Shown: positions 1-64,000 of the stretch, in pieces
Layout of the letters: each line of letters opens with the position of its first letter
How positions within the stretch are numbered: the first letter of the stretch is position 1
Source of the DNA: Octopus vulgaris
Taxonomy: Eukaryota
Reading direction: 5' to 3'
NCBI GenBank assembly: GCA_951406725.2
Contig: OX597831.1
Location: 42,284,001-42,348,000 of the forward strand
DNA: 64,000 bases
Program-made: the position numbers and the translations under genes
The notes under the pieces: generated by a model
What the model saw: the letters and a program-made list of their open reading frames with translations, nothing else
What the model was told of the DNA's origin: nothing
Databases searched by the model: none

Positions 1-79
1 GCCTGCTTGTTGTTCATACACCTGTCTTCATCTTTTGTTTTAATATAAATTTCAACTGTATGTGTGTGTTGGGTGTGTG

Positions 80-108
<29 letters not shown>

Positions 109-110
<2 letters not shown>

Positions 111-399
111 CACGTGACTGACCAGACCATCAGATATTGCTACACATCGCTGGTTACAATGCGTTTGCATTGTTTTAGCCTTCGAATGACGCCACTCCGC
201 TGGCTAAGCGAGCAGGCCAACAGAAGAAAGAGTGAGAGAAAGAGTGGCTCCGGCAGGGATCACCACCCCCTGCCGGAGCCTCGTGGAGCTTTTTAGGTGT
301 TTTAGCTCAATAAACACACACAACGCCCGGTCTGGGAATTGAAACCGCGATCATACGATGGCGAGTCCGCTGCCCTAACCACTGGGCCATTGCGCCTCC
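109..399 (-). mobile_element. SINE family C (tRNA-derived head)
   Basis: Minus strand starts ggaggcgcaatggcccagtggttagggcagcggactcgc...gtttcaattcc (A/B boxes). Copies at 63374-63621(-), about 24265-24527(-), about 35580-35790(+). Confidence 0.85.
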
Positions 400-418
400 A
401 CACGTGTATGTATATATA

Positions 419-584
419 TTAAAGCTGTAAAATTTTCACAAAACTATTACTCAGAGTTTCATGTTCCTGTGTGTCAGACAGTTGTGATGAATACTGACCC
501 AAGATCACGATTTTAATTGAGTGTTCATCACAACTGTGAATGGGAAACTCTGAGTAACAGTTTGTGACAATTTTGCAGCTTTAA
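419..584. repeat. Imperfect fold-back
   Basis: ttaaagctg...ttactcagagtttc...acagttgtgatgaa / ttcatcacaactgt...gaaactctgagtaa...cagctttaa. Confidence 0.85.
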
Positions 585-1114
585 CAAAAGCATATTGCTC
601 TACCTTTAGCATTCAAATACTATTTTTTCCCACCTTGTTTTGCATTTATGTGCTTACTTGTGTATATATGTATGTGTGTGTGTATGTGTATATATATATG
701 TGAAACCATGATGATATTTTGGTTGTTGACTGACGAGGAAAATTCAACTACAAATATTCCATGTATTGTGTCCTTGTCTATATTCCCTGTCTGTTAAGTT
801 TGCGTCTTGTTTTCTGTTGTGTTACTTGTTGTGTTCTGTCTGTTCAATCATTTATGCATATATACATATATAGTTCAAATTTATAGAAAACAAAAGACAA
901 AAACAGTTGAGGGAACAACAAACAGGTATATTAGTTTGACACTTGGGGGAAAAATGGGAAAAATCTTTGACATTTTGAACCTACGCACTTCAACAGTAAG
1001 GATCGAGAGGTAAAAAATGGAGAGAGAGAGAGAACGGAAAAAAAAAAACAGAAAAAAAAATGTCTAGGGAGTAACAGTTTGACATGATAAATTGGAATGA
1101 AACATATATATTTG

Positions 1115-1162
<48 letters not shown>

Positions 1163-1302
1163 TATATAGGTATGTTGGTGCAAGCAAGAAAAATAGAACT
1201 CAAATTATGAGTATGTGTATATTTTTTATTAATATTTAGTTTGATAAGTGCCAATGCATGAAATTCTCGAACCTTGAGTCACTCTGTTACATCTGCTACA
1301 TA

Positions 1303-1337
<35 letters not shown>

Positions 1338-1530
1338 AGAGAGAGAGAGAGCACTTCTTAGTTTTACTCTTGAATAAAATAATTATCAGATGAACTCATT
1401 GATTGATTTAATGATTTGTTTATATGCTTTGTGATGACAAATGAACTAAATAATTAACAACCTGTCTGATGTATATATTCTCTCCCTGCTCTAATGTTAC
1501 TGTAAAAATGGTATTGTGTGTGTATATATA

Positions 1531-1569
<39 letters not shown>

Positions 1570-1577
1570 ACACACAG

Positions 1578-1632
<55 letters not shown>

Positions 1633-1928
1633 AGATATTGTTATATTTTTCAGTTTCAGGAAACATTGTTTTTTATTTTATATTTTTTTTTTTATATAGA
1701 TAAGATACAGCTAATTAACTAAATTAACTGTTATCTACATGATGAAGCTATGCTTCATTCCTCCTTTATGAAATTAAATACCATTTTTTTTCTCTCTTCT
1801 CTTTGCCTTGTCAAGATGTTTTCTTGTAAACCTAATTGGCTGATCACATGGTCAAGCTGGCTATTTTACAGATTGTGCCACCCCAATTGTTATTGCTGTT
1901 ACTTATTTTTGTCTTCTTTCACAACCAG

Positions 1929-2016
1929 GTACAGCACCATCTACAGGCTTTACCGCTCCTATTATACCAGTCGATGCTCCTCAAGTTCGATCAGGGTCTT
2001 TCTCAATGAATCAAAG
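1929..2016 (+). CDS. ITSN1: Intersectin exon a (EH1-EH2 linker: GTAPSTGFTAPIIPVDAPQVRSGSFSMNQ)
   Basis: Pyrimidine tract + acaaccag acceptor; AAG|gtaaat donor; open frame; phase-2 exit matches the next exon. Low-complexity linker, so weaker homology support. Confidence 0.75.
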
Positions 2017-4242
2017 GTAAATATTTCAATTCCCTAAAAAATAGCCCATCAAATTTGTGGAAAAAAAAAAAAAGGAATAATTCTACATTTTTATTTTTTG
2101 TTTTCGTTTTTTATTGAGCTAGATTGAGAGAAATAAGTGTGTGTGTGTTTATATGTGTGTGTGAAGGCATATTGCTGAGTGGTTTGGATGTTCACTTCTT
2201 GGACTGGGTGCAGTAAATTGTGTTTTGAGCAGAAACACTTCATTTCATGTTCTCTAGTCCACTCAGCTTAAGTGAGAAACCCCATGGTGAACTCGTCTTC
2301 CAATAAGGTGGAATATTGGTCTGCTTGCCTAGCTAAAACGATGCACCAGTGATGTGACCAGTGATGAATAACATACAATACTCTGGTCAATCATGTGATC
2401 ACGTTGCATGTGTGCATGCGTGTGTGTGTATATATATATATATATGAAGAAAGATGGAAGAATTATTTAAGAGTCAGAATACCTTGTGGTTGCCCTTTGA
2501 TCTGAGTTCAAATCCTGGCCAACTTTATCTTTATTCTTTCAAAGTACACAAATAAATGACCAGTCCAGTACTGGGAATGATTCTTCTCTCTCTCTCTCTC
2601 TCTCTCTAGCTGGGCTACCATTGCACAGGTTGTATGCATGAATATGCGGCTGATTATGTCATTATATTGACCCACCCTTTCCCCTGTTGGGTTGTCCGAA
2701 TGATTAGCACTTTGAATAAAATGCCTAGCAGTATTTCTTCTGACTTGTTATGTGCTGATTTCCAATTCTGCCGAGGTCAGCAGAGCTTTTCACCTTCCCA
2801 GAGTTAATGAAATGAAGTACCAGTCAGATACTGCGGTTGACGTAAATGATCAGCTTCCTCCTTTTAAATTGCTGGCCTTGTGCCAAAATGTAAATTCCAC
2901 TCCCCCTCCCACCACCAGTACTATGGTTCTCCATTATTTCATTAATCCCTAGGTGGCAAGCTGGTAGAATCATTAGCAAAGTTAGATGAAATGCTTTGCA
3001 GCGTTTCTTCTAAATTTCTAAGGTCTGGGTCCAAATTCCACCAATGGCAAATTTACCTGTCACCCTTTCGGGGTCAATAAAAGTATGTACCAGCTGATCA
3101 ATGTAATCGACTGACCCTGTCACTGCTTTATCGGCTCCAGAAGGCTGAAAGGTAAAGAAAACCACAGCATAATATGGACTCCTTTTATTGAGAGATGTAA
3201 GCACAAGGCATCTGTCCTTTACTCTTGTAATTCTGCCACTCCCCAACATTCATGTATCCCATAATTAATGCTATGTAGAAATACTTCACCATCAGCCATT
3301 GTATTTCACAACATTCACTGTTACATCTGAAGTTGTTTATCCCTTACTTAACGGTGGGTAATCAATATTTCAATGATAAACCAGAAGCTATAGGCTTTTG
3401 TTTTTAATGAATAGTTAGGGATGCACTTTTACAGGTATTTGTTTTGTTGAATTGGCTACACACACGTATGTGTGTTTGTTTGTTTGTATGTGTGTGTGTG
3501 TTTGTATGAGTGTGTGTTGTGTGTATATTTTAGGGAATATATCTTTTCTGTGAGTGTGTGTTTGTATAGTTGTGTATGTGTGTTTATGGAATGCATCTTT
3601 TATGCGAATGTGTATGTATAGAGTGTGTGTGTTTGGGAAATGTATGTTTTATGTGAGCGTGTATGTATGTGTGTTTTCATTAATTTGTGTATGTTTAGTA
3701 TGTGTGTTTATGTTATGTGTGTGTTTGTCTCTGCTTTTAAGTGTGTGAGTGTGTGTATTTTGTATTTATATTTTAGTATTATGTATATTTGGTATGCATA
3801 TATTTGGTGTGTATGTTTGTTTACACACATAAGTATATGCGTATGTGTTGGTGTATGTATGTATGTGTTTGTGGTTTTGTGTTGGTGTATGTGGGTGTGT
3901 TCAGGAGATTCGTCAAAACTCTTCCTTTACATAAAGCACTCTCTGTGACTGTGAAATACAAGATCCATTATTTCAACAGTTAAACTGATTCATGATCCAT
4001 TGATCTCGGTTGTATTCACTCCGTGTGTGTGTGTCTTTTTTTGACTTTCTGTGGGTGTAGGTGTAGTGCCTATTATGGTAAACACACACCGCACCTACTT
4101 ACATTGTTTCATATTATATACATTCAATACCGATTGCATTCAAGTCACATTTTTAACTCTGTGTGTGTCAGAGAGAGACAAAGTTATTGAGATCTATTTG
4201 ATTAGCAGGATGTGTGTGTGTGTGTGTGTGTGTGTAGTGAAA

Positions 4243-4258
4243 TGCTAATGCGTATACT

Positions 4259-4299
<41 letters not shown>

Positions 4300-4563
4300 C
4301 AGAAAAACAAAAGACGAAGACAGGTGTATAAACAACAATATATATACACATATACACATATATGTACACATACATACACACACACATATGTATATATATA
4401 TATATATGCATATATATATAATATATATATGTGTGTGTGTATGTATGTGTACATATATGTGTATATGTGTATATATATTGTTGTTTATACACCTGTCTTC
4501 GCTTTGTTTTTCTGTAACTATATATATATATATATATATATATAAACAGTATACGCATTAGCA
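4243..4563. repeat. ~320-bp near-perfect palindrome
   Basis: tgctaatgcgtatactgttt...cagaaaaacaaaagacgaagacaggtgtataaacaac mirrored around about 4403. Confidence 0.93.
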
Positions 4564-4618
4564 CACACATATATATATGCATATATATATATATATATAC
4601 ATACATACATACATACAT

Positions 4619-4654
<36 letters not shown>

Positions 4655-4657
<3 letters not shown>

Positions 4658-5773
4658 ATATGCAAAGTCCCTTCCAGACCTAGAATTACGTGGTGGTGGA
4701 ATAGTGCAGTAGATAAAGCCATCTGTGAAAAGAGACGGGCCTGGAAAGCCTGGAAGGATGGGGGCAGCAGGGAACTGTACCAGATAGCCAAAAGGGAGGC
4801 TGGGCGGCAGGTATACATTGCCAAAGATGTAGCAGAAAAGAAGAAGTTTGCCAATGTCCAGCGTCGCGAGGATCAAAGAGCTGAAGTATTTCGGATTGCC
4901 AGACAGTGTGTCAGAGAAAATAGCGATGTTATAGGAGAGAAATGTGTCCGCATGGATGATGGGGCACTTGCTTTTACTACTAGTGAAAAGAAAGAGGCTT
5001 GGAGAAGCCATTATGAAAGACTGCTGAATGAGGAGAATGAATGGGAGGAGGAGAGCCTGCCAAATGTTGACCCAGTAGAGGGACCAGCTACCCGAATAGA
5101 CAGCTCCCTTGTAGATAAGGCAATTAAGGATATGAAACCAGGCAAAGCCCCTGGCCTATCAGGAATCACTGCTGAGATGCTTAAAACAGCTGGCTATGTG
5201 GGCCATGCCATAGTCACCCGCATTGTAAACCAGGTAGTTCACAATGGAGCCATACCCAATGACTGGTGCAGCAGTACCATAGTCAACTGCTACAAGGGTA
5301 AGGGTGATGCTCTAGATAGAAATAACTACAGAGGTATCAAACTGTTGGACCAGGTGATGAAGGTCTCAGAGAAGGTCATAACCAATCTCATTAGGGAGAG
5401 AATTTGTTTAGATGAAATGCAGTTCGGTTTTGTACCAGGTAGAAGCACCACTGATGCTATATTCCTGGTTCGACAACTGCAGGAGAAGTACCTAGCTAAA
5501 GATAAACCCCTCTACATAGCTTTTGTAGACTTGGAGAAAGCCTTTGACAGGGTTCCCCGTTCCCTTATCTGGTGGTACTACAAAGACCCGGGCTGCTTTC
5601 TGCAGCAATTCCACATACCCCCTACCCATTCTAAGTACCCTGGATCCCCAAAGTACCCTGGAAGATTCAGACTGGAGCCTGGAGCGGCCCCTGGCTTCCC
5701 AGACCCGGTCAAACCGTCCAACCCGTGCTAGCGCGGAAAGCGGATGTTAAACGATGATGATGATGATGATGAT
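4655..5773 (+). mobile_element. RTE-clade LINE, 5'-truncated and internally deleted (RT N-half fused to 3' tail)
   Basis: Open frame with WWWN, KAPG, NYRGIKLL, QFGF..GRSTTDAIF, AFVDLEKAFD; the frame loses homology at about 5575 before the QG/YADD motifs; ends gtcaaaccgtccaaccc...gttaaac(gat)n. Confidence 0.92.
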
Positions 5774-6552
5774 ATGCACACGTACACACTAATTATGCGT
5801 GAATTATTTGTGAATATTGCTATAGGCACAGGTGTGACTGTGTGGTTAAGAAGATTGCTTCCCGACCACTTGGTTCTAGGTTCAGTCCCACTGCGTGGCA
5901 TCATGTGCAAGTGTTTACTGTTATGGCCCTGAACTGACCAAAGCCTTGTCAGTGGACTTGGTAGATGGAAACTGAAAGCAGCCTGTCATATGCATGTGTG
6001 TATATGTGTGTGTTTGTGTGTGAGTTGGTGTTCCCTTGCTTTGACATTGTGCGTTTGTTGTGAGTGCCACCAAGATCCAGGCAGTGTCCTTTGCTTCCAG
6101 TTTTCTGTGAAACCATGTCTGGTCACAGCTGAAGAAAAAGAAAAGTGACCCCTTACTTGGAATCAGGTGAGGATTAGTGACAGGAAGGGCTTCCCGTCAT
6201 AGAAACTTTGTCTCAACAAATTCCATTTGACCCATTCAAGTATGGAAAAGTGGATTTTAAAATGATAATCTTGGTGATGTGTGTGGGGGGGGCCATTGGT
6301 TAGTGTATCCTATCCCTGTTTAAGACAGTGAGTGTGATTTGAAGAAGATTTGGTTGCTATTTCTTGCAGTTTGAACAAATTACATATTGGGCTCTTTGTC
6401 CAGTTGTCTGTCTTGTCTTTTCCTAATCCTCCTCCCATCAATAGATGTTGACTATCTTCTTTAATTGTAAAGAAACTTATTTTATCACTTTTCATAATAA
6501 CGGTTTAACCACTTTGTGTCGTGTTATTTTATGTTCAAAATTTCTTTTCAAG

Positions 6553-6650
6553 CCCTGCTCCTTCACCATGGGTGATAACACCACAGAAAAAACAACAATA
6601 TGTACAGATGTTTGCTACACAGGATCGAAACCAACAGGGATATATCATGG
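6553..6650 (+). CDS. ITSN1: Intersectin exon b (start of EH2: PAPSPWVITPQKKQQYVQMFATQDRNQQGYIM)
   Basis: ttttcaag acceptor, G|gtgagt donor; EH-domain W..Y...F...D....GYI pattern; phase 2 in, 1 out. Confidence 0.9.
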
Positions 6651-7493
6651 GTGAGTCATTGAATCTGTCTAAATTTGTCTTTTCTTTTCACTAAAATGGT
6701 ATGGTGAAGTTTGAGAAAAATTTGCTGTTATTTCCACCAAGTCAAATGACCACTTTGAGGCCTTCTTGTTGAGTTAGTCCAGTATATTTGTCCTCTTGTC
6801 AATATGTGCCAGTGTTTGAAAATTTGCTGCTCTTTTTAATGTATGCTTACATATTTAGTTCTTTTTGTTTAGCCATAAGTGTAGTCCTGATCATGCAGAC
6901 CTATAATCAAAGATGTTCCATGCATGACTAGCCTGTCTTATTTTTCATGCTGTGAGGAGTATCCAGCTGTAGAAATTGTGCCAAAGTGAACATTGAAAGT
7001 CAGCACAGTCCTCTGGCTTGTCTGCTCTTGTTAAACCATCCATCCATCCCAAAAACTGTTAAATGATGAGGATGATGATGTGTGTAGTACCATGTTATTT
7101 AATATAACTGTCTGTTTTTAAACAGTGGGCCTGATTTGAGGGCAATTTGGCTGCTTTTTCTTGTTGATCACTTGACATTGTAGAGGCTTGCGTTCTCATT
7201 GCCTCACTTATTTTATAAGTGTCACTGCAAAGAAAGCAAATATAATTGTGGAACAGAGCCCTTCACCTGAGATTTGTATTTTAACATAGTATTTTCTCTA
7301 GTTTACCAATTGATAAATCACACACTGTTAGTTAAGTTCTTGAATTTTGTGATGTAAAAGGATGAAAGAAGTTAGAAGTTCTCTGCTAATTTCTGCTAAC
7401 TTTGTTCTCTGAGTGACAAATAGCCATGTCATGGGTTCAATTTCTCTGATGTTGCTGTGAACAAAATAAATCAATAGTTTATCTATTAATTAA

Positions 7494-7928
7494 CCTTTTT
7501 TTTAACCATATTTCTGTTGAAATAGACTATTTTTGATTCAGAAATATTGAAGAATTTAGTCAAATAACTTTGTAATTATCTAATGGTACTTTGAAACATG
7601 AATAAACTCAAAGTTTTGATAGGAGGTTTTAATTTAGATAATTTCAAAACAAAAAGTCTGTCCAATAAAATTAACCCTTTAGCATTCACATTACTCTGTC
7701 AAATATAATGCTTATAAATTCACATTGTTTTGAATTAATCATGCTTATCTCATAATTTCAAGATTTCAGTGATGTGATTGTATATTTTTAGAAGGATATT
7801 GTAGGATAAATGTGAGAAGCCAACTCTGGCTGGTTTGAACATAAAACAGATAGAATATTTTGGCAGAATACGGCTGATTTAAATGCTAAAGGGTTAAAAG
7901 AATTTTGGCTGGGTTGGTGTCAGAAGGG
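7494..7928. mobile_element. TTAA-flanked piggyBac-like MITE with a second MITE family nested at 7675-7893
   Basis: Outer ttaa|cctttt...agaaggg|ttaa; inner ttaa|ccctttagcatt...aatgctaaaggg|ttaa. Confidence 0.8.
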
Positions 7929-7981
7929 TTAATATCTCCTTGTTGCAAATCATTTTCATCTTATTGTGATTTCTGTTTCAG

Positions 7982-8045
7982 GTGTTGATGCTCGCCCTTT
8001 GCTACTTAATTCTGGTTTACCACAACCTATTCTTGCTCAAATTTG
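7982..8045 (+). CDS. ITSN1: Intersectin exon c (EH2: GVDARPLLLNSGLPQPILAQIW)
   Basis: tttcag acceptor, TG|gtaaat donor; EH signature SGLP..LAQIW; phase 1 in, 2 out. Confidence 0.93.
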
Positions 8046-8625
8046 GTAAATATATTCACCTTTTTATTATTATCATCATCTTATCTTTCATCCTTTCAAG
8101 GTTGATAAAATAAGTATCGGTCTAGTACTGGGGTCAATATACTCAACTAACCCCCTTAGAGCTGGTAGAAATGTTAGCACATTCGATAAAATGCTTAGCA
8201 GCATTTCCTCTGCTTTTACTTTTTGAGTTCAAATTCTTCAAAGGTCAGTTTGACTTTCCTTCCTTTTGGAGTCGATGCAATAAGTACCAGTTGAGCACTG
8301 GGGTTAACGTAATCGGCTGATCTTCTCCCCACAAATTTCAGGCCTTATGCTACCTATAGTAGAAAGTATTCTCATTATTCTGGCCGTGTGCCAAAATTTG
8401 GGACCATTATTATTATTATTATTTTAGAGTCTTCATCATAGGCTTAATGCCAGTGTTTCCATAAGTATCTGATGTTTTATCTGGCAGGATTGTAATTGAC
8501 ATTAGAGCTCTTCCTTATGTCAGTTAGTCTGGGATGTGTGCATATGTGAAAGAGAAAACCCTTTACTATTGTTGATATATGACAGACCCCTGTGGTGCTG
8601 GTGTCACAATAAAATGCATCCAAAA

Positions 8626-8999
8626 TCTCTATATATATAAACGGCAAAATGTCTGTGTGTGTGTATCCTTTATACAAATCCATAATTTTTCAGTTAACGG
8701 GCTCGCACTTTCTATGGTCATTCAAAACCGTCCAAAGGTGGTCGTGCACATCTTTACATTTCCCCAGTCACCACGCAAAGCCATTAAAAAATCAATAGAA
8801 GTTACTTTTTTGTGAATTTTCTATCCAAAACCCAATCAAAATGCCCGAAACTTGATACGCCAATTGAATGCCAGCTAGCTGTATGTGATTGGTCGGAGAT
8901 TTGGACAGTATTCGCGTGTATGTGCGCACACACGCACGCACGCAGCTGTATATGCATGCACTAGCACTGTGACCCGGCGTTGCCGGGTCATAGTGCTAG
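8626..8999 (+). mobile_element. Non-autonomous Helitron
   Basis: 5' TC, 3' GC-rich hairpin, terminal CTAG; inserted between A and T with no TSD; removing it rejoins an RTE-tail-like sequence (gcatccaaaa|tactctacaaaatggttgg). Confidence 0.88.
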
Positions 9000-10719
9000 T
9001 ACTCTACAAAATGGTTGGTGATAGGAAGATTATCACTCCTTTTTGGTAAACTGTTTGTGACATACGATCCTGCAACTTATCTAGAAAGGTAGTAAATTAC
9101 TAGGATAGTGATGAACTGATGAAACCATGCTATCATGGAAATTGTCCTTTCACCTCCATTTCATAAAAAGAAACTGATGGGATAAGTATCAGGCCTAAAA
9201 ATATGTACTAGGGTTGATTTGTTTCACTAAACCCTTTAAGACTGCTCTAGCATGTTCGCAGTCCAATGATTGAAGCAAAGTAAAATATAAAAGATTATCT
9301 AGTGTATCCATTTCTTGTTTGAGATGGATGTAATTTGAGGAAGATTTGGCTGCTATATCTTGCAAAATGAGCGACCAAGTAGAGGCTGCCTTATTGACAA
9401 ACCAGCAATGCTATAGATAGAAGAACAGAAGGAAGGAGTAAAAAGTAATGGTCAGATGAGGGTTAGCATAGAAAGAAGAAGGGAAGAGTTGTGCATGGTG
9501 GAAAGAAATGTTGTCTATCATATAGAGGAGTAGGAAGAGGAGAGGTTATATTGACAATATTGATGATGGTTAAAAGAATGTTATCTGAAATTGTAAATAT
9601 TGAACGCGTATCTCATGGTGACTTCTGCTTTATCATCCATCAGCCTTTCACTGTGATCTAATTACAAAATCCAATTATCTCATCTCAAGTCTTTCAGCAG
9701 CCTCTTGCTCGTTTGTAAAGAAAGTGCTTTTCCTTTCTTTTCGTTTTTATTTTCCTTTTCTTCCCACCTACTTTTTTTTTTGCCTTTTTATCGCATACTT
9801 TTCCTTTTTTCTGTTTTGTCTATTCTTTTCCTTTTTACTTTTTGTTTTTCATCTTTTTCTTTTCCTTTCATTTTTTTTCTTCATTTTCCTCTCTACCATT
9901 TCTGTTCTTTTTCTTTTCTTTTCCTTTACTGATTTTGTTTCTTCTTCAGTTTCTCACTTTTGTTCTTCATAACAACAGCTTCTGTGTTTTAGCTTTAATC
10001 ATCAGTGTTCCTTCACCAATAAAAGTTCCTTAGGAACTAGGGAAATATACGCATCTCAAGATCTTAATTATTTTCACTCTTCCACTTACCTTCTATTCAC
10101 CTTCCTATAATGTGAGGGTACACCCTGATACCATTTCACCACCATCTTCTCCCTATTCTAGCTTGGGTAGCCATGTATCTCCTCTACAGCAGGGCACCAG
10201 CTCCTCTCCCTATATTATATTATATTATATTAAGCTGGCAGAATCGTTAGCGTGCTGGACAGAGTGCTTAGCAGTATTTCATCTGCCATTACATTCTGAG
10301 TTCAAATTCCGCCAAGGTCAACTTTGCCTTTCACCCTTTCGGGGTCGATTAAATAAGTACTAGTTATGCACTGGGTTCAATGTAATTGACTTAATCCTTT
10401 TGTCTGTCCTTGTTTGTCCCCTCTGTGCTTAGCCCCTTGTGGGTAATTAAGAAATATATATTATATTGCAACCTTTTATCATAGGGTATAAAGCCACTTC
10501 CTCAATGCTATAGTCACACTCAATTAAGGGGTCTTGTCTTGCAAGTTACTTGATGCTCCCATTTGTGCTGGTTCCACATAAAAAGCATCCAGTACATTTT
10601 GTAAAGTGGTTGACATTAGGGAGGGCATCCAGCTGTAGAAACCATACAAAAGCAGACACTGCAAAATCATGGAGCACATACATTAAATGATGATGATGGT
10701 AATCATAAGAACCATCAAG

Positions 10720-11231
10720 GAGAACAAATATAGATTGGCTGGCCACATTATGTGAATGAGGGACAACAAATGGACAGTCAAGGTGATTGAATTGGACACC
10801 AAGACAATGTACAAGATCTAGAGACTGATCAAAGGCAAGATAGTAAGATAATCTCACCCACTAACTGGAGACTACATGGGTATGACTGGCCAGAGACAGT
10901 CAGTGGTGGAAGGAGTCCAGGGAAACTACATGGGTATGAGTGGCCAGAGACAGTCAGTGGTGGAAGGTGTCCAGGGAAACTACATGGGTATGACTGGCCA
11001 GAGACAGTCAGTGGTTGAAGGAGTCCAGGGAAATTACATGGGTATGACTGGCCAGAGACAGTCAGTGGTGGAAGGAGTCCAGGGAAACTACATGGGTATG
11101 ACTGGCCAGAGACAGTCAGTGGTGGAAGGAGTCCAGGGAAACTACATGGGTATGACTGGCCAGAGACAGTCAGTGGTGGAAGGGTTCCTCCTATGGGAGC
11201 AATGAAGCCCTGGATATTGGATGGTGATGAT
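10720..11231 (+). mobile_element. RTE-like LINE C-terminal remnant containing a 54-bp minisatellite
   Basis: Decayed AGHIM.MRDNKWT...WTPR motifs; ends in gatggtgatgat. Confidence 0.65.
10867..11183. repeat. 54-bp tandem repeat, about 5.9 near-identical copies
   Basis: Unit ggaaactacatgggtatgactggccagagacagtcagtggtggaaggagtccag starting at 10867, 10921, 10975, 11029, 11083, 11137. Confidence 0.97.
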
Positions 11232-11388
11232 CTGGTTGAGGAAATTTCACTGCTATTTCTAGTAAACTGTATAACCACATCACAACTCCTATATTTACTT
11301 CGTATGCGCATGTGTGTGTTTGTATGTGTATATGCGAAGACTTGACGAAAAGTTTGTCTAATTAATATTCTATTTTCTGAAATTTCAG

Positions 11389-11585
11389 GAACCTGTCGGA
11401 TGTTGATAGTGATGGAAAGCTTTCTTGTGACGAATTTTGCATTGCCATGCATTTGATTGATGTTGCTCGTACTGGTCAACCTTTACCTGCCAAACTACCG
11501 CCTAGTCTGCACCCTTCTACTTCCAATAGAGGAAGTCGCTCAAGTAGCCTCTCTGGACCGAGTGGTTCCCAACCTGGCACACCAG
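11389..11585 (+). CDS. ITSN1: Intersectin exon d (EH2 end: [24 protein letters not shown]...LPAKLPPSL)
   Basis: tttcag acceptor, CAG|gtagga donor; EF-hand DxDxDG..EF..AMHLI typical of EH domains; phase 2 in, 1 out. Confidence 0.95.
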
Positions 11586-11620
11586 GTAGGATTTTCTTAT
11601 CTATAGAGTCTGTTTATCTA

Positions 11621-11666
<46 letters not shown>

Positions 11667-11729
11667 TACACCTACATCACCATTATTATCATCATTTAGT
11701 GTCCATTTTTCATGCTAGCATGGGTTAGA

Positions 11730-11804
11730 TGGTTTGACCATAACTGGTTTGACCATAACTGGTTTGACCATAACTGGTTTGACCATAACTGGTTTGACTG
11801 TAAC
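11730..11804. repeat. 15-bp tandem repeat x5 (tggtttgaccataac) inside an inverted RTE-tail copy
   Basis: Four exact units plus one variant (tggtttgactgtaac). Confidence 0.95.
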
Positions 11805-14204
11805 AGTTTCCAGTCTGTTTTGGTTTGGTTTCTATGCCAAAACCAATACTACACAAAACATACATATATATGGCACTAGGAAAGGCCTCTAGCTGTAGAA
11901 ACCATGCCAAAGCAGATACTGGAGCATGAGGCAGTCCTTGGACCATCAAATCCTGTCAAACCATCCAAACCATGTCAGCATGAAATATCATCATCATTAT
12001 AATCATCATCATAATCATGATCATCGTCATCGCCTTTTAATGTCCATGTTCCATGTTGGCATGGATTGGACCTTTTCACAGGAATTGATGTTCAGGGATT
12101 GCATCGATCTCCCATGCCTGCTTAGGCATGGTTCCTGTGGTTGGTTGCCCTTTCTAACACCATCCACTTTAAAAGCATGGACTCAGTGCTTTCTTTCTAT
12201 TTTTTTTTCTTGTGCCAACTGCACAATTGAGGTCATCATGCTGTTTGCAGGACTTTGAACCCTGGGGGTTGGCAGGGGATCAGCTTCATGCTAGGTGGTG
12301 AGGGCATTTATTATGAGAGAGTCAAGCAGAGCGGGTTCCTGCAGAGGGAGCTGCATAGCTACTAACATCTATTATAGAAGGAGAAAGAAAAAGAAAGTGT
12401 AGGGTGGGGGAGGAGGGACATTAAATGGACATCAAACGAAGATGATGATGTTATGTATATCAAATAAAAGGCGATTTAGAAATCTCAGTTGTATTCTCAG
12501 TCAGCACTCCTGTGTATACTCGCTAATAGACAGTACCCCTTAAGGGAAACTCTTCATGCAAACTGAAATTCCAGGGATAATTTATTTGTCTTGGAGTGTA
12601 ATATAGGAAGTTCAAGAATGGAGGTAATGATAATACATTTATTCCTTCATTAAAAATTCCTGTGCAGTGCCACGTGAAAAGCACCCAGTACACTCTGTAA
12701 AGTGGTTGGTGTTAGGAAGAGCATCCAGCCATAGAAACCACACCAAATCAGACTGGAGTCTGGTGCAGCCTCTCAGCTTACCAACCCTGGTCAAACTGTC
12801 CAATTCATCCCAGCATGGACAACAGATGTCAAATGGTGATGATGATGGGATATATATATATATCTTTCACTTGTTTCAGTCATTAGACTGTGGCCATGCT
12901 GGGGCACTGCCTTTTACATGCACATATGTGGTGTCTGCTTGTGCCTTGTGTAAAGGAAACAGGATTATGAACCATACCTTCTGTTATAGTTCCATTTATG
13001 TTTGGAAAGTATTATAATAGAAATCAGCTCCAGTATTTTATTGGTATTTTTACCTAACCAATCCTGAGAGGATGAATGGCATAATTGACCTTGATGGGAT
13101 TTGAACTCAGAACTAAATGCTGCATGCATTGTAAAATGATGGTCTAATTATTCTGCCAGTCCACCTACTTTGGTTTTGTACAATCAATTTTTGTGGTCCT
13201 GGTTGACTGATGAGTACAATCGACTATAAGGTTGATTGTACAGAACTTAATCCTGTTTACCTATCTCTCTCTCTCTCAATGGTCCTAACACAATGCTCTT
13301 TTGAATTCTATGCTTTTGAATGACAAAAGAAGCAAAATCAATGTTTCTGTCTCTCTCCCTTTCTCTTTCTCTCTCTCTCTCTGTCTCTCTTTTTTTTCTG
13401 TCTCTCTTTCTTGTCCTGTCTTTCATCCTCTCTTTTTTCTTTTGTTTCCTTTTAGGCTTTGTTTCTTCTCTCTTTTCCTCTTTTTCTCTTCTCTTTTGTC
13501 TTGTTACTATTTTTATTTCCTCTTCCTCTCTCTCTCGTCTTTCTCCCTCTTAGCTTTGCTTCTTCACTTTTTCACTGTCTTTCTGTCTCCCACCACCCCT
13601 CACTCTTTCTCCTTCAACTACAATCTGTCTTGAATTTCTCTCTGGCATTTAATTCCTCTAGCAGATCCTGTTCTTGTCTTTGTTTTAAGTCTAGTGTTTT
13701 ATAAACACTGTTGTTTTACACTACCACCACCACCACCAATAATAATAATAATAATAATGTCCACGGCATGTATTACCATATACTATTGTGTATTATATAT
13801 TAATATATACATTGTCATTTTTACACATGCACACACATATACATACATACACACACACATATGATGAGCTTCTGCACAGTTTCCATTTACTGAATTTCAG
13901 TCACCAATCACTGGTTGACTTGAAACTGCTGTAAAAGATGTTTGTCCAAGGTACCACAAACTGGAATTGAACCCAGATTTATGTGGTTGGGAAGCAAACC
14001 CTTTAACAACTTAATTTCATGTTTGACCATATCTATTGATACTGTTTATTTTTTCATGTGTATCTAATGTGTATGGCTCCTGTTTTTTTCACACTTGTGT
14101 AGAACTAAATTGTGACTATTCAATGAAGGAGTCTATACCCAAGCTGCTAAAAACAGCAGTCAAATCTCACTCAAGTTATACACTGCTGTTTTACAAACTG
14201 TAAA

Positions 14205-14960
14205 TGCACATTAGATGCATTGGATAATGGTATTCAGTTGGATACATGAGGACACATTGTGTAATATAATATATCTAGGACACACTGGATTATGTAGTCC
14301 TTGAGACACTATGTAGGAAGGACACAATGGATAATGTAGGTCTAGATATACTAGCTAGGAAGGACACTGTAATATAGTCTTAGATACACTGTCTAAAGGA
14401 CGCTTTAAGTAATGTATTTCTAGAAACATCTAAAAGTCACATTATATACTGTAGTCCTAGATACACTAGATCTCAAGGATGTATGAAATATGTTGTCTTA
14501 AATACACTGTGTCAGACATATACATTGGTTAGTGTAGTCCTAGATATACTGTGACAGACACATTAGATAATGTACTTCCAGATTTACTGTGCCAAAGGAC
14601 ATTTTGGATAAGGTAGTCTTAGATGTACTATGTCAGTGGGAAACATTATATAATGTAGTTCTAGATATGCAACGAATATTGAATATTGAATATTATAGTC
14701 CTAGATATACTAGATCTGAAGGACATGTGAGATATGTTGTCCTAGATACACTATGTCAGATGTATACATGGCTAGTGTAGTCGTAGATATACTGTCTAAA
14801 AGACACATTAGACAATGTACTTCCTATATAGTGTCCAAAGGTCACTTTGGATAAGGTAGTCCTAGGTGCACTATGTCATAGAGAAACATTATATAATGTA
14901 ATCTTAGATATACTATGAAGGATACATTGAACTGTGTAGTCTGAGATACATGATGTCTAA
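14205..14960. repeat. Diverged ~40-bp minisatellite with a ~240-bp higher-order duplication
   Basis: Recurring ggacacattggataatgtagtcctagatacact-like units; about 14452-14676 aligns to about 14696-14921. Confidence 0.85.
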
Positions 14961-15242
14961 AACAAAACAAAAACAATGATTATTGCTGAAACCTCTTTGA
15001 TCTTAACCAAGGGTGAACAAGAGGTAGGGCAGTAAACAACAACAAGAAAAGCATACAAATACATATGGGAATGAATTGGAGATTTCAGTCCAAACAAAGC
15101 CTAGATTGGAAAAGACAGCTGATTTTCATGAGACTAGATATTCGCTGTTAGACTACTGTTAAGCATTATGTAGCATTGTATTTCAGTATTTTTATTTATT
15201 GATATATATTATATATGTTTGTTTTGCTTGTTTTGTGTCAAG

Positions 15243-15341
15243 GCCCGCAAAAAGATGTGTTTAGTGACCTGCTAGGACACATGGGAATGTCTCAATCTCC
15301 GACGCCGACGAATGGAGAATCTAAAACTGATGAGTTACCTG
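15243..15341 (+). CDS. ITSN1: Intersectin exon e (GPQKDVFSDLLGHMGMSQSPTPTNGESKTDELP)
   Basis: tgtcaag acceptor, G|gtttgt donor; 99 nt symmetric phase 1-1; ends LP, which joins VTFED to rebuild the intersectin LPVTFED motif. Confidence 0.82.
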
Positions 15342-15610
15342 GTTTGTATTCTTTGTTAGAATTTTTTTCTTGTTGTACTGTGATCATTCCAGAAAGTACA
15401 GCCTCCAAGGATTTAGTCGATTATGTCTATCTGCCCTTTACTCTGTCTGGTAATTAATTTCATCAACCGCAGAATGATTAAAAGTGAAGTTGAACTGTGA
15501 CAGTATTTGAAATGAGGATGTAAAGAGATGTAACCTAATACCTACCCCAATATCTTTGTTCCAATACTTTATTGTTTCTACCATCTACCTACCATATTTG
15601 TGTGTGTGTT

Positions 15611-15647
<37 letters not shown>

Positions 15648-15767
15648 GAAAGAAGAAAAAGAAAATGGAAATTGGGAAGTTAATTGTTTATTATTCATCA
15701 GCTTCATTTACGGCTGTTTCAATTAATACTCAGTAAATATTAAGTAAATATTAAATTTATATTTATA

Positions 15768-16280
15768 CTAGCAGTATTGCCCGGCGTTGCTCGGGTTTGT
15801 AAGGGAAATAACTATATAAGCATTTTTAGAGAGTTACTTCCCTTATAGATGCCAATTCGGACTTTCTTAGCCATTTCTGTTTTGGTGTCTTCAAGCCATG
15901 AAGTCGTTGTTCTAAAAGAACGCTGGTCTCCTTGACAACGCTTTACGACGTTGATTTCCTTACACTCCCTTCCCCACAGCTTCATGAGGAAGGGAAGAAG
16001 GGGGAGAAGCAAACAGGTGCAGGTGTGACCATGGACGCCAACTCCGCCGCCATTGACACACGAAAAATTATGCATTAAAATGAAATAAAAAATTATGTTA
16101 AATTTTTTTTTAAATCGTAGACTCATCGTAGACGCACGCTAATACTCAGACAGGCTCGATATGAATCACAACTATAAGATACACGAATTTGGTTAAACTG
16201 CACCGCAAAATGTGGGAGTAGTTAGGAATCTAAATCGAAGGGGACAGACACTCACACAACTACAGTTTTATATATATAGA
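15768..16280 (-). mobile_element. Non-autonomous Helitron
   Basis: Minus strand begins TCTATATATATAAAA and ends cccgagcaacgccggg-caatactgCTAG; A|T insertion site. Confidence 0.85.
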
Positions 16281-17423
16281 TCACCTGAGCATAATATCTT
16301 CAGAGGGTAAAAAAAATATACCCTTGGATCTTTTGTATATTTATGGATTCATTACAACAGACTCAAGTATATATATATATATATGTATATATATGTATAT
16401 ATACTTAGTAGACAAATGTGGCAAATTTACCTACAGAGTGTTAAGGCTAAATGTGACAGTTTGCATAAAAGAAAAAGAAGACACAATTATTACATCCAAA
16501 AATAAAAGTATTTAAAAAAAAGATATAAAAAATATCAGATTATGGGTAGAAGATAGCAGTTTTCTCAAACTGGCTACATTCAGCTTCTACCTTGGCCTCA
16601 AGGAGGCTCTGGTATCTGTCACATACATTACTCACTGTGTCTCTGGGAAGATCTTTGAATATCTTGATATTGGCTACCTGTTGCTGGCAGCCTCAGTGTT
16701 GCTGGCAGGTTAGTGTCTTTCTCAACCATGCCCCACACATTAATCTATGGGATTACAATTGGAAGAATTAGGGGATCAGAAATTGGGGCTATCAAGTTGT
16801 AGAAATTCTCTGACAAACTACCTTTAACTCTTTCTGGAAGTATGACAAGGAGCTGAATCCTGCTGCAACACCTATAGCTTTCCAGCACAGCTCTCTCCAG
16901 CCAGGGTTTGACATAGCCATCCATTGTTGGATGAATCTAATGGATGTGAGCTTAGCACTCTTACTGTCAGGCTGCTTAGAGTGAAAGAGAGAGAGAGAGA
17001 AAGAAAGAGAGAAATGAGTGTGTGTGTGTCACTGAAGGAGTCTCTTTATGGTCGTTTGATCTGCTTAATAGCAGTTATTAGTTGCTATTTGAACTGCTTA
17101 TTAGTTGCAGAATTAGCAGCCAAAGTTTGAAACCACAACCTACTACTATCTTAATAAAGGAAGGACACATTGGATAATGTGAATTCTAGATAATTGATGC
17201 CTGAATGAAATAGGGGATGGTCATGGATGGAACGCTTTTGGTCATAGATATCTACATGATCAGGACTGACCTGTGGTTAAACAACACACACTAACATACA
17301 TACAAAATATACATATGCTGTTAGACTTAAATGTATTCAAAAGCCAAATGTAGTTTAATTGTTGATTAATTAAAAATTTAAAGAATAAACTTCAAATTTT
17401 TTCAGCGTGTTTAATTAATTTAA

Positions 17424-17635
17424 CCCTTTAGTGTTTAAACTGGCCATATCCAGGCCAAATATTCTACACATTTTACGTTCAGATCTGGCTTCTCACATCT
17501 ACCCTACAAGGTTATTCTAAAAATAGGCAATAACATCACTGAAACCTTGAAGCTGCAAGATGATGCATGATTTAATTTGAAACAATGTGAATAAATAAGC
17601 ATTACGTTTGACAGAATAATTTGAATGCTAAAGAG
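17424..17635. mobile_element. TTAA MITE (CCCTTTAG family; relatives at 29517-29737, 36721-36939, 45197-45385, 57769-57961)
   Basis: TIRs ccctttag/ctaaag(a/g)g, TTAA flanks, shared internal sequence. Confidence 0.8.
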
Positions 17636-17977
17636 TTAATTTGTTTGTTTATAATAATCTGATTATCAAAAAAAACTAGAAAGGGCAGCTGGTCAGAGAA
17701 AGTCTGCCACAAGAAATCCATCCAAACCATACAAGCATGGAAAAGAGGGTGTTGAAATGATGATGACGATGATGTAAATATGTATGCGTGTCTGTTTCAT
17801 CATCATCATCGTTTAACATCTGCTTTCCATGCTAGCATGGGTTGGACGATTTTGACTGAGGGCTGGCGAACCAGACGGCCGCACCAGGCTCCAATCTGTT
17901 TGTGTGTATAAATACATTTGTGGATGTCTAACACTATCCTCGTTTGTTACAATGTTTCCTTCCTCTCCTTTCTCCAG

Positions 17978-18128
17978 TCACATTTGAAGACCGAAGGAAA
18001 GAGAATTTCGAAAAAGGTCAAGCTGAGCTGGAGAGGCGCCGTGCAATATTACAGGAACAGTTGAAGCGGGAGGAGGAACTGCGTTTGGAAAAAGAAAGGA
18101 AGGAACATGAAAAGCGGGAACAGCAAAG
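17978..18128 (+). CDS. ITSN1: Intersectin exon f (coiled-coil start: [22 protein letters not shown]...)
   Basis: tttctccag acceptor, AAG|gtaaga donor; TFEDxxxENFExGxxELExRR is characteristic of intersectins. Confidence 0.95.
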
Positions 18129-19719
18129 GTAAGATTTTTATATACTGTCAAATGATTCTTTTCTTTTCCCAAAGGAGTAGGGAGAGATATTTTTTGCTGT
18201 TATTTCTAGCAATATGTGACTATTTAGATCTTTTAGTTTAAGGTATACTGTCGTTGTTTAGGAGTGTTGCATCATCAGCCTCAAAATGTAATATGTGTGT
18301 GTAATTTGGTTTATGAACAGACTAAATAGATTTTGTGTGTCTGTATGTTAATAACACTATACATGTTAGTGTCTATTGTTTACTTGTTTCAGTTCATTAG
18401 ACTGTGGCCATGCTGGGCCTTGAAGAATTTTACAATTTTACTCAAATGGATTGACCTCAGTACTTATTTGTTTAAGCCTCTTACTTATTCTATCAGTCTC
18501 TTTTGTTGAACTGCTATGTTACATGGTTGTAAATACACCTACACTGGTTGTCACACCATGGTGGGGGACAAACACACACACGCATACACACTCAAATATA
18601 TATACAATGTGCTTCTTTCAGTTTCCATCTACCAAATCTATTCACAAGGCTTTGGTTAACCCAGGGCTGTTGTAGAAGACACCTGCCCAAGGTGCCATGC
18701 AGTGGGATTGAACCCAGAACCATGTAGTCAGGAAACAAACTTATTACCACACAGCTATTCCTGCTCCTATGTAATTTGTGGTGACAATGTATTCTCCTAC
18801 TTTAGAAGCTTGTGTGTGTTGCTAATTTGGTTTATGAACAATGTCAATTAATCATGCCAGAAAGATTGTGTGTCTGTGAGTATGCTAGTAATACTGAACT
18901 AACATATTGTGTTAGTGTGCATGTATGTGTGTGTGTATGTATTTTGGTAATACTAACGTATAATCTTAATGCGTATGTGTTCCTTTGTGTCGACAATGTG
19001 TTGTCCCATTTGAGATGTGTTAAAACATGTCTATGCGTCTGTCATTGTAGTGTTACATTATTCAAACTGATATTTACTGAGTGTGGGAAAATTTAGCAGG
19101 TGCAGCTGCTGCAGCTGTTCACTGCACTCATGAATGGCAGAGTGCAGAAGCTGAGGGCATTATTCTGAATTGGTCAGAGCTGATATTTAGCTTACACTGA
19201 TCTCTATCGTTTAGCTTTTACTTGTTTCACTCATATTGTCTGCGGCCATGCTGGGGCACCACCGCAAAGGGGTTTTTAGTCGAACAGATTGACCCTTGGA
19301 CTTACTTTTTTTTTTTTAAAGCCTGGTACTTATTCTATCGGTCTCTTTTGCTGAACTGCTAAGTTACGAAGACGTAAACACACCAACACCAGATGTCAAG
19401 CAATGGTGCGGGACAAACACAGACGCAAAGACACACAGATAAACTCACATGCGCACACACACACACACACACAAATATATATACAATGGGCTTCTTTCAG
19501 TTTCCATCTCCCAAATCTATTCACAAGGCCTTGGTCAACCTGAGGCTGTAATAGAAGACCCTTGCTCAAGGTGCCATGCAGCATGACTGAACCAAGAACC
19601 ATGTTGTTGGCAAGCAGGCTTCTTACCACACACCCACACCTGATATTGTTTCTGTTAATGTTTAGAGCCCTGAGTTTTCTTTTTAACTGTCTTTGTCTTT
19701 ATTTTTTGGTTTAGTTTAA

Positions 19720-20161
19720 TCCTTTTGATACTGACCCACCTGAAACTGTTCCTGGTTTTACGATACAAACTTTTTGCTTTAACGTTATCTTAATTAGAGT
19801 CGTCCTTCCACCAGAGTTTCATGTTATTTTATATTCCAAATACTATATTAATAATGACAAAATTATTTTACTGAATTCTTTGTTATTTTCAAAATTAATT
19901 AAAACAATTTGAATGGAAATATGGTATCAAAAAGGTTAACCCTTTTGATACCAACCCACCTGAACCTGTCTCTGGTTCTGTGATGCATATTTCTTATTTT
20001 AAAGTAACCTAAATTAAAACTTTTCGTCAAAATTTCATGTCAATTTATATTTCAATCACAAGCTTAATAATGACAAAATTACCTCACTAAATTCTTCTTT
20101 GTTTTCAAAATTAATTATAACAGTAGCAGTGAATTTTATCAGAAATATGATAACAAAAGGG
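19720..20161. mobile_element. Two tandem TTAA MITEs sharing a central TTAA (CCCTTTTG family; relative at 28716-28937)
   Basis: ccttttgatac...gtatcaaaaagg|ttaa|cccttttgatac...aacaaaaggg. Confidence 0.75.
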
Positions 20162-20633
20162 TTGAAACATATTTTCTCACCTTCATTTCTTAATGTAAGT
20201 GGAGAGAGGAAGTTCTTATATTGTTTACCGGTGAAGTCAATACTGATATCTGCTGGGAATATGTGCTTAGAGAGAGGAAATTCCAGAATTTTGTTGTTCT
20301 GGGTGCTAAAAGTTGTGTTCAACAAGGGACTTTTGTTAGTAATACACTGTAGGGATGTTGATGAAAAGAAAAAGGCAAGTTGTCTTGGGCAGGAGTGGTA
20401 TACTGTTGTTTTAGTGGAACAAAAGCTGTTGTGGTGTAACAGCAAAAGAAAATAGAGGGAAGATTAATATCTCATTGTATTGGAGCTATTTTTGTATTTG
20501 TTTAGCTCCAGGTTAGGCATTCCAGTTGTGATCATCCCATCTTTTTAGAAGTACAGTTGTCGAATTTTTAACATTCCCGTTCTTTAACCCTTTAAGCACT
20601 CAGATTACTCTGTCAAATGTAATGCTTATTTAT

Positions 20634-21422
20634 TCTGTTACTTAGGTAACCAAGTTAGCAGTGGTGAAGGTTGTTCTGAAAGCATAAGAATAGGCTGGGG
20701 AAAGTTCAGAGAGCTACTACCTCTGTTAGTAATGAAGGGCCTCTTCTTCAGTGAAAAGCAGATTTTTTGATGCCTGTGCTATGTAGCAATGAAACATGGG
20801 CTGTGACTGCTGGGGGCATGTGAAGGCTTGAAAGAAGTGAAGCCCGTATGAACACTGGATGGGTAATGTCAGTGTGCGTATACAACAGTGTGTTATTTGA
20901 GAGAAAAACTGGGTATATGGGGCATCAGATCTAGAGTGCAAGAGAGAAGACTGTGCTGGTATGGTCATGTAATGCATATGAATGAAGACAGTTGTGGAGA
21001 GAATGTATGGAAGGAGTAGACCCAGGAAGATGTGGGACAAAGTGGTGAGAAAGGATCTTCAGATGTTGGGCCTCACAGAGGAGATGACAGAGGACTGAGA
21101 CTTCTGGTGGTTTGCTGTGCCTGAGAAACACGTCAAGCTAAGTCAATATGTAGTTTGTTCTTGTATACAGGCATGTCCCCTACATTCCCTTCCAGCTGAG
21201 CATTCCTAATCTTGCTGGCTTGTGGGTGCCAGTACCATGTAAAAAGCACCTGTGCTGGTGCTGTGTAAAATCACCCTAGTACACTCTGTAAAGTGGTTGA
21301 CATTAGGAAGGGCATCCAGCCAAAACAGACATGGAACCTAGGCAGCTCATTAGCTGGCCAGCTTCTGTCAAACCGTCCAACACATGCCAGCATGGAAAAT
21401 AGACATTAAATGATGATGATGA
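20634..21422 (+). mobile_element. Degenerate RTE LINE 3' fragment (ORF C-terminus, 3'UTR, (GAT)n tail)
   Basis: Fragments translate as FCYLG..VSS, IRIGWGKFRELLPLL, WYGHVM, GRSRPRKMWD with frameshifts; same 3' tail as 5700-5773. Confidence 0.85.
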
Positions 21423-21667
21423 GTCCCTGTTTTTGAATAGAAACACCATACATCCGTGTGTCACTGAAGCAACTAAGAAGGGTGTCTGGCCATAAAACAT
21501 TGCCTCAAAAAAAAAAAGTACTGTCCAACTTATGCCATTATGGAAAAGTCGACCTAAAAACAATGATGATAATGGCAGTGCTAATGGTGGCGGCAGGGCT
21601 GCTTCTGCTACTGCTGATGATGATGATGTTGTTGTTGACATGTAGTCTTCTTGTATTCTTGTGACAG

Positions 21668-21779
21668 ATTGGAACAAGAACGAAAACGCCAGATGGAGTT
21701 GGAACGCCAACTTGAGAAACAGAGAGAAATTGAGCGGGAGCGTGAAGAACAAAGACGAAAAATGATGGAACAAAGGGAG
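21668..21779 (+). CDS. ITSN1: Intersectin exon g (KLERQ coiled coil: [20 protein letters not shown]...)
   Basis: gacag acceptor, GAG|gtaagt donor; phase 2 in, 0 out. Confidence 0.94.
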
Positions 21780-23696
21780 GTAAGTGATAGAAACCTACCA
21801 CAGTACCCTCCACAATTTTTTTTTTTTTTACCTTATCAGTTGTTGTTAATCAGTAACCAATCAATATTGGTGTACAGCTACGGTGTTGGTTTGGCAAAAT
21901 CAATGGAGTATCAAACAAATTTTTTTTTGCTTCCTTTTTGCAGTATTTAGTGGATCCTCTTATGTTCTGAGTTTGATTTGAGCCAAGGTGGGATTTGCCT
22001 TTCCTCCTTTTAGGATTGATGAGATATAATATCAATCATGTGATGGTAATGATAAAAAATAATTATCCTTTTCCCAGCAATCTGTGACCTTCTTGTGACA
22101 CTATATTAGAAATATATATTGGTATGAAGTAAAATAAATAAAAAATAGTTTCAAATTTTTGCACAAGGCCAGCAATTTTAGGGAAGGAGTAAGTCAGTTA
22201 CATCAACCCCAGTGCTGAACTGGTATTTACTTTCTTAACTTTTAACTTTTCATCATCTGGTACAAGATCACCTCCTCCAATGCCCCATCCCATCTCAAAG
22301 GATGTTAGTCTTGCAAGTTACTTGGTGACCCTGCCAGTGCTGGTGCCACATAAAAAGCATCCAGTCCACACTGTAAAGTGGTTAGCGTTTAGAAGGGCAT
22401 AAAGCCGTAAAGACGATGCCAGAACTGACCTTGCCTGTGCTCTTGTCATTCTGTGGGGTGTAGGTATTAGGAAGGGCGTCCAGCCATAAAACCATGCCAA
22501 AACAGACACAGGAATCTGGTGCAGTCTATTGCCTAGCCAGCTCCTGTAAAACTGTCTAACCCATGCCGGCATGGAAAGCGGATATCAAATGACGGTGATG
22601 ATGATGACAGTGATGATGATGATGTGATCCTTGGTAGAATGAAAAACAAAGTTGACCTTGGTAGAATTTGAACTCAGTACATAAAGTGCTAAAAGAAATG
22701 CTTCTAAGCATTTTGTTTGATGTGCTAACGATCGTGGCAGCTCACAATCTTAATTATAATGATAATAATCTCAAACAAGGACAGAAGACCAGATATTTTT
22801 GCTGCAGGGGAAAAATTGATTATATCAACCCTATGTCTGGTATTTTATTGACACCCCCAATCTTGGAAAGCTGAAAGGCTTTGACCTGTGCAGGATTTGA
22901 ACTCAGAATGTAAAGAGCTGAAATCAATACATTTTCCTGATGTTCTTACGATTCTGCCACACCACCAGTAATAATAATAATAATAATAATAATAATGATA
23001 ATAATAATCCTTTCTACTAAAGGCACAAGGCCTGAAATTTGTGGGGAGAGGACCAGTCGATTATATCGCCCCTCCCTCCCCCCCATGTACTCCACTGGTA
23101 CTTATTTTATCAACCTCGAAAGGATGAAAGGCAAAGTTGACCTCAGTAGAATTGGAACTCAGAATGTCAAGGTGTACGAAATGCCGCTTAGCATTTTGCC
23201 TGGTGTGCTGATGATTCTGCCAATACAGAAAATAGCACTACTAGCAACCGCACACATCCTGCGTAAAGCACTTTAAACACAATGAAAATAACAACACCAA
23301 AACAAACCACAGCACATACTCAAGGCACATACTTTCATGTGATAAAATTAAGACTATTGAATAATAATAATTTCAAATATTGGTACAAAGCCAGCAAGTT
23401 CAGGAGAGGGAGTTAGTTGATTACGTTGACCCCAGTGCTCAACTGGTACTTATTTTATTGACCCTGAAAAGATGAAAGCAAAGTTGACTTTGGTAGAATT
23501 TGAACTCAGCATGTAAAGACAGATAACATGCTGCAAAGTATTTTTCCCAGTGTGCTAATGATTCTACAAGCCTGCCACTATATAATAACAACACTGATGA
23601 TAATAATAATAATAATGATAATTTTTTCTTCATTTAAATTGTAACTGAAATGTCTAGCCTCTGTTTCAACTAAAATTACTTTTCGGTATATTGCAG

Positions 23697-23846
23697 GCTG
23701 CCAGGCGAGAATTAGAACGGCAAAGACAGATGGAATGGGAAAGACAGCGTAAGGAACACCTTCTGTCTGAGAAACACCGTGAATATGAACAGTTAGAAAC
23801 TCTTAAGTCACAGAGCAGCAATTTAAAATGTGAACTAGAAGCATTG
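23697..23846 (+). CDS. ITSN1: Intersectin exon h (AARRELERQRQMEWERQR...ELEAL)
   Basis: ttgcag acceptor, TTG|gtaaga donor; 150 nt phase 0-0; conserved AAxRELERQRQxEWE motif. Confidence 0.94.
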
Positions 23847-24135
23847 GTAAGATTTTCTCTTGTTTCGAGTATTCTGATTTTGAGGACAATTTTACTTTTC
23901 TTTGAAATGTAATTCTTATTATGCTTCAGGTTTCATACAAATATACGTACATTTGTGTGTGTGTGAAGGAGAAAATGGTCAGCACTGAAATTTGATTGAT
24001 GGCCAAAATGAAGCAGTAATGTGTGTGCATTGGAACCTGATGCAGCTCCTAGCTTTGCCAGTTCCTGCCAAACCATTGAACCAATTTCAGTGGGGAAAAC
24101 AAACATTAAATGATGATGATTTATGTGGAAATATG

Positions 24136-24136
<1 letters not shown>

Positions 24137-24208
<72 letters not shown>

Positions 24209-24228
24209 CGTGCGTGTGTGTGTGTGTG
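24137..24228. repeat. (GT)n microsatellite, representative of dozens of (TA)n, (GT)n, (CT)n, (AAT)n and (GAT)n tracts
   Basis: Read directly from the sequence. Confidence 0.97.
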
Positions 24229-24955
24229 CTGTGTGCTTTTTTTTCATTTGTTCCTTCTCGAGCCACACCCACCTGGCTCATAGGGCCGGTTTCCTTGGTG
24301 TATAGGTTCCCCACCTGAACAGGATGCCGGTCCGTCGCAGGTGAGATGCAGGAAGAAAGAGTGAGAGAAAGTTATAGCGAAAGTCAGCAGAAGTTCGCCA
24401 TTACCTTCTACCGGAGCCGTGTGGAGCTTAGATGTTTTGCTCATAAACACACACCTGGTCTGAGATTCGAACCTGCAATCCCACGACTGCGAATCCGCTG
24501 CTCTAACCACTAGGCCATGTGTCTCCACATGCTGTGTGTTGGCAGTATGATTTGTTTTGTAGGTGTTTATAAAAATTAACTCAAATACAATGGAGCGTGT
24601 ATTATAAGGTCGTTATCTATTTGGGTCTATGGAACAAGTGCCTTATGTATGTTTTGTATATTTTGTGTCAACATGTAATTTGTTCTTTTTCTTAAGAGAC
24701 TGTTTTACCGAATAATATTTTGTATGTTTCTGGTGTACATCCATCGCAAAGTCTTTATTATCACAGTAAAATCTTGCTGTGTTGATGATATTATATTTTA
24801 CATCATTTAATATATACCTTCTTTGGGTGTCATTGATGATAATAGTTCACTTCTATCATAAGTATTCACCACCATCAATAATTGTAACCGATATAATTGA
24901 TAACTATACCAGCCTACTTTCATTTTTCTTTCTCATTTCTGTTCTTCCTTTATTA

Positions 24956-26616
24956 CCATAAAAACCCATGTAATTTATGCACTTTTTTTGCAAAAACAAA
25001 AATAAATCTTAGTGGCATGTGTAAATTACATGAGTAGATCATTTCCAGAATTTTTTTAGAAATTTTGTTTGTTGAAAAATGATGTACAAATGTAAACATT
25101 CGTACCGGAAGTTGACTCAGTTAATGTCAGAATAGGTTTTTATAGAAAAAAATATAATAAAGTTGACTTTTATTTATGCTGGATGATATAATGTTTACTT
25201 TTTCTGTATAAATTTACTGAAACCATTACATGGTTAACTATTTTTTGAAGTTTGATGTTAATGCTGGTAATCACAGTCCAGGTCATATTTTACATTGCTT
25301 GGAGTTTCTACCTATCACAATGGAGCACCATTGACATAGTGATATGGATAATCTCAATTGTATGGTTTTACTTTTATCTGTTTTTCTTGTTTTGTTGTGT
25401 GATTGGTAAGATTGCTAGGGATGGTAAGGAAAAGGATGTAAATGTTTACAATTTACATCCTGACTTCTACCATTCTTGACATTGCTGTGAGCTACCGTCG
25501 CAATTATGTCTAAAATATGATTTTCCTGAACATAACTAAAACAACAAACAATTTTAAAACTTTTATGTACAACAATTACAATGGGACCATGTATTGATGC
25601 TTGGAGTCACCACTTACCATGATAATTGTGAATAAGAAAAGCATATAAAAATGATATACAACATAAGATGGAAATAAACTGATAAGCATCATCATCGTTT
25701 AACGTCTGTTTTCCATGCTAGCATGGGTTGGACTGTTCGACCAGGGTCTGGGAAGCCAGGAGGCTGCACCAGGCTCCAGTCTGATTTGGCAGTGTTTCTA
25801 CAGCTGGATACCCTTCCTAATGCCAACCACTCTGTGAGTGTAGTGGGTGTTTTTTACATGCCACCAGCACAGGGGCCAGACGAAGCTGGCAATGGCCACG
25901 ATCGGTTGGTGCTTTTTATGTGCTACCGGCATAGAAGCCAGTCAAGGGGGCGCTGGCATCGGCCACATTCGGATGGTGCTTTTTACGTGCCACCGGCACG
26001 GGTATCACAACTACAATTTCCATTTGATTTTTATTTTGATGTTGATGTACTTGATTCAATAGGTCTCCTCAAGCACAGCAGGTCACCCCAAGCGATGATT
26101 TATTATCTATTATAAAATACAATGATTGCCATACATGAAATAATATAACCAAATAGGTTACTGTAAGGATGTGTGAGAGAGAGATTTCATATTCGGCTGG
26201 ACTGTTGATCTGTAGATGACAAGTTGATGTACTGGTTGGTGGTGATGTAGAAAAGCAGTCTGTTGGTCATGTGATGTAAAGAGAAGCATGCTAAAAACTG
26301 GACATAATCTCTTCTGGGCAAGAAATGTAAAATAGAGTTTATTATAAACACTTAGTAGTTTAATAGCTTTCAATGTGATACCTGTTGAACAGAAATTATT
26401 TTTATTTAATGAAAATTTAATAAAATCTAATCATAAGTAAGTGAAATTATGTTAAGTATAACTAAATTGAAAACTTTTTTCCCCTGGCTATATCAGCAAT
26501 TCTGAAAACATTTGGGTGTGAATTTTACATGAGTAGAAGCTTTTTTTTAACAATTTTTATCCTGAAAATCACCTGCGTAAATTACTGAGGTGCACAAATT
26601 ACATGGGTCTTTATGG
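24956..26616. mobile_element. Non-autonomous Tc1/mariner-pogo-like DNA transposon with an inserted RTE-tail element (about 25688-26090)
   Basis: TIRs ccataaaaacccatgtaatttatgcac / gtgcacaaattacatgggtctttatgg; TA flanks. Confidence 0.78.
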
Positions 26617-26824
26617 TAATTGTATTATCTCAACACTTCCAAGAGCCTCTCTCAATTTCCTGATGTAACTGCTCCTCTGTTCTCTCTAAAACTTATATAC
26701 CACAGTAATAATAATATTTTAATGATGCTTGGTAATTTCCTACTTTTGGAGAGATGTTGAAGCAGTTTGTCTAGGTTTTTAATTAATATATATATATTTA
26801 TATTACATATGTGTATAAGCATGT

Positions 26825-26858
<34 letters not shown>

Positions 26859-27017
26859 GAATACATATGCATATATATATGTATATATATATATATATAT
26901 ATATAATTTTTCTTGAAGAGTTTGGTTAAATGAACGAAAGTGTTGATTTTCCAAAATTCTGACTGCCTCCTTTTTCTTAATATACAATATTTGTACACCA
27001 CTTCAAACACACACACA

Positions 27018-27089
<72 letters not shown>

Positions 27090-27357
27090 ATATATGAATA
27101 TCCGTCTGTGTGTGTATATATATATATATGTCTGTAACTATGTGTGTGTGCATATGGTACACATACACACACGCATAAATTATGAAAAGTTAATGTTGGT
27201 CAAATTCTATTGTTCATGTTTGTATACATGTATATATAGATATGTGTTTGTTTGTGTGTGTGTCTATGTATGTATGCATTTGTGTGTAAATGTACACACA
27301 CACACACAAATATAGGTTTATGCATTTGTGTAATATATGTATTTCATATATATGCAG

Positions 27358-27498
27358 GAGGGTAAAAAAAGTGAACTTGCTCAGAAGATTACCCAAGTTC
27401 GCAATGGGGTCGCTGACTTCACAACGAGCATTGAAAGGATGCGTCAATCCAGGGACTTGAAATTAGCTGATATTGAGAGGTTTCAACTACAGTTGCAG
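27358..27498 (+). CDS. ITSN1: Intersectin exon i (coiled coil: EGKKSELAQKITQVRN...FQLQLQ)
   Basis: atgcag acceptor, CAG|gtaagt donor; 141 nt phase 0-0; heptad pattern. Confidence 0.9.
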
Positions 27499-28325
27499 GT
27501 AAGTACTTTTCATCAAGACATTTGCATTTACATACCTATTTCTCTTATTCAGTTACTGTTCTCTTATCATTTACTTGTTTCAATCTTTGGGCTGTGGCCA
27601 TGCTGGGGTACCTCCTTGATGGGTTTTGTCTGAAGAAATCGACTCTAGTTCTTGTAATTTAAAAAATTTTTGTATAAGTCTAGTACTTATTCTATTAGAG
27701 TTTTTTGCTGAACTGCTAAGTTACAAGAATGAAAATAAACCAATACTGGTTGTCAAATAGTTGGGTGGGTGTGGCGAACACACGGGAATAAGTAAACACA
27801 CACACACACATGCACACAGGCAAACACATACACACAGTAGGCTTCCCCACAGTCTCCATCTACTAAATTCACTCCCAAGGCATTGGTGGGCCTGGGACTA
27901 TTGTAGAAGACACTGGCCAAAGATGTTGCACAGTAGGACTGAACCTGAAACCACATGGTTGCAAAGCAAACTTCTGGAGCACTGTCTTTAGTCGAGCAAA
28001 TCGGCAGCGGCGGTCATAATAATAATAATAATAATGATTTCAAAGTTTGGCAGAAGGCCAGTGATTTCGATTACATCAACCCCAGGTCTCAACTGATATT
28101 TATTTCATCAACCCTGAAAGGAAGAAAGGCAAAGTTGACCTTGGTAGGATTTGAACACGGAACATAAAGCCAGGCAAAAAGCTGCGAAGCAGTTTGCCCA
28201 GCATGCTAATGGTTTTGCTTGATCACTGTCTTAATAATAATAATTCATAACAACAACAACAACAGCAGCAACAAAATTCTGTAGCGATTGTCTCATTTCT
28301 TTATTTTCTTCTTCTTCTTCTATAG

Positions 28326-28410
28326 GATCTCAGTCAGAAGTATTTATTATTACAGCAACAAAAAGAGCAGCTCAATTTGAAAGTTGAAACGGCCGGTTCA
28401 ACACCAGCCT
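28326..28410 (+). CDS. ITSN1: Intersectin exon j (DLSQKYLLLQQQKEQLNLKVETAGSTPA)
   Basis: (ctt)n tract + tatag acceptor, T|gtatgt donor; phase 0 in, 1 out, bridging exons i and k. Confidence 0.87.
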
Positions 28411-29989
28411 GTATGTATTACTTCTTCACATTTGTTGTTTCAGTCTTATGTTTTGTTCATTCATTTACTTTCATCATCTCAAGTTTGTCGTTTTTATTTT
28501 CCAATTTTAAATAGTTCACTATTAAAACATTAGGAAATTCTGCAATGCTTTATGTGTATATGTGTGTGTAGGTTTTGCTAATTTAGAACCTGGGGGCAGG
28601 TTTCTTTTGCATTTCTTTGTGTCTTAAATTGTAAGTTCTGTAAATGAGAACTTCAAATTTTAAGGTTTCACCTGTTTGTGATTAAACTGGAGTTTCTTAC
28701 AAGTGATTGCCTTAACCCTTTTGTTGCCATATTTCTTTTAAGATGCTCTGTGTTTCTTTCAATTAATTTTAAATATAACAAAGAATTTTGTAAAATAAGT
28801 TAGTTATCATTAAGCTAGTGTTAAGAACATAAGTTGTGACTAAGGTTTGGCGGAAGATTTTTATTCAGAACTTTTGAAAACAATACATTTGTACTACAGA
28901 GATAGAAACAGTTTCAGCCAGGTTGGTATCAAAAGGGTTAAAATACTTATATCCAAGAAGGTCCTCTTTCTTGAATATGTGTCTTTAAAAAAACAACAAC
29001 AAAAAGCCACTAATGAACCCAGTCTCCAAGACAACATGTGCCAGCAAGTGAGTTGCTCTATACAACTAGTCATCTTGCATGTAATAACAACCAAGTTTCT
29101 CTCTTCAAAGGAGAACAGATTGGATAAAGTGGTCCTAGATATAGTTTCATAAAAGTGGAGATGGCCATGGCTGGAATGTCTTCGATTATTGGTCTACTTG
29201 ATCAGGGTGGCTTGTGGTTAAACAATATGACCATCAGTCCTCATCAACCCTTGGACATCACTGTCTCGAGTCCTTAGTTCTTATGAGGACAGTGACCCAA
29301 TTTCCATGGCATACAATGGATCTAAAGCACAACATTACCTCTTGAATGGGACACCAATTTGTTGCAGGGTTACTCATTTTCAGCTGAATGGACTGGGACT
29401 CATGAAATGAAGTGTTTCACTCAAGAACACAAAAGCCATCCTGCCTTCTGGTCTGAGAATCAAATTCACAATCTTGCAGTCGTGAGAGTAACATCTAGCA
29501 CTGGATTAACTGTTAACCCTTTAGCATTTAAACAGGCCTTGTCTGATCTGTTTTTATGATCTTGTTTTATGTTCAAACCAATCAGACCTGGCCCCTCGTA
29601 CTTATCCAACTATGTCATTTTAAAAATATACAATCATATTATTGAAATCGCAAAGCAATGAGATAATGCATGATTAATTCTAAACAGTGTGAATAAATAA
29701 GCTTAACATTCGACAGAATAATCTGAATACTAAAGAGTTATCAAGCATTAAAACAATCCAGGGCCAAATTCACATTTTGGACCTGGGCTAATTTTTTGCA
29801 ACATTTTCTATGAGAAATAATTACGTGCTTTGGACATCAAGGGAAATAGGGACACCACAGAAATAGAAATGGTAAATAGTTTATGGAACAAAAGAAATCA
29901 TTTTAAACTTGCTAAAATAATATTTAAAGTGGTTTGTATCATCAGAAAAATTTATTTATTTAATGTTTTAGTATTGTTTAAATTTCATA

Positions 29990-30130
29990 TCAAAAGGAAA
30001 ATTAAGAAAATGGAAGATAAAGCATTAATATAATTTATTATCTGCAAAAATCCAACATATTCTCTTTTGGATTTTTGCAGATAATAAATTGTATTAGTGC
30101 TATATCTCAATTTTCTTAATTTTCTTTTGA
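29990..30130. repeat. ~140-bp hairpin (~65-bp arms)
   Basis: aatttattatctgcaaaaatccaa / ttggatttttgcagataataaatt perfect core with imperfect extension. Confidence 0.9.
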
Positions 30131-30424
30131 ATAAGTATAAACTTAGATTTATATTTGGACCTTTTATTTTATGAATATTATTATTCTCAAAAAAAAATGA
30201 ACCAGTAATTCATTGGAAAATACTATCCCTTAATGAGGCGATTTTAACCTCTAATTGTATTTCAAATTACACATATATGAGGGCACTGAAATCTTATAAG
30301 TGCTTAGGACCTCTATGGATCCTAATCCGGCCCTGGTAATGCCCTAACCATTAGGTCATGCACCTTCACTAAAGTTGCAATATACATGATGTAACGGCTA
30401 ATTTCTTTTATTTTCTTCTTGCAG

Positions 30425-30564
30425 CTGAAATGCATCGAACCCTGTCGCATGGAGTTGAAATGAAGAAGAATGCAATCGAAAAATTGACCAGGGAACTGGA
30501 TGAAATGGAGAAAGAAGCCAAATCGAAACTTCTTGACATTGAAAATGCCACTGCAGAACTCAAT
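30425..30564 (+). CDS. ITSN1: Intersectin exon k (EMHRTLSHGVEMKKNAIEKLTRELDEMEKE...AELN)
   Basis: tttgcag acceptor, AAT|gtaagt donor; phase 1 in, 0 out; coiled coil. Confidence 0.9.
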
Positions 30565-30750
30565 GTAAGTATCTGAATCAGACAGAAAGCTACATGATGG
30601 TACCATCATCAACATCATTGACATCACCATCACTTTTATCACACTTCTTCCATGACCATCACTTCCTCATTTTCCTCTTCTTCTTACTCAGTAGTTTTTC
30701 CTTATTGTTATCATCCCACATTATTATCATTGCTATCTTGTTTTCCTCCT

Positions 30751-30799
<49 letters not shown>

Positions 30800-31759
30800 A
30801 TAATACTAAAACTCTAGGGATGTTTGTGTGAAACTGAAATATCTCAGAAATTGTATGTTTTATCTTAATTTCTTTTACATATTTATTTTCATACTTACCT
30901 TTGGCAGTGCAGTACAAAGTTTTGTGACATTTGAACCTCTATTTAAATGATTAAACACAATTTTTGTTATTTCTTGATGCAAAAAAAAAATTCATGACTT
31001 CCATGACATCAACACACATACAGAATCCGCACACATATAATGAATGTCATCTCCTGTCAATCAACACAAATGCGCATTCGCTATCTGTGACATACGCACA
31101 CATTGTTTTTGCCCTCTCTGAGAAAAAGAAAACCTTTGACTTTTGACATGCACAATATTTTAATCATTTAGAAATATTTTTAACTGAATGTGATTTCATC
31201 ATCCGGAGTTCGTTAATTTCATTTACTTTTGTTTTAAAGTGAAAGAGTGGAGAAAGTGAAAGATGTATGTACGTGTATATGAAATGGATGTGAGAGAGAG
31301 AGAGAGATAGAGATAGAGAGTGTGCGTGTGTGTCTATGTAAGTGAATGAATGTGTGTGTAGAGATAGAGATAGAGAGTGTGTGTGTGTGTCTATGTAAGT
31401 GAATGAATGTGTGTGTTCTCATGTATGTGTAAGTAGCTCTGTCTCTCTCTCTCTCTCGTACACACATATGTCCATTTCATATTCATGTTCATACATCTTT
31501 CACTCTCTCCTCTCTTTCACTTAAAAACAAACGTAACAAGTGATTTTCAGGATAAAAATTGTTTTAAAAAAAGCTTCTACTCATATAAATTGATTACTAT
31601 TGTTTGGATAGTTCCAATTAAATAAGTCCACAAGTTAGGTTAAATATATATATATATATACACACACACACATGATTAAGTACCGTGAATTCCCATTCTA
31701 CAAACTGGAAAAAATTCCATGAATACTTTACTGAGCAAGGCTGGGTGGTAAGTCTTATA

Positions 31760-31816
<57 letters not shown>

Positions 31817-31823
31817 GAATATG

Positions 31824-31856
<33 letters not shown>

Positions 31857-31936
31857 GCATATACACATGCATGCATACACACACATATACGCAAATATAC
31901 ACACATGTATATATGTATATGTATCATACATATAAA

Positions 31937-31977
<41 letters not shown>

Positions 31978-32117
31978 GAGGTTTAAGGATATCTGTTTCA
32001 TTCAAGAGAAATCTTCAGAAGATTTTTGAATGATCTGTAACTCCTTCTATAATAAATTAATTTTACTTGCTATGTATGAGTACCTTACTTACTGTGGTTA
32101 ACGAATCAACCCGGACC

Positions 32118-32152
<35 letters not shown>

Positions 32153-32154
<2 letters not shown>

Positions 32155-32391
32155 CAATTGAAGCATGGAAGGTGTTTATAAGCCATTTAAAACACACAAA
32201 CACCGTTAGATTAATTTCAGCATTTAAATTTAATTTGCCAAAATATTTTCATCGCTTTGAGACCATGACCTGTTTACTGACAAAATTCCGTGCTGCATAA
32301 TTTTGACAAATTAAATTTAAATGTTGAAGTGAATCTAATGGTTTTTGTGTGTTTTAAATGGCTGATAAACATCTTCCACACTGCAGTTGTT
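32153..32391. repeat. Fold-back with ~90-bp imperfect arms
   Basis: ggaaggtgtttataagccatttaaaacacacaaa / tttgtgtgttttaaatggctgataaacatcttcc. Confidence 0.88.
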
Positions 32392-32446
32392 TTCCTTCCA
32401 GCATATGATCCCATATCAAGTCACTTGCCATGCAAGTACATCTCTG

Positions 32447-32491
<45 letters not shown>

Positions 32492-32745
32492 TACATGTAT
32501 ACACACGCATATATATTTATGCCCATTGCATATAAAAACCATGCCAAAACTAACCTCACCTGTGCTAGTGCTCTATAAAAAGCACTGAATCCATTCTGCA
32601 GAGAGGTTGATGTTAGGAAGGGCATCCAGCTGTAAAAATCCTGCCAAAACAGACACAGAAGCCTGGGGTAGTTTTCTACTTGGCCGGCTCCTGTCAACCA
32701 ACCTATCCATGCATACATACTCTATGCTGTTTGTTTTCTACACAG

Positions 32746-32858
32746 GGACTGAATAAACAAGTAACTGAATTGCAGAGTGACCTGATGAAGAAACTTCAAC
32801 AGAAGAAGAATGTTGCCAAACATTCAAGACCAGATAAATTAAAAGAAGGAATTCAAAG
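32746..32858 (+). CDS. ITSN1: Intersectin exon l (GLNKQVTELQSDLMKKLQQKK...KEGIQ)
   Basis: tacacag acceptor, AAG|gtttgc donor; phase 0 in, 2 out. Confidence 0.85.
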
Positions 32859-34706
32859 GTTTGCAACAAAACAATATACTCCCCTGCTCAACACTCCTTT
32901 TTTTAAATTTTTTCATCTTAAATTCATCATTTGTATTCATTTTAATTTACACAAAATTATATTCCCCCAACCCTTGAACATTTTCCTAAATAATCATGGG
33001 ACAGGCAGCAGGATTCTTGTGGGGTTAAGAAGTTTACTTCACAGCCATGTGATTCTAGTTTCAATCCCAGTGTGCATATTAACCGAGGGTAAGGTTAACA
33101 TGGTGGAAACTGTATGGAAGCCTCTTAGATGTCTGTATGTGTGTGCAGGGGTAGGAGTGGGCTTAGGTGTGGTTTACACACAGGCTGGCTGTGTAGCTGA
33201 GAAACTTGCTTCTCAACCATATGGTCTTTGGTTCAGTCCCACTGCATGGTACCTTGGGCAAGTATCTTATACTATAGACCCAGGCTAGCCAAAGCCTTGT
33301 AAGTGGATTTTGTAGGCAGAAACTGAAAGAAGCCTGTTTGTGTGTGTGTGTGTTGCATACCCATGTCTAGACATCACATGATTGTTGTAAATGAGTATCA
33401 CTATCATACAAGTGAGGTTGTTCATTTCCAGTCTTCCTTGAAAAATATGTTTAGTCAGTGGGGAAATATTACCTTACTTGGAAACAGGTGAGGGTTGGCA
33501 ACAGAAAGGGCATCCAACCATAGAATATCTTCCTGAGCAAATTCTGCCTGGATGTTAAATGATAATGATAGTCTGTGTGTGTGTGTGTGTGTAGAGGCAT
33601 GTGGTGGCAAAAGTGTATCATATGGTGTATTGACTTGTCTTAGCTGCCATTTTAGCTCCTCCATGATTGCTAAAATATATACCAGTCAAAGAACTAGGTG
33701 TCAATATAATTAGCTGAAAGTGACGAAAATGATACCCCAGCATGGCAGCAGACCCTTGATTGAAAAAAAAAAGTAGAAAGAAAAATATTTCATTTTTGTA
33801 ATTAGTTTGCAAGATTCTTGTTGTGAACTTGTGTATTGAAACAGATTTTGCTGTATTTTGAGAAGTTCATTATGCTGATTAATACACACATTAGCATAAT
33901 GACCCTCCTAAGATACAGCAGAAACCAGAAATATAAGGCATACCTTATTTTTGAATGTTCCTTTAACACTTTGAGATTGAACTCTCATGCACGGCTCTGT
34001 TATCTTTCACTCCATTAATGATCTCAGCTGGAAGACATTCTTCACCTCTATCTTCTTACGGAAACAACAAGAAATCCCTATTGTCAATTCTCTTTGAATT
34101 ACCTTTATCAAAGTGGCTTAATGGTTAGGTTATTCAGCTCGTGATCATAAGGTCATGAGTTCAATTCCCCGTGATGTGTTGTGTCCTTGAGCAAGTCACT
34201 TTATTTCACATTGCACTCAGCTGTAAAAAATGAGTAGTACCTGTATTTCAAAGGGCCAGCCTTGTCACACTCTCTGTCATGCTGAATCCCCCTGAGAACT
34301 ATGTTAAGGGTACATGTGTCTGTGGAGTGCTTAGCCACTTGCATGTTAATTTCACAGGCAGGCAGTTGTGTTGATCAGATTAAATGGAACTTTCGTTGTC
34401 ATAACTGATGAAGTGCAACTTATTGAAGACTTTTATCAACATTATGCTATTCAAATCAATGATAAAACCTCTCTCTGTCTACATCTGTGGTTTACAAACT
34501 GTATCTATAGATACAATATAGATTTTTAAAAATAAAATATAAGGGCCTTAGAAAGTCCATTTAATGCTTGAATGTCTTTAAAAATGTGTTATTTGTAATT
34601 TTCTTTTACTGAAGCATGATTGATAAAACAAGGTAAAAATATTTTTTTCTTTATTTTTTCCAAATCTTTTTAATTGTTAAAACAGTTTTCTTTTCATAAC
34701 CCTGGA

Positions 34707-34769
<63 letters not shown>

Positions 34770-35009
34770 GATCCATCAAGCTGAACAAAATCGCAGTCAT
34801 GGTAGATACTAGTGTGATGCAAATTGGCACCCTTGCCAGTGGCATGTAAAAGCACCCATTACCTTCAAAGAGTGGTTGGCATTAGGAAGGGCATCCAACC
34901 TTAGAAAACCGTGCCAAATCAGGCTGGAGTCTAGTGCAGCCCTCCAGCATGCCAGCCTGGTCAAACTGTCCAATCCATGCCAGCATGGATGATGATGATA
35001 ATGATATAT

Positions 35010-35502
35010 ATATATATATAAATTATAAAAAAACACCTTTTATCAATTCAAAATGAAAAATTAAATTGCACCATCTAGAAAATTATATATAATAGAAACA
35101 TTAAATATAAAATAACAATAATATACCGATGATTAAGTAATGTGCAAATAATAAATATAACATATATATATTATATTTTAAAAGATTATTTACGTATATT
35201 TATTAATTAATTATTTTATTGTTGTAGTTTATTTTTAACCTGATGGGTGGCTATATTTATATGGAAGTGATTTTACTACTACTACTAATTTTTTTACTAT
35301 AATTATTTCTTAAATATATCCACGAAACACGTGTCGTTATTCTGCCAAATATATACGTTTTATTTATTATTTGCACATTACTTAATCATCGGTATATTAT
35401 TGTTATTTTATATTTAATATTTCTATTATATGTAATTTTCTAGATAGTATAATTTAATTTTGAATTGATAAAAGGTGGTTTTTTTCTAATTTTTATATAT
35501 AT
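35010..35502. repeat. Fold-back with ~155-bp inverted arms and a ~180-bp spacer
   Basis: About 35010-35170 is the reverse complement of about 35349-35502 (e.g. ataccgatgattaagtaatgtgcaaataat). Confidence 0.92.
35236..35339 (+). ncRNA. Type I minimal hammerhead-ribozyme motif (Penelope-type), A9G variant
   Basis: TAAC-CTGATGG-GTGGCTATATTTA...TAAATATATCCAC-GAAA-CACGTGTC-GTTA: stems I, II (12/13 bp) and palindromic III are all present. Confidence 0.75.
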
Positions 35503-35785
35503 ATTTTGTGAAATTTGATTTAGCATTTCTAAATTGAATTTTTCCCTGTAAGTTAGGAATAATTTTCCCTAAAATTATTATGGCCTAGTGGTTAGGGCAG
35601 CGGACTTGCGGTCGGATGATCGCGGTTTCGATTCCCAGACCGGGCGTTGTGTGTGTTTATTGAGCGAAAAAACACCTAAAAGCTCCACGAGGCTCCGGCA
35701 GGAGGTGGTGATCCCTGCTGTACTCTTTCACCACTCTAAAGGCGGTGCTCCAGCATGGCCGCAGTCAAATGACTGAAACAAGTAC

Positions 35786-35823
<38 letters not shown>

Positions 35824-37178
35824 TTAACCAAGAACCTCACCACAAAGTAGATGCAGTGGAATCACATCATTGAGCAGGTCACAGTTGGTGTGATGAAATT
35901 TTTGACACCAAATGATCAATGTTTGAGTCAAATGAACAATCATTATGGGTTTTTGAACAGCTGATATGTGTCTACCACACTGTTATCTTTTTCTTTTTGT
36001 TTCTTTTAACATTCTATGCAAAATTTAAGAAAAATAATGTTTCATTTGATCTCTTGTATATCTCAAAGTGCAAAGAATTGAAATCACTTATCAATGGTGG
36101 TTGCTTGATCTGCTGAAAATAGCAATCTATTGTCATCCAAATTATACTTGACTGTTTTAAAATTGGGTGATGTAGCCTTTGCTGCACTATGTTTGAATAA
36201 AAGATGTTATAGCTACAACTGGGTCAGTTTTGACTTCATTATAGGTGCATTCAACCACAGCTGTTCTGGGTCTTAATAACAACTATATTATGTCTCTTTT
36301 TAACAGATTCAGCTGAGTGGTGAGTGTATACAAAATGTAATGAGTTACTTCACTTTACTTTTCCAGTACAAACTTCTGCTGGGGTCAACTTTATTTCTCG
36401 TCATTACCAATTCTGTAAAATAAGTACCAGTAATATACTGAATTCAGTGTTATTATCTCCCACCACCTCTCCCCACTCCACCAAAATTACATGGCCCAGT
36501 AATTATGTTAGCAATCTTTATTAGTTATTTCATTGGCTTCATTATATGAGTGGTTGCACCTTATTGGTCTGCAGTTTTCCTTTATCTGCACATAGTCATC
36601 CTTCCATTGTTTTAATCTTCATATTTCCACTCATGTCAGTATAGAAAATGGATGTTAAATAATAATAATAATAATGATAATAATAATTTTGATGCTGATT
36701 CAGGTTGACTAATACATTGACCCTTTAGCATTTAACCGGCCATATCTGGCCCACCTTATTGACCTGTTTTACGCTCAAGCTGGCCAGATCTGGCCTCTCA
36801 CACCTATCCTACAATGTCATTCTAGAAATAAACCATTACGTTAATGAAATTTCGAAGCTTTGAGATAATGCATGGTTAGTTGAAGGCAATGTTAATAAAT
36901 AAGTATCACAGTTGACAGAGTAATCAGAAGGCTAAAAGGTTAAGTGTGCACATCTCTGCAGTATATTCAGCCACTTCTACATTGATTTCACTAGTAGTGA
37001 ATTCAGATGCTCATCATTGAGACCACCAGAAATCCCCCCCCCCCCGTCAATATTTCTACAAGCCAATGAAACACCTAGAATATCCACTCCTTTGATTATT
37101 ATATTATTGTTTATGAAAGTGATCATTAAACATTTGTTCTTCTGTTTTCAATATCCTTTTGTTTTTCTATATTTTCAG

Positions 37179-37204
37179 AAGTAGTTTAGAAGAACCAATT
37201 CAAG
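37179..37204 (+). CDS. ITSN1: Intersectin 26-nt microexon m (R-SSLEEPIQ-E)
   Basis: Long pyrimidine tract + tttcag, AAG|gtatgt donor; converts phase 2 (exon l) to phase 1 (exon n), which the frame requires. Confidence 0.8.
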
Positions 37205-38278
37205 GTATGTAATTTTGTTTTCAATGTGTTTTCAAAACAATTATAATTGGCATTTGATTGTTGTTTATTTACATGCGTAAAGTGGTTGGTGTTAGGAAGG
37301 GCACCTTGGGCAAGTGTCTTCTACTATAGCCTCAGGCCGACCAAATCCTTGTGAGTAGATTTGGTATCTGGAAACTGAAAACCATGCCAAAACGGGCCTC
37401 ACCGATGTTGGTGCTTCTTAAAAATCACCCAATTCAATCTGTAAAGAGGTTGGCATTAGGAAGGAATCCATACCAAAACAAACATTGGGGCTTGGTGCAG
37501 TCCTCTGGCTTGCCAGCTCCTATCTACCTGTCTAACCTATAACAGCATGAAAGATGGACATTATATGATAATGATGATGATATGTATATAGAATATACAG
37601 GAGTGGCTGTGTGGTAAGAAGCATGTTTCCCAACCAAGTAGGCTCAGTCCCACTGAGTGGCACCTTGGGCAAGTGTCTTCTACTATAGCCTCAGGCCGAC
37701 CAAATCCTTGTGAGTAGATTTGGTATCTGGAAACTGAAAGATGCCCGTCACATATGTGTGTGTGTGTATGTTTGTGTGTCTGTGTTTGTTCCCACACCAT
37801 CACTTGACAACTGTCCTGGGGTCGACTAAAGGCAGTGCTCCAGCATAGCCGCAGTCAAATGACTGAAACAAATAAAAGAACATAATTAGTGATTGAATTC
37901 ATAAACTTATATTGGACCCATATTTCCTATTTCCTCTTATTTCTGGGGTTGATGGTGTTAACATTTCCCCCTCCCCTCAAAATTGCTGTCCGTGTGCCTT
38001 AATCAGAAACCATCTTTATTTATATATGTTAGAGGTAATCCAGTAAACTCCCTTCGCAACACATCTTCTTATGCTTTTTCTTCTTGTTTGATAGTTCCAG
38101 TTATTTAGATACTGGATAAGAGGGAGTTTACTGTATATCCCATTTAACCAAAAAAAAACAAAAACTGCATAATTAATCTAAATATCCTATTAAAAATAGT
38201 TAAAAGCCTGATAAAGTTCGTGTAAAAGTAATTCTTTTTTTTGTTGAATTGAAAAATAAAAAACATTATGAATATTAT

Positions 38279-38450
38279 AGGCGCAGGAGTGGCTGTGTGG
38301 TAAGTAGCTTGCTAACCAACCACATGGTTCCGGGTTCAGTCCCACTGCGTGGCATCTTGGGCAAGTGTCTTCTGCTATAGCCTCGGGCCGACCAAAGCCT
38401 TGTGAGTGGATTTGGTAGATGGAAACTGAAAGAAGCCTGTCGTATATATG

Positions 38451-38487
<37 letters not shown>

Positions 38488-38695
38488 CTGTGTTTGTGTG
38501 TCTGTGTTTGTCCCCCTAGCATTGCTTGACAACCGATGGTGTGTTTACATCCCCGTCACTTAGCGGTTCGGTAAAAGAGGTCGATAGAATAAGTACTGGG
38601 CTTACAAAGAATAAGTCCCAAGGTCGATTTGCTCGACTAAAGGCGGTGCTCCAGCATGGCCGCAGTCAAAATGACTGGAGTGAGTAAAAGAGAGA
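38279..38695 (+). mobile_element. SINE family A, full length (tRNA-like head, CORE-like ccttgggcaag, central microsatellite, gaaacaagtaaaaga-type tail)
   Basis: A/B-box-like tggctgtgtggt and ggttcagtccc. Other copies: + at about 37597, 47850, 49815, 51492, 53024, 56232; - at about 18381, 19217, 27570, 48255, 62970. Head-only variants at about 5822, 33180, 60205. Confidence 0.88.
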
Positions 38696-39499
38696 GTATG
38701 TATTTATCAAAATTTAAAAAATTTTCCTTTTTTTTTGTTTTGTAATTTTAATGTACTAAGCTTTTTTTTATTATATTTAGTTGTAATTATTATTAAATTA
38801 AAGAAATCATTATCAATTCTTATTGTAGTATATGTGCACCTGAGCAATATACACAATAATTTCATCATTATTACTATGTTAAGGCAGGGAGCAAGCAGAA
38901 TCGTTAGCAGGCTGGTCAAAATGCTTAGCAGCATTTCATCCATCTTTATATCCTCAATTCAAATGCTGTCAGGATTGACTTTGCCTTTCATCCTTTTTGG
39001 GTTGATAAAATAAGTACCACTGGGCACTGGGGTTGATCTGATCGATTTATGTCCTCCCCAAAATTGCTGGTCTTGTGACAAAATTTGAAACCATTATTAT
39101 TTCTTATGTTTATATTCAATTTTCTTCAATTCTTTTAAAATCATTAGCAAAAAGAGTATAATTAAAGCCTCGTTGAAATATCCAAGCTGAGTCAAAAACT
39201 AATTAATCTCATTACAAAAGCAACAATACCATTATCTTTACAGCTTTTGTATATGTTGTCTTTTGTAAAATTATAAGTCTTCAACTGTCTTCTCCTTTCA
39301 GCTTATTTCTATCTAACTAGGTCTCTATTGTCTGCTAAGAGGACTTATTTATTTAAAAACTATTTAATTGTACTTTTAACAGAACAACTACCAATAACAG
39401 ACTGTAGTTTTGTATTGTATATTTGCCAGATTTTTCATTTGTTTTAATTTTTTTTTTCAAATTATTTATTTATTTATTTTTTTTGTTTTATTTTCCCAG

Positions 39500-39841
39500 A
39501 AATTACTGAAGGTAAACAAGAGGGGTGGTTCAATGCAGACTTCAGTTCTATGGCTAACAATACTCAAGAGCAGCAGCAACCAGCACAACAACAACCACAA
39601 CAACAGCAGCAGCAACAACCACCACAACAACAACAAGCGGTTAGCGATATAGGCTGGGATGCATTTGGCAACCAATCAAACGAAACTAACACTGAAGACA
39701 CGTGGGCAGCTGATATCACAACGGCAGCAGACAATACCTCTGCTGCTGCTGATACAACCACTACTACCACTACATCAACAACACCACCATCTACAATTAC
39801 TACTACCACTACTACTGTGGCTGACTCTAGACAATCTAGTG
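39500..39841 (+). CDS. ITSN1: Intersectin exon n (Q/T-rich linker with GWFNADF, polyQ, GWDAF, poly-T)
   Basis: ttttcccag acceptor, G|gtaggt donor; 342 nt, open, phase 1-1. Confidence 0.85.
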
Positions 39842-42800
39842 GTAGGTTACGTTTGCATCAGCCTGTCCCTCTCCATCGATTACAGTTTCGTGAAATCATT
39901 GCTGTCATCTTCAAATTTCAAACTTGAAACATTTCACCGTGTATATGTGTGTGTATGTGTGCATGTAGGTATATATAAGTATATATGTGTATATGTAGGT
40001 TATATATATATATTTAAATATGAAATTGGGATGACAAAGGAATAAATAATTGTGTTAGGAACTTCATTAGCTTACAGCTGTTTCTGCTACAGGCCAATTT
40101 CTTGTTACTGCTCTATAGTCGAATGGGGCTTCATTCTGAGGCATATGTATATTGAGTTCTAGCACCAGGTTATTAGTATCACAATGCCTAAGTGAAATTG
40201 TAATATATATATATCATTATATATATATATAATATGTATATATATATACATACATAACATTATAAAGAACTCGTAACAAGATCAATATCTACTTAATTTA
40301 AGTTACTCACTTTCCATCAGAGCATAGGCTGTCAATGACTTTTCTCCACTTTTTTGACTCTGGACTGTCCCAGAGGGAAGGCTTTTCTTATGTAAGGATG
40401 TTGGCCCAAAACTCATCCATTTTTACTTCTGGCAAGAGGTGGTCCATATTAGTCTGGCTTTTATCCTTTGACCTATCCAGTATAGGCGGCTCTACCAGGA
40501 GTTTGCACTCTGCTGGCATAGCTCTCAGGATCATAAGAGGCACATGAGCCACCTCACTATGACAAGGACTGGTATACAAGATTGTAGGATATACAAAAAC
40601 TGTATTTTAAGCTGATATCACATATACTCGACTATTAGTTTCATATTGTATCTGATTTTCAAGTGATTGATGTAAAAAAGAAAATACTGAATAAGTATGT
40701 TAACAATACAAATTTTATTTTATAGTGCAGAATATTACACACACATACACACACACAGTGTCATTCACACATGTATTATGATATGTATTTAACATAATTG
40801 TGTTTGTGTATGTATATGTGTGTGTGTCTGTGTGCTTGTCTTCATGTATGTGTATATATTGTGATAGCTTAAGGCCTAGTGGTTAGGGAGCTTAGGTCCT
40901 TGGTTCAATTCCTGGACCGAGTGGTGCATTGGGCCCTTGAGCAAGACTCTTCATTTCATATTGCTCCAGTTTACTCAACTGAAAATGTGTTTCAGCCATG
41001 TGCTGGTTCAGCTCTCGTTCTCTCAAGCTGTCATGCTCTGGACTTACCACATGTTATCAAGCCAAACTTGTTTGCAAGTGACAGCCAGCTCTGCAAGTGA
41101 CAGTATGTATCACTCTGTCTCTTCTCCCCATACACCATGTAACAGGGGACTGCATTGCATTGGAGTTGTCTTCTATTCAGTCCCCAGTTAGTGCCACTTT
41201 ATTGTCAGTCATCACTCTCTCTCCTCTATTACTTCCTCCTTTATCATTCATTAATCATATCTGTCACTTCTGCTCTCTTACCATCAACCATCTTCATCTT
41301 TGTCTATCACTTTCTCTCACATCACACCTTCCTCTATCATTCATTGTTGACACCTCTCACTCCCTCACCCTTTGTTCCCCCCCCACCACCATCATTGTTT
41401 CACTTCCACCCTGTCTTCATCCTTTCACTCTTGCTGCTCATAATGTTTCTATTCAATTTTTGACTATTAAATAGCGGTCTACCAGTTTCTCTTTCTTCCT
41501 TTATTCTCTCTTTCACCCTTTTACTCCTATCACTTTTGTTCTCTTCCATTACTCTCTCTCTTCTGTCACTTTCTCAATCATGTTATTTCTATCCAATCAC
41601 TTTACCAACCAACCCTTATGTAGCTGCTTACCTCTCCCTCACTCTCTCTTCCATTATTCCTTCTTTTATCATCATCATCATCATCATCCCCCCTTCTTAC
41701 TCTGCTTTTACCCTTCTTCCACTCTCCCTCTCTAGCTCTCTTCTCTTCTCTCTTTGTGTGTATGATAAAGAAAGGAACAAACGTACAGGGACAATCCTAT
41801 TCCTTCACAAGAGTTACCTTAGAACAAGTGGCTTGTATCACCACTCTCCACTATAGTTGTGAAGCTTGAAAAGACTATAGTCATATTAGAGCCTTGGTAT
41901 GCTTCAGTATTTGGCATTTCCAATGCATCCTGAGTATTACCTGGAATGATTGTGTACCTCACACTGAAATCCTTACACGAACTAACTTCAAAAGTTGAGG
42001 CCATGATCACTTAGTACAAGCCGCAGTGGCTTTCAGTACAGGGCAAGGATATCTCCATGCTGGTTATTTGTCAGAGTGGTGGTATATGGTCAGCTACATC
42101 ATGGCTGATGCTGAACTGGTGGGCCAAAAAAGCACTATAAGTATTAGAGGACGAGCACTTTGAGGAAGTGCAGCCTCAAACCCAAGGATCTAGTGGATGT
42201 CATCATTGCTGACTATCTCACTCAAAGGCTGTTGTGTATAGATGTGGTTTGTTGCTGCAGGGGGATAACAACTCTTAAATGCATGCATCCCACAGTTTGG
42301 TCAGATGGTGCTTTGAGCTGATTTTGTGTATTTACATCCATTTGTCTACAGTGAGAAATTTTCTCCTTGAAAAAAACACAACGAATGGGTTTTTTTTATG
42401 GGTTTGGATATGCCTCAATCATATTTGAGCTGGTATTAATTTTGTATTTATACACATTACTACTCAGCGCTGTCACCCATATGAGATTTGTATGCTGGAA
42501 GTGGAGAGGACAATAGGAAAAGACAATTTAAGAGAGCCAGCAGAGATGCAGCCATGGTTCTGTCATTACTATTGACACTGTTACCAAATATACCTATAAT
42601 AGAGCTTGTGAATTCAAGATAGGACTGTTTAACTTCAAAAATATATATGTATATGTATGCATGTGTGTGTATACGTATGCTTGTATGTTATGTGTAACTA
42701 TGTATGTATGTATATACACTCACAAACACATTATGTACTGTCAGATTTCTCAGTATCCTTCACAGATAGTCTGGAGACATGTGGCCTTGTGGTTAGGATG

Positions 42801-43884
42801 TTGGACTCATGATTGTAAGATTGTGGTTTCAATTCCTGGCTCGGGCAACATGTTATGATGTTCTCAAGCAAAACACCTCATTTCATGTTGCTACAATTCA
42901 CTCTGCTGGTAATCCTGAGTAATCCTGTAACAGAGCAGCATATATATGCCACAGAAAACTGGGAAACTGGCCCTTATGAGTCCATAGGGCTTGAGAATGT
43001 TACTTTTTCGTAGACCATACTTTATGCTAGCAGTTTTCTTAATGCAAGACTATATTCAACAAAATAACTGTCATGTTGACTATGACAATTTATTATATGT
43101 ATAAGCAATGCAGGCAATGTGAAATAGACTTTAAAATGTTTGTTTATGCAGTCAAAAGAATGTTTGGTTCCAACTTAGCAGTCATCAACTTAGCAACACG
43201 CTCTACTTAAATGTATCTATGCTGTAACTCAATATCATAGGATAGTAATAAGTACTTTCACCAGTATGTGTCTAATGCTTTAAGATTTTATACCAATATA
43301 GCCTTGCACAAGAATTCAATTCAGTCTAATTGGTGTAGAGGTTTGTGTAATGTATTCATTATTTGCACCAATTTTGGGCAAACTTCAGCCAAAATCCAAG
43401 CTTTAGTGAAGGAACTTTAATATATGACTGTTTAGCAATTCACTCTTGTTGTTAGAATACCACTACAAAAAGTATACCATTTTCAGAGTTCTACTGCTGG
43501 AACTGCCCACTAATAATGGTAACAACTGCTCACTTTGTGATGATCCCTGCAGCTTCCATTATATCATCTGTCAGGCATAGTACCCAGTACACTGTAAAGT
43601 GGTTAGTGTTAGGAATGGTGTCCAGTTGTAAAGATCAAGCCAAAATAGACTATGGAACCTGGTGTGGCTTTTAGCCTTGCCAACTCTTGTCAAACTGTCC
43701 AACCCATGCCAATATGGAAATTGGACATTAAATAATGATGATAATGAAATGAATTTTTTAAAAATCCATTTATATTAAGGACATTAAAAACGCTTTAGTT
43801 TATATCAGGTTATCTTTTGCCTATCCCATCAAAGAGCACAATTTAGGATTAAGATTAAAAAAAAACAAGCCTATCTTCAGAAAC

Positions 43885-44078
43885 TATTCATATTTGATGG
43901 CATATAAGATGCACATTTTGTCCAGTAAAAAAAAAATCCTTTAAAAAAATCACCCTATGTTCTGTATGTGACGTTGGGCCTATATTACATGCTTTGATGC
44001 ATTAAAAGCTTTGTGCTGCTGAAATTGGGGTGCATCTGATATATTTAGTGCATCTTCTATGCTATCAGATATGATGCA
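43885..44078. mobile_element. Old MITE with decayed TIRs
   Basis: catatttgatggcatataagatgcac versus the reverse complement of gtgcatcttctatgctatcagatatg. Confidence 0.55.
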
Positions 44079-46567
44079 TTTAGGAAGGTTGATTATTTAA
44101 TGAAGTTGCTGTGGTGAAGTAAAGTAAACCCTGACCCTTGTCCCGTACATAAATCACCCAATGTCGTCATGGTTGTCAGCTGGAGTTAAACCAAGAAACC
44201 ATTTATCCGTCAAATTAAAACTAACCTCAACAACTAGTGGATAACACTACTCCCTCTCCCCATCTTTAAGCGTAAACTCACATTTGCTGAGAAAGACATT
44301 AAATTTTCCGTTTCAAAAAGCTCTGCTTCTCCAATTGTTAGCTCATGGAGGATGGTGTATGTATTGAACCTACTGTTTTCACATTTCAAAGTGAGTAATT
44401 GACAGTCATTAGTTTTCAACCTAGATAGTATATTTATATTTACATCCCTCTCTCTCTTTCTCTCTCTCTCTCCTTGTTAGTATCGCTCAAGCATGCTGCA
44501 TTCATCTTCTATTTATTTCTCTCTCTTTCTCTCGCTCTCTCTCTCTGTTCTATGAAAGTTATTTTGAGATGTTGTCTATTTTATGTTCACTCCTAAGTTC
44601 ACTTTATAATTCTACCATCACATTACTTGCATTTTTTTTTGTTGTTGATTTCTAACTATAGAAAAACTAATTTAGATTTATTCAGTTGGAGAGTACCATT
44701 GTCTTTTATTGGACATCCAGGCATTTAGAAAGCATGATGTTTTCCATATTTTATTTGACTCTGGCTAAAGCCATCATCTCTTGGGAATTTAAACATTATT
44801 GTACTTCATAAGTGGGGGAAAAAAAACAACAACAAACAACAACAGCAAAAAAAAAATGGGTATATCAAAAGCTGAATGTTCAAATTCTAAGAAGATTGCT
44901 GTCACAATTCAGGGTATCTGAAATGTTAAAAGAGACAATGAAGAAAAACACACCCTGATTGGTACAATTAAGTTATAAAGTCTCCATAAGTAAGACATGG
45001 TCTTAGACTTTGAATTCAAGCTTTGATATGAACAATGTTCTATAAATTTTAGCAAGATATTTTGATGTCTTTACTCATGTCTATATATAATCTAGAAACT
45101 AAATTCATATCTGACTTGTTTATTATTCAATGGGCATTTATTTATAAAGTGCATTAGATTATAAGAACACAAGTATTTTCAGGTGTTCCAATCTAGCCCT
45201 TTAGCATTCAGATTACTCTGTCAGATGTAATGCTTATTTATTCAAATTCTTTAAAGTTCATCCTGTATTATTTAAGCTTCGAAATTTCGATGATTTGATT
45301 GTTTATTTTTAGAATGACATTGTAGGGTAGGTATAAAGCAGGTAGAATATTTGGGCCAGATATGGTCAGTTTAAATGCTAAAGGGCTAGCCAGCTTTTGC
45401 TCTGATAATGAGAAAAGGGGATGTGATTAGCTGTAAAACATTTTGGTAATTTTCTCTGCCAAAACAAGTTTTGTTTCAAAAATTCTTAAATTCTGAAGAA
45501 ATGTGATAACATTGTAATCTATGCTTTATCCAGAGTTTCAAACCAATATTGATTATTAGTGTTTTTTTTTTGTAAAGTTGTTAAATTAACATTTAACAAG
45601 AAACAAAGCAGACCCTGACCTCTGCAAAAAAATAAACAAAATATATGATAATGAAAAATAGAAAAAAAACGTGACCCACTGTTAGTTTCACTTGTTAGCT
45701 GCATGCCACTACTTAAGTTCTATTCACTAAGTGTTCTGTAGTTTTTTTAGCACACCTCTGTCCCATCTGAGTGGGAATTAGTGTCAGCATCTAATTTGCA
45801 CACCTATTTTTTTGTAGTTCTGTTGTATTATATATTATATGAAAGGCTGGGTTATTGTTGTTGTTGTTGTTTCTTTTTATTGCCATTCAATAACAACTAA
45901 TTAACTCGTTAATTTTTCTTTTCTTTTTTTTTGCCAAAGAATTTCATATAACAGATATGTATTTTTTTGTCTCTATTTTCTAGAAATAATAATTAATTTA
46001 TTTTCATCCTCTCCAACACTGAAATTGGAGAAATATTTACAATTTCAGTACAAATTACATATTGTATTGTATTATGTATTATATTGTATTATATTATATC
46101 AAATTATATTCAACAGCTGAGGAAAAAATATGTTGATGAGGTATGAGCTACCATCTCATATAGGTGGTGAGTTGGCTATGCCACAGCACAGACAGACAGT
46201 CACATGTTTCATTGTCTCTCTCTCTCCCTTTCTTTCTCTCTGAGCAAACTTCCTGATGTTGTCTCACTGATGTTGAAGAATAAATACCATTTGTCTTTCT
46301 GGCGGACATTTGCCTGTGATAGAGAAATATCTTATCCAGGAAAGAGTTGTCTCTCATTTGTTTAACATGTTTGTTTTATAGTTTGACTTCCTATGTTCAG
46401 TGTTGTAATAATGTTTAACAAAAAGAAAGAAGAATTATTATAAAAAGCCCCAAGTAAAACTTTGTAATATTCAATTAGTGCATTAATTCATGTTGAGCCA
46501 CACACACACATACACCTGTAGTATTAATAAAATGCAGGAAACAGGTATGGTATTCAATGCTTTATAA

Positions 46568-46657
46568 AACATACATGTGTTTTGACGAATTAACTGTTAT
46601 GATTTTGTAAATGCTATTGAAACATCATATAATCTTGTAATTTACCTCTTCAGTGTT
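46568..46657 (-). ncRNA. Degenerate type I hammerhead motif (G12A)
   Basis: Minus strand AACA-CTGAAGA-GGTAAATT...AATTCGTC-AAAA-CACATGTA-TGTT. Confidence 0.55.
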
Positions 46658-47720
46658 CAGCAAAAAATATTATGTGTGCACACACACTCACACACACACA
46701 CATACACTTGTGCTGTAGTTTCCATGTAAAATAAGGCATAAACCATTCAAGTCGATAGTACTTAAAAAACAGTGCTTTATCTAAAACATTTTCTTTGATA
46801 ATATTATTTTAATTGTCACGGCATGTGTTTTAGTGTTACACTACCAACAACCTTAACTATGGAATGAAATCCAGACATGACATAATGAAACAGTTACAAA
46901 GATATATGAATGCATAATGTATGCATCAAAATAGAAATAAGAACATTTGTATAACATGAAGTTACTTCATGTCCTGCCAGTTTTCATTATTCACAGCTTT
47001 TGCTGTGAATAACATCTTTTGCTAGTACAAAATAATATACGTATTTTATACTGCCACTACCCAACAATATTTAAGCTAAATTTCTCCCTGCTAAACATGT
47101 GTGCAGTCATGGTTGTGTGCTTAGAAAGCTTGCTTCACAACTATGTGGTTTTGAGTTCAGTTCCACCGTACAGCATCTTGAGCAAAAGTGTCTTCGAACA
47201 CAGCCTTGCAAGTTTGTATTTGGTTGACAGAAACCTATTGGTAGAACTTTTCAGGTTGGTTGATTTAACCATTGTATAGTTTTAATATCTCTCAATACCT
47301 CATCACTTGAGTGACAATAGTAGAGACCTCTCTGTTGCAAGCAATCAAACTTCCTGCATTCTTTCCATGAGACATGAAGATACCAAGAAGATTATGGGCA
47401 CTTCCCTTCCTCTGCTGACTATATAACTTAAATAACTAAGCTATAAACCCAGAGATACCTCTTGTTCTATTATCTCTAAGGACATTTATCACTTCATCGA
47501 AAAACCATTTACTGTGCCATTTAGCCCCAAATTTTTCCTGTATTGTTTGTGAATAATGACTTACCATGTTTGTTTGTTATTTTGTAATCTTTTTTTTATT
47601 TCCCTCACACTCAAACTTAAATTTCAAACTGATGTAATGTTCTTCTCTTTCAAAAGACAACCTGTTGTCGTGTGCCTTGTCTCTTTTGTGACATATCTTC
47701 CTTTATTATTGTTTTTATAG

Positions 47721-47803
47721 TTAAAAAGCAGTACAGAGCCCTTTATCAGTTTGAGGCCAGAAACCATGATGAATTGTCTTTGATGCCTGGAGATGTCATC
47801 ATA
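47721..47803 (+). CDS. ITSN1: Intersectin exon o (SH3A N-half: VKKQYRALYQFEARNHDELSLMPGDVII)
   Basis: tttatag acceptor, ATA|gtaagt donor; SH3 ALYxF...DEL...GD motif. Confidence 0.95.
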
Positions 47804-50268
47804 GTAAGTTATCATTACTCTGATATAAAAAAAAAAAACTTTCTTTTATTTGGGCAAGTGTCTTCTACTATAGCCTTGGGTCAATCAAAGCCATGTCAGT
47901 GGATTTGGTAGACAAAAACTGAAAGAAGCCTTTCATATGTATATATATATATATATCTCTGTCTGTATTTGTGTATCTGTGTTTGTACCCCCACCATCGC
48001 TTGACAATTGATGTTGGTGTGTTTACGTTACCTCTAACTTAGTGGTTTGGCAAAAGAGGCCAATAGAGTAAGTACTAGGCTTATAAAGAATAAATCCTGG
48101 AGTCGATTTGTTTGACTAATGGTAGTGCCCCAGCATGGCTGCTGTAAAAATGACTGAAAAAAGTAAAAGAATAAAAGAATACAAGAAGTCTTCAAATTTC
48201 CCAATGAAATGGAATGAAAAAAAGTTAAGTAAAATAAAGTAGAATCTTTAATCATTTACTTGTTTGTGATTAGACTGCAGCCATGCTGGAGCACTGCCCT
48301 AAGGAATTTTAGTTGAATGGATTGACACCAGTACTTATTTTTTTAAAGCCTGGTATTTATTCCAGTTGGTCTCTTTTACCAAACCACTAACGTATGGGGA
48401 TGTAAATAACCAACACTGGTTGTCAAGTGATGGTGGAGGACAAACACAGATACAAATATACACATGCACACACACACTTGCATGTGACAGGCTTATTACA
48501 GTTTTTGTTTTCCAAATCTGCTCGCAAGGCTTTGGTCAGCCCAAGGCTATAGCAGAAGACACTTGCCCAAGGTGCCACACAGTGGGACTGGACTTGGAAC
48601 CATGTGGTTGGGAAGGAAACTTCATGTTATCAAGAAATTTTCATCTACTTCCTGAGAATGCTTATGCCTCTCTCTCTCTCTCTACACACACACATACACA
48701 TGAAGATTCAACAAGCTCCCACATAATTCCCCATTACCAAATTTTTCTCTCAAGGCTATTGCAGGAGACACTTTCCCAAAGCATCACTTGGCAAGGTCTC
48801 AGAACCACAGAAGTGAAGCAAGTTTTTCAACCAAACAACCAAATATTTGCATTGAATTTTTTAAAAAATAATTTCAATCTTAAGTGCTTTGTTTCTTCAT
48901 TGTAATTCTTTCTAAGTTCTCAATGTTGTCAACATTTCTAGTTCTTAAGTACTCAGTACATGGAGTAGAGTATATTCCTTTGAAATGACTTCATCACTGC
49001 TTTGTTTATCATTTATCTTTTACTTGTCCCAGTCATTGGACTGTGGCCATACTTGGGCACTGCCTTGAAGGGCTTAATCAAACAAATTGATCCCTGCACT
49101 ACATTGTTGAAGATGTCTTTCCCTTTTCTAAAATGGTAGGAGTGTTACGTGAGGGAGATTTGGCTACTATTTCAAATTTAGTAAGTGCATCAAGATTCCC
49201 TATTTGGCTCATTGCAGATTTTATTTAGCAAGTTTTCAGTAAAAGTAAATGGTTTTTAATTTTCTCCACCAAGCTCATATGAGTGTAACTAAATATATGT
49301 CACAACATATTCTTATATTGCTAAATTAACTGCTCCAGCTTGTACGTGCCATGCATAAATAATTAGTCTGTCTTTACGTGCTGTAAAGAAGTTGTTTAGT
49401 CTCAGGTCAGCCATAAGGAGGCTAAACCTATGATCAAAGTATTTCCAACCATCACAATGCTATATCTCTTAGTCACAGCACATACAGAAACATGTTACCT
49501 AATGTGTTTAGTTCTAAGACACTAGGTGATTTAGTTGCTCTTTCTAGCAAGTCAACTGACTGCATAGAGGTTCATTCTTTGGTTTATCAATGGGACATTT
49601 CATACATCTCATTTGCAATGACTCTTTCATTTTCTGGCAAATGAAAATTAGTTTTATTCCTATTAAATACAAGCTACTATTTAGGAAACAAGGCCTAGAA
49701 AGGAGTTTCTCATGTTTTGTCTTTCAAGGGATACCAAAGACCTAGTTACCAGTTACCTGACAGTAGTTATACAAACATGTTGTAAAAAAGCAGAAATGCT
49801 GCCAAAACTCTTGATAGGTGCAGGCATAGCTGCATGGTTAAGAAGCTTGCTTTACCACCACATGGTTTTGGGTTCAGTCCCACTGTGCAGTACCCTGAGC
49901 AAGTTCCTTTTACTTTAACCTCAGGCCGATCAATGTCTTGTCACTGAATTTGGTAGATAGAAACTGTGTTGAAGCCCACTGTTTACATAATGTGTTGGTC
50001 TGTCCCACCATCACCACTTCACAACTTTGATTTGTTCAATTAATCAACTCCAGAGTGGTACTCCAGCATGACGACAGTTCAATGTTTGAAGCAAGTAAAA
50101 GATGTAAAGTGGTTTTTTGTATGTGTGTGGTCACAGTTGTTTCGCAGTATTGTATTTCCGTTGAGTCGTAATTCTCATAGATGTTTCCTTGTCTCTCCAA
50201 GTGCCATAAAAAGTTTTAATTGATAATATTTGTTTATTCATTTGTATTTCTTATTTTCTTTTTAACAG

Positions 50269-50396
50269 GTGGCATCAGCTGAAGATGAAACTGTTCCTGG
50301 TTGGGTCAGTGGAGAACTTGATGGGCGAAGCGGCTGGATTCCCAAAGACTATATGGAGTACATCGGTGATATTGAAGACACCGCTAATTTTGCAAA
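50269..50396 (+). CDS. ITSN1: Intersectin exon p (SH3A C-half: VASAEDETVPGWVSGELDGRSGWIPKDYME...)
   Basis: ttaacag acceptor; AA|gtgatt donor (weak, but phase 2 fits the next exon); SH3 PGW.G....GW.P..Y. Confidence 0.9.
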
Positions 50397-50446
50397 GTGA
50401 TTATTGTTTCTGTTTTGGAAATAATTTCTTTAAAAATATATAATGA

Positions 50447-50822
50447 CTAGCAGTATCGCCCGGCGTTGCTCGGGTTTGTAAGGGAAATAACTATAAAGCA
50501 TTTTTAGAGAGTTATAGCCAAAAAATAGCAAAAAAAAAGGAAAAAAATGATGGTAAATTTTTTTTTAGAGTTAAAAAGGTCGAGTTGCGCCCCCTAGACA
50601 GTCTGTGGTTTGTCTTTCTGATTCTCGACCCCATGTCGAATTTATCGATTTTTTTCAGAACTGGGGGAACTTTTCAAAATTTTCGCTGCGTTAGTTTTGA
50701 ATTATGACATTGGGCTATGTGTGTGTCAAGTTTCATCAGAATCGGTTGAAAGCCGTGGTCAGGGTGAGGGTACAACCTGACAGACACACAGACAGACAAA
50801 CCGCCGTTTATATAGAGAGAGA
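50447..50822 (-). mobile_element. Non-autonomous Helitron
   Basis: Minus strand begins TCTCTCTCTATATAAACGGC with a (gtct)n tract; ends with the same hairpin + CTAG as 15768; A|T site, 50 nt from the exon p donor. Confidence 0.85.
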
Positions 50823-51024
50823 TTTCAAATTTTTGCCACAAAGGCAGCTTGGGGGAGGGGATTAAGTCACATCAACCCCAATGCGTAACTGGAACTCATT
50901 TCATCGACCCTGAAAGAATGAAAGGCAGAGTCAACTTTGGTAGAATTTGAGCTCAGAATGTAGCAGCAGATGAAATACTGCTAAGCATTTCACCTGGCAT
51001 GCTAACGGTTCTGCCAGCTTGCTG

Positions 51025-51063
<39 letters not shown>

Positions 51064-51246
51064 AATAATAATAAGTGAAATTGTCATACAACAGCAACAG
51101 GGCTATTGCCACCAGAAGACAGTCTTTTTCTATTCAAAGCACATATTCCTTTATGCACACACATGCACACGCGCACGCGTAAAATGTTATGGAGCATAAT
51201 ACTTGAATATAAAATATACATCCCAACTAAAGTTTACACACACACT

Positions 51247-51451
51247 AGGAGGTGCTGCAAAGTTCCTTACTTTAAGGGTGCTGTGAAAAGCCTGGTTGGA
51301 GGCCCAACCTTCCGAGTTCTTTAACAGGGCTTAGAAAAGCTGAAGGACTGCTGCAATAAGTGTGGGAATCTGAGAGAGGAATGTGTTGCATAAAATCATA
51401 ATTAATTGATCCTCCTGTACTTTCTTTTGCCCAAAGCCAGGAACTTTTCAG

Positions 51452-51458
<7 letters not shown>
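51247..51458 (+). mobile_element. Mariner deletion derivative / MITE
   Basis: Imperfect TIRs (tgctg.aaagttcct...cttt); interior encodes GLEKLKDCCNKCGNLREECVA*, resembling a mariner transposase C-terminus. Confidence 0.7.
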
Positions 51459-51488
<30 letters not shown>

Positions 51489-51973
51489 TATAGGTGCAGG
51501 CATGGCTGTGTGGTAGGAAGCTTGCTTCTGAACGACAATTCTGTGTTCAGTCCCGCTGCATGATACCTTGGGCAAGTGTCTTCTACTATAGCCTTGGGCT
51601 GACCAAAGTCTTGTGAGTGGATTTGGTAGACGGAAACTAAAAGAAACCCATCGTCTATATGTGTGTGTGTCTGTGTTTGTTCCCCAACCATTGCTTGACA
51701 GTCGATGTTGGTGTATTTACATCCCTGTAACTTAGCAGTTTGGCAAAAGAGACTGATAGAATATGTACTAGGCTTACAAAGAATAAGTCCTGAGGTTGAT
51801 TTGTTCAACTAAAGGTGATGCTCCTGCATGGCTGCAGTCAAATGACTGAAACAAGTAAAAGAATAAAAGAATATATATATATATATATAAAGTTCAATCC
51901 ATGCCAGCATGAAAAATGGGCGTTAAATGATCATATGATGATAATATGTATATTTTGTTTCTAATCTTTCCAG

Positions 51974-52070
51974 TGGACAGCAACCAGCTACTACCATTTT
52001 GGCATCAGAGGATTCTTCATTTACTGCAGTACAATCACGAGCAGTTAACAGCTCACCTACTCCTGGCCAG
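51974..52070 (+). CDS. ITSN1: Intersectin exon q (SH3A-B linker ending SSPTPGQ)
   Basis: tttccag acceptor, CAG|gtatgt donor; phase 2 in, 0 out. Confidence 0.88.
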
Positions 52071-52561
52071 GTATGTAAGCTATTTCAAATGCTGCTGTTA
52101 TTATACTTGATTTTCCTCCTCCCCATCATCATCATCATCACCACCACCACCACCATCATCATCATCATCTGGGCCGATGGCAGAAACTAGAAAACCAGAC
52201 AAAAAAGTGCTTTATAGAAGTACACAGTTACAGCATTTTACACTGTGTGTTGAAATTCTTCAATATTTCAGGGTCATTGAAGTACCCAGTGACATACTGG
52301 GTGGATCAACCAACTATATTTTTATGTTGCAATTTTATGTTTGGTCTTTTGGCAATGTTAGAAATTTTTGTCGTCATCATCATCATCATCATTATCATCA
52401 TCATGGAGAGGTACAGGCTTGGCTGTATGGTTTAGAAGTTTGCGTTGTGGTTTGAAGTTCTGTCCCATTGCATGGCAACCTTGGAGAAAGTGTCTAATGC
52501 TATGATCTTGGGCTGACCAATGCCTTGTGAAGAGAATTTGTAGACAGAAACTATATGGAAG

Positions 52562-52790
52562 TGGCGAACTGGCAAAAACGTTAGTAGGCCGGATTAAATG
52601 CTTAGCGGTATTTCGTCTGTCTTTACGTTCTGAATTCAAATTCCGCCGAGGTCGACTTTGCCTTTCATCCTTTCGGGGTCGATTAAATAAGTACCAGTTA
52701 CGCACTGGGGTCGATATAATTGACTTAATCCGTTTGTCTGTCCTTGTTTGTCTCCTCTGTGTGTAGCCCCTTGTGGACAATAAAGAAATA
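52562..52790 (+). mobile_element. SINE family B (Nin-domain-like core gcctttcatcctttcggggtcg) with a 16-bp TSD
   Basis: agaaactatatggaag at 52546-52561 and 52791-52806. Relatives: + at about 2950, 8160, 10232, 38880; - at about 23000, 23370, 28035, 50823, 60860, 61440, 61680. Confidence 0.88.
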
Positions 52791-53474
52791 AGAAACTATA
52801 TGGAAGCTCATTCCACCTTAGGGCATGTGTATGTGTGAGTGTGTGTTTATCTAAACATTTAATTCATAATCATTAACTCAATAAAACAGATTTTGTTGAA
52901 CTACTAACAATTCAGGATTAAATATGCATTCACCCTCAGGCTTATCCTTGAGTTCTTTATTCTAAGTGACAGACACAGCTTTGACCTTTGGAAAATGTAT
53001 ACATACATATATATTTATAGTATCGCAGGATTGGCTGTATGGTAAGTAGCTTGCTTACCAACCACATGGTTCCGGGTTCGGTCCCACTGTGTGGCACCTT
53101 GGGCAAGTGTCTTCTACTATAGCCTCGGGCCGACCAAAGCCTTGTGAGTGGATTTGGTAGACGGAAACTGAAAGAAGCCTGTCGTATATATGTATATATA
53201 TATAAGTGTGTGTGTATATGTTTGTGTGTCAGTGTTTGTCCCCCTAGCATTGCTTGACAACTGATGCTGGCATGTTTATGTCCCCGTTACTTAGCAGTTC
53301 GGCAAAAGAGACCCATAGAATAAGTACTGGGCTTGCAAAAGAATAAGTCCCGGGGTCGAGTTGCTCGACTAAAGGTGGTGCACCAGCATGGCCGCAGTCA
53401 AATGACTGAAACAAGTAAATGAGTAAATGAGTATGTGTGTATTAAAAAATTTTATTCAACAAGGAAGGCAACAT

Positions 53475-53557
53475 GTACCTGAAGAAATGCACTGGATAGT
53501 TACAATGGCATTTGTAATGTTATACACTTGATGTGATTTTTGAAACACTTGTAGTAC
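53475..53557 (+). ncRNA. Type I minimal hammerhead-ribozyme motif, core intact, weak stem II
   Basis: GTAC-CTGAAGA-AA...TT-GAAA-CACTTGTA-GTAC. Confidence 0.6.
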
Positions 53558-54307
53558 TCAACAATCTCATCCATCCCAGTTCTACTGCGATTTGATTATT
53601 GCTTTGTATGCAGCCTTGGTTGCTTTTGAAACGGAGTTGTATAGTATGTGTCATCGGAAATTTCTGTGTAATCTCGATATGGTTCAAATTTATTGATCAA
53701 TTATCAAGTCATCTGTGTTCTTTATACAAGTCATGTTTATACTAAACACTAACAAACTTGTTTTACCACAGTCACCTGGCTGATCTTTTTACATCATTAG
53801 TGTTATTATAATTTTGTGTGCGCGTGTGTGTGTGTTATGTGTGTCTGCACACAAATATTAACATTGCATGGATTTTCTTGCCCTCACCGAGTGAGACGTT
53901 GATGTGATGCTTACTTACCCTGTTGACAATATGTCCAGTCATATTGTGCTTCTTTTGAAGACCACTGAAAGGAGAAACATACCTCTTATTCAAAAAATAG
54001 GCAAGGGTTGGTGACAGGAAGGGCATCTAAGATTAGGAAATCTGTTTCAAAACATTCTGTCTGACCTGTACAAGCATGGAAAAGTAGGCGCTAAAATGAT
54101 GATGATGATATACATATAAACTGCGTAACTTCTGATCTTGTAATTCCAATGTCATTATCTTTAATTCAGAGAAATTTTAACATGTCTCTGTGTTTAAGTT
54201 GCCAAAATACATTTGTTAAAGAGCAAAACATATGATACGCAGACATATGTGTCTGTGAAATCATTCATCTCTTCACTTTGAGTTTCATTGACTTTGGTCT
54301 TCAACAG

Positions 54308-54454
54308 GGTATGGCAGCTCCAGAGGGACTACAAGCTGTTGCCCTGTATCCATGGAAGGCTAAGAAAGAGAACCACCTCACTTTCAACAAAGGTGACACC
54401 ATAATTGTGAAAGAACAACAAGATATGTGGTGGTCTGGAGAACTCAATGATAAG
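54308..54454 (+). CDS. ITSN1: Intersectin exon r (SH3B: [44 protein letters not shown])
   Basis: caacag acceptor, AAG|gtttgg donor; ALYPWxAKKxNHL and EQQDMWW are diagnostic for intersectin SH3B. Confidence 0.96.
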
Positions 54455-55733
54455 GTTTGGTTTTGAGTTTGTCATTTCTGCTCTCATTTCTTTGGGTTAT
54501 TTACTATTTTTTTTTAGTTAGGGTTGGATAAATTTCTTGGACTTTAAGTTGCTGTCATTAAAAGAAATAGCATGCAGCAGATGGACACAGATATTGCTAT
54601 GTAATTAGGAAGGTTGCTTTGCAGTCATGTGCTTGCAGGTTTGATGCCTTTCCTGTTACTAACCCTCACATGTTTCCATGTCAGGTACTTCTTCTCTTGG
54701 TCCTCTGAATACCAAACAGCTCAATGGCTGTACATTTTTGCAGCATATTTAAACAATGTCAAAACTAAAATGGGAAGGTACAATGTCTCTGCCACACACA
54801 CATACACGTACAATATACGCACCTACATTTATATTCAATCTATGCATATATATATATATATGTATATGATGAGCTTCTGTGCAGTATCTGCTGACGAGAC
54901 TCATTGGTCAACCTCAGGCCCTTTTCCATATTTCCATGCAACACCAATAAAGTGAGCTTCATAGCCATACAGCAGTGCTTGCATCATCATCATCATCATT
55001 GTTATTATCATTATCATTTAATGTCTGTTTTCCCTGCTGGTGTGGGTTGGACAGTTTGATGAGATGGCAAGCTGGAGAGCCTCCCAGGCTCTAATTATCT
55101 GTTTTCGCATGGTTTTGACAGTTGGATGCCCTTCCTAATGCCAGCCACTTTACAGAGTGTACTGATTGCTTTTTCACATGGCACCAGCATGGTTGCTTTT
55201 TACATGGTGTTTTTCATGTGGTGTCAACATGGCTGCTTTTCATGTGGTGCCAGCATGGATGCTTTTTATGTGGCACTAGCTTCTGTGGGGTTGCCAAGTA
55301 GCTTGAAAGACAAGGACCTCTCGCTGAGAGTGGGCATAGAACTGAGAGAAGTGGCTGTGTGCCAGTTGAGTGGTTGGCATATGATAGAGGGACGGGGATA
55401 ACTGTCTTACTATCTCAGCATGCATTTTGGTGGAAATTTTTATACTCAAATACATAATAATATTTACCTTGCTGTAAGATTCTTTCAGTTTTAAATCATA
55501 CTGTAATAGATGTGTCAATGTGACAAATAGATATGTAATAGATGTAAGTTCTCTGAACAGAGGGAACATTTTTAGTTTTCTTTTTAATTTTTTTTTAATA
55601 TTCCTTTTTTTTTTTTTACTAATATTTCTCGTGTAAAAAAAGAAATGTCATTCCTTTACATTCTCCCTCTCTCTTTCAAATACCTCTGGTGTTTGGTCTC
55701 TGTAATAGATATGGAATGTTCTTTTTGTTACAG

Positions 55734-55792
55734 GAGGGATGGTTTCCTAAGTCATATGTGAAATTAATTGGCACCAGTGCTCCAAAGCCCAG
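55734..55792 (+). CDS. ITSN1: Intersectin exon s (SH3B end: EGWFPKSYVKLIGTSAPKP)
   Basis: ttacag acceptor, CAG|gtattt donor; GWFPKSYVKL motif. Confidence 0.94.
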
Positions 55793-58700
55793 GTATTTAT
55801 TTCTCTATTTTCCTTTTGTTTTATTGCAAATTTTTCTTCAAAATCTTGTGTTTGTTAGTTTTGCATTTGGCAACTGACAGCATTTTGTTTTAAATCAGTG
55901 GCTTGCATTTGCTTCTCTCTAATGATTCTCCTTTTGATAACTGCAGTGATTTTTACCTAACGATCTCTTGACTGTTTCTCTTTGATGATTCTGAATTGTT
56001 TATTTCTGGTAACTGTTGGCAACCATTATCATTATTCTTTTCTGAATATCAATAGAAAATAAAATGATGACCAGATGTTAGACTAAGGATTTTTATGTAA
56101 CCATTCACTCTTTGCAGAAGAAGGCTACTAGTCCTTTTACGAGAGAGAGAGAGAGACAATGGTCCTTTTCATGAGATACAATGAAAGTAGGTTTGATTAA
56201 TTTAGAGTTGTTTAGAAAATTTTGAATCCCAAGTATGGCTGTGTGGTAAGAGGCTTGCTTCCCAATCACTAAGTTCTGTGTTCAGTCCCACTTATCGCAC
56301 CTTGGGCAAGTGTCTTCTTCTGTAGCCTTGGGCTGATCAAATCTTTGTGAGTGGATTTGCAGATGGAAACTGAAAGAAGCCCATTGTATATGTGTATGTG
56401 TCTCTTTGTGTCTCCTACGACTGTTTGACAACCAGTGTTGGTGTGTTTATGTCCCTGTAACTTAGTGGTTTAACAGAAGTTGTCAATAGAATAAGTGTCA
56501 GGCTTTAAAGAAAACATAGTATAAATACTAGGATCGATTCATTCAACTAGACAAATTCTTCAAGGCAGTGCATCAGCATGGCCACAGTCTAATGACTGAA
56601 ACAAGTAAAATTTAAAAGCACCCAGAACAGATGGTGTTAGAAAGGGCATCCGACTATAGAAACCATGCCAAATCAGACTTGAGCCTTGTACAGCTCCCCA
56701 GCTTGCTAACTCTGGTGAAACCATCCAACCCATTTAATGGATGTTAAATGATGATGATTATGATGATTCTTAAAGCAGTCATCCCCCTTTTTTCTGTCTA
56801 ACACAAAAATGATGGGCTTATTGTTGGCCCTGTTGACTTTCATGAAAGTATTACTAAACCTTACAATCAATGTTCACTTAACTGTAAAATGAAGTCATGA
56901 CCCACAGATGAGAGCCACTGGTTGAAAATAAAGCAATTTGAATTTTTGTTTCCTTTTGATACTCTGCATGTTGTGATGCTTTATAATTCATGGTTTATTT
57001 CATAGTGCAGCATCCTGCATTAATATGTCTTAATTGCCCCTTATGTGTTCCTCTTTTTATGCTCGGATAATGTTTGATTGTGGAGAGGCATGGCTTAGTT
57101 GTTAGGGTGTTGGACTCATGATCATAAGATTATGGTTTCGATTCCTGGACTGGGTGACACATTATATTCATGAACAAAACATTTCATTTCATGTTTCTCT
57201 AGTCCGCTCAACTGGCCAAAATGAGTAATCTGGTGACAGACCAGCATCCTGTCCAGGTAGGGAATATATGTGCCTGGGAAACTGGCCCTAACCAGCCCTA
57301 TGAGTCTATATGACTCAGAAAGGACCTTTATCACTCTATCAATTCACAAAACAAAGACCTCAAATATTTTGATTATTTAAAATTTTCATTGTATTAACTT
57401 TTAAAATCCTTTAGCATTGAAACCAGCTGTTTTTGCTTATTCACAAATATGAAAATAAATGAATCAGTAAATAAACAAATGTAGAACCTGAAAGTTATAA
57501 CCTTCTTCTTGAAGGAAATGTGTTTCCCCATGCAAAATTACAGCTACACAGGTGCAAAACTTTAGTCTACAACTTGGAGGGTGCATATAAATACACTTAC
57601 TTCACTTATCAAAAGAGGAATGAGCTCAAATCCTGCCAAGGTCAATTTTACTTTTCATTCTTTCAGGGATTGATATTACTAAAGTATCAGTCAAGTACTG
57701 GAGCAATGTAATTGGCAATGCCCCCCACTTCAAATTGCTAGCCTTGAGCCAAAATATGAAGTCATTAACTCTTTAGCATTCACATTACTCTATCAAATGT
57801 AATGCTATTTAATTCACATCATTTTTAATCAATTGTGCATTATGTCACAGCTTCAACATTTCGATGATATGATTGTTTATTTTTAGAAGGACATTGTAGG
57901 CTAGGTGCAAGAGACTAGATCTGATTTGAACCTGATATGGCAAGTTTAAATGCCTAAAGGGCTAAAAGACAAGATAATTATGTTAGCTGATGAAAGTATT
58001 TAGAGAAGATTGTTTCAAGTCAAAGAAATCAAAGTTCCTTCCTGAATATCTAACACAGTTTCACATGCCTTATTTCATCAATGTATATTAGTGTATAAGC
58101 CTTACTTTACTTTTATTTCAGTTTTGTTGTAGTTAGTATTTTTGCTGTCTCAGATTACATTTCCATTTTCTTTCTCATTGATTTCCTTCTTCTCCTCCTT
58201 GACTTCTTCAACTTTTTCTTCTTCTTTGTTGTTCCTTTTTACTTCACTAACATCAAGATAATTTTGAGCACTTTAAAACTTCTTTTTCTTACAGTTTTCT
58301 TTTTGACAAGGCATCCTTAAAAAGGTATTGTGGCTATCGGTGTGTTTACTGAGCTAGCTATTTGTATATCTGATGTATGTTTTAAAATGGATGCCACTCT
58401 GCCTGTGTCTCTTATATCTTGTTTTCAGTTTCTTAAAGCATGACAACTTTACCCTCATAAACCAGACCTCTTTCAGTTCCAGTTCCACTGCAGCTGTAAA
58501 GCTCACTCTGGATTGCCTTGCCAGACATTTTACATGTTGTTGTTGTTGTTGGATGTCTTTGGAAACACAAAGAAACCACTTTATCTATCACAGCGTTGAA
58601 TGTTTTGTATATATTTGTATCTATGGCTCCTCTAAATGTTGAACTATATATATGCATATATGTTATGTATATAAAATTTAGAATCTTTGAGAGACATAAA

Positions 58701-59239
58701 ATCAAGCATTTTTCAAGGTAATACTCAAGTATATAAAGCTGCAAATAATAGCATGCAAAATATTGGGTTGAAAGACACTTGCATGGAAAAAGTCAAAGGA
58801 AAAGTGGAACTTGTTTAATCCAATATTTACATGGTATTATTTATAGCTTTAAAAGCCTATACATGTATGTGTGTGTGTGTACACACATACACGTACATGT
58901 ATATAGACTTATATTTTCAGTGGTGCCATTTTGTGTTTTGATAAATACCAATCTCTTTAAGTAAAGTTTTTCAACTACAGCTTAAATATTTTAACCCATC
59001 CTAGCTACTTCTATTACTACTACTACTATTATTACTTTCCTATCCCTGAGTCTTGTACTGCTACTCATGTGTGCATGCACACACATGTACACAAATGTAC
59101 ACACACACATGGTGGGAGTTAACTGTGCTAAAAGTTTGCTTTTGAAGTACATGAAATGTAGACTGCATATATTAATTTAATTTTCTCCAATTTTTTTAAA
59201 ACAACAAAAAAATCTAATATTGAGTAAAATATCTGATTT

Positions 59240-59512
59240 CATTGTAATCATATGAACCTATCATCATAACTATTAGCATTATCATCATTGCTATTGTCAT
59301 AATCATCGTTATCGTCTTCATTATTGTCAACATGATTGTTATTGGATTATCATTGTCATATTCATCATTATTGTTCTCGTTATTGTCAACAGTATCGTTG
59401 TTGTTATAATCATCATTGTTGTCGTTATTGTGGACATTATCATAACTGTCATCATTATCTTTGGCATCATCATTATTACTATCAATATTGTGACCATTAT
59501 CATTGACATCAC
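59240..59512. repeat. Degenerate (ATC/ATT/TTG)n trinucleotide low-complexity tract
   Basis: Read directly; produces a spurious N/D-rich minus-strand ORF. Confidence 0.85.
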
Positions 59513-60369
59513 ATTCCTTTTTTTTTTTTCCCCCCATACTGGCATGGTTTGTTGGCTGTGCATGAGTCTTAATCCCGTGTCATCTAATCAGTGAGGCCCC
59601 GCATTCTCTATTCTGGCCTAATATCTTCCTGGTTTATAACCTGGTTATTTTCTGCTATTAATTTGTAGCACTTTTGCACCTGGCATGTCAGCAACATCCA
59701 CTTCACATCACATTTTCATATCAGTTTAGTTGTCTACCATTCATACCTCAGCCAATCACAGCATTCTCTGAATATTTTTTTTTCAAGTCCCCCTTTTTTT
59801 CTTCTCCTGAAGTCAACATTGCACATTCATTCTCTGGATCATACTGAACTCATTTATCACAGTTTTCTCGATTATTCACCTTGACTCTCCATATTTCACT
59901 ATCACACAGCATTAAGAGAACCTTTTGGTAATTGTGCGACCTGAGCCAATGAGCAAGACTACATAGTTGCTTGATCTCCTAGAAATAGCAATGAGATTTC
60001 TCTCTAATTACATTCGCCGTCTCAAGAAAAGAAAGAACACATTGGAAAGAAATATAATGCTGGAATGGTCATTCCTTTGATCAGTGAAAGTTAACATAGT
60101 GCTAAAAAAGAACAATTTTTTTTCATATCTACTTTTAGATTGTTTTTTTTTCAGATTGCTTAAATGTAGAATGGAACCCATTTTTCTATTAGATGCAATA
60201 TGTGCATGAGTGGCTGTGTGGTAAGAAGTTTTCTCAACTACACGGTTCCAGGTTCAATTCCACAGCATGACACTTTAACTTCTACTGTATCCCCAGGTCA
60301 ACCAAAGTTTTGTGAGTGGATTTGGTAGATAGAAACTGAAAGAAACTTTTTTTCTCTCTCTCTTTCTCT

Positions 60370-60407
<38 letters not shown>

Positions 60408-62614
60408 TTATGTGTGTCTGTTAGTATATCCTTGCCTTGATGTCACAAGATAGTGAATGAATGTCACCACCATGTAAGCAGTGTCCTTCATTCCCAATCT
60501 TCCATGAAAACATGTTTGACTGAAGGGGAAATATTACTCTAACTGGAAACAGGTGAAGATTAACCACAGGAAAAGCCTCACCCTCAAAATTCTGTCTGAC
60601 CTAAGTGGACATAAAATTATGATAGTAGTTCTCTGAAAAATTTCCAGTTGTAAAGGAACTTCACTGTCATTAGAAGCAGTATCCTTCATTTCTTGTCTCA
60701 TGTAAAAATGTATCTGGTCATGGGTTAATATTACCTTGTTTGAAAACAGGTGTGGGTTGGTGGCTGGAAGGGCATCCAGCTTAAAAATTCTGCTTCAACA
60801 TATTCCATCTGACTCATGAAGGTATGGAAAAAGGACATTGAAAAAAGGATGGGGATAAATATTCTTTTCTACTCTAGGCACAAGGCCTACAATTTTTTGG
60901 GAGGGGGTCACTCGATTAGATCTACCCCAGTATGCAAGGATGAAAGGCAAAGTTGACCTCAGCAGAATTTGAACTTAGAACTCAAAGACAGAAGAAATAC
61001 CGCTAAGCATTTTACCCAGCGTGTTAATGTTTCTGCCAGCTTACTGCCTTGATGGTGATAAATACCATTTACTTGCTGGATAACATCTATATGAAAATGA
61101 TACCATACTAGAAAACTAAATCCAGACTTTAAGATATTTGTTATTTCTCCCCTAAATGTTGGCTGTTGTTTTCTCTGTCTTCTCTGGCTGATAAACAACA
61201 TAAATAATGAACTGTAAGCTTGCAAATGAATTACCTTCACCTTCTTGTGATGTTACACTTCAGTAAGTCAGATGAAGTTAAGCTCTGAAACACTTGAATT
61301 GAGTTAAGCGTATAAAATTATGAGGTCTGTTTATCTTGGAGTGAAGTTTACTGAATCTGAGACGACGCGTACAAAGTGGTGATTGATTTTTGAGATCATA
61401 CATTCATTTTCTAAGTGCAAATATTAATAATAATAATAATCATTTCTACTAAAGACACAAGACCTGAAATTTTGTGGGAGGGAACTAGTCAATTACATCG
61501 ACCCCAGTGTTTCACTGGTACTTAATTTATTGAGCTCTGAAACAATGAAAGGCAAAGTTGACCTCGGTGGAATTTGAACTCAGAATGTAAAGACAGGCGA
61601 AATACCACTAAGCATTTTGCCCAGTGTGCTAACAGTCCCGCTAGCTCGCTGCCTTAGATAATGATGATGATAATTATAATAATCCTTTCTACTATAAGCA
61701 CAAGGCTTAAAATTTTTGGGGAGGGGGGTAATTCGATTACATTGACTCCAGTGTTTCACCGATAATTAATTTATTGACCCGAAAGGATGAAAGGCAAAGT
61801 CAACCCTGGTGGTGTTTGAACTCAGAATGCGAAGACAGACAAAATACTGCTAAGCATTTTACCCAGTGTGCTAACGATTCTGCCAGCTTGCCACCTATAA
61901 TAATATGCTGTGAAAAATTTAGATTTATTATTCAAAAGCTAATATTATTTAGTAATTCTCTGATATGGGAGACAACTCTTTTTATCCTCAACCCAGCATA
62001 ACCTTAACTTGGTACTGATTAAGGAAAGTTTATTTATATAAATACACGATAATTCCTCAATATATGAGTTAATTTCTTCCCAAAAATTGCTCATAAAACA
62101 AAAGCTCGTAAAGCAGAGCAATAATTTACCATAATAGCAATGTTATAAGTCGTAATTCGTTTCAGAAAAATATTTTACCTATAAAGTTTATAATACTCTT
62201 AAATAAATGGCAACAAAACAATAGTAGAATGTAAAGAATATTTTTATGTAAAGTAAAAAGAATGTCAAAATCATTTATGATAAAAAATATTATTATAAAC
62301 GTTTTCTGAATCACTTCCACTCACACTAGACTCGTGCACACCATCACTTGTAGAGGCAATCGCCGATTCCCAAGCACTCGTAGACAGACTTGAAGATTTG
62401 TTTAAAAAAAAAAAAAACAGGTCGAGAGTTGTTTGCTTAGAAGAAGCTTTTTTTCACTCTCTATAAATTTTTCGGTAACACACAGAAGCATTTGTTATGG
62501 TACTAGAAACTTCTGCACTTTGTTCAAAATTTGGATCTTGTGCTTGAAAAATAAAACTCATAAACCCGGGGTCTCTTAAAGTGGGTCCATGTAAAGTGAA
62601 ATATTACTATCTCT

Positions 62615-62683
<69 letters not shown>

Positions 62684-62688
62684 TATAT

Positions 62689-62945
62689 ATCGTTGCTATT
62701 ATGCAAAAGTGTTGTAAGTCCAAAACGTTGCTTTTTCAGAAAATGAAAAAAATAGTTTCACGAATCCATAGCAAAACTGTTGCACTACACTTTGACAATT
62801 TTTGATATCTTGGCATCTGAAGCAGCTGGAGATCTGATTGTTTGACTAAAAGAACTGGCTATTGCAAGCAAAAATAAGTATTGGAAAAAAAAGAAGTTAT
62901 TTGGCCAAATTTGGACATACGATAGTTTAACATAATAGCAATGAT
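62689..62945. mobile_element. MITE with ~36-bp imperfect TIRs
   Basis: atcgttgctattatgcaaaagtgttgtaagtccaaa / tttggacatacgatagtttaacataatagcaatgat, adjacent to a TA run. Confidence 0.7.
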
Positions 62946-64000
62946 GTTATATATCCCGTTTCATCTTTGAAATTAGACCGTAGTCATGGTGACATATTAC
63001 CTTAAAGAATTTTAGTTGAATGAATCGACCACATTACTTATTTTTGATTTTTCTTTTAAGAGTGCTACTTATGCTATTGGTCTCTTTTGCCGAACCACTA
63101 AGTTACAGGGAATGTAAACAAGCTAACACCATTTGTCAAACTGTGGTGTACGACAAACAGAGACCACATTCTCACACAACGTGTGTATGTATGTGTATGC
63201 ACACACACACACAACAAGTATCTAACAAATCTATTCACAAAGCTTTGGTTGGCCTGCTGCTCTAGTGGAAAACATTTATCCAAAGTGCCAGGCAGTGGGA
63301 CTGAATCTGGAACCATGTGTTTGGGAAGCAAACTTCTTGCCATACAGCCGTGCCTGTACCTAGATATATATGTATCACGTGACGACATGACCGACCAGAC
63401 TATCAGATGTTGCTACACATCGCTGGTCACAATGCGTTCGCAGGCCAACAGAAGAAAGAGTGGTGAAAGAGTACAGCAGGGATCACCACCCCCTGCCGGA
63501 GCTTCGTGGAGCTTTTAGGTGTTTTCGCTCAATAAACACTCACAACATCCGGTCTGGGAATCGAAACCGTGATCCTACGACCGCGAGTCCACTGCCCTAA
63601 CCACTAGGCCATTGCGCCTCCTATATATGCTGGTGTCATAATATAAATATGCCTGTGTGTATGTATGTGTTCTCATTATGGGGAGTGTGCATTTTACTTG
63701 AATGAAAATTCGTTGACTTTGTAAATTAATCTTTAAGTTGGAAGCCTGAATAATTTTCATTTAAAAGTAAATGTGGATAAAAAAAACAAAACAAAGCAAA
63801 TTTCTTTTTCAATGAATCATCCTCATCACCATCACCTCCATCCTCCACCTCCTCATCATCATGATTACCATCATCATTTTTATGTCTGCTTTACCATGCT
63901 CACATGGCTTGGGCCAGTGCCTCTTGATTTGTTGTGTTGCTTTGTCAACTCTTTCATTAGGTTCAACATACTAAGACTGAATTGTACCAATCCTCCTCAT

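What the first reader, a model, noticed from the sequence alone, without database searches (positions are those of the whole stretch)
35236..35339. Penelope-type hammerhead ribozyme inside a 490-bp fold-back, sense to the intersectin pre-mRNA
Seen: stem I TAAC/GTTA, core CTGATGG, a 13-bp stem II with one mismatch, GAAA, palindromic stem III ACACGTGT and GTC cleavage triplet (C at 35335). It sits in the spacer of ~155-bp inverted arms. Established: Penelope-like elements carry minimal type I hammerheads with short palindromic stem III, which cleave best as dimers, and often leave inverted terminal repeats. Inference: the AT-rich fold-backs here are non-coding, ribozyme-bearing retroelements (retrozyme-like). 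This copy has A9G and is probably impaired.
Basis: partly seen in the sequence, partly recalled or inferred. Interest (0 to 1): 0.72.

Follow-up and report, generated by a model that had tools for sequence, protein, structure and literature searches.

The report
Decayed Hydra-type Penelope end with hammerhead
This is the broken-off, head-to-head tail end of a protein-coding Penelope-type jumping gene lying in an intron of an intersectin-like gene; its self-cutting RNA motif is real but mutated and likely dead here, while many sister copies begin right at the predicted cut, which may record the RNA cutting itself in living cells.

Summary
The hammerhead motif and the fold-back are real. They are not a non-coding retrozyme. 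The 574-bp insert is a 5'-truncated 3' end of a 5.9-kb, protein-coding Penelope-like element (PLE), joined head to head to a shorter inverted copy. Full-length copies carry a reverse transcriptase/endonuclease frame with Hydra-clade motifs 2.9 kb upstream of the same hammerhead. The family has A9 in 50 of 53 copies, so the window's G9 is decay. A sister family keeps the core while all three stems differ. The fold-back is an insertion product: 18 of 80 loci have one, and 17 of the 18 carry the tail on one arm only. The window's other fold-backs hold no hammerhead. One extra result: 24 of 82 sampled copies begin at +1 to +4 after the predicted cut (8 exactly at +1) and 1 at -1 to -4. Two other families show no such pile-up (0 of 23, 1 of 27), so cleavage in vivo is plausible but unproven. 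This scan noted Hydra-type fold-backs and cut-site pile-ups before on other DNA.

The parts
35008..35169 (-). Short inverted arm: copy of the element's 3' end without the tail, beginning about +14 after the predicted cut; its outer end runs into (AT)n
   Evidence: 88% to full-length copy L193 over 137 nt
35170..35499 (+). Long arm: 5'-truncated 3' UTR / pseudo-LTR of a Hydra-type PLE, from about -166 to the tail-less terminus
   Evidence: 85-86% to L193 over 434-447 nt
35236..35339 (+). Type I hammerhead motif; G at core position 9 (35246, family A), stem II mismatch at 35319 (family G), predicted cut after 35335
35224..35227 (+). Predicted distal stem I strand GTAG, pairing with 35342-35345 beyond an internal loop
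   Evidence: predicted fold; untested
35500..35581 (+). Optional 'tail'; the same sequence lies directly upstream of the ATG in full-length copies
   Evidence: (L194 92% over 72 nt)
35004..35019 (.). (AT)n microsatellite at the left junction, the likely target; it ends an older dispersed repeat (about 34800-35003)
   Evidence: family D17
35582..35800 (+). Unrelated tRNA-like dispersed repeat abutting the tail (not part of the PLE)
   Evidence: family D16; the tRNA-like label is from the sequence and recall
32740..32850 (+). Approximate upstream exon of the intersectin-like host gene
   Evidence: boundaries estimated by eye
47711..47812 (+). SH3 exon of the host gene; best PDB matches intersectin-1 and -2

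Best explanation
The insert is the truncated 3' end of a protein-coding, Hydra-type Penelope-like retrotransposon plus a shorter inverted copy of the same end, and its hammerhead carries two substitutions relative to the family, so it is likely an inactive passenger in the intron. Shown: identity to full-length copies, the coding frame and its motifs, the substitutions, the head-to-head layout, the tail on one arm, the (TA)n context. Inferred: the element's endonuclease nicked both strands of a (TA)n tract; each nick primed reverse transcription of sense RNA at one of two start points (with and without tail); both cDNAs stopped early and were joined at their 3' ends, giving the fold-back; the copy then decayed. 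Inferred with less certainty (about 45%): in this family part of the RNA was cut by the hammerhead before copying, so that many cDNAs ran off at the cut and were trimmed back by 0-30 nt; the window's short arm, starting at +14, would be one of these.
For: L193 holds, in one stretch, an inverted arm, ATG, broken frame, 2.9-kb 3' UTR, this hammerhead and the tail; it matches the window at 85% over 447 nt. L195-L197 match the window likewise. Motifs DKT, YRDD, CxCx5C, YIG, CxxC-E-N-CxH and no CCHH fit Hydra as defined in PMC8557442 section 11. 54 exact copies of the intact core, 0 for the control; A9 in 50 of 53 copies chosen without the pattern and in 106,328 of 106,611 summed contig depth in run X15. 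A9 pairs with the general base G12 and is called invariant (PMC2553840, PMC11300833 passages). A sister family (80% identical over 368 aa) has the core at the same place with different stems I, II and III. 18 of 80 loci are outward-pointing pairs; 17 of 18 have the tail on exactly one arm (P 7e-5 against 0.5), while 30 of 56 single copies have it. Both-strand priming and two start sites were shown in vitro for Poseidon (PMC11167929). 5' ends: 24 of 82 at +1..+4, 8 exactly at +1, 1 of 58 at -1..-4 (Fisher P 9e-6); 7 of the 8 are preceded by TT.
Against: Pfam and PDB gave no match to the family's own RT piece, so clade placement rests on motifs and on comparison by eye with published Hydra sequences; no tree was built. 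The element is twice the usual Hydra length and reads KWK, not RWK. No intact frame of this family was among 97 scored places, so late mobilisation in trans by the sister is possible. Within the family the core is barely more conserved than its flanks (95% against 92-94%). Stems I and III are not predicted to form in a monomer, even in an intact copy. No cleavage assay exists, and no measurement of A9G was found. For the cut-site step: anchors further 3' show a broad rise in 5' ends from +45 to +5 (20 of 26 at risk stop in +5..+24, 0 of 6 in +1..+4, a sample mixed with related subfamilies; 25 of 30 stop in +1..+30); the sister shows 0 of 23 and the L070 family 1 of 27 at +1..+4; the sister's pile-up is at a spliced RNA start about as far from the 3' end. 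PMC11167929 found no RNA ends at the cut and no need for cleavage in vitro.
Confidence: 0.92

Rival explanations
1. A non-autonomous, non-coding retrozyme or fold-back element that moves as a 490-bp unit.
For: The insert has no frame; most copies of the 3' end are short; no intact frame of the family was found; a tandem 595-bp hammerhead unit of another family does exist in this genome.
Against: The sequence is continuous with a coding PLE; 5' ends are spread from +93 to -5,578; only 3 of the top 30 loci, the window included, match the whole query and the junctions differ; non-LTR retrozymes are defined as tandem repeats (PMC7229834 passages; bioRxiv 2026.07.22.740005 part 1).
Confidence: 0.04
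2. The pile-up of 5' ends at +1 marks a capped transcription start, or a limit on copy length about 165 nt from the priming site, that happens to coincide with the cut site; the hammerhead plays no part.
For: In the sister family short copies are spliced and start at a fixed point about -67, a similar distance from the 3' end, and none of 23 starts at its cut. C(-1)G(+1) is a pyrimidine-purine step. The rise in 5' ends is broad, +45 to +1.
Against: The edge is sharp at the predicted bond (8 at +1, 1 at -1..-4). None of the 8 has an extra G; 7 have TT in front, which CpG decay does not explain because read-through copies mostly keep C at -1 (46 of 53). No spliced copy of this family was seen.
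Confidence: 0.45
3. The insert has been co-opted by the host as an intronic ribozyme or long double-stranded RNA that regulates intersectin splicing or editing.
For: Sense orientation; a very stable 155-bp duplex is predicted, and such duplexes are ADAR substrates in cephalopods (recalled). The hammerhead is outside the duplex.
Against: The copy has lost A9 and a stem II pair and differs from the family at 9 of 315 positions, as expected for neutral decay; it lies more than 2 kb from either flanking exon; thousands of similar copies are scattered.
Confidence: 0.04

Closest known systems
Hydra clade of C-terminal endonuclease PLEs, e.g. Hydra-1_Obim of Octopus bimaculoides, Penelope-13_HM, Penelope-1_NV (PMC8557442 section 11 and supplementary files S1, S2)
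   Same: Single RT-EN frame, DKT, CxCx5C linker, no CCHH, CxxC and CxH around E and N, (TA)n target, hammerhead near the 3' end; Penelope-13_HM also has a 5'-truncated inverted copy. The Penelope-1_NV hammerhead shares CTGATGA GTGG..CCAC GAAACA.
   Different: 5.9 kb against <3 kb (2.9-kb internally repeated 3' UTR, Asn-rich insert in the frame); KWK for RWK; hammerhead and protein differ clearly from Hydra-1_Obim (compared by eye); stem II is 13 bp with a 51-nt loop.
Complex insertions of EN+ PLEs: inverted pLTR plus optional tail (Adineta Pen2a, PMC3846280 passages; PMC8557442 passages)
   Same: Head-to-head inverted 3' ends, 5' truncation, tail on one arm, Asn-rich insert, no clear target duplication in a microsatellite.
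   Different: The tail is 80-105 nt, not 30-40; the one-arm rule is counted here (17 of 18). PMC3846280 favoured an antisense template, whereas spliced copies of the sister family point to a sense template.
Poseidon PAc of Anolis (PMC11167929, parts 1-2 of 4)
   Same: Two reverse-transcription starts bounding the tail, priming on both strands, AT-rich target, protein-assisted hammerhead in the pLTR.
   Different: Different clade; its hammerhead overlaps the start codon; no RNA ends at the cut were found there, whereas genomic 5' ends pile up at the cut here.
Metazoan non-LTR retrozymes (PMC7229834 passages; bioRxiv 10.64898/2026.07.22.740005 part 1 of 5)
   Same: Type I hammerhead, AT-rich, dispersed, PLE-related.
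   Different: Retrozymes are short non-coding tandem units; this is a fragment of a coding element with one hammerhead and no tandem unit.

Membership tests
Type I hammerhead of PLEs | Core CUGANGA, GAAA, NUH | tested here: met
   Met by the family (30 of 53 copies complete; A9 in 50 of 53); this copy fails at position 9
Type I hammerhead of PLEs | G10.1-C11.1 pair, long stem II, short palindromic stem III | tested here: met
   the palindrome forms an intermolecular duplex at -10.9 kcal/mol in cofold
Type I hammerhead of PLEs | Stem covariation around a constant core | tested here: met
   Across families only: sister CCAC/GTGG, TTGTC/GACAA, ACAATTGT, GTA; other families. None within the family
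Type I hammerhead of PLEs | Self-cleavage | not testable with these tools
   Only the indirect 5'-end signal
Hydra-clade PLE | Single frame, RT then C-terminal GIY-YIG-type endonuclease | tested here: met
   Broken frame in L193/L194 with YRDD and IYIGST; intact 838-aa sister frame; no Pfam hit for the family's pieces
Hydra-clade PLE | DKT in place of DKG | tested here: met
   SDKTKN in L194
Hydra-clade PLE | RWK motif | tested here: inconclusive
   RIKWKAYYF: K for R, aligned by eye with RMRWKAFFF of Hydra-1_Obim
Hydra-clade PLE | CxCx5C linker; CCHH absent; CxxC and CxH around E and N | tested here: met
   CTCRDKSTC, CSLC..E..N..CKH in L212, L214, L219, L222
Hydra-clade PLE | (TA)n insertion preference and canonical hammerhead | tested here: met
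Hydra-clade PLE | Generally short (<3 kb); described as typical, not diagnostic | tested here: not met
   5.9 kb; sister unit 6.0-6.3 kb
Hydra-clade PLE | Groups with Hydra in an RT tree | not tested
   Published reference sequences were seen only as text
Non-LTR retrozyme | Short tandem units, each with a hammerhead | tested here: not met
   One hammerhead per arm, no head-to-tail unit seen in the loci printed or mapped
Non-LTR retrozyme | Non-coding, non-autonomous origin | tested here: not met
   Continuous with a PLE frame
Fold-back / MITE-like element | Fixed terminal inverted repeats shared by copies | tested here: not met
   18 of 80 loci, junctions differ

The most novel reading that the evidence does not exclude
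In this family the PLE hammerhead cut the element's RNA in the germ line before reverse transcription: roughly a quarter of the cDNAs that reached the ribozyme ran off exactly at or 1-3 nt short of the scissile bond, often gaining untemplated A's, so the genome holds a base-precise record of hammerhead cleavage in vivo, and cleavage limits insertion length; the sister family instead runs off at a spliced transcript start.
Probability: 0.45. Interest if true: 0.68.

Novelty: new member of a known kind. Interest (0 to 1): 0.4.

Why it matters
The single copy is ordinary. The family matters for one open question: what PLE hammerheads do. PMC8557442 calls their function unclear, PMC4209133 found low activity in vitro, and PMC11167929 found no RNA ends at the cut. 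If the pile-up of genomic 5' ends at +1 is run-off from cleaved RNA, thousands of dead copies give an in vivo read-out, and two related families in one genome, one stopping at the cut and one at a spliced start, make a direct comparison. The result also warns that short hammerhead fold-backs in such genomes should be annotated as PLE ends, not as retrozymes or MITEs.

Tried and rejected
Rfam scan: no hammerhead hit. PDB and Pfam on the family's RT piece: nothing. A Pfam GIY-YIG search of the genome surfaced other PLE families and not this one; family B (775 aa) shares 110-160 nt with this 3' end at 73-80% but has it inside its 3' UTR, so it was rejected as the parent. Expression: no RNA holder listed; only contigs were available, so nothing can be said on RNA ends or levels. 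Laying contigs gave no empty-site joint and no usable list of 5' junctions. No target-site duplication could be read. No spliced copy of this family was found. Two scripts used a reference lacking the anchor word and were rerun (redone as 81; first half of 89 redone in 93). Literature: no paper measuring A9G was found; searches for genomic truncation at a PLE hammerhead cut listed none by title or abstract, but the library is partial and bioRxiv supplements were not open, so absence from print is not established.

Full report
OBSERVATION. A type I hammerhead descriptor found only this site on either strand of the 64-kb window and nothing in two control sequences. Rfam does not score it. The arms align at 89.6% over 163 columns, 35008-35169 against 35349-35503, and the hammerhead lies in the unpaired spacer. 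Exons of an intersectin-like gene lie on the + strand on both sides. The genome has 2.8 Gb in 227 contigs; an octopus is my guess from that, from the repeat landscape and from the one named relative.

THE FAMILY. A DNA search gave 3,027 first-look candidates, 40 scored. An exact pattern for the intact core matched 54 times, the control 0; a 23-mer near the 3' end matched 2,397 times, a count that includes related subfamilies. Among 53 hammerhead-spanning pieces from 54 loci chosen without the pattern, 50 have A9, 50 have the G that completes stem II, and 30 have a complete core; the window differs from the majority at 9 of 315 positions. Contigs of three public runs, under three organism labels, read A at 35246 in more than 99% of summed depth. 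A9 forms a sheared pair with the general base G12 and is described as invariant (PMC2553840 and PMC11300833, passages); I found no measured rate for A9G, so 'impaired' is inference. The core is barely better conserved than its flanks within the family (95% against 92-94%), as expected when copies decay neutrally. Evidence for selection on the fold comes from a sister family, which has the core at the same place before the tail with all three stems changed, and from further families.

IT IS THE END OF A CODING ELEMENT. Walking 5'-ward through longer copies led through an AT-rich, internally repeated 3' UTR to a frame. L193 holds an inverted arm, the start codon, a broken RT-endonuclease frame, 2.9 kb of UTR, this hammerhead and the tail in 5.9 kb, and matches the window at 85% over 447 nt. 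In L194 the 'tail' lies directly before the ATG, the usual pseudo-LTR permutation. The protein motifs (DKT, YRDD, CxCx5C, YIG without CCHH, CxxC-E-N-CxH) are those that define the Hydra clade in PMC8557442 (section 11 read; supplement part 2 and search hits). It is not Hydra-1_Obim: length, hammerhead and protein differ by eye. It is twice the usual length and reads KWK for RWK; no tree was made. Among 97 scored places no intact frame of this family appeared; intact 821-862-aa frames belong to the sister, 80% identical over 368 aa.

THE FOLD-BACK IS AN INSERTION PRODUCT. Of 80 non-redundant loci, 18 hold an outward-pointing pair (the window is one), 56 a single 3' end, and 6 no 3' end within the stretch held; flanks were mostly 1.5 kb, so distant arms are missed. 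Junctions differ from locus to locus. The tail is on exactly one arm in 17 of 18 pairs (P 7e-5) but on 30 of 56 single copies. I tested this after an earlier scan note suggested it. Inverted 5'-truncated copies with an optional tail on one arm are described for PLEs (PMC3846280 passages; PMC8557442 passages), and priming on both strands from two start sites was shown in vitro (PMC11167929 parts 1-2). The simplest mechanism, inferred, is twin priming at a (TA)n tract followed by joining of the two cDNA ends. The window's other fold-backs have no hammerhead and match none of five reference elements.

5' ENDS AND THE CUT SITE. Several short arms began 2-4 nt after the predicted cut, so I sampled with an 18-mer lying at +4 to +21 (553 matches). 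I fetched 80 stretches from the first 100 listed places, holding 82 matches; I left out 9 places already held and the last 9 listed. Result: 24 of 82 begin at +1..+4, 8 exactly at +1, and 1 of the remaining 58 at -1..-4 (Fisher P 9e-6). The 9 held places are 8 read-throughs and 1 start at +3, giving 25 of 91. Starts at +2 to +4 are uncertain by a base or two in AT-rich flanks. Seven of the 8 copies starting at +1 are preceded by TT and none by G, which fits untemplated addition at an uncapped end better than cap copying (inference). Against a simple reading: with an anchor at +93 the rate of 5' ends climbs from 0.004 per nt (+65..+93) to 0.039 (+5..+24), and 0 of 6 copies at risk start at +1..+4, in a sample mixed with related subfamilies; with an anchor at +46, 25 of 30 start in +1..+30, 3 of 8 at risk in +1..+4 (two of them shared), and 5 read through. 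The picture is a wall at the cut with a broad shoulder 3' of it. Two other families lack the wall: 0 of 23 in the sister and 1 of 27 in the tandem L070 family. In the sister, 8 of 30 sampled copies begin with a short sequence joined across a 1.8-kb GT-AG intron (7 exact joins, 1 imprecise), so their pile-up near -67 is probably a transcript start, at a distance from the 3' end similar to this family's cut. A start site or length limit at +1 therefore remains as likely as cleavage.

COMPARISON AND VERDICT. It works like a canonical EN+ PLE end and passes the Hydra motif tests that could be run; it fails the tests for a non-LTR retrozyme (PMC7229834 passages; bioRxiv 10.64898/2026.07.22.740005 part 1 of 5) and for a fold-back element with fixed arms. 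Minimal PLE hammerheads, their dimer requirement and opposite-strand pairs are described in PMC4209133 (parts 1-2 of 4). The copy is a new member of a known kind and probably inert. The family-level 5'-end signal is the only part that bears on an open question; my searches listed no paper reporting it, but earlier unreviewed notes of this scan describe the same in other genomes and also the rival 'capped start' pattern (seen after my test). Interest 0.40.

Noticed in passing
L261 6105-7921 (intron) and L468, L469, L475, L476, L484, L485, L490: Sister Hydra-type family with intact 838-aa frame: short fold-back copies are spliced across a 1.8-kb GT-AG intron in the 3' UTR, which points to a sense, spliced RNA template with a fixed start; PLEs are noted for retaining introns.
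   Followed up: partly
L070 600-2000; L434-L440, L445-L446, L458-L460: A 595-bp hammerhead-bearing unit occurs in head-to-tail tandems and inverted pairs (388 exact matches of a 23-mer): a retrozyme-like family distinct from the finding; no frame was looked for.
   Followed up: partly
L133-L136, L139, L146 (e.g. L134 5383): A young Neptune-like PLE family with intact 781-aa frames carries a hammerhead-like motif with U3 and A8 in place of C3 and G8, the covariation reported for Schistosoma PLEs; stem I is weak (3-4 bp).
   Followed up: partly
L157, L183-L192; L140, L141, L151: A second young Neptune-like family (775 aa) has, just after its stop codon, one or two 110-160-nt blocks 73-80% identical to this family's 3' end; no canonical hammerhead was seen by eye in its 3' UTR. 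Possible capture of sequence between PLE clades.
   Followed up: partly
L266 2414-5278, L268: Further Hydra-type families with intact 843-962-aa frames, long Asn-rich inserts and their own hammerhead (palindrome ACAGCTGT).
   Followed up: no
window 4243-4563 and 31940-32482: Two (TA)n-flanked fold-backs without a hammerhead; similar short fold-backs flank many fetched loci. They may be ends of other PLE families; not traced.
   Followed up: partly
window 10813-11242: 54-bp tandem repeat of about 6-8 units just upstream of the EF-hand-like exon (family D8).
   Followed up: no
window 35500-35581 and L193 3' UTR: The tail contains CCCT|GTAAGT and the start of the 3' UTR has ATG|GTGAGT, both 5'-splice-like; no spliced copy of this family was found.
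   Followed up: partly
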